A stretch of DNA of 64,000 nt from Pachysolen tannophilus NRRL Y-2460. Lineage: Eukaryota. The stretch spans positions 1,210,502-1,274,501 of the forward strand of contig KV454013.1 of NCBI GenBank assembly GCA_001661245.1, in the 5' to 3' direction. The notes under the pieces are model-generated. The model was given only the letters and a program-made list of their open reading frames with translations. It was not told where the DNA came from and did no database searches. Below, piece after piece: positions 1 through 64,000 of the stretch. Numbering within the stretch: the first letter of the stretch is position 1; every line of letters begins with the position of its first letter. The translations under genes were made by a program, and so were the position numbers.

Positions 1-16
1 TGATTTTTAAGCAAAA

Positions 17-2230
17 ATGTCTCCACTGAATGATCGCAGAGATTCGCATATTTCCATTGCGTTGACGCATGATTCTATGAATTCTTCGCATTCGAATATG
101 AGTGAAGACGAGAAGTTGAATGACCATAGACACCAAAGTTCGTCGTTGCCAATCAGAAGAGAAAGTGTTAATGATAATGGCGGTGGCGCTAACGTCGGCG
201 GTGCGGGTGGTGCTAATGGCGGGATCGGCACTAGGGCTTTGAATTTCAAGCAGTTAAATTATGAAACAAGCAACGGCGGTAATAATAAGTCTGGTAGGAG
301 AAATCATCTCATAGTTGAAAATAGTAGTGGTGGAAGTGAAGATGATGTGATTGATGAGGATAGTGATCTGGATACTGATTCGAGGAGTAAGAGTGAAAGA
401 GGAAGAGCCATATCGTTTACTGATCATATTAGGTCAATAGTAAAGCCAAAAGACCTATCACCAAATGCAAAGAATAGTAACGGTAATTCCAACAACAACA
501 ATTCCAACAACAACAGCAGCAACATCAATAATAACAATAATAGCAACAATAACAATAATACTAGTAATGGTAATAATAGTAATAATAATAATATCAATAA
601 TAACAATAATGGTATCTTGTTAAATAGCGATCTCAGCAACAAGTTATCCAAACAACTTTCAAGAGGTTCAAATATGAATGCTGATAGTGATGCTGATTCT
701 CATGCTTCAAGAGATTCACAGGAAACCGAAGAAGATGTTTGTTTCCCAATGATTCCGGATCATGTCAGAGTTAAAGGAATTGATTTTGGTGAAATTGAAG
801 AATTTATTCAGGAGCAAAGAGAAGAAAATATTGTTTTCAAGCAAAGAGAAGAATATTTGAAAAGAAATATGGTTTACGATAGTGGTAGTTCCAAGTCTTT
901 TAGTTCTACAGCTTTAAAATATACTCCAAAGTTGAAAAAACCTTCAATAATGTCGACAACTGCTGCTGACACTGGTAGAAAACCAGGATCAGTTAAATCA
1001 AGACAATCTTCAACTATATCTTATTCAAATAAGTTAAATGAAAAATATGGTTCAATCTTAGAAGATTCTGCAAAAATTCACGACGCTAGCAGTAGTAGCG
1101 AAGAAGGGGTTACATTTGCCAGAAATGAAAATATGTCAATACCTCCAGATCGGTTCAGCTTTTTCCATTCAGAAAGCGACGAAACTATACATGCTCCAGA
1201 TTTCCCATCTTTAGTAGATCCAGGACAATCTGTAAAAGATCTATTTATTAAAGACGAAGGTACTTGGTGGTTGGATTGTGTTTGTCCAACAGATGCAGAG
1301 ATGAAGATGTTGGCTAAAGCCTTTGGGATCCATCCATTGACAGCAGAAGATATTAGAATGCAAGAAACAAGAGAAAAAGTTGAATTATTTAAAAGTTATT
1401 ACTTTGTTTGTTTCCATACTTTTGAAACAGACAATGAAAGTGAAGATTTCTTGGAACCTATTAATGTTTATATAGTTGTCTTTAGAGATGGTGTATTGAC
1501 ATTTCATTTTTCGCCTATTTCACATCCTGCAAATGTGAGAAGACGTGTGAGACAATTGAGAGATTATGTTAATGTTTCTTCAGATTGGTTATGTTATGCT
1601 TTGATTGATGATATAACTGATGGATTTGCACCAGTAATTCAATCACTTGAATATGAAGCAGATGCAATAGAAGATAGTGTGTTTGTTGCCAGAGAGTTAG
1701 ATTTTGGTGCGATGTTAAGAAGAATTGGTGAATCCAGAAGAAAAGTCATGACGTTGATGAGATTATTATCTGGTAAAGCAGATGTTATTAAGATGTTTGC
1801 CAAAAGGTGTCAAGATGAAGTAGTAACTAATACAGGATATATCAAACCATCGTATGCTAATTTAGCTGGGTTACAAACTAATGAAAATGGCAATAGCAAT
1901 AGCAATAGCAATTTCAATGGTGGCGCTTTTTTCCCTCAAACGGGAAACGTTCAGCCGAGAGGTGACATTGCACTTTATTTGGGTGATATTCAGGATCATG
2001 TTTTGACCATGTTTCAAAATTTGTTATCCTATGAGAAAATTTTTTCTAGGTGTCATTCTAATTACTTGGCTCAACTTCAGGTTGAATCTTTTAATGCAAA
2101 TAATAAGGCAACTGAGATTTTATCAAAAGTTACTTTGTTGGGTACTATTTTAATTCCTACTAATGTAATCACCGGTTTATTTGGTATGAATGTCAAAGTC
2201 CCTGGAAAGGATAGTGAAAGTTTTGGTTGG
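17..2230 (+). CDS. ALR1: ALR1-like CorA-family Mg2+ transporter, paralog A (truncated by gap; attached C-terminus may be mis-assembled)
   Basis: Motifs SRDSQETEEDVCFPM, WWLDCVCPT, AFGIHPLTAEDIRMQETREKVELF and GLFGMN; Asn-rich N-terminus; runs into N gap at 2231. Confidence 0.9.
1242..1820 (+). repeat. 579-bp core shared by ALR copies (also 2891-3469; partial at 7905-8395 and 8582-9064)
   Basis: Identical by eye; last upstream SNP is c1241 vs t2890, and copies diverge after caagatgaag (1820/3469). Confidence 0.85.
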
Positions 2231-2564
2231 NNNNNNNNNNNNNNNNNNNNNNNNNNNNNNNNNNNNNNNNNNNNNNNNNNNNNNNNNNNNNNNNNNNNNN
2301 NNNNNNNNNNNNNNNNNNNNNNNNNNNNNNNNNNNNNNNNNNNNNNNNNNNNNNNNNNNNNNNNNNNNNNNNNNNNNNNNNNNNNNNNNNNNNNNNNNNN
2401 NNNNNNNNNNNNNNNNNNNNNNNNNNNNNNNNNNNNNNNNNNNNNNNNNNNNNNNNNNNNNNNNNNNNNNNNNNNNNNNNNNNNNNNNNNNNNNNNNNNN
2501 NNNNNNNNNNNNNNNNNNNNNNNNNNNNNNNNNNNNNNNNNNNNNNNNNNNNNNNNNNNNNNNN
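2231..2564. other. Assembly gap
   Basis: Run of N. Confidence 1.
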
Positions 2565-4089
2565 TGATTTAAGGAAAATGAGTTCTGCAGCTTTAAAATA
2601 TACCCCGGAAACTTACAAGAAACAGTCTGATAACAATCTAAAGACTTTGTCTTTTGATCAACCTTCAGCTTCCTCTTCAAACAAATTGTCTGGAGATGAG
2701 AAGAATAATAATGATCTTGAATATACACATGATGTTGGTAGTAGTAGCGAGGAAGGGGTTACATTTGCTGGAAATGAAAATATGTCAATTCCTCCAGATC
2801 GGTTCAGCTTTTTCCATTCAGAAAGCGACGAAACTATACATGCTCCAGATTTTCCATCTTTAGTAGATCCAGGACAATCTGTAAAAGATTTATTTATTAA
2901 AGACGAAGGTACTTGGTGGTTGGATTGTGTTTGTCCAACAGATGCAGAGATGAAGATGTTGGCTAAAGCCTTTGGGATCCATCCATTGACAGCAGAAGAT
3001 ATTAGAATGCAAGAAACAAGAGAAAAAGTTGAATTATTTAAAAGTTATTACTTTGTTTGTTTCCATACTTTTGAAACAGACAATGAAAGTGAAGATTTCT
3101 TGGAACCTATTAATGTTTATATAGTTGTCTTTAGAGATGGTGTATTGACATTTCATTTTTCGCCTATTTCACATCCTGCAAATGTGAGAAGACGTGTGAG
3201 ACAATTGAGAGATTATGTTAATGTTTCTTCAGATTGGTTATGTTATGCTTTGATTGATGATATAACTGATGGATTTGCACCAGTAATTCAATCACTTGAA
3301 TATGAAGCAGATGCAATAGAAGATAGTGTGTTTGTTGCCAGAGAGTTAGATTTTGGTGCGATGTTAAGAAGAATTGGTGAATCCAGAAGAAAAGTCATGA
3401 CGTTGATGAGATTATTATCTGGTAAAGCAGATGTTATTAAGATGTTTGCCAAAAGGTGTCAAGATGAAGCTGCTGCCAGTACGGGTTACTACAGGCCTCC
3501 TTCTTCCAATACAAATTTACAAAATTTATCTCAGGGAGCAAATGCATCACCACCACATCCAAATCATGCTCAGCCAAGAGCTGATATAGCTTTATACTTG
3601 GGCGATATTCAGGACCACGTCTTGACTATGTTTCAAAATTTGTTATCTTATGAAAAGATTTTCTCAAGATCTCATTCTAATTATTTAGCACAATTGCAAG
3701 TTGAATCTTTCAACGCAAATAACACTGTTACTGAGATGTTATCTAAAGTCACTGTTTTAGGTACTATATTAGTTCCATTGAACTTGATTACCGGTTTATT
3801 TGGTATGAACGTCCATGTTCCTGGTCAAGATGTAGGAACTTATGGATGGTTCTTTGGTATTGTTGGTGTTCTTATCATTTTCATTCTTGTCAGCTTGTTT
3901 GCTGCTAACCGTTACCTTAGCTCTCAGAGCAAATTAAGCAATGATCTTGATGGCGTCACAGAAGGAAGATCAATCAGAAGTTTTGGATTCAGAAAGAAGA
4001 ATAATAGCGGTGCTAGTGACTCTCGGAGTAGGAAAGGTGGAAGATCTATATTAAGTTTTACTAGCAAAGTTAATAATCGTTATGATTAA
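2565..4089 (+). CDS. ALR1: ALR-like Mg2+ transporter, 3' part (core plus C-terminus ending NRYD)
   Basis: CorA core, GLFGMN, second TM helix, stop at 4089; 2565-3381 repeats 7579-8395. Confidence 0.85.
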
Positions 4090-4298
4090 GAACTTTTTTT
4101 TCGTCATTTTTATTTATTTTCTATCATTATATAGAGATAGTATACTATTTTTTTTTTTTTTTTCACCCAACAGCATGTATTAGTTTGATAATTTTATTTG
4201 GTTTTCTGTACAGTCAGTCGTTATTATTTATAAACTTTTTACAAAAAATTATTATCTTATTGTAGATTACACAAATAAAAGGAATGGTAGTAATTAAA

Positions 4299-6023
4299 TT
4301 ATTTGTTAAGTTTTCTTCTCTTTTTGTCTCTCAAATCAGTCTTTTCACCAATAGGTATAGAGATTTCCTCGTTATCATCCAATTTAGGGCCATCTTCATC
4401 TTCGAAAACTTTTTTTCTCCAATCTTTCAATCTTCTTTTCTTTGTCAATTTTCTTCTATCTTTTACCCTCAACTCTTTAGCTTTATAAGGAGCAAATTTT
4501 TTCAATCCCATAAACTCATTCAAATCTTTATCGTCAGCCAAAATTATTTCTCTAGTGGTTAAGCCAAAAGAATCTGGAGAAACTTCACGATATCTAAATT
4601 TGATGTCTTCTCTATCCTTTGAACGCCCATTTCTCTCTTCATCTTTTTCCAATTCATCAATAATTTTATCTGTATTTTTTTGAACCAATTTTTCAGCTAA
4701 TTTTCTACTTATTTCTTTCTCTTTCTTTTTCGATTTTTTATCTTTTAACTTATCTTTCTTAGATAAACCTGATATTTCTTGTGTTTCTTGCTGGTTGTTT
4801 TTAATTTCTTCTATTTCTTCTTCTTCTTCATCTTCAAGATTATCTTTCTTACTGAAATCAGCCATTATTTCATCATCATCTTCCCATTCAGGTTTAGTAA
4901 CTTCTGCATTATAGTAAGCCTCATCGAATATTTGATTCATCTTACTATCCCATTCTGCATCATCAAAATCTTCGTTTAATAAGCTATCACCAAATACTTT
5001 TGTTATCAATTCATCGCTTACATCACTACCAACTGCTTCTTTTATCTGTTTCAATCTATCAGTAACTAAATTGATTTTCTTAACTTTTTTCTTTTCTAAT
5101 TTTTCCTTTTCTTTTAATTGTTCTTTCTCCTTTTCTTCGCTTTGTTTTTGTCTTTGTAATTTTCTTGAATTTGCCTTAGACCTTCTTAAAGTAGCTTGAT
5201 TTCTTGCATATGAAACAATTTCTGCAGAATTTGGATCCTCATACCTAAAATTATAAGCATGTTCAAAAATTTCTGCAGCATCTTCAAACTCATCATCATC
5301 TTCCTCAATTACCATCTTACCATCGAGATCCATGGTTTTATCACCCTTTTTAGGTATCCAAGCTTGAGAATCAAGAAATGCTTCCAAAAATTTTTCTTCG
5401 TCCTTATCTGGGTTTGGCAACTTTGCAGTTTCATCATGTGCAGCAGTGGAAACAGGTTTTGCCTTTTTCTTCAAAAACCCATCATCATCATCATCTTCTT
5501 CATCATCATTTTCCTTATCTGGATCATTTTGTTCTTTAAAAGCATCTTTAATTTCTGATAACAATTGATCTCTCTCTTCTCTCTGTTGAACCACAAATGG
5601 CTTCTCGCCATCCTGTTCTTCTTCATTTCTCAAGACACCACCAGAAAGCACATTCATCCTATGATAATCTTTCAAATAAATAGGTTTATATTTTTGCAGC
5701 GTTTGTAAATTTTCTACAGCCTTTTCAGGATCTTCAAAAAACCTAGTCTTTGGGTCAAACAAAACTTTGTCCCCCTTTCTAATTGCATCCAAGACTTTAT
5801 TTATCCCATCTTCCACTTCTTCAGTAATTAAATCTCCATATTCATCCTCTTCTTCTTCGTCCTCTTCATCTTCATCTTCTTCAGCAGACGAAAAAGATTC
5901 ATCATCATTGGTACCCTCATTTTTTTCAACAGCGCTCTTATCCAACGAGACCTGTTGGCCCTCTTTGGTCTCTACAACCTTTTCCTCTCTTGCCCTCTTA
6001 GCAGCCGACTTCTTTCTAGGCAT
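4299..6023 (-). CDS. KRI1: Kri1, 40S ribosome biogenesis factor
   Basis: YNFRYEDPNSAEIVSYARNQATLRR and FRYREVSPDSFGLTTREIILADDKDLNEFMGLKKFAPY; acidic/basic tracts; RRPE-like gaaaattttt about 6102. Confidence 0.95.
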   Translation of the reverse strand: MPRKKSAAKRAREEKVVETKEGQQVSLDKSAVEKNEGTNDDESFSSAEEDEDEEDEEEEDEYGDLITEEVEDGINKVLDAIRKGDKVLFDPKTRFFEDPEKAVENLQTLQKYKPIYLKDYHRMNVLSGGVLRNEEEQDGEKPFVVQQREERDQLLSEIKDAFKEQNDPDKENDDEEDDDDDGFLKKKAKPVSTAAHDETAKLPNPDKDEEKFLEAFLDSQAWIPKKGDKTMDLDGKMVIEEDDDEFEDAAEIFEHAYNFRYEDPNSAEIVSYARNQATLRRSKANSRKLQRQKQSEEKEKEQLKEKEKLEKKKVKKINLVTDRLKQIKEAVGSDVSDELITKVFGDSLLNEDFDDAEWDSKMNQIFDEAYYNAEVTKPEWEDDDEIMADFSKKDNLEDEEEEEIEEIKNNQQETQEISGLSKKDKLKDKKSKKKEKEISRKLAEKLVQKNTDKIIDELEKDEERNGRSKDREDIKFRYREVSPDSFGLTTREIILADDKDLNEFMGLKKFAPYKAKELRVKDRRKLTKKRRLKDWRKKVFEDEDGPKLDDNEEISIPIGEKTDLRDKKRRKLNK

Positions 6024-6706
6024 TATATATCAGCTCAATTTTCACTTATCAACTTTGAAACGATACAAGTACAAGTACAAGTATAAGACTTTTTAAGTTA
6101 GAGAAAATTTTTAGTACCGCTAAAAGAGAAAAAAGAAAAAAAAAAAACAATATTACCTCTTTGGGACATTTATTTATTTGAAGCACTACCCAAATAATTC
6201 AAAAGATAATAGTAGTGTACAATATAGCAAAAGTGCCTAAACAGGAAATACAGAAAAAAGAAACAAAAAAGGAAGTGCACAAAAAATACAAAACAAAAAA
6301 CAACATCAGTAGTGCTTATAAATACCGACAGTCCCAAATAGGAAGCTGGCGCTACAACAAAAAAACAGAGAATTTTGCAACATCATAAAAGAAGCAAGCA
6401 AAAAAATAAAAAGCAGAAAAAGAAATCGAATTTATAATTATAAATAAGTTAAATAAATTAGTTATATTTATTTGTAATTGTTAATAATTATTATTATAAC
6501 AAGTATATATTAAATATACTTTGAGTTAATTTTTCAGTTTATATTATATTGATTAAAGATTTTTTAATATCAATGTCCTTTGTTCTGTCAATGATTTTGT
6601 CAGAAGCTATTAAAGACCCACCTTAACTTAAATATTTTTTTTTTTTTTATTATAGTTCTTTGTTGAAGGGGAAAAAAGTTAAAACAATCAAGTTTTTATA
6701 AAAAAA

Positions 6707-8395
6707 ATGACCTCTCCTGTGGGACGTGAGAATTCACATGGATCTGTACATGAATTTTTTGGCTTGCCTCTGTCGGGTTTGGTTGAAGATGAAAAATTGA
6801 ACGATCATAGGCGTCAGAGTTCTTCGTTACCGGTTAGAAAGGATGGCGCTCTTGTTGGTGAAAGTCGTAATGGAGAATGTGCGGCTGATACTGGTGGAAG
6901 TTTGAGTTGTACGTTTCTGCAACATAATAAAGGCGGTAAGCTAATAGATTCAAGAGAACTAAGAAACAAGATGATACAGTTCAACGATGAAGAAGAAGAT
7001 GAATATGCTATTGATGAAGCTCCCGATATGGATAATGATGGCGGCATTAGTTTCTCAAGAGAGAGGGCAAGGTCATTTACAGATCATATCAAATCGATGA
7101 TGAAGCCGGGAGATGGGAACAGTAGTGGTGCTGTTCCACGTCCCTGTCCAGATCCGGATTCAGTTCCAGATTCAAATCCAGATTCAGTTCGAGATCCAGA
7201 GAATGTTGTTAGGGACAATCGTAAACTTTCTAAACAATTGTCGAAAAGTTCAGAGGCTAGCAATATTAATAATAATATTATTAATAATAAGAATAGTAAT
7301 GTTGATAGCGATGCAGATTCTCATGCCTCAAGGGAATCGCAAGAAACCGAAGAAGATGTCTGTTTTCCAATGATTCCAGCTCATATCACATTGAAAAGTA
7401 TTGATTTTGGTGAAATGCAACAATTCATCAAAGACCAAAGAGAAGAAAATATGATTTCTCGTCAAAGAGAGAAAAAATTGAAAAAGACAACTCCTTTTAA
7501 TAACTACAGTGTTGTTGGCGAAAGTACAACTTCTGCAACTATTGCAACTACTGCAACAAATACAACCGGCACTAGTAGTGATTTAAGGAAAATGAGTTCT
7601 GCAGCTTTAAAATATACCCCGGAAACTTACAAGAAACAGTCTGATAACAATCTAAAGACTTTGTCTTTTGATCAACCTTCAGCTTCCTCTTCAAACAAAT
7701 TGTCTGGAGATGAGAAGAATAATAATGATCTTGAATATACACATGATGTTGGTAGTAGTAGCGAGGAAGGGGTTACATTTGCTGGAAATGAAAATATGTC
7801 AATTCCTCCAGATCGGTTCAGCTTTTTCCATTCAGAAAGCGACGAAACTATACATGCTCCAGATTTTCCATCTTTAGTAGATCCAGGACAATCTGTAAAA
7901 GATTTATTTATTAAAGACGAAGGTACTTGGTGGTTGGATTGTGTTTGTCCAACAGATGCAGAGATGAAGATGTTGGCTAAAGCCTTTGGGATCCATCCAT
8001 TGACAGCAGAAGATATTAGAATGCAAGAAACAAGAGAAAAAGTTGAATTATTTAAAAGTTATTACTTTGTTTGTTTCCATACTTTTGAAACAGACAATGA
8101 AAGTGAAGATTTCTTGGAACCTATTAATGTTTATATAGTTGTCTTTAGAGATGGTGTATTGACATTTCATTTTTCGCCTATTTCACATCCTGCAAATGTG
8201 AGAAGACGTGTGAGACAATTGAGAGATTATGTTAATGTTTCTTCAGATTGGTTATGTTATGCTTTGATTGATGATATAACTGATGGATTTGCACCAGTAA
8301 TTCAATCACTTGAATATGAAGCAGATGCAATAGAAGATAGTGTGTTTGTTGCCAGAGAGTTAGATTTTGGTGCGATGTTAAGAAGAATTGGTGAA
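6707..8395 (+). CDS. ALR1: ALR-like Mg2+ transporter, paralog B, 5' part (truncated by gap)
   Basis: Diverged N-terminus sharing DEKLNDHR..SSSLP and SRESQETEEDVCFPM with paralog A, then the shared core. Confidence 0.9.
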
Positions 8396-8581
8396 NNNNN
8401 NNNNNNNNNNNNNNNNNNNNNNNNNNNNNNNNNNNNNNNNNNNNNNNNNNNNNNNNNNNNNNNNNNNNNNNNNNNNNNNNNNNNNNNNNNNNNNNNNNNN
8501 NNNNNNNNNNNNNNNNNNNNNNNNNNNNNNNNNNNNNNNNNNNNNNNNNNNNNNNNNNNNNNNNNNNNNNNNNNNNNNNNN
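8396..8581. other. Assembly gap
   Basis: Run of N. Confidence 1.
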
Positions 8582-9726
8582 TGACAGCAGAAGATATTAG
8601 AATGCAAGAAACAAGAGAAAAAGTTGAATTATTTAAAAGTTATTACTTTGTTTGTTTCCATACTTTTGAAACAGACAATGAAAGTGAAGATTTCTTGGAA
8701 CCTATTAATGTTTATATAGTTGTCTTTAGAGATGGTGTATTGACATTTCATTTTTCGCCTATTTCACATCCTGCAAATGTGAGAAGACGTGTGAGACAAT
8801 TGAGAGATTATGTTAATGTTTCTTCAGATTGGTTATGTTATGCTTTGATTGATGATATAACTGATGGATTTGCACCAGTAATTCAATCACTTGAATATGA
8901 AGCAGATGCAATAGAAGATAGTGTGTTTGTTGCCAGAGAGTTAGATTTTGGTGCGATGTTAAGAAGAATTGGTGAATCCAGAAGAAAAGTCATGACGTTG
9001 ATGAGATTATTATCTGGTAAAGCAGATGTTATTAAGATGTTTGCCAAAAGGTGTCAAGATGAAGTAGTAACTAATACAGGATATATCAAACCATCGTATG
9101 CTAATTTAGCTGGGTTACAAACTAATGAAAATGGCAATAGCAATAGCAATAGCAATTTCAATGGTGGCGCTTTTTTCCCTCAAACGGGAAACGTTCAGCC
9201 GAGAGGTGACATTGCACTTTATTTGGGTGATATTCAGGATCATGTTTTGACCATGTTTCAAAATTTGTTATCCTATGAGAAAATTTTTTCTAGGTGTCAT
9301 TCTAATTACTTGGCTCAACTTCAGGTTGAATCTTTTAATGCAAATAATAAGGCAACTGAGATTTTATCAAAAGTTACTTTGTTGGGTACTATTTTAATTC
9401 CTACTAATGTAATCACCGGTTTATTTGGTATGAATGTCAAAGTCCCTGGAAAGGATAGTGAAAGTTTTGGTTGGTTTTTTGGGATTCTTGGTGTGTTGAT
9501 AGTATTCATATTAGTTTGTTTAACTTTAGCAAACTATTATTTTAACTTAAAAAGTAAAAATCTGTCGTCAAGTCTTTTAAACTCTATGGATGGTAGCAGG
9601 TCAACCAGATCATTTAGAAGTTTCGGTTTTAGAGCGAGAACCAGTAGCAGCAATAACTCGGGCATGGGTGCTAATAAGTCCATACTGAGCTTCACAAGTA
9701 AAACTAACAAGTCTCATTTTGACTAG
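8582..9726 (+). CDS. ALR1: ALR-like transporter, 3' part (core plus C-terminus ending SHFD); probably completes the gene starting at 6707
   Basis: GLFGMN, TM helix, stop at 9726; 8582-9474 repeats 1338-2230. Confidence 0.85.
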
Positions 9727-9951
9727 TTCAATATTGTATAGAATGTACTTTATGATGGGTGAGTAATACACTACTTTTGTGTTTTTTTTTTTTTTAAATT
9801 TTTTATCGTATTATTGGTGCTTTGAATCTCAATTGTAGAAGCTGAATCAAGTAATTTTATAACTAGACATTAAAGTTCCTAATGGATTAGTTAAGTTGAG
9901 AATTCAATATTTAATAGAGAATGTTGTTCTAATTAAAAGTTTTTAAGTGTT

Positions 9952-9963
9952 TATTATTATTAA

Positions 9964-10003
<40 letters not shown>
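9952..10003. repeat. (ATT)n microsatellite
   Basis: Near-perfect ATT run. Confidence 0.9.
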
Positions 10004-10006
<3 letters not shown>

Positions 10007-10043
10007 ATTAGCATTGATATTTTTATATGAGTAGAAATTAGTG

Positions 10044-10754
10044 ATGAATGGTACCAAGAAATCACCATTGCCCAAACTGGTTGCGAGCATACTGGAGAAC
10101 CCTTTAGATATAGTTTCTCTTACTTCTGCTATATTGGGTGTCATATTTGGAATTGCAACCACAACTCTATTTATATTAAACTATAAGCAAATAAGCATAT
10201 ATATCATGTCATTATCACTTTTCCATCTCTTGGAGTATTTTGTCACTGCAAAATATAATGCTGCTAAGGTTAATAAAGATTCTTTTTTAATAAATAATGG
10301 GAATACATATATTCTGGCACATACAGTGGCAATAGCGGAAGCTTTTTTAGAAAATTTTTATTTCCCAGGTTTTAAAAGAAAACATTTCTATATATCTTTA
10401 ATTGGTTTTTTGCTTATGGCTGTTGGACAATTTTTAAGATCACTAGCAATGTCCACCGCTGGCTCTTCTTTCTCCCATAATATTGCAGAACGTAAGAAAG
10501 ATGACCACATTTTAGTCACACACGGCATATACTCAATCACAAGACACCCAAGCTATGCTGGTTTTTACTGTTGGGCAATTGGCAGTCAATTGCTTCTAAT
10601 AAATCCAATTTGTCTCATTGCATTTCTGATAATCTTGTGGTATTTTTTCAGCGACAGAATAAAATATGAAGAAAAACTATTGATCAGGTTTTTCGGTGAT
10701 GACTATATAGAATACAAGACTAGAACTGGCACTTTGATACCGTTTGTGCCCTGA
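10044..10754 (+). CDS. STE14: Isoprenylcysteine carboxyl methyltransferase
   Basis: FHLLEYFVTAKYN, HILVTHGIYSITRHPSYAGF, RIKYEEKLLIRFFG; ATG at 10044. Confidence 0.95.
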   Translation: MNGTKKSPLPKLVASILENPLDIVSLTSAILGVIFGIATTTLFILNYKQISIYIMSLSLFHLLEYFVTAKYNAAKVNKDSFLINNGNTYILAHTVAIAEAFLENFYFPGFKRKHFYISLIGFLLMAVGQFLRSLAMSTAGSSFSHNIAERKKDDHILVTHGIYSITRHPSYAGFYCWAIGSQLLLINPICLIAFLIILWYFFSDRIKYEEKLLIRFFGDDYIEYKTRTGTLIPFVP

Positions 10755-10977
10755 TAATCCCCATCTTTTCAAAGCTTGGCTTGTATAGGATCAAATCTTT
10801 AATACTGAAAATAGAGGTTTTTCAGCCTTACGTAAATGAACATAAAAAAAAAATTTTTTTTCTTAATTTTTTAGGTATTTTTTATTTTGTACTTTGGAAA
10901 ATCTTGCCCCAAAAGAATATTGATGAGGAGTTGAAAAGAATATATCCAAGACTTTGAGTTAAGATTTGAATTTGAAG

Positions 10978-13848
10978 ATGGAGACTCTGGATAAGAAGCT
11001 TTTACGTTATTTGCACTCGTCTTTATTATCGTCAGTAACATTTTCGAAATTTCTGAAAGATTTGCCCAATGATACATCCGTTTTCAAACCGTTAATTAAA
11101 CCGGTAGATTTTATATTGAAAGGTTACTTCAATCAAGTGTTATCATTGGATGTATATGAAAGATCAGTTTTTAATTCTGAGAATGTTGATTTGATTATAG
11201 GGAATTTTGGTAATTATAATGATTTGAATGAATTTTGTAATGATTTGATTAAGGAGATTTCATCAAACCTTGAGGAGATAGAATCAGAATTATATTTGAA
11301 TTACATATTAATCTTGGCGGTAGTATTCTTACAGATGTTTATTCAGTTGAATTTCACTGGACCTTCTATAAAAATTGATTTAAGGAACTTTAATAAGATA
11401 ATCAACAAGGAAAATGATTGTAGGTTGATATCATTGTTATCATCTTTGGGACAACCTGCATATAGTTTAATAGAATGCCCAATCTTGATTGTATTATCGA
11501 TTAAACTATTAGAATTTTTGAATAAATCACCATTTTCGTTGTTGGATCATAGCGGTGTTGATTTTAAAGATACAGAGTCGCTATTGGCTAAATCAAACAT
11601 AGAACAAAATTTGGATAAAGAAAATGATATCTTTTTGGCCTCAGTTCAGTGGTGGAGATCAAGACTGTTACAAGTACAGATTTCATTAATACCAGAACCA
11701 ACATCAACGTTAACCTCGTTTGCAACTTTGTTGTTAAACCCTTCTGTCGTCAGCACGTTGACTAATGCTAACCCACCTGATTTGGCCAAGAAATTATTGA
11801 TCATATACTATCTTGAAATTGCAAGAAATGGGTTAAATACTTTAACAGAAGCTTTGGCAATTCCTGCTTTAGCTAAGGCTAAAAAAATTTCAGGTTTGAA
11901 CCTTGTCTTGACTGGTTGTAAAGCCAAGAGAACTAAATTTCAAGAACGGGCTATTGCCAGTTTGATAATATTAGCAAATAACGAATCTTTTGATTTTAAT
12001 GATGAAGAACTAAGTGCTGAAAATCCAGAAAGTTTCCAGTTAGAAAATGATAGTGTATTATTAGAAAAACCTATTTATGAATTAGTTGGAGAGGAAATAG
12101 GAGAATTAACTGGGCAGATTGAATTTAAGAGAATAAAATTGGATTATAGTAATTTACCTATGCTGGAAGAAAATGAGGATACAAAGCTTTTACCAATTGC
12201 TATTAAAGAAAGTTTAATTCCAGAATCATTGAAGAATTTGGATCCAAATAATCAACCGAGATTAAACGATTTGGATATGATCCAATTATTTTTAAGATTG
12301 GTGGCATTGAGACAAACATCACCTTCAAATTCTTCATTAGTTGAAGAAGAATTAATGGCTTTAGTTGGAAGGATCCTTTATAGTCCGGATGGATCAGTAA
12401 ATTGGTCAATTTTTTCTAAAGCACTTTGGGAAAGATCAATTTTAGAAACAAACAGAACTAAGACAGTGGAAAGAGGTGTTTTACAAATGCAATCCTTAGT
12501 TGAAGAATTAGGTGTATTACATGTAAAAAGTAGAATATTTTCAGAAACGGAAGACCAAAAAGCTTCAGAGGTTATTTCTTTTGACATGGCAAAACCATTA
12601 CCATCATCAACAAGATTAAGATATATCCATCAGTTACCTTTATTACCTCGTTGGGCAATGGATGCCAAGTTAGCTGAAAAATTCATGTCATTAGGTGTTC
12701 TTAAATCAGCTCTTGAAATATATGAACGTCTTGAAATGTGGAATGAAGCAGCATTATGTTATGCTTCTGTTGGTGATGAGGCTGCTGCTTTGAAAATTTT
12801 ACAACAAAAATTATCTGAGAATCCAAATGATGCAAGATCATGGAGTATCATGGGTGATATACAACAGAATCCCTCTTTTTGGATAAAAAGTTGGGAAATT
12901 GGAAATTATCCAAATGCTAAGAATTCTTTAGCTAAATATTATTATAACCCTCCAAAGAGCTCTGGCTTGCAAAGGAATTTACCAGAGGCCATTAAACACC
13001 AATATGACTCTCTCACTATAAATCCGTTATCATTTCAAAGCTGGTATTTCTATGGGTGTCTAGGTTTGGAAGCTAAAAACTTTGAATTAGCTGCAGAAGC
13101 ATTTACAAGATGTGTCTCAATAGATGATGAAAGTCCGCATGCTTGGAGCAATTTGGCTTCCTCGTTATTACAATTAGACAAATTAAGACCTGCATTCAAC
13201 GCATATCAAAAGGCTGTCAGAGTTGGTCATGATAAAAGCAGTAAGTCATGGAGAATATGGGAAAATTACTTAATTGTAGCTTGTAAATTAAAAGAATGGG
13301 ACCAAGTATTGTTGGCTTCCAGAGAATTATTACAATTGACATCAGCATCAAAAGGTGAAGCGGCCATTGATCTTCCAATTGTTGAAAAGCTAGTTGACGT
13401 ATTGTTATCTACAGAATACGATGAAGATAATTTGACTTTTTTCCAAAAATCTTGCATTGACTACTTGTGTACTCAACTTCCTTCAATTATTAATTCATCG
13501 CCTAGGTGTTGGAGAGTAATATCCAGAGTTGAATTATGGAGAAAAAAACCATGGCTAGCTTTAGAATGTCATGAAAAAGCGTACAGGGCTTCGGCTAATA
13601 ATCCAAACTTAGAAGTTGACGAGGCAATTTGGAATGAAACAGTTGAGGCCTGTTCCGATTTAGTCGCTGTTTATGAATCCTTGGGAGAATTACCGGGCAA
13701 GCACAATGCTGGTGATGTAATTTGTAAAGATTGGAAATATAAAGCCAAGTCTACAGTAAGATCGTTATTGTCGAAAGGTAAAAGTTCTTGGGAAGGAACA
13801 AAAGGGTGGGATACATTGCAAAATCTAAAGTCACAATTAATGAATTAG
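10978..13848 (+). CDS. EMW1: Emw1/TTC27 TPR protein
   Basis: LTGCKAKRTKFQ, RTKTVERGVLQMQSLVEE, C-terminal TPRs, CKDWKYKAKS; ATG at 10978. Confidence 0.88.
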   Translation: METLDKKLLRYLHSSLLSSVTFSKFLKDLPNDTSVFKPLIKPVDFILKGYFNQVLSLDVYERSVFNSENVDLIIGNFGNYNDLNEFCNDLIKEISSNLEEIESELYLNYILILAVVFLQMFIQLNFTGPSIKIDLRNFNKIINKENDCRLISLLSSLGQPAYSLIECPILIVLSIKLLEFLNKSPFSLLDHSGVDFKDTESLLAKSNIEQNLDKENDIFLASVQWWRSRLLQVQISLIPEPTSTLTSFATLLLNPSVVSTLTNANPPDLAKKLLIIYYLEIARNGLNTLTEALAIPALAKAKKISGLNLVLTGCKAKRTKFQERAIASLIILANNESFDFNDEELSAENPESFQLENDSVLLEKPIYELVGEEIGELTGQIEFKRIKLDYSNLPMLEENEDTKLLPIAIKESLIPESLKNLDPNNQPRLNDLDMIQLFLRLVALRQTSPSNSSLVEEELMALVGRILYSPDGSVNWSIFSKALWERSILETNRTKTVERGVLQMQSLVEELGVLHVKSRIFSETEDQKASEVISFDMAKPLPSSTRLRYIHQLPLLPRWAMDAKLAEKFMSLGVLKSALEIYERLEMWNEAALCYASVGDEAAALKILQQKLSENPNDARSWSIMGDIQQNPSFWIKSWEIGNYPNAKNSLAKYYYNPPKSSGLQRNLPEAIKHQYDSLTINPLSFQSWYFYGCLGLEAKNFELAAEAFTRCVSIDDESPHAWSNLASSLLQLDKLRPAFNAYQKAVRVGHDKSSKSWRIWENYLIVACKLKEWDQVLLASRELLQLTSASKGEAAIDLPIVEKLVDVLLSTEYDEDNLTFFQKSCIDYLCTQLPSIINSSPRCWRVISRVELWRKKPWLALECHEKAYRASANNPNLEVDEAIWNETVEACSDLVAVYESLGELPGKHNAGDVICKDWKYKAKSTVRSLLSKGKSSWEGTKGWDTLQNLKSQLMN

Positions 13849-13995
13849 TTTGCCATTTCTGTATATTTTCTAAAATCTCCTTGTAATTGCAATTTACTTA
13901 TATAGATAGCATAAACTAAAAAAATAAAATAATGAAAAGTAATAGAAGATATTAAAAAAAGCATAAAAGTTGATTCCTTTTCTTTTTTTTTTTTT

Positions 13996-14339
13996 NNNNN
14001 NNNNNNNNNNNNNNNNNNNNNNNNNNNNNNNNNNNNNNNNNNNNNNNNNNNNNNNNNNNNNNNNNNNNNNNNNNNNNNNNNNNNNNNNNNNNNNNNNNNN
14101 NNNNNNNNNNNNNNNNNNNNNNNNNNNNNNNNNNNNNNNNNNNNNNNNNNNNNNNNNNNNNNNNNNNNNNNNNNNNNNNNNNNNNNNNNNNNNNNNNNNN
14201 NNNNNNNNNNNNNNNNNNNNNNNNNNNNNNNNNNNNNNNNNNNNNNNNNNNNNNNNNNNNNNNNNNNNNNNNNNNNNNNNNNNNNNNNNNNNNNNNNNNN
14301 NNNNNNNNNNNNNNNNNNNNNNNNNNNNNNNNNNNNNNN
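13996..14339. other. Assembly gap with duplicated flank (14340-~14650 repeats 13685-13995)
   Basis: The EMW1 3' end and terminator recur on both sides of the gap. Confidence 0.95.
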
Positions 14340-14687
14340 GAGAATTACCGGGCAAGCACAATGCTGGTGATGTAATTTGTAAAGATTGGAAATATAAAGC
14401 CAAGTCTACAGTAAGATCGTTATTGTCGAAAGGTAAAAGTTCTTGGGAAGGAACAAAAGGGTGGGATACATTGCAAAATCTAAAGTCACAATTAATGAAT
14501 TAGTTTGCCATTTCTGTATATTTTCTAAAATCTCCTTGTAATTGCAATTTACTTATATAGATAGCATAAACTAAAAAATAAAATAATGAAAAGTAATAGA
14601 AGATATTAAAAAAAGCATAAAAGTTGATTCCTTTTTCTTTTTTTTTTTTTTTTTTTTTTTTGGCCTATTATTATACAATCAACTTTA

Positions 14688-15825
14688 TTAAGAATCTACG
14701 ATGTTAATCGCTCCAGAATCCTGTACGCTTACGTTATCGTCAGTATCAGCATTAAATCCCTTTGAAGTAAACTCAGTGGCATTATTCTTTGCAAATTGAT
14801 TGAAATTGAAAAAAATTGGTGTTTCCTGATCGTAATCTAGTTCTTGATTACTTCTAACATTTATGTTTTTTTCATCTGAAACAATATTCAATGGAATTAA
14901 AGTTGTAATACTTTTTCTTAAATTCGTAAGCCAGCAATTCTTAATTGATTTTGGTAAGAATGTGGAATTTTCAACCAAATAATCAATGGCTGCTATTATA
15001 TTATGGAAAGAATATCTTGTTGCTTCTGAAGTTTCTAGCCTCAAACACCAAGTCAAAGTATAGAGCGCTAAAGAATAACCATTTTTAAATTTAAAACACT
15101 CTTTTCCCAAGACTAAAAAGTTCAAAATATCCAAGTGACTAGCAGCAACTAACATTGGAGTTTCCAAGTAATTTATCAAAGGAATTATAGCGTCAGAAAA
15201 TTGTGAATCTGGTAAGATTTCAATTGATAAATAATGACTCAAGTTCAACAAAGAGTATAATGAAAAGGGTAAGATTTTTAATAGATTAACTGGTGTTGAA
15301 AGCCACAAGAGAGAAAACATCAATAAATGGGCATTCTCAGATTTCAAAATCTCGGACAAAGGAATCTTGGTTAAAGTGGTAGAATTGTTTGCAACTTCTT
15401 CGTTTCCTTGTTTCTCCTCCATTCCCTCTTTATTATTACTAAATGACATTTGTAAAATTAAAGAGTATCTACGGTATAAAACCACAGAATAAGTGAAAAC
15501 TGCACCTAGATCAGCAGCCTTATACCAAAAAGAATTTGGGTTGTTTCCCTTTTTTTTAGCATCCACAATGCAACCTAAATAAAATAAAGTTGATATCAAG
15601 GTCACAGAATGTGAAAATACCCAAATATACTGAAGTGAATCCTATTTTGTTTTAATTTGTTTTTTTTTCACATAAACATTTTTAGTTAATATCTTAATCT
15701 TAATTTTTGTCTTTTTTTTTTTTTTTGTTCACTTTATTACTTACAGCTAGAATTGGAGAAAAATTTTTCTTAAACTGTTGATAATAACCTAAAGATTGTT
15801 CCAATATTGGCAAGATACTTTTCAT
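14688..15825 (-). CDS. Pom33/Per33 (TMEM33)-family membrane protein, 2 exons (15825-15745, 15641-14688)
   Basis: Intron 15744-15642 (GTAAGT...TATTAAC...TAG) gives MKSILP...PILA|DSLQYIWVFSHSVTL; motifs ILKSENAHLL and KILPFSLYSLLN. Confidence 0.7.
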
Positions 15826-16779
15826 CTTTTCTTTTTTTTATTATTTTAACTATTCTGAAATCTTTTAAATAGAACAAAATTAAACAGTTTTTTCTTAAAG
15901 CTCTCTGAATTAGCAAAGTCTTATAAAAACTTAAACTTTAGCAAACTGATTGATTTCAATAAGTATGTTTCTAACGAAAAAATAATATATATATATACAT
16001 ATATATATATCGTAATTATAGATCAAAATATACTACAACCGAATGAATAAAGCAAGAAAGCAAGAAAAAAAAAAAAAAAGAGACAAATTTGCTTTAAAAT
16101 CTACACCAACAAGCAATGATAGCAATGAGTCCAAAGTGTTTAAAAAAGCTAATATGATCTTTTTTGTGATTATGCTTATTGAATGTGAATTGTCTTTGTG
16201 TATCTTTCTTTCTTTATGTCTTGTTAAGTTAAAAAAAGAGAAAGAATTTGAGCCTCACATCAAGTGAATGCATAAACTTGCATATAATCTTTAATACCTC
16301 TTTTTAGATTTATGTCCACTTCTATTAACAAAATTTCAAGGGTTTTTTTTTCTTTTTGTCCGCTTAAGTTTTTTAGGTTAATCGACAAAGAATAAGATAA
16401 GAAAGGGTCTAGTAAGATTACTTAACTTTATAAGGCTGCTTAATTAAATGCAATAAATAATATATGTATGTATGTGTGTATAGACAAAACTATTCGTAAT
16501 GAAAAGATAAGAACATATATATGGACGGAATTAATTTTTCATCTTGTGATTATTTCAGTTCATGTTATTAACAAAAGAAAGTTTGGGCTTTACCTTAATT
16601 CCGTTTATATCGAATGACATATCTTTTATTGAAGATGATTCTATTTTCTTACTAAATTGGGTCTAGTCAACCTAAAAAAAAAATTTTTTTTCTTATTGTT
16701 CATTTATCAATAACATCCAAGCGGAAAATCCTCCCGACAGAAAAGATAAATTGCATGCATATTTCTACAAACGGGCATT

Positions 16780-16847
16780 TTTTTCCATTTTTCCAAATTT
16801 TTCAAATTTTCAAATTTTCAAATTTTCAGATTTTCAGATTTTCAGAT
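16780..16847 (+). repeat. 9-bp tandem repeat (TTTTCAAAT/TTTTCAGAT) upstream of phosphatase gene
   Basis: About 7 degenerate copies. Confidence 0.8.
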
Positions 16848-16955
16848 TATAATGGGTTTAACCTAATTGATATAAAAGGTTCTAAAGTTGCAGTCATATT
16901 TAGTAAAATGTTTCTTTTAGCATTATTAAGATTTGTAGGAGATTTTTTTTTGGAG

Positions 16956-18524
16956 ATGAAGTTTTTACAATTGAGTATTTTAACCTTGGTTGCCAATACT
17001 TTGGTTGCCTTTGCAGATTCAGATTCAAATTTAAATTTAGATTCTGAATATTCTTGTGTTGGAACATTTATATTTGGTAGACATAATGATAGAAATGTTA
17101 AACCTGCTACTTTATTAACTACTTTAGGTCAAGAAAATCAATATAAAAGTGGTCAATTTTATAGAGAAAGATATTTTGGTTTAGATTCAGATAATAATGA
17201 TATTGATTCTGATTATGCAATTAGTGGACTTAACAATCAAGGTGCTTATATTGGAGGTCAATTTTATGGTCAAGTAACTAGTGATAGTGTTTTATTATTT
17301 TCTCATGTATCTTTTTTACAAGGTTTATACCCTCCAACAACTGTTGATGATACAAATACCACATTAGCAGATGAAACTTTATCTATCTTGGCCAATGGTT
17401 CAACAGTTGAAGGTCCTTTAAATGGTTATCAATATGTTCAAACTTATGTTCAAGAAGCAGAAACTCCTAATTATATATGGATTAAAGGTGATGTTGATTG
17501 TACTTCACTGAATGATGCTATTGATGATTACCTTGCTTCAGATGATTTTAAACTGATTAATGAATCCACATTAGATTATTATCAATCTTTAAGATCCTTG
17601 ATTCCAGAAGATGCTTTTTCCACTGATGAATTAAATTTTGGGAATGCAATGAGTATATTTGATTATATGAATGTTTATTCAATTCATAATGCAACTTTAT
17701 CAGCACTTTGGAATGAAACTCTTTTATATAGAGTCAGAGTATTAGCTGATGAATATAATTGGGCTGTTAATGTTGGAGATTCTGATAATTTATCAAATTT
17801 AACACTTGGTGGTCAAACTTTAGCTGGTGCAATTGTAAAATACTTGAATGTTACAAAAGAAGAAAGTACACCATATATCAATTATTTTACTGGATCTTAT
17901 AATACAATGTTTCAAATTGCAGGAGTTCTTGAATTAAATGAGGCCTCTGTTAATTTTACAGGAATGCCTGAATACGGAGCTACATTGGTATTTGACTTGT
18001 TAAAAGATACAAATGATAGTTATTACGTACAATTCTCATTTAGAAATGGTACAGCTGATTCAGTCCCATTAACAGTATACCCGTTATTCGGAGGCAGCGA
18101 CACAATCCTATCCTGGGAAGATTTTGTCAGCAAGATGGAAGCCGTATCTATTAGTTCATTGGACAAATGGTGTGAAAAATGTTCCGCTACACTTGACATG
18201 TGCATACCTTATAGCACCAATTATGAAGACGCAGAAAAATTAACTTCAAAAGGTGTTTCCCTATCAGAAATACTCCTGGGAAATTACTCTACTCTAGACA
18301 TCTCTTCTGCTACAGAAAATACAGGCCTAACTCTAGCCGATGCAGGAGGTATAGGTGCAGGTGTTACCATTGGTGTTTTCTTGATCTTGGCAGCTTTAGC
18401 TTTCCTGTTCTACAAGTTATATCTCTCAAAAAAATCAAAAAGACAAATTACAAGTACCTTACCGGTAGCAGAGAAACGTCACTCAAACACCTCATCTAGC
18501 CAAGGAAGTGGTCCTACAGTCTAG
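16956..18524 (+). CDS. Histidine acid phosphatase-superfamily type-I membrane protein
   Basis: Signal peptide MKFLQLSILTLVANTLVAFA from ATG 16956; RHNDR (variant of RHGxR); many N-glycosylation sites; TM helix AGGIGAGVTIGVFLILAAL. Confidence 0.75.
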   Translation: MKFLQLSILTLVANTLVAFADSDSNLNLDSEYSCVGTFIFGRHNDRNVKPATLLTTLGQENQYKSGQFYRERYFGLDSDNNDIDSDYAISGLNNQGAYIGGQFYGQVTSDSVLLFSHVSFLQGLYPPTTVDDTNTTLADETLSILANGSTVEGPLNGYQYVQTYVQEAETPNYIWIKGDVDCTSLNDAIDDYLASDDFKLINESTLDYYQSLRSLIPEDAFSTDELNFGNAMSIFDYMNVYSIHNATLSALWNETLLYRVRVLADEYNWAVNVGDSDNLSNLTLGGQTLAGAIVKYLNVTKEESTPYINYFTGSYNTMFQIAGVLELNEASVNFTGMPEYGATLVFDLLKDTNDSYYVQFSFRNGTADSVPLTVYPLFGGSDTILSWEDFVSKMEAVSISSLDKWCEKCSATLDMCIPYSTNYEDAEKLTSKGVSLSEILLGNYSTLDISSATENTGLTLADAGGIGAGVTIGVFLILAALAFLFYKLYLSKKSKRQITSTLPVAEKRHSNTSSSQGSGPTV

Positions 18525-18941
18525 TAAAATATCTAGATAAATTAAATAACTTAAATAATTTAAATAATTTAAATAAATAGAGAAACAAGGTACTTTTTAT
18601 ACTTTTTAAATTTATATACGAAAAAAGATGACGACGATGACGATGACGATGATGTAGCCAATTTGCTGGCACGTGTTCTGCCAGTTGCGCAAAGAAAATT
18701 TTTTTTTTCTGAAAAAAATGAAAACAAAACAACACAACTTTATAAATGTTGTATTTCTCAAACAAACAAACAAACAAACAAATAAATATATAGATAAATA
18801 AATATATATATAATTATTTATATATTAGTTGAATAGAAGAAGAGATCTTTGTGGTTTTATAGCTAGAGAGAGCTTTTTTGGATTGATATAGATGTATGCT
18901 TGTGTTTTATTCTTACTAACGTTTATTGGGTCTAAAGCGCA

Positions 18942-21900
18942 ATGTCTGCAGATAGTAATATAATAGGAAAACAGAGACTGGGGTCCGAAGATGAGCGGCA
19001 CGTTTACGTTGAGGATGGGGAGGAAATCAATAATAATAATAATATTAATAGTAATAGTAATAACAGTAATAGTAATAGTAATAGTAATGGGTGCTATGTG
19101 CAGAGGCCACACAAGCATCACCACCATCATTTGGCGGGAAGGAAAGCGGCAAAGTCGTTCAAACTTTTTGGAGGCGATAGTTTAAATGCTGGATCATTAT
19201 CTGAATTCAAGAAAAGTTCTTCCAAGGATAGTGGAAGGAAGCTTAGTTTTAGTGCGACAACAGCCAATGGCGTTAGCAATGGCAATGCGAATAGCAATGG
19301 CAATTCCAATGTCAAGGTTGGAATAGCGGGCGGGAGAGTGAATAAACCGAATGGGTTTCTTTCTCCATCGAGTTCACCCAATTTATCGTCATCGCCGAAT
19401 TCGTTATCATTTTCACCAACTATATATGATAAAAATGAAAAAGAGCATTTTATATTCGGACAATCAAAGTTAAAAATACCACAACATCATTTTAGGCCTG
19501 TATCATCAAGTAATAGAAGGCCATCATCTTCGAGATCATCAACGTATAGGCAACAACAAAGAGCGTCTATAGCAGGTACTACTGGTAGTACTGTCAGTAC
19601 GACTGTTTCAACCAACAACAATGGGTTTTCTACAAACTCGTTATTGGAATCTCCAATTTCTCACAAGAATATAAATATCAAGTCAAAGAGTGGTGCTGGT
19701 AGTGGTGTTTCTGCTGCTTCTGCTGCTGCTGATGATGATAACGATGACGATGATAATGGTAATGATGACGATGACTCTTGCTCGTCGTTGGTGGCTGCAT
19801 CCACTTCAGTAGCAAATATATCGAGATCTTTGCCTCAATTGGAACCTGTGTCTTCTGCTACGTATTTCCCACATTTTTCTGGAGATTCATTATTGATAAA
19901 AGCCGAACACTTGACTGCGGAAGCAGAGTTTGATCATCTCGAAGATGATGTTAATGATAATGATAACGATAATGATTTGCTGTCGTCACTTGGGAAAACT
20001 AATACCAAGAATTCTGGTTATTATGTATCCCCAACATTAAAATCCATTTCAGAGGATACAAATGTAATAGATGATGTCAATGATTTAAAATCTGGTACAA
20101 CAAAAAAAGAAGTTGTTACAACAAGAGAAGTAGGCGAAGTACAACGAGATTTGAATAATTATTATTCTCGTAATAATAGTATAGATCAAGCAAACTTGCA
20201 GCAAGGTATTTCACAAGAATATGATTTTTTAAATGATCAATACGATACAGAAAGAGAAGAAATAGGTGAATATCCTTTAGCAGTAGAGTTGAAACCTTTT
20301 AAAAATAAAGTTGGAGGACATACTGCCATCTTTAGATTTTCTCAAAGAGCCGTTTGTAAAGCCTCAGATATAAAAGAAAACGAATGGTATGAAGCAATGG
20401 AAACAGATCATCATGATTTGACTAGATTTATGCCTCGTTACCTCGGAGTTTTAAATGTTAGATATAGTACTTTAGTTGATGAAGGTGAAGATGATCTTAA
20501 TGAAGAAATGGAAGATTTATCCGTTAAAGATGTGGGCACAAAATCAGCTCCTGGATCATCAAAATTGAAACCAGTCGAAACAAAAGATATCGAATTACCT
20601 CCAGAAGTTGTACTAGATGATAATAAACATATAATACCACATTCTTTGTGGAATAAATATTCCTCGTCTGCTCCATCACCAAGAAATTCATTTTCTTATT
20701 CGCCGAATCATGAAATCGATCCCAAGACTCCTTATGAAAGTAATAGCTCGTCTCCAACTGCAGTTAATGAGAATTTGAGTTATCCTCAAATACAGCAACA
20801 AAGACAAGAATCATTGGGATTTACTAGGGTTAATACAAAACTCCAAGAAATGGTTTTAACCGAAGTTTTCCAACCTATTAGAGATCATGCAAATGAATTA
20901 AAAAAGACCGCTAATATGAATTCGAGATCAAGAGAATTAAGAAGAACTTCAACAAATTTGGTTTCAGAAGAAAAATCGAACAGTAATGGTATGGATAATA
21001 CTGGTGATAATAATAACGATGCCACTCGGAGACAAAGAAACCATAGATTTAGTTTATCTTCAGCTTCTCCTGGTACTAATGACAGTCTGTCTCGTAATAA
21101 AAGTATTCAATCTTTGGATTCAAATATGTTATCCACTTCTGTTAAAGAAGCCTTACTCAAACAAAATTCGTTGTTGGATTTAAAAGGTCTTAATGAAGTA
21201 GGAAATAATAGGGATTTCCCTTCAAGAGAAAAATTCATATCAGATGTTAAATTAATTACTGGGTTAGATAAGTCTCCTTCGTTAAATAGAGCTGATAGTG
21301 ATTCGATTTTTCTTATGGATGATGAAGAAAATAATGAAAATTCCAAAAGACAACAAAGAAAAGCATCCTATTCTTTGTCTTCTATAAGACTGAGTAAAGA
21401 TTGTGGTGATGAAAATGCAATTTATGAAGATGGAGACGAAGGGTATTATTCGGACCCTGATTCTAATACTAGAAGATCAAGTCATTCTTCAGAAACCTAT
21501 GAACAAAGAAGAAAACAGCAGCAGCAACAACAACAGCAACATCCACCACAACTTCAAGTATACAAATCACCATCTTTTGCTCCACATCACAAGAAAAATT
21601 TGGTGAAGCATACTAGGTTTGAAAGATTTATATTATTGGAAGATTTAACATCTGGAATGAAAAATCCTTGTGTCTTGGATTTAAAAATGGGCACTAGACA
21701 ATATGGGGTTGAAGCAAAACCTTCCAAGAAAATGTCACAAAGGAAAAAATGCGCTCAAACTACTAGCAGGAAATTGGGAGTTAGAATTTGTGGTATGCAA
21801 GTTTACGATTTATCAACAGAGAGTTTTATATGCAGGGATAAGTATTTTGGTAGAAATGTTAAGGCAGGAGAAGATTTTGCTAGATGTTTGTCAAGATTTT

Positions 21901-22505
21901 TGTATGATGGATTAAAGATTTATAGTGTTGTACGCCATATACCAAAGTTAATTTCATCGTTAGAAGAATTATCAAGTATGTTTGAGAAGTTAAAAAGTTA
22001 CAGAATGTATGGATCGTCGTTGTTACTAATGTACGATGCTTCTCCAAATATTTATAATCGAAAATTGTCGTCAACAGCACCTACAACAACTACTTCATCT
22101 TCTTCAAATACGGAGAAATCTACAACTTCGGCTGAATTAGAGAAAGGTGAATTACTAATTCGTATTATTGATTTTGCAAGATCTATAGTTGGTGGTAAAC
22201 CGTTACCAAGTACAACCACTTTTCCTCCAAAGCACCCAGATGCGCCAGACGTTGGATATTTGAGAGGCCTATATTCTTTAAAATTTTACATGAAACAGAT
22301 CTGGCATGCATTGACAGGTTTTGCTTATGTTGATTCTGAAACCAGCTACAAGATTTTGAATTTAGACACTAGTCCCATCAAAGATGTATTGTTAAGTAAA
22401 TGTGAGTGGTTAGACAGGTTTGATGAAGATTTACGATGTGAAAATTTTGGTCTTCATTTTGAAAAATATCCAGATTTTGGTAATTATGAAAATGTTTCTG
22501 AATAA
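18942..22505 (+). CDS. KCS1: Inositol hexakisphosphate kinase
   Basis: [55 protein letters not shown]. Confidence 0.93.
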
Positions 22506-23172
22506 ATATTTCAGGTTTAATTTTTTTATTATTTTTTATTTTAATTATTATTTTTTTTTATCTAACTTATTTGGGATTTTACGATTTTCAGCTTTTTGTT
22601 TACGATTGGATTTTTTTTTGATTTTGTAAATGGGGGTTTTTAGAGACTTTTGCGTGGGTGAAGTGAAGGATAGCCAAAAAAAAAAAAAAAAAAAAAAAAA
22701 AAACAAATTCGTTGAATTCATTCATATTTTTGGTCTTATGCTGGATTTTTTTTTTTATTTTTTCTTCTTCTTCTTTTTTTTACTGATTTTTTCTATGTAT
22801 TATATGACCGAGCTTTCCAATTTATTTTATTTATTTTCTCTAATTAACATTTCAAATTTTTGTCATTTTATTTTTTATTTTATTTTCAACTTTGATCCAA
22901 AATGAAAACAAAGCAGCCGCACACCAAGCGACGAGCTATAATCATGCATATAATTTTTAAAGAACCACAAAGTCTAAATAAAAATAAAATTTGATTTTGA
23001 AAATCTGGGAAAAGATTTCTCTTGACACAAATATGGAAGACAAGAAGATTCTGGTGTAGTTAATGCGATGGATGGCCCAAGCAATGGAGAAGGGGTTGTC
23101 TTTTATGTAAATTAATTCTTTATACTTATACTTACTACTAAAGGTTTATCTCCCAAAAAAAAGCCATTGAAA

Positions 23173-24588
23173 ATGAATACAACAACTGAAAATGATGAAA
23201 ATTTCAACTGTTATAAGTCAATTAATGGCTCTAATGAAAGTTATTCAAGAGTTCTGCAGAAAACGCTGGGAAATTACAAGAATAATGTTTATGAAAATAG
23301 AAATGGATATACTCCTAAAAAAAATTATACAAGGCCTATACCAAGAGATCATTATGTTAGAAAATCAAGACCAAATAGCATAAAGAGCCAATCTTTCCAA
23401 AATTATGAAAATATTATCAACAATTTGAGTAAATCTGATAATATAGGAAAAACCCAAAATGAATTTGGAAAAAATGAAAGTAAAATAGCAATTAAGCCAA
23501 GCAATTGTGCCTCTTTAAATTTAAATGAATATAATAATTATAATAGTAATAACAATATGGAATTCCCTTTAAGGGGAAATTTTTGTTCTGATGATTCTCC
23601 TATGAATGTTGTTATAGTTGGAGATTCCAAATGTGGTAAAACAAGTTTAATATTATCATTTATAGGTAGCAATGATTTTCATCTTTCAGGTCAAATAATT
23701 TCTACATATTCTAAAAAAATTGAATTAGTGAATTCTAGGAAAAAAATTGAAAGTGTCTTTTGGGATTTACCAGGTGATAAAGATTTTGATAGGTTAAGAC
23801 CATTAGCATATGCTGATGCCAGTGTTTGTCTTTGTTGTTTTGCAATAAATTCCGTCGAAAGTTTGAATAGTGTTGTTGAAAGATGGATACCTGAATTACT
23901 GGTGTATTGTCCTAATATTCCAATAGTACTAGTTGGATTACAAGCAGATTTAAGACATGTATCACTTGAAAAAAATAACAATAATAGAAATAATAGTGTT
24001 AACAAGTTGAATAATGTATTAATACCATATGAGACGTGTCTTAATGTTTCCAATGAATCTAGTATTCGGAACGTTGAGTTATATATTGAATGTTCATCTA
24101 TAACAAAGGATAAAATTGAATATTTGTTTGCCAAGACTTTTGAATTGGCTATTAATTATAGAAATGAAAGAAATTTGCATCATCAATTGGATATATCAGC
24201 AACAGTTCCAACAACAGTTGCAGCACAGGAAAACCCATCCAAAGTTTTATCAACAGCAGCTGCTAAAACAGCATTATTATCCAGACCAAACAGCTCATCT
24301 TATTCACTGATTCCTACATCCACAATAACTAGTGGTAATAGCGGGAATAATTTCAATGAGATTGGTAGCCCAGGAAAATCCAAATCTCATTCCAAGTCTA
24401 ATTCTAAAACAGCAGCAACAGCAATGGTTACATGGCCATCCACTTCAAATACAAATAATTCCATACATTCATCACCAACATCAGCAGCTGTTAAGAAACC
24501 CACCAGGCCTTCAAGAATGAATTCAATGACAAGTTTAAGAGTTGATGATAGAAAATATAATCGAAATGAAAAATGCGTTATCACATAG
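23173..24588 (+). CDS. Atypical Rho-family GTPase with long N/C extensions and CaaX (CVIT)
   Basis: GDSKCGKT, WDLPGDKDFDRLRPLAY, LVGLQADLR, ECSS; first in-frame ATG at 23173. Confidence 0.8.
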   Translation: MNTTTENDENFNCYKSINGSNESYSRVLQKTLGNYKNNVYENRNGYTPKKNYTRPIPRDHYVRKSRPNSIKSQSFQNYENIINNLSKSDNIGKTQNEFGKNESKIAIKPSNCASLNLNEYNNYNSNNNMEFPLRGNFCSDDSPMNVVIVGDSKCGKTSLILSFIGSNDFHLSGQIISTYSKKIELVNSRKKIESVFWDLPGDKDFDRLRPLAYADASVCLCCFAINSVESLNSVVERWIPELLVYCPNIPIVLVGLQADLRHVSLEKNNNNRNNSVNKLNNVLIPYETCLNVSNESSIRNVELYIECSSITKDKIEYLFAKTFELAINYRNERNLHHQLDISATVPTTVAAQENPSKVLSTAAAKTALLSRPNSSSYSLIPTSTITSGNSGNNFNEIGSPGKSKSHSKSNSKTAATAMVTWPSTSNTNNSIHSSPTSAAVKKPTRPSRMNSMTSLRVDDRKYNRNEKCVIT

Positions 24589-24667
24589 TAAAAATAAATC
24601 AAAATCCAGTAATTAAATATTAAAAAATATAAATATATTTTAACTTTTAATTTTTTTTATCTTTTCT

Positions 24668-25108
24668 TCAATTTTGTTTTGGAGTTGTAGTTGTAGTTGT
24701 CGTATTTGTTGCTGCTGCTGTTGCCGTAGCGCTTGTTTGATCCCAATTCTCACTATGGTTAACGTTATGGTTATTATTACCGTTGTCGTTGATATCAACT
24801 GGATCCGCGTATAAATCCGACTTGTAAAAACCTTCCCATAAATTCGAAACACTATCAAAATCTTTTCCTACAGCAACTGAGTTCTCCAACGATCTATTCA
24901 AAGAGTTGACATTGTTTAAAATATTTTCCATTGCCGTGTTTATCTCTGTAATTAAAGAATCTCTTTCTTTTTCGAAAAAAGTCAAGTTTGAAGTTACATT
25001 TGGCTGAACTTGAGTTTGAGTTTGAACTTGAGCTTGAGCCTGTTCCAGCTGATGTTGCTGTTGCTGTTGTTGTTGCTGTTGCTCTGATTGATCTTGTGGA
25101 TTCGACAT
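24668..25108 (-). CDS. DAD1: DASH/Dam1 complex subunit Dad1
   Basis: FEKERDSLITEI...LNRSLENSVAVGKDFDSVSNLW. Confidence 0.93.
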   Translation of the reverse strand: MSNPQDQSEQQQQQQQQQHQLEQAQAQVQTQTQVQPNVTSNLTFFEKERDSLITEINTAMENILNNVNSLNRSLENSVAVGKDFDSVSNLWEGFYKSDLYADPVDINDNGNNNHNVNHSENWDQTSATATAAATNTTTTTTTPKQN

Positions 25109-25136
25109 TATAATTAATATAATTAAAAGTATACAA

Positions 25137-25142
25137 ACGCGT
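25137..25142. promoter_or_regulatory. MCB element (ACGCGT) upstream of DAD1
   Basis: Exact ACGCGT about 30 bp upstream of the ATG in AT-rich DNA. Confidence 0.6.
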
Positions 25143-25254
25143 TAAATTTGAATTCTATTTATTTTTATATTCTTTTACTGTATTAACCGGTAATTTGACA
25201 GTTTTTAAAATTGAACAACTTCAAATATTATTTTAATTATAACAACAATATTCG

Positions 25255-25412
25255 AAATTACCAGGACTTTTTGATCTTATATATAGCTTGATCCACTGTA
25301 TAAGAGCCACTCTAATCCTGGGAGAAGAAATTTGTAATAAATTGAGTGAAAGTTCGGTTATGATTTCTATTAAATTGGTGGAATCATTGACTCTACTATC
25401 ATTCATACATTT
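25255..25412 (+). ncRNA. SNR161: Box H/ACA snoRNA, snR161-like (18S Psi766 and Psi632 guide)
   Basis: Hairpin 1: ccagga 25261-66/tcctgg 25316-21 and tcttatata/tgtataaga; H box AGAAGA 25323-28. Hairpin 2: tgagtga/tcattca; ACA 25407-09. Pockets match 18S UUAGAGUG-UU-CAAAG and GUAG-UU-GAACUU at 15 and 14 nt from the boxes. Confidence 0.85.
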
Positions 25413-25697
25413 ATCAACACTTTTTTTTTTATTTTATTTATTTTTAAAATATTTTAATATATATATATTTAATTTAATTTGAATTTTACTGGAGACTTTA
25501 TCACTAGATGTGATGAATGGTAATTCTTGGAACTTTTTGAGCAAACTTTGAGTTGTAGTTTAAATCTCTTTTTAAATTGATTGATTGATGTGAATTTGAA
25601 AATACTAAAAAAAAATTTTCACCTTTTTTTTTCTTTATTTAAATAATCTTTTCTATTTCTTTTGATTTGATCTATTTATGAGCCAAAATTGTAAGAG

Positions 25698-27338
25698 ATG
25701 ATGATTAGTCGAGGGGTTAGGATCGAGCTGAAGCTGGTGGCGATGCGGTTGAGGCGGGTTCAAAGTGGTGTTTCTCTTAGGGGTTTGTCGAATGTTAACG
25801 TTAACGTTAACGTTGGACAATCGACGGTTTCATTACTGAATTCATTTCTGGATTCATTGCATCAACAACTACCACTGATATTAGACCAAAAAGATTTAGA
25901 TGAGATCAAGAGACAGATTTCAGAGTTAAAGAAAGAAAGAATTAAAGATCCTTTGAATGAACATCTGATATTAGAGAAGGAAGTTTGTAAGTTTATACTG
26001 AATTTAAATTTGTCATTAGAAAATATTCGAAATGATTTCAAGATAATTGAAAATTTTTGGTTTTATAAGAAATCTCCCAAGATTAATGAACTTGTTGAAA
26101 TTTTGGAATTAAGTAAAGTAAATGGATATGGGATTGGTTTATCATCAGTAACAAGAAAAGTTGTTATAGTTCCTTTTACTTTTCCTGGAGATAAAGTATT
26201 AGTGGAGTTGATGAGACATTATGAATTATATGCTGAAGCTAGAATTATTAAAATTATTAAAGAAAAAACTAGTAGAGATGAGTTGATTAAATGTAAATAT
26301 TTTGGAAAATGTTCAGGTTGTCAATTACAACATATAGATTATGAGAATCAATTGATTTATAAACAAGATATTATAAAAATTGCATATGAATTGTATTTTA
26401 AAAAAAATCATGATTTTAATATAACTTCAACTATAGGTTCACCTCTTCAATTTTATTATAGAACAAAATTAACTCCACATTTTGCTAAACCAAATTATAA
26501 AAAAATTTCATCAAATAAAGAGATTCAAATTGGATTTAATGAATTTAATACAAATCGAATTATGGATATTGATAATTGTTCCATAGCTACTGAAAAAGTT
26601 AATGAAGGTTTAATTATAGAACGTGAAAGAATTAAACAACAAAATTCAAGATATAATAATGGGAAATCATTAATAATAAGAGAAACTCAAAATGGTGAAT
26701 TTAAAGATTTTAAAACAAATTCAACAGATTCAGTTTTAGAAATAGTGAATAATAAAAAATTCAAGTTCCATATTAATTCTTTTTTCCAAAATAATAATTC
26801 TTCATTATCATCAATTCTTAAATTTATTGATAAAAACATGTTTTTCAAAAATCAACAAGGAAATTTAATAAAACCAAAAAATTTAATAGATACTTATTGT
26901 GGATCAGGTTTTTTTGGAATCTCTTTATCGGATAATTTTGCAAAAATTATTGGAATAGAAATATCAAGAGAAGGATATTTAAGTTCTATTGAAAATGCAA
27001 GATTAAATAATTTACAAAATGCTAAATTTGTATTGGGTTCAGCTGAAAATATTTTCAAATCTCATGAATTAAATGTCAACCCTGCTGAATCTGTAGTGAT
27101 AATGGACCCTTCTAGAAAAGGCTCGAATCTAAGTTTCATGAAACAACTATCGAATTTTAAACCAAGTTTAATTATTTATATATCTTGTAATGTATTCACA
27201 CAGGCAAGAGACTTGTATAGTTTTTTCGAAAAAACAGAAAATGGTCATTGTTATAAGATAAGAGAAATTAAAGGAATCGATTTCTTCCCTCAAACAAGAC
27301 ATGTTGAAAGTGTTGCCATTTTGGAATTGAAAGACTAA
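25698..27338 (+). CDS. TRM2: tRNA (uracil-5-)-methyltransferase, TrmA/Trm2 family
   Basis: CKYFGKCSGCQLQH, YRTKLTPHF, SFFQNN, LIDTYCGSG, DPSRKG, YISCN, DFFPQTRHVE; Arg-rich N-terminus. Confidence 0.88.
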   Translation: MMISRGVRIELKLVAMRLRRVQSGVSLRGLSNVNVNVNVGQSTVSLLNSFLDSLHQQLPLILDQKDLDEIKRQISELKKERIKDPLNEHLILEKEVCKFILNLNLSLENIRNDFKIIENFWFYKKSPKINELVEILELSKVNGYGIGLSSVTRKVVIVPFTFPGDKVLVELMRHYELYAEARIIKIIKEKTSRDELIKCKYFGKCSGCQLQHIDYENQLIYKQDIIKIAYELYFKKNHDFNITSTIGSPLQFYYRTKLTPHFAKPNYKKISSNKEIQIGFNEFNTNRIMDIDNCSIATEKVNEGLIIERERIKQQNSRYNNGKSLIIRETQNGEFKDFKTNSTDSVLEIVNNKKFKFHINSFFQNNNSSLSSILKFIDKNMFFKNQQGNLIKPKNLIDTYCGSGFFGISLSDNFAKIIGIEISREGYLSSIENARLNNLQNAKFVLGSAENIFKSHELNVNPAESVVIMDPSRKGSNLSFMKQLSNFKPSLIIYISCNVFTQARDLYSFFEKTENGHCYKIREIKGIDFFPQTRHVESVAILELKD

Positions 27339-27508
27339 TACAAATGTATATTATTTATTTATAGAATTACCTTTATTTATTTATTCTAATTACCCATTTT
27401 TACCCCTAAACTAAACCAAGCAAATATATATATATGTTAAAAGAAACATTTTTAAAAAGAAAAAAAAGCGAAGAAACACAATTGAATGCATATGAAAAGC
27501 AACATAAC

Positions 27509-28777
27509 TCATCTTTTGGTCAAATAAGCATGAAGAGACTCGATATTTGACCTTCTAGATAAACCAACTCTTGGTGGTAAATATGATGGAGCCGTGGTAA
27601 TGACTAATTCTGGTAACGGTTTACCCTTGAGACGAAGACCTGAATTTCTCTTTTGTTGTCGAGGAGTTTTCACAACAAATAATTCTGTACTTTGTGTATT
27701 TTCAGTATTTTCATTATTTTGAAGTGGTTCTTCCGTGATATTCTCCATAGGTGTTGTTTTAGTAATTTGATCTGTTACGGATTTTTCAGCGACAACTTCG
27801 TTTAAAAGTTTCTCTTGATCAATTTCTTTATTTGAGTGACAACAATTATCTGTAGATTCTTCTTCTTCTTCTTCTTCTTCATTACAAGAATCTTTAGGGT
27901 CATGTTCTGAATCAAGTAATATGAGTTCTTCTTCTGGATTATTAGGTTCAGAATCAACTGTATCTGTTATCTTTTCCGATAAAAATTCTATTTCGATATC
28001 GCTATCACTGACCTCCGCCACTTGTTTGTTTGCAACCAGTTTTGTTTCTTTCATTGGACACTCTTGAGCCAATATTGTTTCAACAGCAATGGTTTTACTT
28101 CTAATTTTCTTGTTTGCCTTTTTTGTTTTGTTTTGAATCGGTTCAGTTTTTGATCTTTTAGCCTTTTTAGCTTTTGTAGAATTAGAATGCCCAATTAGTT
28201 CTTCAAATACAAATACTTGAGCTTCTGGTACACATTCCGTCTGGCTCTTTTGTTGTTCTTGTTCTTGTCCATCAACTTTATCAGCAACTACTTCTTTTGG
28301 TTCCTCCTCAATGACTTGAATTTGAACACCAGTAGACAGATTATCAATATCATCAGAATTCAAGAAATTTTGTTGCAATTCTTGGGTTGCTACAATATTC
28401 TGAGACGTATTTGCTAAAAATTGTGATTGTATCATAGCACCAATATCACCATTACCTTCTTGAGGAAATGTGGTATTTAATGTTGAATTACTATTATTTA
28501 TAACGGCGCTAAACTCTTCATCGGGTTGTGATCCAGAATTAGAATCACATTTTTCTCCAGACTCTAGCCGCTCAACTTCTATTTCACAACCACCATCAAC
28601 AACCATTGTTGAGTTATGTTTCAGCATCGCTTCATCTTTTAATCTAGCAAAAAGTGATTTGGAAATCAATTCTTCTTGTAAAATCAAAGCTTTTTGATCT
28701 TTATTCTGCTTTAAATTCTCCTGCAAGGAAAAATCAATACTCTTCAATGGCGGTAAGTCCCAGACATTATCGCCCAT
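27509..28777 (-). CDS. Acidic, probably disordered protein with C-terminal RVGLSRRSNIESLH motif
   Basis: 422-codon ORF with ATG; function not securely recognised. Confidence 0.7.
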   Translation of the reverse strand: MGDNVWDLPPLKSIDFSLQENLKQNKDQKALILQEELISKSLFARLKDEAMLKHNSTMVVDGGCEIEVERLESGEKCDSNSGSQPDEEFSAVINNSNSTLNTTFPQEGNGDIGAMIQSQFLANTSQNIVATQELQQNFLNSDDIDNLSTGVQIQVIEEEPKEVVADKVDGQEQEQQKSQTECVPEAQVFVFEELIGHSNSTKAKKAKRSKTEPIQNKTKKANKKIRSKTIAVETILAQECPMKETKLVANKQVAEVSDSDIEIEFLSEKITDTVDSEPNNPEEELILLDSEHDPKDSCNEEEEEEEESTDNCCHSNKEIDQEKLLNEVVAEKSVTDQITKTTPMENITEEPLQNNENTENTQSTELFVVKTPRQQKRNSGLRLKGKPLPELVITTAPSYLPPRVGLSRRSNIESLHAYLTKR

Positions 28778-28897
28778 CTTCTACTTCTGCTATCTTCCTG
28801 CCACTTCCACTTCCACTTCTAAGTCCGTCTTATCGGCTCTTGTTGGCGTCGTCGTAGCTTCTGTATTTTATGTCCTTTGTTATATTGTAGAGGAATT

Positions 28898-28914
28898 TAT
28901 AAAAATGCGCGCGT
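28898..28914 (+). promoter_or_regulatory. TATA box (TATAAAAA) and MCB-like GCGCGCGT between the 27509-28777 ORF and the TER candidate
   Basis: TATAAAAA at 28898-28905, about 90 bp before the predicted TER 5' helix; CGCGT at 28910-28914. Confidence 0.5.
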
Positions 28915-28989
28915 TGTTTACTTTTTATACCAAAAGAAAAATATCAACAAAACGCTTTCATATTATCAATACTTTTATTCTTTTTTGAA

Positions 28990-30005
28990 GTTGCAATCAT
29001 TTCATTCTACGAATAAGAGTATATGTTTCTGTTAATCATCAATTCGAAGGTTTTTTTTATTGAGGAGCTAAAAAAGAGAGTTTTTTTGTTTTGTTGGAGA
29101 AGTTTTGATGTTTCTGTTCCATTTCATGTTCAATTGCAACTGTTTCACAAGTTTGAAATCTTTTACTTCTAGAATGTTACCATTTCAAATGGTGGATCTA
29201 GTGTAAAAGGTATTGTTCACCACTCACACCACTCTAATAGATTTTTATTTTTGTGACAAGTGCCTTGGATCACGGTATAGTTCACGTTTACGTTGATATT
29301 GGAGATTATATTTCAAGTTAAGTTAAGTCTTTCTTCGTTTACTCTTTGTTTTTTGTTGTTGTTTTTTTTTTTGGCTCAGTATTATATGGACAAATCTTCC
29401 AATAAAGGAGAATGCATTTATAACAGTACTCGTTTTTTATAGAGATGTTATTCAATAGTTTGCAAAAGGAAACATTGGAAAGATTATTTTTGTTTTTTTT
29501 TTTCAAATTGTTTCATGATTTAAACTATAGTGTCGTATTCCGGATAATAGTTTATTGGGATTAATTTGTTCTGAAAGCTTTGAGATTACAACAAGAAAGG
29601 AAGAAGAAGAAGAAGAATTTAGCTTTTTAGAAGTATAATCTCTATTTCGACTTTAATAAAATTTTGGGGAGTTTTTTTTTCAAATGTTATTTTTCCTCTC
29701 CATTTAATTATAAATAAAAGGAAATAAATAGCATTCCAAAGTTTGAAAAGTTGTTATCAAAGGGAAAAGGCAAAAGAACATTAAACGTATTTTCCAACTT
29801 TTTAAACAGAAACTTTTTCTTTCTTTGAGAAGAAATATTATATTTATGAGTAGGGCTTTTCCTTTCTTTTTATGGAAATGATCAATACATTATCTTATGT
29901 ATGTCGAAAGTTGATAATTTCTTTCTTAATTGAATCGATAGATTAGATTCTTACTTTGAATGATTGATTGCTCTTTTTTTTTTTTTTTTTATTATTTTTA
30001 TCTTT
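28990..30005 (+). ncRNA. TER1: Telomerase RNA candidate (TER/TLC1 homolog), about 1 kb; ends approximate
   Basis: Template 29218-29234; boundary hairpin 29160-29209; long arm 29301-29643; pseudoknot 29665-29735; core-enclosing helix 29137-47/29744-53; terminal helix 28993-29020/29947-29971; no ORF; near PDX3 and an snR161-like gene. Confidence 0.85.
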
Positions 30006-30080
30006 TATCATTTAGAGCATAAGTTTATACTCTAAATGATAAAACAATACTAGCTAATCTATTTATCTTCTAAAGATTAA

Positions 30081-31226
30081 TTATAATTCACAAAAAGTCA
30101 GACTATTTAATCCAACAACCCAATTATAAACACCTAAAATCAACATCATTAATACAAAACAAGAACATATCGAAAACGAGCCATATATATATCTATCTTT
30201 CACTTTACCAAAACCGAACAATTCAGCTACAAATGTAGAAACTGTGCTTAATGAGCCACTAAATCCAATACTGATTGCATCTAAAACTAAACAACTTAAA
30301 TAATCATCAACAATATATTCATCTCCACCATAAGGTTTTTTCCCATAAGATAATAACGTTGTTATAGCTAATACCAAGACTGCAATAAAATTTGCTAGAT
30401 AAGTACCTATAAAAATTCTATCAGATTTTGTGTTAAATTTCAATGCCAAGTAATATCTTAAATAACAACCAAAGGGAGCAAAGCAACAAGCTAACGACCA
30501 AGGTTTCCAAAAATCATGATTATGCAATGCGCAAGATAATACCAACATTAAAACATCCAACAGGAATCCCAAAATAGGTATTATAAAATCAAATAATGAA
30601 ATCATTGATCTAGAAAATTTCCAACCAAGATTATGATCTACATAATTTCCTAATTCTTTACCCATTCTATATCCAAAAATAGATAACCCCAATTGTGTTA
30701 ACAATACAGCGAAAAATTCCATAGTTCCATAACCTGTTGTTGGATACAGAGCACCACCATTTAAATTTAACGTCTTGGTAAGAATTTCTAAAATATATGA
30801 AGAAAAAGATGAAAAAGTCCCACAATAACCTGTAGTTAAACCAATATATAACGGAATCCTTTTTTTATTTTCAAACCGCGGAACATGATAACGCTTAATA
30901 AACCTCCTGATATCATTTGACTCAACTTTTGATAATTTATAAGTCCCATTTGTATCTGTCAGTTCAAGATCATGAATAAGTAAATTCTCCCAAACTTCAG
31001 CAGATGAGTTAATATACCCCATTATAAAACATGCCGTAAAGTTAACCCATACAACACTAACTCCATTGTTATGAACATAATTATTATCATAATACGTCAA
31101 TTTACTTAAGGCTATCCTTGATAAGCAACCCAATACACTCCAAAAACTTAAATCAAAAAAAATCTTCACATTTGTCAAAATCGAGTGCGCATCAACCAAG
31201 ATAACTTTATTCGATAGCTGATTCAT
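30081..31226 (-). CDS. FEX1: Fluoride export channel FEX (two fused Fluc/CrcB domains)
   Basis: GCLSR..L, WVNFTACFIMG, GLTTGYCGTFSSFSS, APFGCYLRY, GTYLANF, GFSGSLSTVSTF; first ATG at 31226. Confidence 0.92.
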   Translation of the reverse strand: MNQLSNKVILVDAHSILTNVKIFFDLSFWSVLGCLSRIALSKLTYYDNNYVHNNGVSVVWVNFTACFIMGYINSSAEVWENLLIHDLELTDTNGTYKLSKVESNDIRRFIKRYHVPRFENKKRIPLYIGLTTGYCGTFSSFSSYILEILTKTLNLNGGALYPTTGYGTMEFFAVLLTQLGLSIFGYRMGKELGNYVDHNLGWKFSRSMISLFDFIIPILGFLLDVLMLVLSCALHNHDFWKPWSLACCFAPFGCYLRYYLALKFNTKSDRIFIGTYLANFIAVLVLAITTLLSYGKKPYGGDEYIVDDYLSCLVLDAISIGFSGSLSTVSTFVAELFGFGKVKDRYIYGSFSICSCFVLMMLILGVYNWVVGLNSLTFCEL

Positions 31227-31414
31227 TTCCTCGACAGATTCCAAGCTTTACCACAGATCATCAGTCAAAACAATCTCAAATATATTTATATATTTATATA
31301 TTTATATATATATATACGAAACCACCTTTGTTCTTTTTTTTTTTGACCTATTTTCAATTATAGTCGTGCGGTTTACTACAAAACCTAATCCGGTAATAAG
31401 AGCCAATTGAATTT

Positions 31415-31485
31415 GCCGCCTAATTCCCCGCTTCTTTGCCCGCCCAGATTCCGCCTAAAGTTAGGCCGCAAATCTTCCCGCCAAA
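31415..31485. promoter_or_regulatory. Cluster of CCGC(C) motifs in the FEX/ENO divergent promoter
   Basis: Six CCGC cores within 70 bp of otherwise AT-rich DNA. Confidence 0.55.
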
Positions 31486-31908
31486 TCTTGAAGAAAACGA
31501 CAACGACGAAGACAATGACGAAGACGATGATGATGGCGACGACGACAACGACGAAGAATAGAAAAGCAGAGATATGCTCACTTTTTATACTCAGCTAGCT
31601 GGGGTTTCATAAGAAAGCTAAGAAAGCCAGGTGTACTGGCAAATATCCTGATTTTGCTGTTCTGTTGTAATTCCGCTGTGTATTAAAAACTGGAGTTGCA
31701 ATAGAACTGCTACTATGCATCTGTCTTTATATATTATCGACTATCAACTCTGGGCTATGAGCTATGTGCTATGATTTATGAGCTATGTATGGTATTTATG
31801 GCATTTATGTAGTTTTTCAAGTTTAATACCCTCGATACTCATCTTTATTAGTTATTTATGCATGCATTGCGCGATGAGTTCGATGTAGAGTTGCATTTAT
31901 TTCCCCTT

Positions 31909-31925
31909 CGGTGGGTAGGTTACCG
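31909..31925. promoter_or_regulatory. CGG-N11-CCG (Gal4-type UAS) upstream of enolase
   Basis: ttCGGtgggtaggttaCCGaa with exact 11-nt spacer; TATATAA at about 32027. Confidence 0.55.
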
Positions 31926-32103
31926 AAATTGGGGATGAATGAGAGGTACCCGAGCAGGTGATAATTTGATTAAAGCAACAGATTGGGTGTTTTTGAGCAT
32001 TTAAAAAGGAGGAGAGATCTTGATGGTATATAAGGTTAGTAAAATGTTGAAAAAAAAAAAAAAAACAAATATTGAGAATTAATTTAGGAGTATTATCGGT
32101 AAT

Positions 32104-33420
32104 ATGACTATTCAAAAAATTTTTGCTCGTTACGTTTATGATTCTAGAGGGAATCCAACTGTAGAAGTTGATCTTCATACAGAAAATGGGTTATTTAGAT
32201 CTATTGTTCCTTCTGGTGCATCTACTGGTGTTCATGAAGCTTTAGAATTAAGAGATGGTGATATGACAAAATGGCAGGGTAAAGGTGTTTTAAAAGCAGT
32301 TTCCAATGTTAACAATATAATTGCTCCAGCTTTGATTAAGGCAAATTTAGATGTTAAAGATCAAGAAGCAATTGATAATTTTATGATTAAATTGGATGGT
32401 ACTCCAAATAAATCTAAATTGGGTGCAAATGCTATATTGGGTGTTTCTTTAGCATCTTCTAAAGCTGCTGCTGCTGAAAAGGGTATTCCACTTTATGCTT
32501 ATATTGCAAGTTTATCTAATACTCCTAAACCTTATGTTTTACCTGTTCCTTTCCAAAATGTATTAAATGGTGGTACTCATGCTGGAGGAGCATTAGCTTT
32601 TCAAGAATTTATGCTTGCTCCTATCGGTGCACCAACGTTTAGTGAAGCTTTAAGAATCAATTCAGAAATTTATCATATTTTAAAATCATTAGCTAAAAAA
32701 AAATATGGTCAATCTGCTGGTAATGTTGGTGATGAAGGTGGAGTTGCTCCAAATATCAATACTCCAAGAGAAGCTTTAGATTTAGTTTGTGCAGCTATTA
32801 AACAGGCTGGTTATGAAGGTATTGTTGGTATTGGAATTGATCCAGCATCATCTGAATTTTTTAAAGATGGGAAATATGATTTAGATTTTAAAAATCCTAA
32901 TTCTGATAAATCTAAATGGCTTACAGGTACTCAACTTGCTTCTCTTTATATAGAGTTGATGAAAGAATATCCAATTGTATTATTGGAAGATCCTTTTGCT
33001 GAAGATGATTGGGAATCATGGACTCATTTCCGTACTTTAATTGATCCAAATTTCCCAATTGTTGGTGATGATTTAACTGTTACAAATACTATTAGAATTC
33101 AAAAAGCTATTAAAGAAAATTGTGCAAATAGTTTATTATTAAAAGTTAACCAAATTGGTACTTTAACCGAATCTTTAAATGCAGCAAAATTGGCTTATAG
33201 TGCTGGATGGGGTATCTTGGTTTCTCATAGATCTGGAGAAACAGAAGATACTTATATTGCTGATTTAACTGTAGGTCTTAGAACTGGTCATATTAAATCC
33301 GGTGCTCCTGCTAGATCTGAAAGATTAGCTAAATGGAACCAAATCTTGAGAATAGAAGAAGAGTTGAAAGGTAAAGCAATTTATGCTGGAAAGAATTTCC
33401 ACAAATCTCTTCAAATTTAA
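32104..33420 (+). CDS. ENO: Enolase (divergent paralog, weak codon bias)
   Basis: [57 protein letters not shown]. Confidence 0.97.
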
Positions 33421-33486
33421 ACTTGGAACTAAACTATATAGTATAATTTATTAAGATATATTTATGGAAAGAAGTATTTAAATCGA

Positions 33487-33644
33487 AAGGCCCCGCCTAT
33501 TAATAGTCTCGGCCGCCTATTTCTACTGCCTATTTCCACCGCCAAAAAAAAAAAATTTCAAAGGCGGATGTTTCCTGCTAGTCTCTTTCCGCCCAGTCTC
33601 TTTCCGCCAGACTTTCCGCCTAATTTTTTTTTTGGCGGGGCCTT
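33487..33644. repeat. 158-bp GC-rich element with 11-bp inverted ends and internal CCGCC repeats
   Basis: aaggccccgcc at 33487-97 and ggcggggcctt at 33634-44; internal agtctctttccgcc twice. Confidence 0.65.
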
Positions 33645-33926
33645 CTGCCTTTTGCTTCCTTTGCTGCATTTGCTGCTTGCTTGCTGCCTGCCTGCCTTTA
33701 CTTCCTGCCTGATGTTAATGAATGTCACCAGTTTACTTTAAATATATCAACGTTGATGACTAGTCGGAATTTAGTGGTTTCTAAAGTTTGATATATATAT
33801 ATATATATATATATATAGATGTTAAACTCTTTTTTTTTGCTTTTTTTTAAACATTTACAATTACAATTACAATTACTTTTCTTTGAATTAAAACTTTAGT
33901 TAATTTTGTGATTTAAATTTAAGGCA

Positions 33927-34694
33927 ATGACTAATAAAGTTGATAACCATACTGAAGAACCTATAATTTGTAAGTATTTGAGTGAAAAAAATTTATTTAA
34001 ATTCCTAATTAAAAATTGAGTTGAATATATATTAACAAAATATTGAATAGTTGCTCCAAAGACTTATCAATATGATAAGGATTCATTGGATATTACTGAA
34101 GTTGATGAGGATCCAATAAAGCAATTTGAAAAATGGTTTAAAGAAGCAATGGAATCTGGAGAACCACTTCCAGAATCAGTAAATTTTGCAACTGCAGAAT
34201 TACCATCAGGTAAAGTTTCTTCTAGAATTGTATTATTTAAAGAATTAGATCATAAAGGATTTATTATTTATTCTAATTGGAAAGATTCGAAAAAGGGTAA
34301 ACAATTAAGTACAAATCCATATGGTGCTTTAGCATTTTTTTGGAAAAATTTACAAAGACAAGTTAGAATTGAAGGAATTACAGAATTTGTTAGTAGAGAA
34401 ACTTCTCAAAGATATTTTAATACAAGACCAAGAGGTTCAAAAATAGGTGCTTGGTCATCACCTCAATCTACAGAAATTTCAAGTAGAAAAGAATTTGAAG
34501 AAATTTATTCCAAGAGAGAAGAAGAATTTAAAAATGAGAAAGAAATTCCATGTCCTGAATATTGGGGTGGATTAAGAATAATTCCATTAGAAATTGAATT
34601 TTGGCAAGGAAGACCAAGTAGATTACATGATAGAATTGTTTATAAACGTGAAACAGAAAATGATAATTGGAAAATTGTAAGAATTGCTCCATAA
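33927..34694 (+). CDS. PDX3: Pyridoxamine 5'-phosphate oxidase, 2 exons (33927-33969, 34051-34694)
   Basis: Intron 33970-34050 (GTAAGT...TATTAAC...TAG) gives PIIFAPKTYQY; motifs SRIVLFKELD, QRQVRIEG, EFWQGRPSRLHDR. Confidence 0.96.
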
Positions 34695-34817
34695 CATGAA
34701 GAAAAGATAAGAAATAAAAGAAAATTGAATTGATCTTAATACAACAACAACAACAAAAACAAAAAAAAAAAATCTACAATTTCTAATTAAATGAATTATA
34801 CATAGTTAAATATATTT

Positions 34818-35420
34818 TTAAAATTTAGAAACAGCTTCATAAAAACTTTTACCTTGAATTTCAGCAATTCCCAATTCTGTTTTATTTGGTTGTCTTGAAC
34901 CATCTGCACCAGCGAAAGTACCAGCACCCCAAGCAGAACCACCATGAATTTCATCAAAAGAAGTTAATAATGGGAAAGCAGGACCATAACCTAATGGAAT
35001 ATAAATGATACCATGATGAGCTAAAGTTGATAAGGCATTTTGAACTGTAACTTCTTGTCCACCACCTGGAGTACCAGTTGAAACAAATATACCTGCAGCT
35101 TTTTGATATAAAGCACCTGAACTCCATAATTGACCAGTTTGATCAATAAAAGTTTTCCATTGAGCTGGGAAATTACCATATCTTGTTGGAATACCAAATA
35201 AGAAAGCATCATAATCTTTTAAAGTATCCATTGAAGCAATTGGATAATCTGGTTTTGGAGCAGCATGCATCAGTTTCAAAACATCTTCAGATAATGTTTC
35301 CGGAATTTGATAAATATCAGCTTTACCTCCAGCAGCTTCAACACCTTTCTTTTCTGCTTCAGCCAATTGAGAAATATGACCATACATAGAATATATGATA
35401 ATTGCAATTTTTGGAGCCAT
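34818..35420 (-). CDS. PST2: Flavodoxin-like NAD(P)H:quinone oxidoreductase (WrbA family)
   Basis: [38 protein letters not shown]. Confidence 0.9.
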
Positions 35421-35673
35421 TTTTTATTTTCACTTTTTTTATTAATACAAGTAATCTAATTTGTAAAATTAAAATTAAAAATAAAATTTAAAAATTAATT
35501 ATAATACCATTCAAGATTTTGATTTCCTTTTATATTCTCTCCTCCTACCTATTTCTCTCTAATTTCTATCATATTCTATCATATTCTCTCGTTTGGAACC
35601 ATAATTCAAAGAGAGTACACGTAGATTGGAAGACGAAAAGGTGCAAATGCACAGTCATGCAATGTCCTTATAA

Positions 35674-35703
35674 TTAGTAAGGTGTTTGTAAGCAAATTAC
35701 TAA
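35674..35703. promoter_or_regulatory. Inverted pair of Yap1/Cap1 response elements (TTACTAA)
   Basis: ttagtaa at 35674-80 and ttactaa at 35697-703 in the PST2/YCP4 divergent promoter. Confidence 0.6.
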
Positions 35704-35917
35704 TTTTAAGGCAAAATGATAGTTAAATTGATCGCCATAAACAGTTGGAAAGAAGGGAAGCTAGCTGGGCACAGGAGACCCATTTGAAAATATAGAAGGA
35801 GAGAGAATAAGAGATTGAAATGGGGTTTATATTGAATTTTCATGAATATAGTTTTATATATAAATATATATATTTATATATGAATTATAGATTGGAAGAT
35901 CAGACGGTAATATAATA

Positions 35918-36835
35918 ATGACAAAGATAGCCGTAAGTATGGGGTACTGGGATACTGGAGTTTTCAATTACTGGATTATTAGATTATTGGATTATTGGGG
36001 GAGTTGAATCCTTTTTTTCAAAATTTTTTTTTTTTTATTTTATATAATTATTGATCGAATTACTAACATTTCTTCTTAGATTATTGTATATTCGACTTAT
36101 GGCCATGTATTGGCATTGTCAAAAGAGATTCAAAAAGGTTTAAAGTCACAGGATAAAAATATTCAAGCAGATATTTTCCAAGTTCCAGAAACTTTATCTG
36201 AAGAAGTATTATCCCTGATTAGTGCACCACCAAAGGATCCATCTATTCCAGCTGCAACTACTCAAGTATTACTGGATTATGATGGGTTTTTATTTGGGAT
36301 TCCAACAAGGTATGGTAATATTCCATCTCAATTGGCTACTTTAATTGATCAAACTGGAGAATTATGGGCTACTGCGGCTTTATATCATAAACCAGCAGGT
36401 GTATTTGTTTCAACAGGTACTCAAGGTGGTGGACAAGAAGTTACTATAAAAAGTTTTCTTTCCTTTTTAGCTCATCATGGTATTATTTATGTTCCATTAG
36501 GTTATGGTCCTGCTTTCCCATTATTAACTTCATTTGATGAAGCTCATGGTGGATCTCCTTGGGGTTCTGGTACTTTTGCTGGAGTTGATGGTTCAATACA
36601 ACCTTCAGAAAATACTTTAAAACTTGCTTTTTTACAAGGTCAAGAATTTGCAAAAGCTGCTGCAAAATTTATTCCAGAAAATAAAAAGACAATTAATACA
36701 ACTGGTGAAATTTCATCAAAAAAATTACAAGATGCTAGAACAGGACAAAGTAAACCAGGAGCTACTTCAACAACTAAACCAGAAGCCACTTCTGATGAAG
36801 GTACATTTTGTGGTTTCAAATGTACTATCATCTAA
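35918..36835 (+). CDS. YCP4: Flavodoxin-like protein with CaaX tail (CTII), 2 exons (35918-35932, 36080-36835)
   Basis: Intron 35933-36079 (GTAAGT...TACTAAC...TAG) gives MTKIA|IIVYSTYGHV; WrbA motifs; C-terminal extension. Confidence 0.88.
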
Positions 36836-37111
36836 AAAAAAAAAAAAAAATAAAGAAAAATCATATAAAGAAATTTAATTTTAAACCAAGTCTAGACTGA
36901 CTGTCTTGACTCTCTTTCACTAGATTTCACTAGATTTTTTTTTTTTTTTTATTTTTCTTTTTTCTTTCTTTTCGATTCTTTTTGCTTTTGTTTTAATTTT
37001 AATTTAAATTCGACATTTGTCTTCTTGCTTTCTCAAGTAACAATCAAAAATAAAAAAAAGAAAGAAATAAATAAATAAATAAATTTATAGTTATTTTATG
37101 TATCTATGTAT

Positions 37112-38194
37112 TTATCTGGAAGAAATAATTGTTTTATTTCCTTGCTTTTGAACTCTTGCGTATTTCATTATAAAACTTGTAATTTTTAAATTTTTTTCAT
37201 TTAAATCTATTATAAAAGGTTCAAATTCATCTAAATCCCAATATTTATTTAATTGAAATAATGCTTTAAACCTTGAAGTATTATCCATTGGCAATGAATG
37301 TTTATTTAAATATTTTATTTTATTTGTTGATCCTGTAATTTTATAATAATAACCTTTTAACATGTTTAAATCTATGGAAATACTTTCTATTGAAGTTAAA
37401 GATGAAGGAATTGATGATTTCCAATTTAAACAAAATTCATCTATTTCAATAGAATTTGTTGAATATAATTTTAACATTTCAATACCATACCATTTTGAAA
37501 TTTTTAAAAAATCTATTTTAAAAGGATTTTGTAAATTTTTTGAAAATTTTTTTAAAACTGTTTCTAATATATCAATAGTTATATTTTCAATTTCATTTTC
37601 AATTTCAATTTCAATAATTTGGAAAATCTTGTATAAATTTAAATTATTAAAATTTAAATCATTTGCAATTATAATATTTATTAATAAAGTCAAAATTTCA
37701 GTTATAAAATTACTTGATAATATCACTGCTATATTTTCAATTTCAGATCCATTTAATTCTATCCAATGATTATCAAATTCTCCTCTACTTATAGGAGATT
37801 GTAAAATTAATTCATCAACAGAAATAGAAATAGATTGATTTTTCAATAATCTTTCTTTAAATTTAGATAAATTACCATTATAAATGGGCACATTAGAATA
37901 ATTTATTCTTCCAATTGTTTTATTTAATTCCAATGCAGAACCAAATGAAGAAAACCCTATAATCTTTTCATTTTTTTCTTTAATCAATAATTGAGTATTT
38001 GAATGTTTCTTTTCTCTTAATTGGAAAGTCTTTGTATCAGTAGTTAAAACCAAATCAAGACTATCATGTGAAGACGCCTTTATCGATATCCCAGATTTTT
38101 GTAATTTAATCACTTCTAAAAGCTCGGGACTAAGTTCTATTAATTTATAAGAAGCATCAGGAACCAAATACGAGTAAGTCTCCATAGTCTTCAT
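37112..38194 (-). CDS. DCC1: Sister chromatid cohesion protein Dcc1 (Ctf18-RFC)
   Basis: YKLIELSPELL, TFQLREKKHSNTQLL, RFKALF...W, FIMKYAR; MCB ACGCGT at 38222-27; adjacent to BUD3. Confidence 0.9.
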   Translation of the reverse strand: MKTMETYSYLVPDASYKLIELSPELLEVIKLQKSGISIKASSHDSLDLVLTTDTKTFQLREKKHSNTQLLIKEKNEKIIGFSSFGSALELNKTIGRINYSNVPIYNGNLSKFKERLLKNQSISISVDELILQSPISRGEFDNHWIELNGSEIENIAVILSSNFITEILTLLINIIIANDLNFNNLNLYKIFQIIEIEIENEIENITIDILETVLKKFSKNLQNPFKIDFLKISKWYGIEMLKLYSTNSIEIDEFCLNWKSSIPSSLTSIESISIDLNMLKGYYYKITGSTNKIKYLNKHSLPMDNTSRFKALFQLNKYWDLDEFEPFIIDLNEKNLKITSFIMKYARVQKQGNKTIISSR

Positions 38195-38745
38195 CTTTAA
38201 CCTAAAAATCAGATATTTCTAACGCGTACACACCTAACAATTATTAATTATTTTACAAATCACCACCAATACCACTTAAAAATCCACAATAAAAAAACAA
38301 CAACAACAACTATTCAAAACTTTCTCTTCCAACTGATCAAATCACTCTTTAAACCTCCTCGATTCCATCTAAAAATGACCTCCAAATCATTGGTTTTTAA
38401 ATACAAAAACTCTCTTTAATTTATATCGTTTCAGGGCTTTTAAAAAAAATTTCCTTTATTTTTTTTTTTGCTTTGTTTTTGTTTTGTTTTGTTTACATTT
38501 TGTTTTATAAAACCTTTTTATTAATTTGTTTGTTTTAATTATATATTATATCATTTGAAAGGATACGTGATAAGCGATAAGCTGGTGGGGTTTTTTGAGG
38601 ATTGAGAGGGTCTGTCTATAGTAGAGAATATAGTAGAGAATATTGAGAGATCAATAAAGTTGTTTAAGGTAATTGATATTATATTTTTGCTAATTTGGGT
38701 TTTTTTTGTTTTTGTTTTTGTCTTTGTTTTCATTTTCAATTTGGT

Positions 38746-41700
38746 ATGGTTCATGATAGGTATTCATCAAGTAACTACGATTTGGTTCTAGATAGGCCTA
38801 GTACGATCAACACAGTTACGTCTGAGTTTAATCATTTGGTCAAGTTGAACAATGTTCGGGAATCAGAGAGGTCATTACGAGAATGGCGTAGTATTTTATC
38901 TGGGGCATCATATTTTATTGGGTATGATAAATTGTTATTTCAAAAAATTTTCATAATTGTTTATGCTAATCCAAATACAAGACAAATGGATTCTGTTTTT
39001 ATTAGTCGATTTGGGGAGAATATTTATAATTCGGTGACAATTAATAAAAATTCTATTTATTATCCTGCTATTGAAAATTTGAAAACAGATTTTAAAAATT
39101 CAAATATAAGGAAATGTTTAGCAATAACAAATTTGAAAACTTTTTCATTATTACCAGATCGAATTAAATTAAAAATTGATTCGAATATTGTTAAAAATGA
39201 TTTATGGGATGAAACTGTTGCTGGAGAATTAGCAAATGAAATGAAATTAATAGATAAAAAGACTCCAGATGAATTGGGATCCAAATTTTTGGAATTGGGT
39301 TTTTTACAAACTAGTTATATCAATGCTATGATGTTAGACGTTTTATATTCAAATAAAAATCAGGACGATATCAACAAGAATAATACGTTAGTTTTCTTAT
39401 TGGGAGAACAATTGGACCAATTATTCGATCCATTGACTGAATATTCTCCTGAACCAACAGAGAAAAACTATACACCTCCTCCAATAAATCTGCAAAGTCG
39501 TCATGATTATGATTATGATTATGATGATAATGATGATGATCTAATCACTTCAATTTGTCAAGAATTATTACAAGTTCAAAAAAATTTCACCGTTAATTTG
39601 GTTAATTTCTTACAAAACTATATTATTCCTTTACGTATTAGAGTATTAAATGGTAGCATTAAAGGATATACTGCATCTAAATTAAATGTGATTTTCCCAC
39701 CAACGATAGATGAAGTTACAAGAATTAATTGTATTTTCTTGGATGCATTGAAATCAGCGTTACCATTTGGTAGTTTTGAAGTGGTTAAGGCAGCTGGAAT
39801 GACAATACCTTATTTTTATAAAGCATATATGAGACATGAAGCTGCAACTAAAAATTTTAATTCAAATTTAAACAATTTTCTTAAAAATTTGAAAAAATTA
39901 GGAATAAATGAAGATTTAACTTATACAAAGAGGAAAATTGAATCAATAATTCATAATTCTTTAAATTTAACTAAGATTAAATTGATTTTGAAAAGATTAG
40001 TTGAAAATAAACATTGGGACCCAAAGGGAAAACAAAAAGTTCTTGAATATTATAAATCAGCAACTGAAACAATAGATTCATTTGGTAAAGATAAATTAAA
40101 ACCTTATACTAATAGAGTTTTCACACCAACTGGGAAGATTTTAACTGAATTGGCAAATGGATGGCCAATAGATCTTCAATATGGATGGCTTACAAGAAGA
40201 GTTGTTGCCATATACGATGTTGAAAATTTGAAAACAAATGATTTCAAAAAAAATGAAATTTTGATTATATTTAGTGATCACTTGTTATTTTTAAAAATTG
40301 ATGATGATAATTATTATCTAAAAGATTTGACCAATTCTGAAAAACTGAATGATGAACATTATTATAAACCTTCAATCAGTGATATATTGATGCACTCCTT
40401 AATTAACGAAGTACCTATCGATAACAAGTTACCACATTTAACAGTTAATGGATATTGCAAGATTAATAATGCATATATTTCAAGTTATCATAATGATGAA
40501 TGTATAAAAATTTTTATTAATGATGAAGATGGTATCTTACATAATGATAATCAAGCATCTGATTTTACCAGATTTTATAAGATCTTGAACACCCAATATT
40601 TTGAAAATAAATCACATAGAATCATTGAGTTACTTAATAAGGCAAAAGTATTGAATAAAGAACAACCTTTCCATTTGTTCAAGACTAAACAATATGGTTT
40701 AACTATATTTTCAACAGCTCATGATTATCGTAATTATGAAGAAGAAAAAGTTAAATCACCATTTGCATTATTTTTGAATATGGAAATTGATAAAGAAGTA
40801 TTAATAGCTAATAATCTATATCTTGGAATTAGTGTTCTTTTAAGCAATGATAATAATAAAATTCAACTCAAATATTTTTTCCAAAATGATAATGAAAACT
40901 ATGTTGAAACCGTCAATGTTTCTAGGTTCGTTAATAAGATATGTGAAGCTATTAATATCAATTTTGAAAAATATTTGAAATTGAATAGTTATAAAAACAA
41001 AATTATTGACAAGACATTTGATAATTTGGTTCATTCAAATGAACAAATAATAAACTATATAATGGAATATATCGATTTCAACCACGAAAAGGAAAGACAA
41101 CTATTTTTGCAGTTGAAAGAAAATCAAGTCCAATCCAAAGCAGCAACAGATAAGTTAAGGTCTTTTACATCTAATTCCTCATTTTTCAAATCGACAGCAC
41201 AAAACAATATCTCATCTACTTCCAGTGTTGTTAATGAAACCAGGAAACCAAGTGATGGATCTAAGAATTCAGCAAAAAGTAACAATTCAAGGAAAAGTTT
41301 TATCCAACTGATAGGTTTGAAAACTTATTCATCAAATGATACAAATATTTTACTCAACAAAAACGAAAAATCCATTACTCCAAAGAAAACTTTTGGTAAG
41401 AAATTAAGTCAAGTATTTAATATTAGAAAGCAAAAATCACATAGTGATAGTGATAAAAGTGGTAGTAACAATAGTGTTGGTATTAATACTACAATTATTT
41501 CGAAAAAACAGAGAAGACAACCTAGTGTTTTAACTCACATTTCAACTACCGGGTCTGAAATTACCAATGCAGCATTTTCAAATACAATCAATAGGAGTAC
41601 AATATTAGACAATGTTGGCTATAAATCGAAAGTTGAAGATAAAAATTCACGATCCCAACTTGACACTCTGGAGAATGAAGAATCAAGAGCTGATATGACA

Positions 41701-43272
41701 GTTGATGCAAGTAGTGACTATGATTTTTTGAATGAAAGTAGCAACATATCAGTTGAGTTGGTTAAACAAGGGAACCTCACTCAAAAAACTAATGTTGTTC
41801 CAATGAGAAAAGCAGTACCGACATTATCTATGTTATCACCTAATATAAAAGCTATGAAGAAAGATGAATCTTTTAATGATTTAAAAGTAGTTAAGAAACC
41901 CTTAACTATGGATCAATTATATACTAGTAATAGTATTAAGAAAAGATTATCCAAGTTGTTAAGTGATGTGAATTATGATTATTACCATGATGGTAAGGGT
42001 AATTGGGATATTGTCGACAGGGAAAATAATAGTTTTGCTTTACCAGAAAATGATGATGGTCATGATAATGATAATGATGGTCATGGTGGTATTTATCAAA
42101 GAGAGGAGTCAAAGCAAATTGTGTTTGACGATTTACCTCAGTTTGCCAGAGTTATCAAGGATAATCCTTCTCTGAAACATTATTATCGTAAATTATTGGA
42201 GAAATTACCTCATGATGCCCCACAAAACGTTCTTGTTTCATCTCTTTTAGACAAGAATGGAAATAGGAGAGTTTGTAGCGGTACAGAGGTTGAAGTTGTT
42301 GCAGATGATTTTGGTATTAGGTCGATGTCCTTTCAGGATGATGAAAAAGATGATGAAAAAGAAGTTTTTTCAACTCCCTTGCTCGATGATGGTTCTAGTA
42401 GTTTTGATCTCGAATTTGATGAAGAAGTTGATGAGATTGATGATTTTGATGTTCAAATTAGTTTGTCTTCTGAATCGGATAAAGAAGAAGAAGAAGAAGA
42501 ACAAGAAGAACAACAAGAGCAAGATGAAGAGGACGAAGAAAATGAGAGTGGAGATGATCTTGATGATAACGATATATTTTATACTCCGATATATGAGCAT
42601 GCACCTAAATTTGAAGCATTATACCAGCATCGCAAAGAAGTGAGTGATATTCCTGAGCTTGATGAGTTTTCAGGAGAAAATATTAATATTAATATGCTGC
42701 TGTCGGAAGATGTGTTGGAGGATTTGGATTATGCTGAACTAGTTGGACAGATCACGTTTAACACCACTATAGGGCAAGATCATGATAGTGATGATAGCAA
42801 CGACAGTCAACAGATAGCATGGTACTCACCATCTGAATTAGATTATGGGAAAACTAATAATAGTGACAGTGATAGTGATAGTAATAGTGAAAATGATAAT
42901 GATAATGGTGGTGGAAGCGGTAGTGGTAGTGATAGTAGTGAAAGCATCATCAGTATACCAAAGAAAAATGAATTAGGAGAGAAAGTGATACAAGTACATG
43001 ATGAAGATTTGAGTAAGCTGGAAGATCCAATCTTGGCGAATGATTCTTCATTTAATTATCTAATTGGAGTCTTGAACGGTACTGAAACATACTACGATGA
43101 GTCCTTTGATAATAGCAATTTTGAAACAACAATGATATATGATAAGCGATTAACTGATAAATTAAGAGAAAGCAGCATAAGATATTTAGCCAATTATATA
43201 AGAAGTGGTAAGACCTATAATGATGGTTTAAGTGCTTTAGGCCAAGACGATGACGACATTTTTCACTTATAG
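38746..43272 (+). CDS. BUD3: Bud3 axial budding / DH-domain protein
   Basis: LGEQLDQLFDPLTEYSPE, FPPTIDEVTRINCIFLDALK, RVFTPTGKILTELANGWP; ATG at 38746. Confidence 0.88.
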   Translation: MVHDRYSSSNYDLVLDRPSTINTVTSEFNHLVKLNNVRESERSLREWRSILSGASYFIGYDKLLFQKIFIIVYANPNTRQMDSVFISRFGENIYNSVTINKNSIYYPAIENLKTDFKNSNIRKCLAITNLKTFSLLPDRIKLKIDSNIVKNDLWDETVAGELANEMKLIDKKTPDELGSKFLELGFLQTSYINAMMLDVLYSNKNQDDINKNNTLVFLLGEQLDQLFDPLTEYSPEPTEKNYTPPPINLQSRHDYDYDYDDNDDDLITSICQELLQVQKNFTVNLVNFLQNYIIPLRIRVLNGSIKGYTASKLNVIFPPTIDEVTRINCIFLDALKSALPFGSFEVVKAAGMTIPYFYKAYMRHEAATKNFNSNLNNFLKNLKKLGINEDLTYTKRKIESIIHNSLNLTKIKLILKRLVENKHWDPKGKQKVLEYYKSATETIDSFGKDKLKPYTNRVFTPTGKILTELANGWPIDLQYGWLTRRVVAIYDVENLKTNDFKKNEILIIFSDHLLFLKIDDDNYYLKDLTNSEKLNDEHYYKPSISDILMHSLINEVPIDNKLPHLTVNGYCKINNAYISSYHNDECIKIFINDEDGILHNDNQASDFTRFYKILNTQYFENKSHRIIELLNKAKVLNKEQPFHLFKTKQYGLTIFSTAHDYRNYEEEKVKSPFALFLNMEIDKEVLIANNLYLGISVLLSNDNNKIQLKYFFQNDNENYVETVNVSRFVNKICEAININFEKYLKLNSYKNKIIDKTFDNLVHSNEQIINYIMEYIDFNHEKERQLFLQLKENQVQSKAATDKLRSFTSNSSFFKSTAQNNISSTSSVVNETRKPSDGSKNSAKSNNSRKSFIQLIGLKTYSSNDTNILLNKNEKSITPKKTFGKKLSQVFNIRKQKSHSDSDKSGSNNSVGINTTIISKKQRRQPSVLTHISTTGSEITNAAFSNTINRSTILDNVGYKSKVEDKNSRSQLDTLENEESRADMTVDASSDYDFLNESSNISVELVKQGNLTQKTNVVPMRKAVPTLSMLSPNIKAMKKDESFNDLKVVKKPLTMDQLYTSNSIKKRLSKLLSDVNYDYYHDGKGNWDIVDRENNSFALPENDDGHDNDNDGHGGIYQREESKQIVFDDLPQFARVIKDNPSLKHYYRKLLEKLPHDAPQNVLVSSLLDKNGNRRVCSGTEVEVVADDFGIRSMSFQDDEKDDEKEVFSTPLLDDGSSSFDLEFDEEVDEIDDFDVQISLSSESDKEEEEEEQEEQQEQDEEDEENESGDDLDDNDIFYTPIYEHAPKFEALYQHRKEVSDIPELDEFSGENININMLLSEDVLEDLDYAELVGQITFNTTIGQDHDSDDSNDSQQIAWYSPSELDYGKTNNSDSDSDSNSENDNDNGGGSGSGSDSSESIISIPKKNELGEKVIQVHDEDLSKLEDPILANDSSFNYLIGVLNGTETYYDESFDNSNFETTMIYDKRLTDKLRESSIRYLANYIRSGKTYNDGLSALGQDDDDIFHL

Positions 43273-43407
43273 ATAGATAGATAGATAGAATAATAACAAT
43301 AACAATAATAATAAATCCTTTTTTCTGTTTTAAGATATATATATATATATATATAAACTTGTTCTCTTAATAATATAACCAACCTCTTTAGTATCCTCAA
43401 TCCTTAA

Positions 43408-43905
43408 TCAGTTCCTGTTAAATCCGAAGAATTTTGGATCTTTAGGAATACCATTTTCATCAATATCATTTTCATTCATTAAATGTCTTGTATATACTAA
43501 TCTTGCATCATCAAATGAAATTTTTTGTTCTTGCATAATAGTTAATATTTTCTGTTTTGAAATATCATCTAAACCTTGTCTACTATCATTTTTAACAAGA
43601 TTATCTTTAAAAATATTAAAAGTTGATGAATTTAACCCTTTAGAAATATCATCCAACCATGAAGACCGATGTAATGTCGAAGACGAAGAAGAAGGAATTG
43701 GTGTCAATGTATCATCTTGATGAACTGGTAAATAAGGTGCTTGTGATAAATTTCCATTAAATCTATTTCTAAAATTTATATATGTATTTTTTAAACTCTG
43801 TCTCTTATGGAATGCTAATACCAGTACCAGTACCAAAAGCAAAAATAAAATCAAATCAATATGGGAAAACACAAAATCAACTAAAGAATTCGAAAACTCA
43901 AACAT
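43408..43905 (-). CDS. UPF0357/DUF2015 membrane protein (YCL012C-like)
   Basis: N-terminal TM; GLNSSTFNI, DSRQGLD, FDDARL, NGIPKDPK; next to BUD3 as in S. cerevisiae. Confidence 0.8.
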   Translation of the reverse strand: MFEFSNSLVDFVFSHIDLILFLLLVLVLVLAFHKRQSLKNTYINFRNRFNGNLSQAPYLPVHQDDTLTPIPSSSSSTLHRSSWLDDISKGLNSSTFNIFKDNLVKNDSRQGLDDISKQKILTIMQEQKISFDDARLVYTRHLMNENDIDENGIPKDPKFFGFNRN

Positions 43906-44136
43906 TCTCTAAAATAACAATTGATCAATCAATATATACAAAGTATATATTATTATAATTATACTCCATATATATATATATATATATATTTGTATTTATA
44001 GTATTTTATTATATGCTTTACTTCTTATTATGGTGTGACCCTACTATTACAGAGCCCCCTTTAAAACCAAACTGGGGCGGAAATGAGGGGTTTCAACAAC
44101 AAAAAACGAGGGCTTCAAAAAATAATAGCAAAAAGC

Positions 44137-44202
44137 GGTGTAGGATGTTATAAGTGGTGTAACTGGTGTAGGATGTTTAAATGGTGTGAGTGGTGTAGGG
44201 TT
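44137..44202 (+). repeat. Degenerate interstitial telomere-like array (about 9-bp period, GGTGT cores)
   Basis: agtggtgta actggtgta ggatgttta aatggtgtg agtggtgta; contains tggtgtgagtggtgt at 44182-96. Confidence 0.7.
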
Positions 44203-44326
44203 TTTATTATTTTTTATTTTTGGGTAGTGGCTAGGCTTCATTATAATAATAATGTTGTTGTTCAAAGTATATAATCATATATATAATATTGGATCTAATT
44301 AGTTTTATTATAGTGGGTTTGAGAAG

Positions 44327-45379
44327 ATGCTTGGTATTGTTGGTAAGGATGTTAGTGTTAAGAGTATGGCCACTTTTTGTGCTTGTGGTGGTCAATTAGC
44401 TACTGGTATGATTCAGAAGCGAAGCGCTGTTGTTATGAAAAATTTGGTTGGTGTTGGTAATAATAATGTTTCAAGTGGTTTTAAGAGAAGTCTTCAAACT
44501 GATTCTAAAGATGCATCAGCTGCAGCTATATTAGCAAGGTATAAGGAGAAATTAGCTAAAAAGGCAAAAGAAGTTGGAGCTAAGGATATTGATGATTTAA
44601 AAGAAAAATTGAAGGATGATATTGAAGAAACAAAGAAAAATTTAAATAAAATTGATCCATTAAAAGAATTACAAGAATATGAAAAAAAAATTTCAGCTCT
44701 GGAATTAGCAAAGCAAAAAAAAATCAAATTAAAGAAAAAATCATTAAATAATTCACAAATTAATTCACAACTGGAATCTTCGGGGAAATTTAAAACTTTA
44801 GATTCATTTGTTGATTTAAGTAAAATTTCTCTGTTACCAGCATTAGAATTAGAAATGATTTGGAGAGCTAGATTTCTGGGTAAAGATAATACTTTATCAG
44901 CAGTTATATCAAATGAAATTTTTAATAGGTTCTACTATAATGCAAAGAAAAATCCATGTTTTGTCTTACCATTGCCAAGGAAATCTCAACTTGAAGATCA
45001 TAAACAAGATGAAGGTATTGAAATTCATTATGTTCAATGGTCATTTGTTGGTGAAAATACAACTCATTGTATGATCACTTCATTAGTAGAATATAAATTA
45101 CATAAAGAATTTGCAAGACCCCACACAACCTTGATGTTTCATTCAGAATTACAAAAAGAAAAAGGTGTGGTCTTAATGAATGGTGTTGTTGATGAAGAAT
45201 CTCCAATAACTTTACAAGATGCTCAATTATTATTATTAAATTTACAAAAATTTTATGGTGCATTACAAGATAGTAACGCAACAAGTAGAAGATTGACCCT
45301 ATTAAACGATTTCAACTCAGGTAACCCAAACTTCTCCATAGAAGACTTGATAAAAGAAGCAGAATCATTGGATAATTAA
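44327..45379 (+). CDS. ATP11: Mitochondrial F1 ATPase chaperone Atp11
   Basis: FKTLDSFVD, FVLPLPR, HYVQWSF, EYKLHKEFARPH. Confidence 0.93.
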   Translation: MLGIVGKDVSVKSMATFCACGGQLATGMIQKRSAVVMKNLVGVGNNNVSSGFKRSLQTDSKDASAAAILARYKEKLAKKAKEVGAKDIDDLKEKLKDDIEETKKNLNKIDPLKELQEYEKKISALELAKQKKIKLKKKSLNNSQINSQLESSGKFKTLDSFVDLSKISLLPALELEMIWRARFLGKDNTLSAVISNEIFNRFYYNAKKNPCFVLPLPRKSQLEDHKQDEGIEIHYVQWSFVGENTTHCMITSLVEYKLHKEFARPHTTLMFHSELQKEKGVVLMNGVVDEESPITLQDAQLLLLNLQKFYGALQDSNATSRRLTLLNDFNSGNPNFSIEDLIKEAESLDN

Positions 45380-45558
45380 ATATATATATTCCTTTTTGTA
45401 TATAGTATAATATTTAGTATTAATTGATAATAAAAAAATAAATGAAAAAAATTGTATATATATGAAAAATGATTAAAAAAAAATTTAAATGAAAAATATT
45501 TTTATAGGGAACATACTAATAAAATACAATAATTTATATCTGTGATCTTTATTGTTGA

Positions 45559-46674
45559 ATGATGGTTAAGCCTATATTGAGAGTGGTTTATTTGGGGCCG
45601 GCTGGGACGTATACCTATGAGGCTGCTAGACAGCAATTTGATGTTATATCTGAGGAGGAGTATGAGGTAATATATACGGCCTCTCCTTCAATAGCGAGAT
45701 GTTTTGAGATTATCAATAATAAGGAGTGCGATTATGCTGTTATACCTTTTGAGAATTCGTCAAATGGTCAAGTTGTTTTTACGTATGATTTGTTTAGAGA
45801 TTGGTTTTGCAAACAGAGTAAGCATCAACAGCAGCTGCTCCAAAACCAGCAACAGCAGATCCAATTACCTAGTCCTGGGTTGACACAACCCTCATCGTCA
45901 TCATCTTTTTCATCATCTTCTTCTGCGTCCTTCAACTCTACAAGGTTACTGCAATCCAAGGGTGTTCCTTCTTTTGGGGTTGTTGGTGAACAATTTGTCT
46001 CAATTCATCATTATTTTTTAACTTATGCTAAACGTTTGTCGGATATCAAGACAATATATTCACACCCACAAGTTTGGACTCAGTGTAACAATTTTTTAGC
46101 AAACCCAAATTTCTCAAATAATTTAGAGAAAATAGATGTTTCATCAACATCGAGATCTGCTGAGATTGTGTCTAAATTATCTTTATCTGAAAGAAATTCT
46201 GTTGCTGCTATTGCAAGTTTTTCAGCTTCACAAATGTATAATATTCCTATATTATTTAAAAAAATTGAAGATAATAGTACGAATACAACGAGGTTTTTAA
46301 TATTGGGTTATAATGATATTCCACAAAGTAAAACTAATGTTAATGATCTTGGAAATTCTAAAAAATTATCCAATAAGAAAATCACTTTATTATCATTTAT
46401 ATTAAAGTCGTCATATAATGATCATGGATCCTTATGCAATACTTTGAATTGTTTTACTTCAAGAAATTTAAACCTTTTATCCATTACAACAAGACCATCA
46501 AACTTGACACCATGGCTATATATGTTTTTCATTGAAATTTTGACTTGTAATGATCTGGATTCTACAAGTTTAAATGATGCATTAGATGAAATTGATTCAT
46601 TTGTATTGGAGAAATCAATCATTGGTAAAGAATTTGAAAGAGATCTGGCATTCTACACAAGTGGAAACACTTGA
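45559..46674 (+). CDS. PHA2: Prephenate dehydratase
   Basis: YLGPAGTYT, PFENSSNGQV, IYSHPQVWTQC, NTTRFL, ACT domain; Q/S-rich insert. Confidence 0.93.
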   Translation: MMVKPILRVVYLGPAGTYTYEAARQQFDVISEEEYEVIYTASPSIARCFEIINNKECDYAVIPFENSSNGQVVFTYDLFRDWFCKQSKHQQQLLQNQQQQIQLPSPGLTQPSSSSSFSSSSSASFNSTRLLQSKGVPSFGVVGEQFVSIHHYFLTYAKRLSDIKTIYSHPQVWTQCNNFLANPNFSNNLEKIDVSSTSRSAEIVSKLSLSERNSVAAIASFSASQMYNIPILFKKIEDNSTNTTRFLILGYNDIPQSKTNVNDLGNSKKLSNKKITLLSFILKSSYNDHGSLCNTLNCFTSRNLNLLSITTRPSNLTPWLYMFFIEILTCNDLDSTSLNDALDEIDSFVLEKSIIGKEFERDLAFYTSGNT

Positions 46675-46757
46675 ATTTTAAATAAATTAAAGAAGCAAGC
46701 AACAATAAAAAGAAATTATATTATATTCCGCATGTTGTTTTTTTATATAATTTGAAA

Positions 46758-47375
46758 TCATTTCCCATACCTTTGTAAAACCCATTCTCTGTTGTCTAAA
46801 GGACAAACATTTCTTGTTTTTAACCATCTCGTAATACAATGCAAATGGAAAGCATGCTTTAATTTTAAACGTTAGTAAAATCTCTGTCTTTTCAATATCT
46901 ATATATTTTTGTAAATATACTTACGTTACATTGACCCCAAGCTGTAATACAATCACCATTAGTTTGTGACATACTATTAGGTTGACATTCAATACACTGT
47001 TCCATTAAATGATTCCTGCAAATGGCACAGTTCTCCACAACCATATCTAAACAATTACAAACTGTTAGTAAATATTTGTTTATCAATTAATTAAATATAA
47101 TCACTTACCCCAAGACCAAAATGCAACGGCCGTCCATTTTCTTATTTCAAACTTTTTTTTTCTAATTTCTTTTGATCCTTTTCTTGTAACTCTTCATCCA
47201 ACTCATTATGATGTTGTTCTTCAATCTCTTCCTCTACTTCTTCTTTTGGATTTTCAACCGCTATAATATAATATAATATCATCCAGTTAGTATTAATAAA
47301 TTAATCATCTTTTATTAAAAGTATTTGAGGAAATTTTATTAACTTACGATCTACCTCCATTTGATCAGAAGACAT
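46758..47375 (-). CDS. HRT1: RING-box protein Hrt1/Rbx1, 4 exons (47375-47348, 47260-47109, 47046-46925, 46856-46758), apparent 1-nt frameshift in an A9 run
   Basis: Three GTAAGT...TACTAAC introns (third ends AAG); spliced [28 protein letters not shown]...[28 protein letters not shown]. Confidence 0.92.
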
Positions 47376-47653
47376 TTTGCTCACTATTCCCTACTACTCA
47401 ACTATTCAACTATTCTATAATTCACCACAAAGAAAGCACTCTCTTCCTATATATCTATATATCTATAGATATAGATTTAAATGTATTGATTTTTTATAAT
47501 TGATTTATATCAATAGTGGTTATTTTATTATAGGTTGAAAACATTTATAAAAATAAAAAATTAAAAATATCAATTTATTTTTAAAAATGAAATAATAAAA
47601 TACAAATTAGAAATTAACGGGATAGAATAGTGTTTTAATATAGCATATTGGAG

Positions 47654-48460
47654 ATGGAGGAGGTATCACTGTTGTATCCACTGCCACCTCCTTATTATAA
47701 ATTATTTACTAGAGAGAATTTGGACAAGTTAAATGTCATTAAAGCTAGTATAGAACTTGAGAATCCAAATAAATCAAAAGATGAATTAAAAAATTTATTG
47801 AATGATCATCCAGAAGTGAAATCGAGTAGCTTAAAGTTTTTAATTCCACCAAGTGTGCCTGATCGTGAGACGTATCATTCATTTGGTAATGTGTGGCATT
47901 TTCAAGATAAATTTATGAAATTAGAAGATGCTGGAATTCAACAATTATATCCACCACCACTGGTTGTTGATAATGGAGAACAAGATGATGATAATGAAGA
48001 GATTTTTACACAGGAAAGAATCAATGAGTTGAAGAAATTCACCAAATCGTTATTATTAAATTTTTTAGAATTGGTAGGTTTATTAAGAAAGAATCCAAAT
48101 TATGTAAATTTAAAAATTGAACAAATTAGGTTAATTTTAATTAATTTACATCATCTTTTAAATTCTTATAGATTACATCAATCAAGAGAGATTTTAATTT
48201 TTAAAATTGAAAATAAGATAAATGAAAATATGAAAGATATAGAATTGATTAATGGTACGGTATTAAAAATTGAACAAAATTTAAAAGAATTAATTGAAAA
48301 AAATGTTGATGATAAGATTAAAAGTTTACAAATAACCAAGACAAATATAATACAGAATATGGATATTTTACAAACTGAACAAGATTCTGGAAATAAAGAA
48401 CGTGAAGCTTTTGAAAGACTAGAGAAACTTAAGGATGACATACTATCTACTGTTGAATAA
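47654..48460 (+). CDS. MED7: Mediator subunit Med7
   Basis: LYPxPPPYYKLFT, SLLLNFLELVG, NLHHLLNSYRLHQSRE; ATG at 47654. Confidence 0.93.
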   Translation: MEEVSLLYPLPPPYYKLFTRENLDKLNVIKASIELENPNKSKDELKNLLNDHPEVKSSSLKFLIPPSVPDRETYHSFGNVWHFQDKFMKLEDAGIQQLYPPPLVVDNGEQDDDNEEIFTQERINELKKFTKSLLLNFLELVGLLRKNPNYVNLKIEQIRLILINLHHLLNSYRLHQSREILIFKIENKINENMKDIELINGTVLKIEQNLKELIEKNVDDKIKSLQITKTNIIQNMDILQTEQDSGNKEREAFERLEKLKDDILSTVE

Positions 48461-48602
48461 ACTATTGATATGTTTTATCAACATTTGTATATTAAATAAA
48501 AAAAAAAAGAAAAGAAAGCAAAACACCAAAATAAACACTCAAAATATTATAGACATGTGTATTAAGTAAGATAAATAAAAAAAAAATCATAGCATAAATT
48601 AA

Positions 48603-49739
48603 TCAATTTTTGACACAAATTGGATCTTCTCCACTAGCAACGTTACATTGATGCATCATTCTTTTCTCTTCTGGACCAAATTCACCTGTAACCGAATGCC
48701 AGAGACCTCTGTTAAAGAAGATAACCAAATCTCCTTCTTTCCAAGGATGACAATAGATATGCTGTGGAGAAATTGCAGGTCTCATTAATCTATGTACTTC
48801 TTTTCTAGCTTCTTCCAATTCTTTAATTTCACCAGTTTTATTATTAATCAATTGATATACACAGCATCCATGAACTTGTAAATGGTGTTCACCAGTAGTT
48901 GGATTTGTCCAAACTAATGGTAATTTTTTAATCTTTGACTCTTCCCACTCTGGTAATTCTTCAAAAGGATATTCTTTACCCTCAGAAACCATGGTAAGAC
49001 CATCAGATGTAGCTTTAGCTTTTGAAATATAAATATATGGATGTGGAGCATAAACAACTGTAGTATTCAAAGCCATTTCTTGATCTTCTGGAGATAATAA
49101 TTTAAAAGCAATGGCTCCACTGGCAAACAGAGTTGAACCTTTAACCAATTCCAATTCTTCATTAGTATCTTCATAAATAATTTTTTGCTTTTCAGTTTGA
49201 GGAGGAACAACACATCCTAATAATGTGGTAACTTGTGGTGGAGATAATCCATACAAAGCAGCATCAATGTGCCACCTAAAAAATCTAGTTTGACCCCTTT
49301 CCCTTTGTTCATCAGTTAAAACATCTTTATGAAATGTATAATGAGTTGGATGTTCCAATTCAACATCTTTAACTATTCCAGGTTGAAAACCAGCTGGAAA
49401 TTTAGAATTACCAACCATTATAACTTCTGGCGTATCTTGGAAACATTTACCATCTTTGGCCAAAACAGAATTCTTATGATGGAAAAGTTTTTCATCATGA
49501 CCATAATTACCAATACAACTAGGATCAAACCTTATAGTTAATTGATGTTGAGAACGAGGTGGTAATTCCTCCTGTTTTGGAATAACCAACACCAAATTTT
49601 TTTGTAATCCTTCTTTCAATTTCTTAAAATCTTCATCCGATAATAAAGACGGATCACTAACTCCCTCAGGTAAAGAAACAACAGCACCAAAAGGAGCATT
49701 CTCCAATGGAGTAATTTGTAAAGCAGTAGCAGCTGGCAT
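48603..49739 (-). CDS. TauD-family Fe(II)/alpha-KG dioxygenase, XanA (xanthine dioxygenase)-like
   Basis: RFFRWHIDAALY (HxD), FNRGLWHSVTG (distal His), RMMHQCN; ATG at 49739. Confidence 0.8.
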   Translation of the reverse strand: MPAATALQITPLENAPFGAVVSLPEGVSDPSLLSDEDFKKLKEGLQKNLVLVIPKQEELPPRSQHQLTIRFDPSCIGNYGHDEKLFHHKNSVLAKDGKCFQDTPEVIMVGNSKFPAGFQPGIVKDVELEHPTHYTFHKDVLTDEQRERGQTRFFRWHIDAALYGLSPPQVTTLLGCVVPPQTEKQKIIYEDTNEELELVKGSTLFASGAIAFKLLSPEDQEMALNTTVVYAPHPYIYISKAKATSDGLTMVSEGKEYPFEELPEWEESKIKKLPLVWTNPTTGEHHLQVHGCCVYQLINNKTGEIKELEEARKEVHRLMRPAISPQHIYCHPWKEGDLVIFFNRGLWHSVTGEFGPEEKRMMHQCNVASGEDPICVKN

Positions 49740-49780
49740 ATTCAATAATTAATACCAATAAAAAAATTAATGAAAAGAAA

Positions 49781-49815
<35 letters not shown>

Positions 49816-49990
49816 GATTTATATATCCTTCCGACAAAAAGCAATCGTTCTCTCAAAAAAAAAACAACTAACAATATCGGTCCACCTATAGATATATATA
49901 TATATATTTATAAATATATTTATATATATATATTTAAACGCTGTATTTTTGCGTTATCAGTATTATCATTTACCGGATTAGGAAACTGCT

Positions 49991-50025
49991 CCGCGGGCCG
50001 TCGGTCTGTAGCCGCGGAACCGCGG
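49991..50025. promoter_or_regulatory. Three CCGCGG Zn2Cys6-type sites upstream of the dioxygenase
   Basis: ccgcgg at 49991, 50012 and 50020. Confidence 0.55.
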
Positions 50026-50121
50026 AAAGAACCGCAGAGCAGAGAAGAGAAACACAGAGCAAAGAAGAGCAAAGAATAGCATAGCAGTCAATTGTTGGAT
50101 GAGATTTCAAGTGGATGATGA

Positions 50122-51453
50122 TTAACCGTCAACCAACCTCTTTATGAATCCACAAAAACTTTCGAAAATCTTATAATTGAATCCGTATTTCCAGAAAATG
50201 GTTATTGAGTTTTTCCGCATTTCAATTAGGAATATTGTAAAGTCTTGATCATTTGCCAATTGTAGTTTTGTTCTCTTTACCGCTCCGCGGTGTACATCTT
50301 TGTCATCATCATTATTATCATTATGATCATTATCATTGGGGTGTCTATTATTTACATGGGTTTCAAATTTTCTACGAAAAGTTCTTGACCATACATTTCC
50401 TGGGAATTGTATTTCAAGTTTTGAATCATCTATTCGGTAAAGTTCACCTTTATAATTCAACTTATTAAGACTTGTCTCTATCAATTGGTTTAAATCCCAA
50501 TAAGAATTCAATGGTATATTGAATTCGTTTATCTGATTAAATTTTTTCAAATTAGGTGAATTTTTGTATATAATTGAATTTCTTATTTTTAACCCATGGA
50601 AACACCAACCGATAATCCAACGTTGTGTAACTTTATTATTCTTAAACTTATTACTTGGTAATAACAGTTTAACAAAATAATTTGGGATATTATTTTGTTT
50701 TAAATATTTGACTAATAATTCCAAATTACTAAAATTTCCAACTAAAGAAGTATACCAAGTAATTTTATTTTTTAATTGCAAACTTTCATTAATCATTTTA
50801 ACTATAAAATGATATTCTCCACCAATTGTAACAAATTCATTTTGTGTAATAGGTGAATAATATTTTTTAATTTGAAATTTCAGTGTTTTCTTGGCTTCAA
50901 TTTCTTGTAATGATGAATAAAATGGTGGATTACAAATTGTAATTATATTATTATTAACATCATTAACATTTGTCATTAACCCATATTTTGATAAATTGAA
51001 AAAATCATCATTTGCTAAATTTAAATAAATTTTTATTCTATTATCAAGATTATTTAATTTAACATTTTCAATTGCTTCTTGAATTGAAGATTGATCTATA
51101 TCAGTACCAATAAATTTACAATTTTGGAAAAAACGACATCCAAGTAATGGATAAATTACAGAATGACCAGTACCAACATCTATAATATACAACTCATCAT
51201 TTTGTTTTGATTGCAATGGTAATTCTTTAATAAATTTTAAATATTCTAACCGATTAGGAATTCTTGGACATAATTTATTCTTGTTTAAATTTATTTTTAA
51301 ATTAAATTTATAATCCAATATAGCTTTAGTTAAATCTATTATAGCATCATTTGAATTCAAATCATACTTATTAGTATCCAGTATAAAATGTCTTGATAAT
51401 TCTGGGTACCTTAATGATAACTCTGTAAAATCAATATCATAATAACTACTCAT
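50122..51453 (-). CDS. METTL16/RlmF-family N6-adenosine methyltransferase (U6 snRNA)
   Basis: LCPRIPNRLEY, IDVGTGHSVIYPLLG, CNPPFY, GGEYHF, WYTSLVG. Confidence 0.88.
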   Translation of the reverse strand: MSSYYDIDFTELSLRYPELSRHFILDTNKYDLNSNDAIIDLTKAILDYKFNLKINLNKNKLCPRIPNRLEYLKFIKELPLQSKQNDELYIIDVGTGHSVIYPLLGCRFFQNCKFIGTDIDQSSIQEAIENVKLNNLDNRIKIYLNLANDDFFNLSKYGLMTNVNDVNNNIITICNPPFYSSLQEIEAKKTLKFQIKKYYSPITQNEFVTIGGEYHFIVKMINESLQLKNKITWYTSLVGNFSNLELLVKYLKQNNIPNYFVKLLLPSNKFKNNKVTQRWIIGWCFHGLKIRNSIIYKNSPNLKKFNQINEFNIPLNSYWDLNQLIETSLNKLNYKGELYRIDDSKLEIQFPGNVWSRTFRRKFETHVNNRHPNDNDHNDNNDDDKDVHRGAVKRTKLQLANDQDFTIFLIEMRKNSITIFWKYGFNYKIFESFCGFIKRLVDG

Positions 51454-51620
51454 TTAATATCTAATTATTATTATATATATCATCAATATATATTACTATG
51501 TATTTTTTCTAAAACGGTAGTAAAGTGAAAAATTATTATTAAAACAAACTGAATAGCAATTGAAAACACTTAATTATCTTTTATTTTTCTAAAAAGAAAA
51601 AGAAAGAAATAAAAAAAAAA

Positions 51621-52042
51621 ATGTCAGCTGTGTTAGATCAAATCTTACTAGATGATGTAAGTAGTAGATATAGTTTTCAAAATTTTCAATAACAATTGGT
51701 ACTAACAGTTGAAAGAGGTAGATTGCTAAATATTGTCCTCAACAATTTTTAAACTATCATAAATGTATGACAAGTCCTACACCAGAGTCTAATTTTTGTT
51801 TAAATGAACAACAAAGTTTATCAACATGTATTAAGACTGGAGTTCCAAGTTTCCAAAAAATTCAAGAAACTTGTGCTACACATATGAAAGATTTGGAGAA
51901 TTGTTATAGGACAAATCAGGGGAAAGATAAAAGTGTATGTCAAGAAAAATTGATCAACATGAGAAAATGTGCTTCAGGTGTTGTTAATGATGGTAATCAC
52001 AAATCAGGTTTAAATGATCTTGATTTAACTGTTAAAAAATAA
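51621..52042 (+). CDS. MIX14: Twin CX9C intermembrane-space protein Mix14, 2 exons (51621-51656, 51722-52042)
   Basis: Intron 51657-51721 (GTAAGT...TACTAAC...TAG) gives MSAVLDQILLDD|IAKYCPQQFLNYHKC; four CX9C motifs. Confidence 0.88.
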
Positions 52043-52170
52043 TATTTTTTTTTGTTTAATCAAATTAAATTTTTAAATGATATAAATTTATATACAGAAT
52101 TAATAAAAGTCTTGTCACTTTTTTTTTTTTACCATTTTTGCTTTTTCATAATCATAAATTAATTAATTAA

Positions 52171-52737
52171 TTAATCTTTCTTTAAATCTTTTTGATCTGA
52201 TGCTTCACCTTCAATATGTTTTAAATTTCCATCATTTTCAACATTTTTCCTATAACTTTCTGGAGCATCTTTAGCATAACCTCCAATAATATTCTTCAAC
52301 TTATCTGGTATCTCTTCAAAGACTAAATCTTCTGTAGATGAAGAAACATCTTCACCTTTTGCCTTTAATATCTCTTCAAGTGTTATTCTCTTATCTGAAA
52401 ATATTTTCAAATGGTCAGCAATTAAATGCCTGTTTTTACAACCGGGACAAGTTATTAAAATTGTACCAGAAGTATACGCCTGTTTCGATATAGCATGTGA
52501 TGACCTTGTTCCACATTTTTTACAAGTAAATGCCAACATAAGCTGTTGTTTTGTTTGATCTATTTGACCAATAGAAACCTTATTTGGTTGAGAATAAAAA
52601 CGACTATGAATCAAAATTGTTTTATTGCTATTGAAAAAAAAATTAAGTGATTTGTTCATAGTGAAAAAGGGACCATTTTTTATAAATATTTGTCTCCCAA
52701 TAGGAATCACTGATTTTGAACTAATTAACTTAAACAT
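52171..52737 (-). CDS. ZIM17: Mitochondrial DNL zinc-finger Hsp70 escort protein
   Basis: LMLAFTCKKC...CPGCKNRHLIADHLKIF. Confidence 0.93.
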   Translation of the reverse strand: MFKLISSKSVIPIGRQIFIKNGPFFTMNKSLNFFFNSNKTILIHSRFYSQPNKVSIGQIDQTKQQLMLAFTCKKCGTRSSHAISKQAYTSGTILITCPGCKNRHLIADHLKIFSDKRITLEEILKAKGEDVSSSTEDLVFEEIPDKLKNIIGGYAKDAPESYRKNVENDGNLKHIEGEASDQKDLKKD

Positions 52738-52914
52738 TCTTTCAATTTCCTTAAGCCCAAATTCTTTATCAAAACCTTTCTTTCTCTTTATAATACTTAA
52801 ACTTCTTCTAAATTTTAAAAAAGTTTTCCTTTTTAACAGTGTAGTATATTTTAATGAGAGAAATCACTACTTTTTCTTTGTCTTTTTTTGGTAATAATTT
52901 TACCATAATTCTTC

Positions 52915-53502
52915 CTAAGAAGATATCTTTTCCAAGTAACCTTGTTGAATAAGTCTTTGAACATCAGCTTGTCTTACAAAGAACTGGGAATCCTTGGTCA
53001 AGTTGTAAACTCCATACTCTGTTTGGATTTCACCTGCATCTTTTAAGACCCTAACATCTATGAAAATATCGCTTGGTGGTTCTAATGATCCAGAAAGATC
53101 AACATCAGTTAATGGACCTTTATAATCTGCTATAATCTCACTATATTTCCTAAAATATTCTTGTTCATGATGAGAAAGATTATCAAATAAATTTCTGGAA
53201 GGATCACAATCTTCCCATGCCAATTGATCTAATTTAGAAGCTCTTAATTTTTGATAAGCCAAGAGACATCTCTTATTTCTTCTCATACACAAATGAGTAA
53301 TAAATAATTGACAGTTTTTAACTCTATTCGACTCAATGTCAATATCATCCTGTTGCAGCGCCAATATCTCCGCCTCCTGCTGTAAATCAACAGTTTCTCT
53401 TATTATATCCTTAACATAATCATCTTTAAACAAAGGTAACGTATCAAGAGATTTCGTCCTCTTGGCTTCTTGTACCAACTTATTTGCTATATCTCCATAC
53501 AT
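52915..53502 (-). CDS. PSF1: GINS subunit Psf1
   Basis: MYGDIANKLV, MRRNKRCLLAY, FIDVRVLKDAGEIQTEYG. Confidence 0.96.
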   Translation of the reverse strand: MYGDIANKLVQEAKRTKSLDTLPLFKDDYVKDIIRETVDLQQEAEILALQQDDIDIESNRVKNCQLFITHLCMRRNKRCLLAYQKLRASKLDQLAWEDCDPSRNLFDNLSHHEQEYFRKYSEIIADYKGPLTDVDLSGSLEPPSDIFIDVRVLKDAGEIQTEYGVYNLTKDSQFFVRQADVQRLIQQGYLEKISS

Positions 53503-53658
53503 GATGTAAAACCCTCATACAAGATCTTCTAAATTATTACTTCTCCTCAGCTCACTAATCTTCTTCTCTATTCTTTTGTGTTATCGTTTCTGTTTTAATT
53601 TGCTTTGTTCTAGCTTTGTTTTAAATTAAAAATTAAAAAAAAAAAAAGAAGAAAGAAA

Positions 53659-53664
53659 ACGCGT
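53659..53664. promoter_or_regulatory. MCB element in the PSF1/WPL1 divergent promoter (duplicate at 54493-54498)
   Basis: aaaACGCGTttt. Confidence 0.65.
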
Positions 53665-53942
53665 TTTTTCTCACCTTTAAAAAAAATATAATTAAAAAAA
53701 GTAAGAAAAAAAAAAAGTGTGTTTTTAAAGATAAGATTTAATTTAAAACAAGAGCGCCGATAGAGGAGTGAGGTGGAAATGGACAGTGGTTGCTCTGATA
53801 AGATCAGGAAGTCTTGTATAACGTATTCCAAAAAACGATCGATCTAAATGTGGGAGATTGAGCCAAAATGGAAGGGATTCAATGTCAGTTTCAGCTAATG
53901 GTGATAATATTGATTTGAAAGTACTGTCTCTGTTGTTGAACA

Positions 53943-54477
53943 NNNNNNNNNNNNNNNNNNNNNNNNNNNNNNNNNNNNNNNNNNNNNNNNNNNNNNNNNN
54001 NNNNNNNNNNNNNNNNNNNNNNNNNNNNNNNNNNNNNNNNNNNNNNNNNNNNNNNNNNNNNNNNNNNNNNNNNNNNNNNNNNNNNNNNNNNNNNNNNNNN
54101 NNNNNNNNNNNNNNNNNNNNNNNNNNNNNNNNNNNNNNNNNNNNNNNNNNNNNNNNNNNNNNNNNNNNNNNNNNNNNNNNNNNNNNNNNNNNNNNNNNNN
54201 NNNNNNNNNNNNNNNNNNNNNNNNNNNNNNNNNNNNNNNNNNNNNNNNNNNNNNNNNNNNNNNNNNNNNNNNNNNNNNNNNNNNNNNNNNNNNNNNNNNN
54301 NNNNNNNNNNNNNNNNNNNNNNNNNNNNNNNNNNNNNNNNNNNNNNNNNNNNNNNNNNNNNNNNNNNNNNNNNNNNNNNNNNNNNNNNNNNNNNNNNNNN
54401 NNNNNNNNNNNNNNNNNNNNNNNNNNNNNNNNNNNNNNNNNNNNNNNNNNNNNNNNNNNNNNNNNNNNNNNNNNNNN
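53943..54477. other. Assembly gap with duplicated flank (about 53645-53942 repeated at 54478-54775)
   Basis: The two copies differ mainly in homopolymer lengths. Confidence 0.95.
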
Positions 54478-54612
54478 AAAAAGAGAAAGAAAACGCGTTT
54501 TTTCTCAACCTTTAAAAAAAATATAATTAAAAAAAGTAAGAAAAAAAAAAGTGTGTTTTTAAAGATAAGATTTAATTTAAAACAAGAGCGCCGATAGAGG
54601 AGTGAGGTGGAA

Positions 54613-57402
54613 ATGGACAGTGGTTGCTCTGATAAGATCAGGAAGTCTTGTATAACGTATTCCAAAAACGATCGATCTAAATGTGGGAGATTGAGCCAAA
54701 ATGGAAGGGATTCAATGTCAGTTTCAGCTAATGGTGATAATATTGATTTGAAAGTACTGTCTCTGTTGTTGAACAACGGCGGTGATGATAATAGTGATAA
54801 AACTTCTTTGTTAAACTCACAAAAGACTAGTTTAAACACTGCTGGTGCTGGTGATGTGTATGCTTTTGAAGAACTGCCTGATCTTGATCCTTATATACTG
54901 AAGTTTAATAGGAAAATTGGTTCTTCAAAATTGCTTGTTTCTCCACAAAAATCATTGAAAAGTGAAAATAGATCCAATTCACTTCAACCATCTCCACTTT
55001 TCAATGATGGAAGGAAAAAAAAGCTTATTGATAAGGAGATCAATCAAAAATATTTTGTTGAAGCACCTGCTTCTTTGAAACCTGGTTGGTCATCAAGGGC
55101 ATCTTCATCTTCTTCTTCTTCTCCTTCACGGAAGCGCGATACAATGACAATGAAGAGTAGTCCAATGAATTCTTTGGAAAACTTGAATAAACCACAAACT
55201 CCTGTAAGACAAACTGGAAGGAAACAAGGAGAATCTCCTTCCCCATATTTATCATTACCAAAGCGGAAACTTGTATTTGATGAAACAATTGCATCACCGA
55301 GTTCAATCAAATCTAGTCCAAATCAAACCCCACAAGTGAAAAGGAAAACAAAAACAAGTAATGTTAAAACTACAGAGGAAGAAACAATTGCATGGTCTTT
55401 ATTTGATAAGCTATCAGAAGAATCGGAGGAATTATTACTATCTCCAAAACGTAAAAGAACTCAAAGATCATCAACAATCCTTAAAACAAGGAAACTACTA
55501 AATGATGAAGATTCAGATATTTTAAAATTACCGCAAGATAATGAAAGTCATATACATTATACTAATGTAGATTTAAATGGAAAGGAAAGCGATATACAAA
55601 GAAAAATTGGTGATATGTTTAAGAATCTACAAAGTCCTGAAAAAATTACAAAAAAAACAGAAACAAAAGATACTAAAACTGAAATTACAAACTTCAACTT
55701 CACACTTCCAATTATAGAAACAAATAAAAATCGAACATATGCTTCAACCAGAAGTTTTAGGTCAGATCCTAAAGAAGACATCAATGGTCTGACATACGAT
55801 AATAAGTCTGAAGATGACGAAGATGATGAAGATGATGTAATTGAAGAGAACAAAATTGAAAATGTTGATTTTAATAGATCATTAACCAATAGAGAAGATA
55901 TCAACTCTTTACAGAATATAGATGATTTAAGAGCATCGGGAATGAACAGCAAATCTTTAGATGAATTAAACTATTATATCGAATCTTTTAAAGATAATTA
56001 TGGATTTCATTCTAAAAGATCATCTTTGTTAGAATTGAGTTTAAAAATTTCTCAGGATAAAGAATTTTTGAAACTTTTAATAAAAATAGGTTTACCAGAA
56101 TACCTTATTAAAAGCGTTTTAAAAGATGAAAAAGATTATATCATATTGATAAGTTTTTTTTATTTATATTACAAACTCATCGAAAACGATAGTAGCATTA
56201 ACAAAAGTGACACAAGATACTTGTCAGATACTATACTTAGAGATGATAATTATCAACATTTAAGATATCTGTTAATGGACTTACTCAATTATGAAATCAA
56301 ACATGAATCCAATAATAGCTTTGAAAAAATTTTAATTTTCAAAAACATAAAACTAACTAAAGTTACAAAATTTACATTAAACGAATTTTTGGAAGAAGTA
56401 TATAAGGATTTATCAAACAGTTTAATTGGAAATAAGAATTTCCTTAAGGACGATATTTCCCCTAAATATTTTGTTTTGAGTTTCCTAGTAACGTTAATTA
56501 ATACTAATGAATCACAGTTATCATTGGTTAAGATAATACGGTTTTTTCAGGATACCACTTTATTGAATTCAATATTGAAAATGACTGATACAATAATTGA
56601 TTCCCTGTTTCTCATGAAACATGGAGAAGAAGTATTCTTCAGTGAAAAGGAGATCGAATGGCAATATTTATACTTGAGTACTTTATTAGTTGAATTCATT
56701 TCTGTTAATCCTGCATTGAAAAAGAAATGCGATATGGTTCAGTTCAATCAAATATTAAAGAAGCTTTTGAATTTGGTAATTGAACTGTCAACAAAAACAA
56801 TTACTGATCTTTCTTTGCAGCAATCTTTGATTATTTGCTGTATATCCTCGGTGAAAATAGGTATCATTTTGACAACTCACTCCACGCCAACCCAAGATCC
56901 ATCTTTATCGGAATTGGAAGATTTCGGTCTTACTAACAATGACTTTATGTGTCTATCTGCTTCCTTAGTACGTATGGTAAGAAAATCGTTGATATTAATA
57001 GATAGCAGTAGTGGAGAAGCATTAGAAAAAAACCTCTCGTTGTTCAGTCTCGGGTTCCTCATAAATTTAATCGACTATTACGACATAAAAAGTTTCCCAA
57101 AAAAAATTAGTGAAGATAGTTTCTTGAGAGATTTAAAAGGATTGTTGGATATTATGGAATTGCCTCAGGTTCAAGAACAATCAATGCATCAAGAAATTCA
57201 AAGATTGCATGCTGCAGGATATTTTTGTTTATTTCTTGGGTTATTGAAGGACAGATTCAATATAAATTTAATTCATGAAGAAGATGCTTGTAATTTTAGC
57301 AAAGTTAAATCCTGTTTGCAATTATTCAAGGAAAATATTCCTGGCGATATTGGACTAGGTATTAAGAATCAAATTGATCAGGTATTAGAAATTTTATATT
57401 AG
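54613..57402 (+). CDS. RAD61: Wapl/Rad61 cohesin release factor
   Basis: Disordered SP/TP-rich N-terminus with TYS/RTYA motifs; LQNIDDLRASGMNSKSLDELNYYIE at start of helical domain; adjacent to PSF1 as in S. cerevisiae. Confidence 0.75.
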   Translation: MDSGCSDKIRKSCITYSKNDRSKCGRLSQNGRDSMSVSANGDNIDLKVLSLLLNNGGDDNSDKTSLLNSQKTSLNTAGAGDVYAFEELPDLDPYILKFNRKIGSSKLLVSPQKSLKSENRSNSLQPSPLFNDGRKKKLIDKEINQKYFVEAPASLKPGWSSRASSSSSSSPSRKRDTMTMKSSPMNSLENLNKPQTPVRQTGRKQGESPSPYLSLPKRKLVFDETIASPSSIKSSPNQTPQVKRKTKTSNVKTTEEETIAWSLFDKLSEESEELLLSPKRKRTQRSSTILKTRKLLNDEDSDILKLPQDNESHIHYTNVDLNGKESDIQRKIGDMFKNLQSPEKITKKTETKDTKTEITNFNFTLPIIETNKNRTYASTRSFRSDPKEDINGLTYDNKSEDDEDDEDDVIEENKIENVDFNRSLTNREDINSLQNIDDLRASGMNSKSLDELNYYIESFKDNYGFHSKRSSLLELSLKISQDKEFLKLLIKIGLPEYLIKSVLKDEKDYIILISFFYLYYKLIENDSSINKSDTRYLSDTILRDDNYQHLRYLLMDLLNYEIKHESNNSFEKILIFKNIKLTKVTKFTLNEFLEEVYKDLSNSLIGNKNFLKDDISPKYFVLSFLVTLINTNESQLSLVKIIRFFQDTTLLNSILKMTDTIIDSLFLMKHGEEVFFSEKEIEWQYLYLSTLLVEFISVNPALKKKCDMVQFNQILKKLLNLVIELSTKTITDLSLQQSLIICCISSVKIGIILTTHSTPTQDPSLSELEDFGLTNNDFMCLSASLVRMVRKSLILIDSSSGEALEKNLSLFSLGFLINLIDYYDIKSFPKKISEDSFLRDLKGLLDIMELPQVQEQSMHQEIQRLHAAGYFCLFLGLLKDRFNINLIHEEDACNFSKVKSCLQLFKENIPGDIGLGIKNQIDQVLEILY

Positions 57403-57498
57403 TATCATATAGCTTTCATATAGAGCAATTAATATCATATATATATAAATGCATTGCATTATCTATTTATAACCCATTTCCTAAAAAAATATAAAGTA

Positions 57499-59766
57499 CT
57501 ACATGAAATTAAACTCACTACTTTGTGATTTCAAAGCTTGACTTGCCATTCTCAACATTTTTTGTCTTGGATCTTCCTTCTTCTTGCCTCCATCACTACC
57601 ATCTTTTTGTTTACTATCATTACCACTATATTTCCCCAAATTCTTTGGAGTTTCTCTTAGCCCAAAACTCTTGGCCAAATGTCCTAAATGTAATGTCTTT
57701 ACATTGAAAATCGATCTTTCAGATGCCAAATGAGTAGCATAAGCTCTAATATGAGATGAGAATCCTTGAACCGCTTTATCATGTGCTATAGGGTCTTCTA
57801 ATAGCCATCTTTCGACATCTAAATGCCATGTTGTTGCTTCAGTATCCCAATCTTCTCTTTTTTTCTGTTTTCTTTTTTTATCTTCTGTATCATCTGAATT
57901 TTCTGAACCGAATCCTTCTTTTAAAATATCTTCATAAGGAGTGAATTTTAAACCAGAAGGATGATAAGGTTTTATATATTCAGCGTAAGCTTCTTCAAGA
58001 CCAGGAAGTAAAAATAATAATGATGTACCTGCTTTTCCTGCTCTTGCTGTTCTTCCAACTCTATGCAAATGGTCATCAACAGAAAATGGTGGATCATATT
58101 CTACCACAGTTGATATATGAGGAAGATCTAAACCTCTTGAGGCCACATCTGTACAAAACAATATAACATGTGTATTTTTAGTCTGTGCTTTTGTAAAATG
58201 GGATAAAGTTGAAGTTCTAATCATTTGATTCAAAGACCCATGAAGTTTGAATATTATTGTACTTTCACCACCCAACAATGGAGAAGTAACAACAGTTGAA
58301 GATTCATCTGCATTTTCATAAACAATTTTCTCTTCAAAATCTTCACTATCTTCATTTTGGACTTTAATTTTTTTAAATTTCTTACCACGCTTTGTGAATG
58401 TTGAAAAATGGAAATCAACACTATCAGAACAAGAAAAGAAAACCATTGTTCTAGATCCAGGTTGGCCCTTTCTAGTTATATTCCTTAATATAGCAGCTAA
58501 TGAAACTAATCTCAATTTTGGAGATACAATCAATACTTGTTGTAATAATTGATCAGGTGCTGAAATTGCTGTTTCGTTATGAAATTCAACAACGTTTTCT
58601 TCTTCATTTGAAGAAGCATTTGTAACTAATTCTGCATCTTGTAAAGATATTTCACCTAATTTTTTAACATCTGATTTAATTGTAGCAGAACATAATACAT
58701 TTACTCTTTTCTTTGGTAAATTAGGGAAAAGTTTTGTTGTTGCTAATATATTTGATTCATTTGAAATTTTGGTTAAAATTTTTAAAATTGTCTCTTCAAA
58801 ACCCAATTCCATCAAACGATCACCTTCATCCAATACAAGGTATCTTACTTGAGATAAATTTAAAGTTTCTGTATTTTCAATATGATCAGCTAATCTTCCT
58901 GGAGTTGCAACTAAGATGTTTACACCTTTTCTTAACCTAGCCTTTTCAGCTTTCTTTTTTTCTCCTCCAATAACGATACCAGGTACAATTCTATGACAGC
59001 ATCGAGTTAAAGTTTCTAGCACTGAATGTATCTGTGATGCCAATTCTCTTGTTGGAGTTAAAATCACAGCAAATAACCCTGTAGTTCTATTTAAATCAGT
59101 TATTTCCATTAATTTTTGGAAAATTGGTAATACAAATGCAAGAGTCTTACCAGATCCAGTTTGTGATTGTATGAATAAATCTCTTTCTCTCAATAACAAC
59201 CTTGGTAAGACAGATCTTTGAATTTTTGTTGGCTTGGCAAAATTGAGATGATTAGTAAGATGTTGAGCTAAAGTCTTTTCTACACCCAACCCATCAAAAG
59301 TAGTTGCATCCACTAAAGGGGCATTTGAAGGAGCCAAGATTTGAACTTCACTTTCTTCTTCTTTCTTATGAACTATCTCAGTATTTGAAGTAAATAAAGA
59401 TGAAACATAAGTATTATTTTTACCACCATTTTGACCAGATTGTTCTTGAAATCTGATTTTTTTTGAACTTGGACCTAAAGAATTAACATTACCAACTCTT
59501 TTTTTATCTTTACCTAATTTCACACTATCCTCAGAAGATCCTAATTTCTCTTCAACATCTTGTGTCTTTTTCTGATTCACTGGAATCCCATTAACATCAC
59601 TTATATTTCTCTTGGTATTTCTACCTCTACCTTGACTAACTAGTTGAGCTCTTCTTCTATCTTTCCAACTACCACCAGTAACTTTCCCTACTTTTCTCTT
59701 AGAAACAGTACCCAGCACAGGCTCTGTACTAAAGTTTAACATTAAACCATCTTCTTCCTCACTCAT
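57499..59766 (-). CDS. DBP7: DEAD-box RNA helicase Dbp7
   Basis: DGLMLNF, QSQTGSGKT, PTRELA, DEGD, SAT, HRVGRTAR; ATG at 59766. Confidence 0.95.
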   Translation of the reverse strand: MSEEEDGLMLNFSTEPVLGTVSKRKVGKVTGGSWKDRRRAQLVSQGRGRNTKRNISDVNGIPVNQKKTQDVEEKLGSSEDSVKLGKDKKRVGNVNSLGPSSKKIRFQEQSGQNGGKNNTYVSSLFTSNTEIVHKKEEESEVQILAPSNAPLVDATTFDGLGVEKTLAQHLTNHLNFAKPTKIQRSVLPRLLLRERDLFIQSQTGSGKTLAFVLPIFQKLMEITDLNRTTGLFAVILTPTRELASQIHSVLETLTRCCHRIVPGIVIGGEKKKAEKARLRKGVNILVATPGRLADHIENTETLNLSQVRYLVLDEGDRLMELGFEETILKILTKISNESNILATTKLFPNLPKKRVNVLCSATIKSDVKKLGEISLQDAELVTNASSNEEENVVEFHNETAISAPDQLLQQVLIVSPKLRLVSLAAILRNITRKGQPGSRTMVFFSCSDSVDFHFSTFTKRGKKFKKIKVQNEDSEDFEEKIVYENADESSTVVTSPLLGGESTIIFKLHGSLNQMIRTSTLSHFTKAQTKNTHVILFCTDVASRGLDLPHISTVVEYDPPFSVDDHLHRVGRTARAGKAGTSLLFLLPGLEEAYAEYIKPYHPSGLKFTPYEDILKEGFGSENSDDTEDKKRKQKKREDWDTEATTWHLDVERWLLEDPIAHDKAVQGFSSHIRAYATHLASERSIFNVKTLHLGHLAKSFGLRETPKNLGKYSGNDSKQKDGSDGGKKKEDPRQKMLRMASQALKSQSSEFNFM

Positions 59767-59990
59767 TCTCTCAAACAAAACCAACAACCAAGAACTACTC
59801 TGCCCTCTATATCAATATATATATCAATATATATTAAATTTAATTATCATATAGTTAAATGAAAATTTTTGTATAGTGAAAAATTATTTTATAAAAAATT
59901 TTCTTTTACCTTAAAACAGAATTCATTTTTTTAATATTTAATAAAATTATTTGCAAAGAAGAATAAGTTGAAGTTGGAGTTCTATTGAGG

Positions 59991-60812
59991 ATGAGTTTGT
60001 TTGTGCCTGAGGAAGAGAATAATGTTAATCATGGCCGTCACAAGGACCATAAGGATGTTGGTAACGTTGGGGTGGTTGAAAACCGTTATGAAGATGATGA
60101 TGATGATGATGAGGTTTTAAGTGAGATTCCAATATATTTAAATGATAGATTGAAGAATTTGGCGTTACTACAATATCCCAATAGATCTTCAAAGAGGCCC
60201 TTCAGTAAATCACATAATACTCCCATATTAGAGTCGAGGATAAAGAAAGAATCTGGGATATTGGAATTGGATGTTCCAATGAATACTGCTCATTTTTTTG
60301 ATTCACAAAAGGCAATTAAATGGGGGGAATTGAATACACAGACTTTAAGTGGTGTTTGTAAGAAGAACAGTATATATTATGTTGGTGTTCTTAATAAGGA
60401 TAAGGATAAGATCACATTGACTCCAATAGATACTACAGTTCAAATGAGGCCTCAGTTAAAGCATATTGATGCTGAAATTTTAGAGCAAAGAGCATTAAAG
60501 GCAAATGCAAATAGAAGTAATAGTGATTATTTTAATGATCCAAAGAGGAAAAATGATGTAAAAGTTGTTCAAATGTCGGTGAAGTCCACAATGGATGTGA
60601 ATCCAAGTCTTGGAGGTGCTTTACAGGCATATAAGAAAGCTGAAGATGAACAATATGATCAAATGAATTGGAACGATATAGATGAAAATGTATGTAAAAA
60701 TTTAAGAAGACACTTAATAATAGATCCAGAAGAACAACAAGTTGAATTAACTTCAGATACTACTGAAAAGGATTATATAAATATATTATTTAGTGAAACA
60801 AGAATAGATTAG
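59991..60812 (+). CDS. RPC37: RNA polymerase III subunit C37
   Basis: EIPIYL, LLQYPNR, QMRPQLKHID, VVQMSVKS; lies between DBP7 and GCN3 as in S. cerevisiae. Confidence 0.88.
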   Translation: MSLFVPEEENNVNHGRHKDHKDVGNVGVVENRYEDDDDDDEVLSEIPIYLNDRLKNLALLQYPNRSSKRPFSKSHNTPILESRIKKESGILELDVPMNTAHFFDSQKAIKWGELNTQTLSGVCKKNSIYYVGVLNKDKDKITLTPIDTTVQMRPQLKHIDAEILEQRALKANANRSNSDYFNDPKRKNDVKVVQMSVKSTMDVNPSLGGALQAYKKAEDEQYDQMNWNDIDENVCKNLRRHLIIDPEEQQVELTSDTTEKDYINILFSETRID

Positions 60813-60942
60813 TTAAAAAGAAAAGAAAAAAGAAAGAATTTACTTTTTATTATTCAAAGTCAAGTCAAGTAAAGTAAAAGTGATTCATTTATTTTATGTT
60901 TTTTCTTATTTATTATTAAATAATTTTTAATAAAATTCAATT

Positions 60943-61965
60943 TTAGTCATACCACATCTTAATCAACTCTTCACTGACTGCACTTGGAGTTAGAACTCCT
61001 AAATCTGTAATTAATGCAGTGATATATTCATGAGGAGTAAAATCAATTAATGGACCATGGTTATTAATATCATCATTTTCTTCAACGCTAAATTTTAATG
61101 GCTCTTCATTTAAATCATCAGGAGCTAATGGGAATTTCCTAACAAATTTATGACTCTCAGCAACAACGTATAATGGTTTATTAGAATTCTTAGCCAACAC
61201 TCCTATTTGATAAGAACCAATATGATTTATAATGCCTCCACTTTCTGCAACACCTTCTGCTCCAACAAATATTTTATCAATCTTGTCTATACAATAACCT
61301 GCTGCAGAATCCACTATTAATGCAGCAGGTATATTATGTTTTTTCAAAGCATTAAACATTTTAATTCCTTGACATGTTGGTCTTGCTTCTGTAACAATCA
61401 CTCTAAATCTTATAAATTTTGATGCTGCAAGAGATAATAAATTTAATACAACTCTTGAATAAGAATGAATTAAAATTGTATCATCATCTCTAATAAATGG
61501 TAAACCTATCTCAGCAATCTTATCTCTAGATTTTTTAGCTCTACTAACAAATAATTGTCCATTTTCAACTAAATGAGTTTTACAACTTTCCCAATCTGAA
61601 TATAAATGAGTATTTCTTAATACAAATCTCATAAATAAATCACAACCTGCTGATAAAGATATAGCGTTTGGAATAGAATTTTTCAATAATTCAGTCTGTT
61701 CTTTCAATAAAACTTGCAACTCAGAAGAAGTAGACGGCTGTTTCACTTTCAATAATGTGACCAAAGACTCTATAGCCGCAACAGGCATCGTCATATCTGG
61801 ATCTTCTTTCAAGAAGTTTAAATAAGTTTCTTTAATATCAAAATCATCTTTGCTAGTAGGTGATGGTACTATAAATTTAAAAAAAAAAATCAGCAATTCA
61901 GTTAGTAACAATTCTTTAAAATACATTAATTTTTTAAATAAATCAAGTCTCCACTTACCACTCAT
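60943..61965 (-). CDS. GCN3: eIF2B alpha subunit, 2 exons (61965-61959, 61868-60943)
   Basis: Intron 61958-61869 (GTAAGT...TACTAAC...TAG); MTMPVAAIESL, GAEGVAESGGIIN, LTPSAVSEELIKMW. Confidence 0.95.
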   Translation of the reverse strand: MSGKWRLDLFKKLMYFKELLLTELLIFFFKFIVPSPTSKDDFDIKETYLNFLKEDPDMTMPVAAIESLVTLLKVKQPSTSSELQVLLKEQTELLKNSIPNAISLSAGCDLFMRFVLRNTHLYSDWESCKTHLVENGQLFVSRAKKSRDKIAEIGLPFIRDDDTILIHSYSRVVLNLLSLAASKFIRFRVIVTEARPTCQGIKMFNALKKHNIPAALIVDSAAGYCIDKIDKIFVGAEGVAESGGIINHIGSYQIGVLAKNSNKPLYVVAESHKFVRKFPLAPDDLNEEPLKFSVEENDDINNHGPLIDFTPHEYITALITDLGVLTPSAVSEELIKMWYD

Positions 61966-62183
61966 TCTTCCAACGATCTCCTAATACCTCTATTTCAATT
62001 ATGTTTCCTTTAATTTGAATAATTATCAATTAATTTTCAATTCAAAAATTTTTCAGTTTTTTCAAAATCTATTTTTCATTTTATTTTTGTATTTTATTTT
62101 TTTGTCAAGGTATTAAAGAACTTGTTCAAACTACAAAAAATATTCAATTTATACAATTATTGGAGAAGGTCAGAGTAAACAGT

Positions 62184-64000
62184 ATGTCTAGATTGATTAG
62201 ATCATGGTTGGTGATTAGTAGGAGATCATTTTCGGCTACTTCATTTAAACTTAATGGTGAGAAATCGAGTATATTGTCTGCAACTCCAGATAAAATAAGA
62301 AATATCGGTATTATTGCCCATATAGATGCTGGGAAGACCACAACGACTGAACGGATGTTATACTATAGTGGGATAACGCAGAGAATAGGGAATGTTGATG
62401 AAGGAGATACTGTCACTGATTATCTTACAGCAGAGCGAGAAAGAGGAATAACTATACAGTCAGCAGCAGTGACAATGCCATGGAATAGGCATAGAGTGAA
62501 TTTAATTGATACACCAGGACATGCTGATTTTACGTTTGAAGTTATACGGTCATTAAGAGTGTTAGATGGTGCAGTGACGATATTGGATGGAGTTGCAGGT
62601 GTGGAGGCTCAGACGGAAAAAGTTTGGAAGCAAGCAAAGGAATTACATATTCCTAGAATAGTTTTCGTTAATAAGATGGATAGAGAAGGTGCTGGTTTTA
62701 GTAGAACAGTAAAAGAAGTTGTATCGAGATTAGGTACAAAGATAGTTTTCGTAAATATTCCTTATTTTGTTAAAGATGTTAAAACTGGAGAAAGGGTTTT
62801 CCATGGTGTTTTAGATGTTTTAAATAAAAAATTATTGAAATGGGATAAAGAAGGTGATGGTAAACTGGTACAAGTTATTGATATTAAGGAAAATGATGAT
62901 GATACTGCTGAATTGTATGAACAATGCTTGAAATGTATTGAATCAGCAGTGGATACTCTTGGAGAATTTGACGAAAGTGTCATTGAATCATTTTTGGAAA
63001 CTGAAGATTATATGAAAGTTCCAATACCAGTTATAAAAAAAGCTTTAAGAGATGCAACTATTAAGAATCTTGTAGTTCCAGTTTTATGTGGAGCAAGTTT
63101 TAAAAATATTGGTGTTCAACCTTTGTTAGATGCTGTTGTTGATTATTTACCTTCTCCAATCGATGCAAGGCCACCAGTTGTTATAACAGATGGTGGTGGT
63201 ATGTTATCTAAAAGAAAGAAGACAAATAAAAATAAATCTAAAAAAATTACTTCATTGGAAATGAATGAAGTATTACCTGTTATAATTGATCAAAAATCCG
63301 GATGTATTATAAATAACAATAAAAATTTAACTATGGCTTTAGCTTTTAAAGTAATAACTGATCCAATTAGAGGCATAATGGTATTTGTGAGAATTTATAG
63401 TGGGAAACTTAATTCTGGTACTTCTATAATTGATACAAGAACTGGTAAAAAGATTAAAATTGGGAAATTATTATTAATGCATGCTGATATGCCTCATGAA
63501 GTACCTTCATTAAGTGCAGGAAACATTGGAGTTATAACTGGAACTGAAGGAGAAATTATTACTGGAGATACTTTGATTCTGAATTCTATTAAAAACAATT
63601 TAAGTTCATTTAATAAAAATGAACAATCTGCAACATTGAGTAATATAATTGTTCCACCACCTGTATTTTCTGTTAGTTTAGAACCTAGAACTTTAGGTGA
63701 TAGGAGAAAATGTGAAGAAGCTTTAGAGATTTTACTTAGAGAAGATCCAAGTTTAAAATTAAGCATTGATGAAGAAAGTGGACAAACAATTTTAAGTGGT
63801 ATGGGAGAATTACATTTAGAAATTGCAAAATATAGATTATTAAATGATTTAAAGGCAAAAGTTGAAGTTGGTGAAGTTATGGTTACTTATAAGGAAACTT
63901 TATTAGCACCTTCTAAACGTATTATTAAATCTTCAAGTAATGATAATTCTGGTGAATCCAGTAATGATTTTAAGATTCAATTGAAACTTGAGCCTTGTGA
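62184..64000 (+). CDS. MEF2: Mitochondrial EF-G2 / ribosome-recycling factor 2 (partial, runs off window)
   Basis: Presequence MSRLIRSWLVISRRSFS; RNIGIIAHIDAGKTTTTERMLYYSG, ERERGITIQSAA, LIDTPGHADFTFEV, NKMD, GMGELHLEI; absent from the ORF track because no stop is in the window. Confidence 0.9.
   Translation, partial: MSRLIRSWLVISRRSFSATSFKLNGEKSSILSATPDKIRNIGIIAHIDAGKTTTTERMLYYSGITQRIGNVDEGDTVTDYLTAERERGITIQSAAVTMPWNRHRVNLIDTPGHADFTFEVIRSLRVLDGAVTILDGVAGVEAQTEKVWKQAKELHIPRIVFVNKMDREGAGFSRTVKEVVSRLGTKIVFVNIPYFVKDVKTGERVFHGVLDVLNKKLLKWDKEGDGKLVQVIDIKENDDDTAELYEQCLKCIESAVDTLGEFDESVIESFLETEDYMKVPIPVIKKALRDATIKNLVVPVLCGASFKNIGVQPLLDAVVDYLPSPIDARPPVVITDGGGMLSKRKKTNKNKSKKITSLEMNEVLPVIIDQKSGCIINNNKNLTMALAFKVITDPIRGIMVFVRIYSGKLNSGTSIIDTRTGKKIKIGKLLLMHADMPHEVPSLSAGNIGVITGTEGEIITGDTLILNSIKNNLSSFNKNEQSATLSNIIVPPPVFSVSLEPRTLGDRRKCEEALEILLREDPSLKLSIDEESGQTILSGMGELHLEIAKYRLLNDLKAKVEVGEVMVTYKETLLAPSKRIIKSSSNDNSGESSNDFKIQLKLEPC

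Follow-up and report, generated by a model that had tools for sequence, protein, structure and literature searches.

Known yeast telomerase RNAs and the Pachysolen telomere repeat

Rapid evolution of telomerase RNAs (TERs) has left most orders of budding yeasts without an annotated one (Waldl et al. 2018, PMC6115765). We analysed a 64-kb stretch of Pachysolen tannophilus DNA, hereafter the window, and all positions refer to it. A locus on its plus strand is compared here with the best described yeast TERs. The H. polymorpha RNA (HpTER; Smekalova et al. 2013, PMC3851723) was compared by its published description, not by sequence. HpTER as described there and the predicted structure of the Pachysolen locus share a three-arm layout and a template of about two repeats that lies about 6 nt from the stem of a boundary hairpin. 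In both, the sequence GAAUG, which is CS2 in HpTER, stands in the arm that separates template and pseudoknot, a junction hairpin is followed by GUCGA and a canonical Sm site is lacking. Conversely, the repeat templated by HpTER is 8 nt long (GGGTGGCG), and the RNA is shorter, with 680-689 nt when mature. Its gene has PDD4 on one side and an aminotransferase gene on the other, away from snR161 and PDX3, and the 3' end of the RNA comes from spliceosomal cleavage (GUGAGU ... UACUAAC; PMC3851723).

Likeness to S. cerevisiae TLC1 and K. lactis TER1, as described by Brown et al. 2007 (PMC2094081) and Dionne et al. 2013 (PMC3683933), extends to length, about 1 kb, and to layout. Predicted for the locus, as in those RNAs, are a core-enclosing helix, a U-rich pseudoknot that may be of the triple-helix type, a putative Est1 arm and a long terminal arm in which the 5' and 3' ends pair. 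With TLC1, the locus further shares a candidate MCB-type promoter element and genomic linkage to snR161 and PDX3 (PMC3683933). However, the Pachysolen locus differs from TLC1 and TER1 in having no AU5-6GR Sm site near the 3' end, no canonical three-way-junction linkers (0 / A / GU) and no match to an Rfam telomerase family.

The telomere repeat itself is not new. Malyavko et al. 2019 extracted terminal repeats from the ends of the P. tannophilus assembly (PMC6510891 Table 1, Suppl. Table S5). The major unit is GGTGTGAGT (59/64 units) and a minor variant, GGTGTGAGAGT, accounts for 1/64 units (PMC6510891 Suppl. Table S5). The corresponding oligo is PACTA (PMC6510891 Table 1). Hence, the repeat has been in print since 2019, where it is termed "putative" (PMC6510891). 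The passages of that paper that set out the DNA repeat describe no TER gene alongside it.

A probable template for the repeat in a gene-free kilobase

The proposed gene and template are as follows.

28990 to 29975, plus strand: proposed TER gene body of about 1 kb, both ends placed from the terminal helix
29218 to 29234, plus strand: template CACCACUCACACCACUC, 9 nt copied plus an 8-nt alignment repeat

The telomere repeat of S. cerevisiae is an irregular TG1-3. That of Pachysolen differs in being regular, with a unit of 9 bp. Its exact complement is present at 29218-29234 (CACCACTCACACCACTC), over 17 nt or 1.9 repeats. The sequence-only reading had picked out this C/A-rich tract as a template and predicted (GGTGTGAGT)n telomeres. 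The prediction agrees with the terminal repeats in PMC6510891 Suppl. Table S5, and the tract is perfectly complementary to them along its length. Because it provides a perfect template for a chromosome-end repeat already reported in P. tannophilus, the gene-free kilobase very probably encodes the TER.

The gene-free gap spans 28778-30080 (1.3 kb). Consistent with its earlier description as ORF-free, stop-free frames in 29000-29975 run to 61 codons at most. All 11 of the strings quoted in that description were found where they had been placed, and the quoted arm pairs are complementary throughout if G-U pairing or a single bulge is accepted. The template specifies GAGTGGTGT, a circular permutation of GGTGTGAGT. 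It is flanked by U29217 and U29235, which break the repeat match on both sides. Direct repeats at the two ends give it a 9 + 8 nt shape; repeated ends are named as a typical template feature by Waldl et al. (PMC6115765). Were the gap an ordinary spacer, with a C/A-rich direct repeat and helices that have no function, the 17-nt match would be expected 1.8e-7 times in the gap and 8.5e-6 times in the window. Allowing up to 3 mismatches, a match is expected 0.01 times (100 shuffles), and 0/100 shuffles contained 3 matches within 3 mismatches. We regard such a coincidence as extremely improbable.

The scheme we favour builds on what was observed, namely sequence features that folding energies support and a template that agrees with the repeat in print. 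Within it we infer transcription, both RNA ends, the protein partners and all functional roles of the arms. Briefly, the TER would be transcribed from the plus strand, between about 28990 and about 29975. The eight bases at the 3' side of the template (29227-34) would pair with a G-strand end, ...GAGTGGTG. Reverse transcriptase would then copy 29226 down to 29218, and copying would halt on reaching U29217, which does not match the repeat, and the hairpin at 29158-29211. Realignment of the DNA end would follow, with one GGTGTGAGT unit gained per round. The enclosing helix and U-rich pseudoknot would make up the catalytic core, and the long 5'/3' arm would carry the distal junction and 3'-end signals. 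The minor variant GGTGTGAGAGT would be the product expected from slippage on CUCU at 29232-35.

The window contains one further, shorter copy of the repeat.

44182 to 44196, plus strand: interstitial repeat copy TGGTGTGAGTGGTGT, 15 nt, in the DUF2015/ATP11 divergent promoter

This copy, expected 1.7e-4 times in the window, sits in a cluster of GGTGT motifs (44130-44200). Hence, telomere-like sequences also occur as internal sites, and the copy is probably a protein-binding site. The 17-nt tract could likewise be a Rap1-type binding site in a long promoter of the neighbouring 422-codon ORF, 440 bp upstream of its ATG. The surrounding helices would then be those of an AT-rich spacer, and the TER would lie elsewhere. 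PMC6510891 scores competition between H. polymorpha Rap1B and the oligo of the P. tannophilus repeat as '+', and Rap1B binds a similar promoter motif, GGTGYGAGGWGT. Control spacers can also reach similar global z-scores. However, the tract is isolated, outside any motif cluster, and is 17 nt rather than 15 nt long, with edges that break exactly at template-like boundaries. It begins 6 nt past a hairpin with a z-score of -5.19, within the enclosing helix, and a candidate U9 pseudoknot with stable stems follows downstream. A promoter needs no 1.3-kb gap, and linkage to snR161 and PDX3 would be left unexplained. We therefore consider a promoter site unlikely, and a TER template remains our preferred interpretation of the tract.

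Predicted folding of the core and long arm

We computed an unconstrained minimum-free-energy (MFE) fold of 28990-30005. In this model the template is unpaired and three arms are present, together with the enclosing helix and stem 2 of the pseudoknot. The predicted parts have the layout of a budding-yeast TER. They comprise a boundary hairpin, the enclosing helix, an arm of 360 nt that contains GAAUG, a candidate pseudoknot with a U9 loop and a long 5'/3' arm. Those between the enclosing strands are listed here.

29136 to 29147 and 29744 to 29754, plus strand: core-enclosing helix, 11 bp with one bulged G, from the unconstrained fold
29158 to 29211, plus strand: template-boundary hairpin, 9 + 5 + 8 bp, from the MFE fold
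29292 to 29651, plus strand: long arm between template and pseudoknot, 360 nt, at the Est1-arm position
29665 to 29735, plus strand: candidate pseudoknot, with stem 1 at 29665-71/29696-702, a U9 loop at 29672-80 and stem 2 at 29683-92/29726-35

The plus strand has an MFE of -240.2 kcal/mol, compared to -199.3 +/- 7.7 kcal/mol in shuffles (z -5.35, 0/20). For the minus strand the value is only -165.2 kcal/mol (z -3.73). The greater stability of the plus strand fits a plus-strand RNA that uses G-U pairs. Among control gaps in the window, 2/12 strand-regions reach z-scores of -3.96 and -6.14, and their signal is the pairing of A17/T16 tracts. Hence, since these controls score similarly, the global z-score is not diagnostic alone. 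Taken part by part, z-scores range from -3.3 to -6.3 and none as good occurred in 100-300 shuffles. It is true that many helices can be drawn in AT-rich sequence, and that pseudoknot and three-way-junction patterns are both common in shuffles. The part-wise scores nonetheless argue, with the template match, against an ordinary spacer.

The predicted boundary hairpin has an MFE of -19.6 against -7.3 +/- 2.4 in shuffles (z -5.19, 0/300). A hairpin had been proposed at this position from sequence; the fold recovers it and extends it to 29158-29211, so that the gap to the template is 6 nt and not the 8 nt claimed. The proposed enclosing helix around template and pseudoknot also emerges from the unconstrained fold, as does pseudoknot stem 2. 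The latter has a UUU/AAA end beside the junction. Stem 1 cannot appear in any nested fold. The full pseudoknot pattern can be drawn, and the bare pattern can also be drawn in 226/500 shuffles; the stem energy of -16.7 was reached by 1/500. At the CS3 position, the sequence reads AUGU, compared with the AUGA named for fungi in PMC3851723.

The long arm has a z-score of -6.34 (0/100 shuffles). Two of the helices claimed for it stand, namely helix 1 (15 bp, 29300-14/29630-44) and helix 2 (29397-406/29551-60). The third, GAATGC paired with GTATTC, is absent from the fold. GAAUG occupies 29410-29414, and in the model AAUG (29411-14) is unpaired in an internal loop. The motif had been named as CS2 of the Est1 arm, in agreement with PMC3851723, where CS2 is GAAUG in that arm. 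Taken by itself GAAUG is weak evidence, since the window has 0.9 copies of it per kb of each strand. The predicted 360-nt arm that carries it is likely the Est1 arm.

Predicted terminal arm and 3' end, and linked genes

Beyond the enclosing helix, the two ends of the proposed RNA are predicted to pair with each other.

28993 to 29112, plus strand: 5' strand of the terminal arm, predicted to form nine helices (6-9 bp each) with 29777-29971
29777 to 29971, plus strand: 3' strand of the terminal arm, from the MFE fold
29825 to 29929, plus strand: multi-branch junction in the 3' arm, a candidate three-way junction
29974 to 29990, plus strand: T17 tract, directly after the terminal helix

The terminal arm has a z-score of -3.25 (0/100 shuffles of the 3' strand). 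Its outermost helix (28993-29007 / 29958-29971), already noted in the sequence-only reading, is recovered by the fold. Within the candidate junction, the hairpin at 29885-29902 has an A-U pair as its first, with CA just before it and GUCGA (29903-07) directly after it. The same GUCGA is linker L3 of the HpTER three-way junction (PMC3851723). Canonical linkers are L1 = 0, L2 = A and L3 = GU (Brown et al. 2007, PMC2094081). A search for junctions with these linkers gave 3 hits compared to 2.94 in shuffles, and 0 in the 3' arm.

AUUUUUA at 29994-30000 had been suggested, with doubt, as an Sm site. It is not canonical, and there is no AU4-7GR in 29750-30100; the sole AU4-7GR, at 29661, overlaps pseudoknot stem 1. 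A spliceosomal model of 3'-end formation was set aside as unsupported. The single GUAUGU (29899) lies within a predicted hairpin, no UACUAAC is present and the only CUAAU is at 30054. The T17 tract may belong to a 3'-end or termination signal.

With no canonical Sm site or three-way junction found, and with the search for template loci covering the 64-kb window, the locus could be a real structured RNA of another kind. It would be a second or decayed TER copy, or a different long RNA with a telomere-like tract, and the working TER would be encoded elsewhere. We judge this very unlikely. The template has no mismatch in its 17 nt, and the predicted fold shows intact core elements of high thermodynamic stability. 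Yeasts in which TER has been studied are not known to have more than one copy of the gene. Moreover, the canonical Sm site is also absent from HpTER as described in PMC3851723.

Upstream of the proposed TER gene are candidate promoter elements, and it is flanked by genes that resemble two neighbours of TLC1 in S. cerevisiae.

28898 to 28905, plus strand: TATA box TATAAAAA, putatively functional, about 90 nt before the terminal helix starts
28907 to 28914, no strand assigned: GCGCGCGT, MCB-type, two overlapping DCGCGH matches, putatively functional
25248 to 25412, plus strand: snR161-like H/ACA snoRNA, a full-length match (1-165) of 45.9 bits, where the gathering score is 50
34149 to 34694, plus strand: PDX3-like pyridoxamine-phosphate oxidase ORF (PNP_phzG_C 1.7e-21, PNPOx_N 3.4e-15)

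As the sequence-only reading had it, TATAAA is present at 28898. The box lies in a 213-bp divergent promoter common to the 422-codon ORF (27509-28777, minus strand). The distance falls in the range of 40-120 bp that PMC3683933 gives for yeast. The MCB-type site, some 85 nt ahead of the terminal helix, is the sole occurrence of CGCGCG in the window. The MCB consensus is DCGCGH and TLC1 has MCBs at -108/-120 (PMC3683933).

The snR161-like gene is 3.6 kb upstream and the PDX3-like gene 4.1 kb downstream, which bears out the claim that both lie within about 4 kb. That snR161 and PDX3 are neighbours of TLC1 agrees with print. According to PMC3683933, TLC1 lies between PDX3 and CSG2, with snR161 at -252 to -412. 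The gene order differs from that of S. cerevisiae; here TRM2-like, FEX-like and enolase genes and the 422-codon ORF lie between the three markers.

Rfam covariance models gave no telomerase family at the gathering score in the whole window, and none even at E up to 10 in 24000-36000. A missing match is expected because the RNA is so divergent (PMC6115765). Four sequencing runs, all from one study, contain the stretch and no RNA run is listed among them, a result with no bearing on expression. The literature searched yielded no description of this TER gene; supplements or further papers may carry one. Pachysolen or its repeat is not mentioned in the main text of PMC12449055 or PMC7857110, and one TelFinder supplement does not mention Pachysolen.

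It is possible, if doubtful, that this is the first TER of the CUG-Ala order, that the TER-snR161-PDX3 neighbourhood known in Saccharomyces is ancestral to a far broader range of budding yeasts than synteny searches took for granted and that neither a canonical Sm site nor spliceosomal cleavage takes part in maturation of the RNA. Such an RNA may end at the T17 tract after the terminal helix. If this is true, snR161 and PDX3 could serve as markers to locate missing TERs in other orders; the linkage is a practical search handle. With a firm Pachysolen TER, the 9-bp repeat in print would be linked to the template behind it. Such a TER would also permit template-mutation and knockout tests in a yeast that, as described in PMC6510891, has two Rap1 paralogues. 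Beside H. polymorpha, it would be a second reference for changes in the core, Est1 arm and 3' end outside Saccharomycetaceae and Candida. The locus leaves the known workings of telomerase unchanged and would be a further example of a well-known gene class.

A metagenome scan with the template 17-mer matched at least 119 loci. Among 80 of these that were tabulated, tandem copies at three (L011, L024 and L077) were rejected as yeast telomeres and are GC-rich internal 9-nt repeats. When the gap was compared with the 119 listed loci by blastn, alignments covered no more than 19-22 nt at the pattern, apart from a GAA match of low complexity. CTG codons are rare in the 10 genes of the window examined (0-7 per gene), and the CTG positions aligned in ATP11 and prephenate dehydratase fall in variable regions.

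Proposed template and telomere repeat

A sequence-only reading had proposed that 28990-30005, which lies in a gene-free gap (28778-30080), encodes a telomerase RNA (TER) with a template for a 9-bp telomere repeat. All 11 of the strings that it quoted are in place, and its paired arms are indeed complementary.

Candidate template (plus strand)
29218-29234, plus: template tract CACCACTCACACCACTC; 9 copied bases and 8 bases of alignment repeat

Copying from 29234 down to 29218 produces GAGTGGTGTGAGTGGTG. The match to the repeat is broken at both flanks, by U29217 and U29235. Hence, we divide the template into 9 copied and 8 alignment bases. The predicted repeat was checked against the literature using its circular permutations; the best match was Malyavko et al. 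2019 (PMC6510891). There, the P. tannophilus repeat is already published, as putative. The predicted telomere, (GGTGTGAGT)n, is that repeat and the template specifies it exactly. The P. tannophilus oligonucleotide PACTA is three copies of TGTGAGTGG (Table 1 of the same paper). Among telomere units, 59 of 64 are GGTGTGAGT, with variants GGCGTGAGT (1), GGTGGTGAGT (1), GGTGTGAGA (2) and GGTGTGAGAGT (1) (Supplementary Table S5, PMC6510891).

Chance expectations were computed from the base composition of the window. For a match of at least 17 nt, whatever its phase or strand, these are 1.8e-7 in the gap and 8.5e-6 in the window. About 0.002 such matches are expected in the genome, which we take to be 12.6 Mb. 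When up to 3 mismatches are allowed, 3 matches are present in the window; the expectation from shuffles is 0.01.

In the mechanism that we envisage, the G-strand end would pair with 29227-34 and bases 29226-29218 would then be copied. The boundary hairpin and U29217 would halt synthesis, and realignment would allow the next unit to be added. CUCU at 29232-35 may permit a two-base slip, giving GAGAGT, the published variant GGTGTGAGAGT (1/64 units).

Predicted RNA fold

Folding of 28990-30005 was unconstrained. The model is laid out as one would expect for a budding-yeast TER.

Elements of the predicted fold and candidate pseudoknot (plus strand)
28993-29112 with 29777-29971, plus: long terminal arm from the 5' and 3' ends
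29136-47 / 29744-54, plus: core-enclosing helix
29158-29211, plus: three-part template-boundary hairpin, 6 nt before the template
29292-29651, plus: 360-nt arm closed by a 15-bp helix
29665-71 / 29696-702, plus: pseudoknot stem 1, drawn with a U9 loop
29683-92 / 29726-35, plus: pseudoknot stem 2, recovered by the unconstrained fold

The template (29218-29234) is mostly unpaired. The plus strand folds at -240.2 kcal/mol, compared with -199.3 +/- 7.7 for shuffles (z -5.35, 0/20), and the minus strand at only -165.2 kcal/mol. This difference fits a plus-strand RNA predicted to use G-U pairs. Individual z-scores are -6.34 for the 360-nt arm (0/100 shuffles), -5.19 for the boundary hairpin (0/300) and -3.25 for the terminal arm (0/100). 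The pseudoknot pattern alone occurs in 226 of 500 shuffles but its stem energy is reached in just one of 500.

As controls, six other window gaps were folded on both strands (8 shuffles each). Ten of the 12 z-scores fell between +0.5 and -2.5. The others reached -6.14 (minus strand, 35421-36406) and -3.96 (plus strand, 36126-37111), both within 35421-37111, where A17 and T16 tracts pair. Hence, a global z-score is not diagnostic by itself. This 1.7-kb gene-free gap has no RNA family match at gathering score; its fold signal comes largely from the A17/T16 tracts and other A/T runs pairing mutually.

Rfam gave no telomerase family match for the TER candidate. A search for the three-way junction with the strict linkers (none, A and GU; Brown et al. 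2007, PMC2094081) gave 3 matches, against 2.94 in shuffles, and none in the candidate's 3' arm. No canonical Sm site was found near the 3' end; the earlier suggestion, AUUUUUA, is not canonical. The H. polymorpha TER likewise has no canonical Sm site (PMC3851723).

According to Smekalova et al. 2013 (PMC3851723), the Est1 hairpin of the H. polymorpha TER lies between template and pseudoknot and carries CS2, GAAUG, in agreement with the sequence-only reading. The equivalent arm of our candidate also has a GAAUG, at 29410, and the fold leaves its AAUG unpaired; the motif is common (0.9 per kb per strand). Linker L3 of the H. polymorpha three-way junction is GUCGA (PMC3851723). In our candidate, a putative junction hairpin opening with an A-U pair is followed immediately by GUCGA (29903-07); GTCGA occurs at 0.23 per kb per strand. 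H. polymorpha TER matures by spliceosomal cleavage (PMC3851723). In contrast, our candidate has a single GUAUGU, inside the junction hairpin, and UACUAAC was not found. We therefore do not propose a spliceosomal route to its 3' end.

Gene linkage and promoter

The TER candidate lies in a 1303-bp gap between two minus-strand genes, in AT-rich yeast DNA (30.4% G+C for the whole window). Within 29000-29975, the longest stop-free frame is at most 61 codons (table 26).

Features around the candidate
25248-25412: snR161-like H/ACA snoRNA, 3.6 kb upstream; full-length match scoring 45.9 bits (gathering score, 50)
27509-28777, minus: 422-codon ORF flanking the gap; no Pfam family
28898: TATA box TATAAAAA, as previously claimed, closely followed by GCGCGCGT
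30081-31244, minus: CrcB/FEX-type fluoride exporter gene, other flank

TLC1, the S. cerevisiae TER, lies between PDX3 and CSG2, with snR161 at -252 to -412 (Dionne et al. 2013, PMC3683933). This bears out the TLC1 neighbours named in the sequence-only reading, snR161 and PDX3; here, the snR161-like RNA is accompanied by a PDX3-like ORF 4.1 kb downstream of the candidate. The snR161-like score is just below the Rfam gathering score, so automatic annotation would miss this RNA. It carries H and ACA boxes. No CSG2-like gene was found among 30 scanned of 36 listed ATG ORFs of at least 120 codons. TLC1 has MCB elements (DCGCGH) at -108 and -120 (PMC3683933). Here, GCGCGCGT comprises two overlapping MCB matches and contains the sole CGCGCG in 64 kb; it precedes the terminal helix by about 85 nt. 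The 422-codon ORF is acidic, of low complexity and divergent from the TER candidate; the two share a 213-bp promoter with the TATA box and GCGCGCGT.

We conclude that the gap very probably holds a TER gene. The template matching the published repeat, the fold layout and the snR161/PDX3 linkage support the original interpretation to that degree. We found no description of a P. tannophilus TER gene in the open papers and few supplements searched; one may exist elsewhere. Among the literature matches listed, none mentioned telomerase RNA together with Alaninales, Nakazawaea, Peterozyma or CUG-Ala. Pachysolen and the repeat are absent from the main text of PMC12449055 and PMC7857110, and Pachysolen from a TelFinder supplement. 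According to Waldl et al. 2018 (PMC6115765), branches beyond Saccharomycetaceae still lack an annotated TER; the new TERs of that study are all from Saccharomycetaceae except that of O. parapolymorpha.

Telomere-like tracts at internal sites

The 29218 tract precedes the 422-codon ORF by 440 bp and could in principle be an internal Rap1-type site of that gene instead. A 15-nt copy of the repeat at 44182-96 (1.7e-4 expected by chance) lies among GGTGT motifs in the DUF2015/ATP11 promoter. Hence, telomere-like tracts also act as internal sites, probably involving Rap1-type proteins. The PACTA oligonucleotide was scored '+' in competition with H. polymorpha Rap1B, which also binds GGTGYGAGGWGT in promoters (PMC6510891). 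However, the 29218 tract is isolated, has template-like bounds and is correctly placed within a strongly supported predicted RNA architecture. A promoter site would also leave the snR161 and PDX3 linkage unexplained. We consider this alternative very unlikely and favour a template.

The cluster at 44130-44200, in the divergent DUF2015/ATP11 promoter, has two copies of GGTGTAGGATGTT, and TGGTGTGAGTGGTGTAGGG, which contains the 15-nt copy. These look like putative Rap1-type binding sites. If so, the telomere repeat doubles as a promoter element in this yeast. Internal tandem arrays of GGTGTGAGT also occur in two GC-rich metagenome contigs (about 7 copies, L024 203-263; about 11 copies, L077 1497-1594). 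These loci are mutual reverse complements, unrelated to yeast telomeres. The telomere motif by itself is thus no marker of a telomere.

Elsewhere in the window, CTG codons are too rare in conserved genes to confirm that CTG encodes alanine. Two adjoining CorA-type ORFs (6707-8395 and 8602-9726) both contain about 125 repeated residues (MQETREKVELFKSYYF...), separated by an N run (8396-8581). The assembly appears to have been duplicated here, around a gap or a masked stretch.

Follow-up and report, generated by a model that had tools for sequence, protein, structure and literature searches.

Fluoride inhibits enolase by forming a complex with Mg and phosphate at the catalytic ligands, and we take PDB entry 2AKZ to be the fluoride complex of the human enzyme. 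The inhibition has been given a Ki of about 80 uM (PMC11139923), and one substitution made the enolase of S. mutans less inhibited (PMC6297193). The existence of natural fluoride-insensitive enolases has been asked about for decades with mixed results, and most streptococcal comparisons gave no tolerant enolase (PMC5508371). Among the closest described systems to the locus reported here is the FRM operon of Enterobacter cloacae, riboswitch-ppaC-uspA-eno-gpmA-crcB-orf5249, in which eno is induced 176-fold (PMC5533749). Authors have read the operon enolases as an extra dose and not as tolerant enzymes (PMC5533749, PMC11139923), and current reviews hold that microbes simply make more enzyme (PMC11139923).

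We have analyzed a window of 64,000 nucleotides from Pachysolen tannophilus NRRL Y-2460 (contig KV454013.1 of assembly GCA_001661245.1, positions 1,210,502 to 1,274,501, forward strand), in which a gene for the fluoride channel FEX stands beside an enolase gene. The E. cloacae operon and its plasmid kin (L082, L084, L085, L171 and L178) resemble this pair in clustering a CrcB/Fluc-fold channel with a spare enolase, and their enolases have P247, a hydrophobic residue 293 and H396 in common with the window enolase. The Pediococcus locus L086 even repeats the head-to-head layout of crcB and eno. Unlike the E. cloacae operon, the window pair is eukaryotic, consists of two genes, and has neither a riboswitch nor ppaC, usp or gpm; its enolase is of yeast lineage, only about 50% identical to the bacterial operon enolases and placed in a separate clade. 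Induction by fluoride has been demonstrated for the E. cloacae operon and is a possibility for the window pair. Because it lacks a riboswitch and its enzyme is yeast-derived, the pair is not a member of the bacterial operon class; by analogy, it would work like the exporter and spare-enolase part of such operons.

A divergent FEX-enolase pair

The features of the locus are as follows.

30081..31226, minus strand: FEX fluoride export channel gene, 381 aa, two Pfam matches to CRCB (PF02537), CTG read as Ala
31227..32103, no strand: divergent intergenic region and putative bidirectional promoter, 877 bp, GC 0.36, eight CCGC/GCGG words
32027..32034, plus strand: putative TATA-like box, a pattern match 77 bases before the enolase ATG
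32104..33420, plus strand: third enolase paralogue, intact, single exon, 438 aa, Enolase_N and Enolase_C

These coordinates agree with the sequence-only reading, in which FEX on the minus strand and the enolase on the plus strand diverge across 877 bp. FEX carries two CrcB/Fluc-like halves in a single chain with the conserved motifs of the family present (Pfam and alignment), and from this membership it would be expected to export fluoride. The P. tannophilus protein PACTADRAFT_67665 is the window FEX under translation table 26, except that its database model treats the codons of 21 residues as an intron and omits them. Contigs from two sequencing runs of two studies (X1 and X5) match 32078-33781, the enolase included, with zero substitutions. 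X5 may be the source of the window itself, and none of the listed contigs covered FEX, so the match does not span the junction of the two genes. The layout suggests a promoter shared by FEX and the enolase. A pattern check of the 877-bp region gave nothing specific in the promoter beyond the TATA-like box, and an Rfam search of 29000-38000 gave no match up to E=1, and hence no riboswitch or other RNA. The CCGC clusters were considered as a fluoride promoter element and rejected; the words are not specific to this promoter because two other intergenic regions (33421-33926 and 49740-50121) are equally dense in them.

Two further P. tannophilus enolases are on record under consecutive accessions (ODV95913 and ODV95914), so the species has at least three paralogues. 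This canonical pair is 90.9% identical mutually and 78.1% and 79.7% identical to the window enolase, and in run contigs its members lie in tandem, 939 letters apart. The view of the window gene as a secondary enolase is upheld by this pair, as is the expected codon contrast, since pieces of the canonical copies in the run contigs differ from the window gene mostly by T>C and A>G. The AT-ending codons that had been emphasized are real (GC3s 0.09, with C/G-ending codons in 12 of 118 cases for F, Y, N, D, H and K) but not special, as GC3s is 0.03 in the neighboring PDX3, 0.07 in a PST2-like gene and 0.10 in DCC1, and spans 0.03-0.29 across 33 window ORFs. Because the next three genes share these codons in a regional AT trough, they tell little about expression, and the idea that the codon bias marks a weakly expressed gene was rejected as uninformative. 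For A, G, V, T and I the enolase has 118 T-ending against 35 A-ending codons, compared with 1989:1310 in the other ORFs (p 2e-5), and the gene contains no CTG codon.

Residues beside the magnesium site

The sequence-only reading had pointed to odd motifs near the metal and substrate sites. All five are in the window translation, and the canonical motifs quoted against them are in yeast enolase 1 (PDB 1EBG chain). The odd residues do lie beside ligands, but the ligands themselves are unchanged: in alignment to PDB 1EBG, 12 of 12 catalytic, Mg-binding and substrate residues are kept. In yeast numbering these are S39, H159, E168, E211, D246, E295, D320, K345, H373, R374, S375 and K396, with the roles that we presume for them. 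The predicted model of the window enolase (pLDDT 93.4; TM 0.97-0.98 to yeast enolases) is that of a normal enolase, and 2-PG dehydratase activity is predicted from the sequence. An ESM Atlas lookup returned generic enolase clusters and nothing more specific. Canonical Eno1 (PDB 1EBG, 7V67) therefore has the same fold and the same catalytic and metal ligands, and differs at second-shell residues 247, 293, 294, 318, 372, 396 and 399. The principal changes are listed below.

32842..32844, plus strand: Pro247, directly after Mg ligand Asp246; Cys247 in yeast, Val in most yeasts
32980..32985, plus strand: Leu293-Leu294, directly before Mg ligand Glu295; canonical Ser-Ile
33217..33219, plus strand: Leu372, canonical Met; on the strand leading to His375-Arg376-Ser377
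33289..33291, plus strand: His396, canonical Gln; two residues before substrate-binding Lys398

In the predicted model, barrel strands 242-246, 291-295, 370-374 and 396-399 carry these marks along their length or at their ends. We defined a signature triple of P247, a hydrophobic residue 293 and H396, which the window enolase holds as Pro247, Leu293 and His396. The triple was counted in 119 yeast enolases (homologue search matches minus the aberrant models P0001 and P0008, plus P0154), in a second-enolase clade of filamentous fungi described below, and in 80 prokaryotic controls, which are the context-blind best 80 of the first 598 matches, mostly archaeal, to search patterns that exclude the proteobacterial type. 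Pro247 is present in 7/119 yeast enolases and 116/120 members of the fungal clade, and was rejected as a marker by itself because 11 of the 80 controls carry it. Leu293 occurs in 4/119 yeast enolases versus 119/120 of the fungal clade, with a hydrophobic residue in 4/80 controls. His396, the most specific of the marks, is found in none of the yeast set, 96/100 of the fungal clade and none of the controls. The complete triple is likewise absent from all 119 yeast enolases and all 80 controls and present in 92 of the 99 fungal clade members covering position 396. In a diverse set of 132 representatives whose ligand columns are aligned, three have His396, and all three hold both other marks, so the three signature residues co-vary. 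Position 372 is Phe in the fungal clade and in most fluoride-cluster enolases, and Leu in the window enolase.

A broader comparison used ten columns chosen without the window protein as common to the mould clade and 11 fluoride-linked enolases and rare in controls. The window enolase matches five of them (247, 293, 294, 396 and the weakly conserved 389) and departs from the canonical residue at two more (318 and 372). The ten-column score is 0 in 95 of the 119 yeast enolases, with a maximum of 4, and does not exceed 2 in 87 control prokaryotes. At columns special to the mould clade alone the window enolase matches 7/56, versus 5/10 of the shared ones (Fisher p 0.013). It departs from 36/321 conserved columns, and its departures fall on five of eight shared columns (binomial p 7e-4, lenient null); because thresholds were set after the motifs had been seen, both p values are indicative only. 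The odd residues of the window enolase are exactly those common to bacterial fluoride-operon enolases and the mould clade.

Other carriers of the signature and the recurrence of linkage

The mould clade (P0157-P0276, n=120) was found with the middle exon of the enolase at L073, a metagenome locus, and its named members are all filamentous ascomycetes. The L073 enolase is 52-58% identical to the window enolase, yet has its odd motifs. The clade resembles the window enolase in its full signature and in the FEX neighbor at L072/L073; it differs in being only about 55% identical, forming its own clade and bearing introns in L073. Its members are annotated just as 'enolase'. Quick trees (LG+G4; 81, 61 and 30 rows; canonical mould enolases and Err absent from them) placed the window enolase among budding-yeast enolases (SH-aLRT 99-100), with a second enolase of Cyberlindnera jadinii (P0016) and not its own canonical pair as sister. 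Separate clades were formed by the mould enolases (100) and by those of the proteobacterial clusters (99-100), and the Bacteroidota enolase L175 stood apart again. Three yeast copies with Pro247 adjoin their own canonical sisters on longer branches, and the window enolase branch measures 0.15-0.16 against 0.03-0.10 for its paralogues.

Because the carrier groups fall in separate clades, the signature looks like repeated convergence. Joining the window enolase to the mould clade was not rejected in AU tests (p 0.0998, or 0.0802 with the ten shared columns dropped), and an old fungal duplicate later homogenized with ENO1 is possible. The window enolase is yeast-type at 26/35 diagnostic columns. 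A gene-conversion tract from the mould clade was rejected, as yeast-type and mould-type columns interleave with no contiguous tract, and horizontal transfer from a bacterial operon was rejected on the roughly 50% identity and the placement in the yeast clade.

For bacteria, 18 annotated plasmid enolases were hand-picked for genus spread from two listings (8 of 13 near-full-length rows and 10 of 60 rows). For eleven of them the retrieved flanking sequence includes both an exporter and a fluoride riboswitch; in L081 and L088 this riboswitch does not precede eno. The triple is present in 9/11 riboswitch-linked plasmid enolases versus 1/7 unlinked ones (L170). L086 and L088 are fluoride-linked yet lack it, whereas L170, in an Acidithiobacillus pyk-eno-glgP island, has it on a 22-kb record without an annotated fluoride gene, and so does fragment L187 with no fluoride gene nearby; these exceptions count against a backup role for fluoride. 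L188 is frameshifted and ambiguous, because it adjoins genes of the hydrogenase type, which reviews name among those associated with fluoride switches. None of the 80 control prokaryotic enolases has crcB within 5 kb. In a context-blind pattern scan of viral contigs, the His form lay behind a fluoride riboswitch in 2/2 cases and the Gln form in 0/3. Since 8/9 bacterial and both viral carriers belong to or resemble one clade, they are not independent, and the bacterial counts rest on about two lineages. A His-pattern scan of 301 genomes, sampled from Chloroflexota (the phylum of L131), matched three, one of them not an enolase, and scans of two further sets gave 0/201 (mostly the same genomes) and 0/201. 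No CrcB fusion was found in 18 long enolase representatives and P0243.

To survey linkage, a FEX alignment scan of metagenome contigs was used, with 80 of 196 confirmed matches analyzed and sorted into 55 locus groups, 25 of them flanked by 3 kb or more on each side. One group (L072/L073) has an enolase beside FEX: a signature enolase shares the strand of FEX and ends 739 bp ahead of it, and this FEX clusters with a Cadophora malorum protein, indicating a Cadophora-like mould. By chance, 0.02-0.15 matches would be expected (assuming genomes of 12-35 Mb with 1-3 enolases). No enolase was seen near FEX in the remaining 54 surveyed groups, so linkage is recurrent but rare, and its rarity, though the mould second clade is widespread, also counts against the backup role.

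Saccharomyces cerevisiae offers a further case. We take YOR393W and YPL281C to be the enolase-like ERR1 and ERR2, and the ORFs between FEX and ERR to be HSP33 and HSP32. The blocks FEX1-HSP33-ERR1 and FEX2-HSP32-ERR2, likened to the window by coordinates and gene names, resemble it in that only about 3.5 kb separates FEX from a spare, diverged enolase, and differ in the one intervening gene and in their subtelomeric position. YOR390W, identified as FEX1 (PMC9266342), starts at 1,076,782 and YOR393W at 1,080,274, 3,492 bp apart with YOR391C between them, and YPL281C/YPL280W/YPL279C repeat this arrangement (PMC3289889). In FEX-null S. cerevisiae strains hardened to fluoride, ERR3 ranked with the most mutated genes (PMC9683101). 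This observation weighs little with us, since the identity among ERR copies is 99-100% (PMC3063691) and the counts may be read-mapping noise among them. The supposed linkage across fungi therefore recurs in two other lineages, the mould and S. cerevisiae, but is far from general. Of the four findings that the sequence-only reading named as refuting it, two did not hold: a sole enolase and a lack of linkage in other genomes. In the literature within reach (most subscription journals lay beyond it) we found nothing on fungal FEX-enolase linkage, the mould second clade or the signature residues.

Fluoride tolerance and competing explanations

Because its rare changes beside the Mg site match those of bacterial fluoride-operon and mould second enolases, the window enolase is a good candidate for a fluoride-tolerant enolase. 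The explanation we favor, and consider reasonably probable, is that a fluoride-adapted backup enolase is paired with the FEX channel in a two-gene fluoride-tolerance unit. FEX, as established for its family, would lower cytoplasmic fluoride. Its partner, apparently a duplicate of the yeast glycolytic enolase with every catalytic and Mg-binding residue kept, would have Pro after Asp246, Leu-Leu before Glu295, Leu372 and the His two before Lys398 repack the barrel strands that bear the ligands. The repacked core under the Mg site could weaken the dead-end Mg-fluoride-phosphate complex, probably at some cost in speed, and the copy would be kept as a backup beside the channel such that PEP still flows when fluoride enters. 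Less firmly, the common upstream region may couple expression of the two genes. A point against the unit is that S. cerevisiae Fex1 is reportedly constitutive, according to the title of one study. A wider proposal, which we entertain tentatively as somewhat less likely true than false, is that fluoride-tolerant enolases evolved at least three to four times (proteobacterial operons, a Bacteroidota plasmid, filamentous fungi and budding yeasts) through the same second-shell substitutions, with fungi repeatedly moving copies next to FEX and so assembling a eukaryotic cluster for fluoride resistance.

One competing account is that of a duplicate under relaxed constraint, drifting slowly within AT-rich DNA and adjoining FEX by accident. 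It would fit the regional GC3 trough, the longer branch, the departure from 36/321 conserved columns and the frequency with which yeast genes diverge at short spacing. It is already strained, however, by an intact reading frame with all 12 key residues kept, by departures that concentrate on shared columns, by H396, which none of the yeast or prokaryotic controls has, and by linkage elsewhere, and we regard it as very improbable. A single pair cannot say whether the adjacency is more than chance, but its recurrence and the residue signature argue that it is.

Dosage alone, with the copy belonging to the FEX fluoride response but being as sensitive as an ordinary enolase and its changes tuning the stability or folding of a stress-induced copy, is the standard reading of the bacterial operons (PMC5533749, PMC11139923) and accords with the unchanged first-shell ligands and with L086 and L088, which manage without the triple. 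We nevertheless think it unlikely, as a pure dose copy should stay near-identical to the optimized enzyme, as the tandem pair does at 90.9%, and as the same rare residues, reached more than once, suggest an altered property. We attach a similarly low probability to another stress, in which the signature fits an acid cytoplasm, low or altered Mg2+, phosphate-like inhibitors or the gluconeogenic direction and FEX linkage is secondary. The Acidithiobacillus island, the absence of enolase from most fungal FEX loci and the overlap of acid stress with fluoride toxicity (PMC7329995, PMC9683101) speak for such a stress, while most bacterial carriers belong to clusters that contain a riboswitch specific to fluoride, and a spare enolase is near FEX in three fungal lineages.

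For specialists, the surprise lies in finding the same second-shell residues in bacteria, in moulds and in a yeast beside FEX. The locus names a few residues and supplies a natural within-genome control pair (about 80% identical), which makes the question directly testable. If a fluoride-adapted backup enolase is indeed paired with FEX, eukaryotic fluoride defense would reach beyond export. In that case the locus would also suggest what orphan enolase paralogues, such as yeast ERR and the mould second enolase, are for, and its enolase could be used as a component when microbes are engineered to produce or break down organofluorines.

Reading frame of FEX and the FEX-ENO interval

The database model of the fluoride channel gene FEX (PACTADRAFT_67665) treats 63 bases at window 30858-30920 as an intron. 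Since the frame is preserved across these bases, the yeast splice consensus is absent from them as judged by eye, and their product aligns with the basic stretch ahead of the LYxGLTTG motif in other FEX proteins, the segment is probably coding and not an intron. Within the FEX-ENO intergenic region, a microsatellite rich in GAC/GAT/GAA is located at window 31496-31560, and contig matching drew run contigs unrelated to the window to this repeat.

Base composition and neighbouring genes

A GC3 trough (0.03-0.10) at window 32104-38194 spans the enolase gene ENO, PDX3, a PST2-like gene and DCC1. GC3 troughs in yeasts can mark DNA near the centromere. Other genes in the window include the following:

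17-9726: two CorA-type Mg2+ transporter genes, either side of KRI1, approximately 20-30 kb from FEX, each interrupted by a run of N at a gap in the assembly
34818-36835: another flavodoxin-like gene (the second), divergent from the PST2-like gene, apparently split by an intron, with a Cys-rich tail at its end

Related enolases in bacteria and fungi

Three further loci hold enolases of interest here:

L086, 4062-6281: crcB pair and eno, head-to-head, on a Pediococcus plasmid
L170, 2542-5287: Acidithiobacillus enolase with His396, after pyk, outside marked fluoride clusters
L188, 97-6223: frameshifted enolase with His396, beside hydrogenase-4-like genes, outside marked fluoride clusters

The Pediococcus locus, which carries a fluoride riboswitch between the crcB pair and eno, on the eno side, shares its layout with the window, but its enolase lacks the triple of Pro247, hydrophobic 293 and His396. 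A partial signature (Pro247 or an altered 293) was observed in second enolases of other budding yeasts (P0016, P0028, P0040, P0047, P0056, P0059, P0084, P0093, P0102 and P0107).

Two proteins of fungal origin (L073 9599-11233, from a Cadophora-like mould, and the enolase P0007) are listed in the database under bacteria (a Deltaproteobacteria MAG and Flavobacterium, respectively), probably because those assemblies are contaminated. The full triple is also borne by the representative enolases P0312, P0327 and P0423, which may constitute additional independent origins of it.
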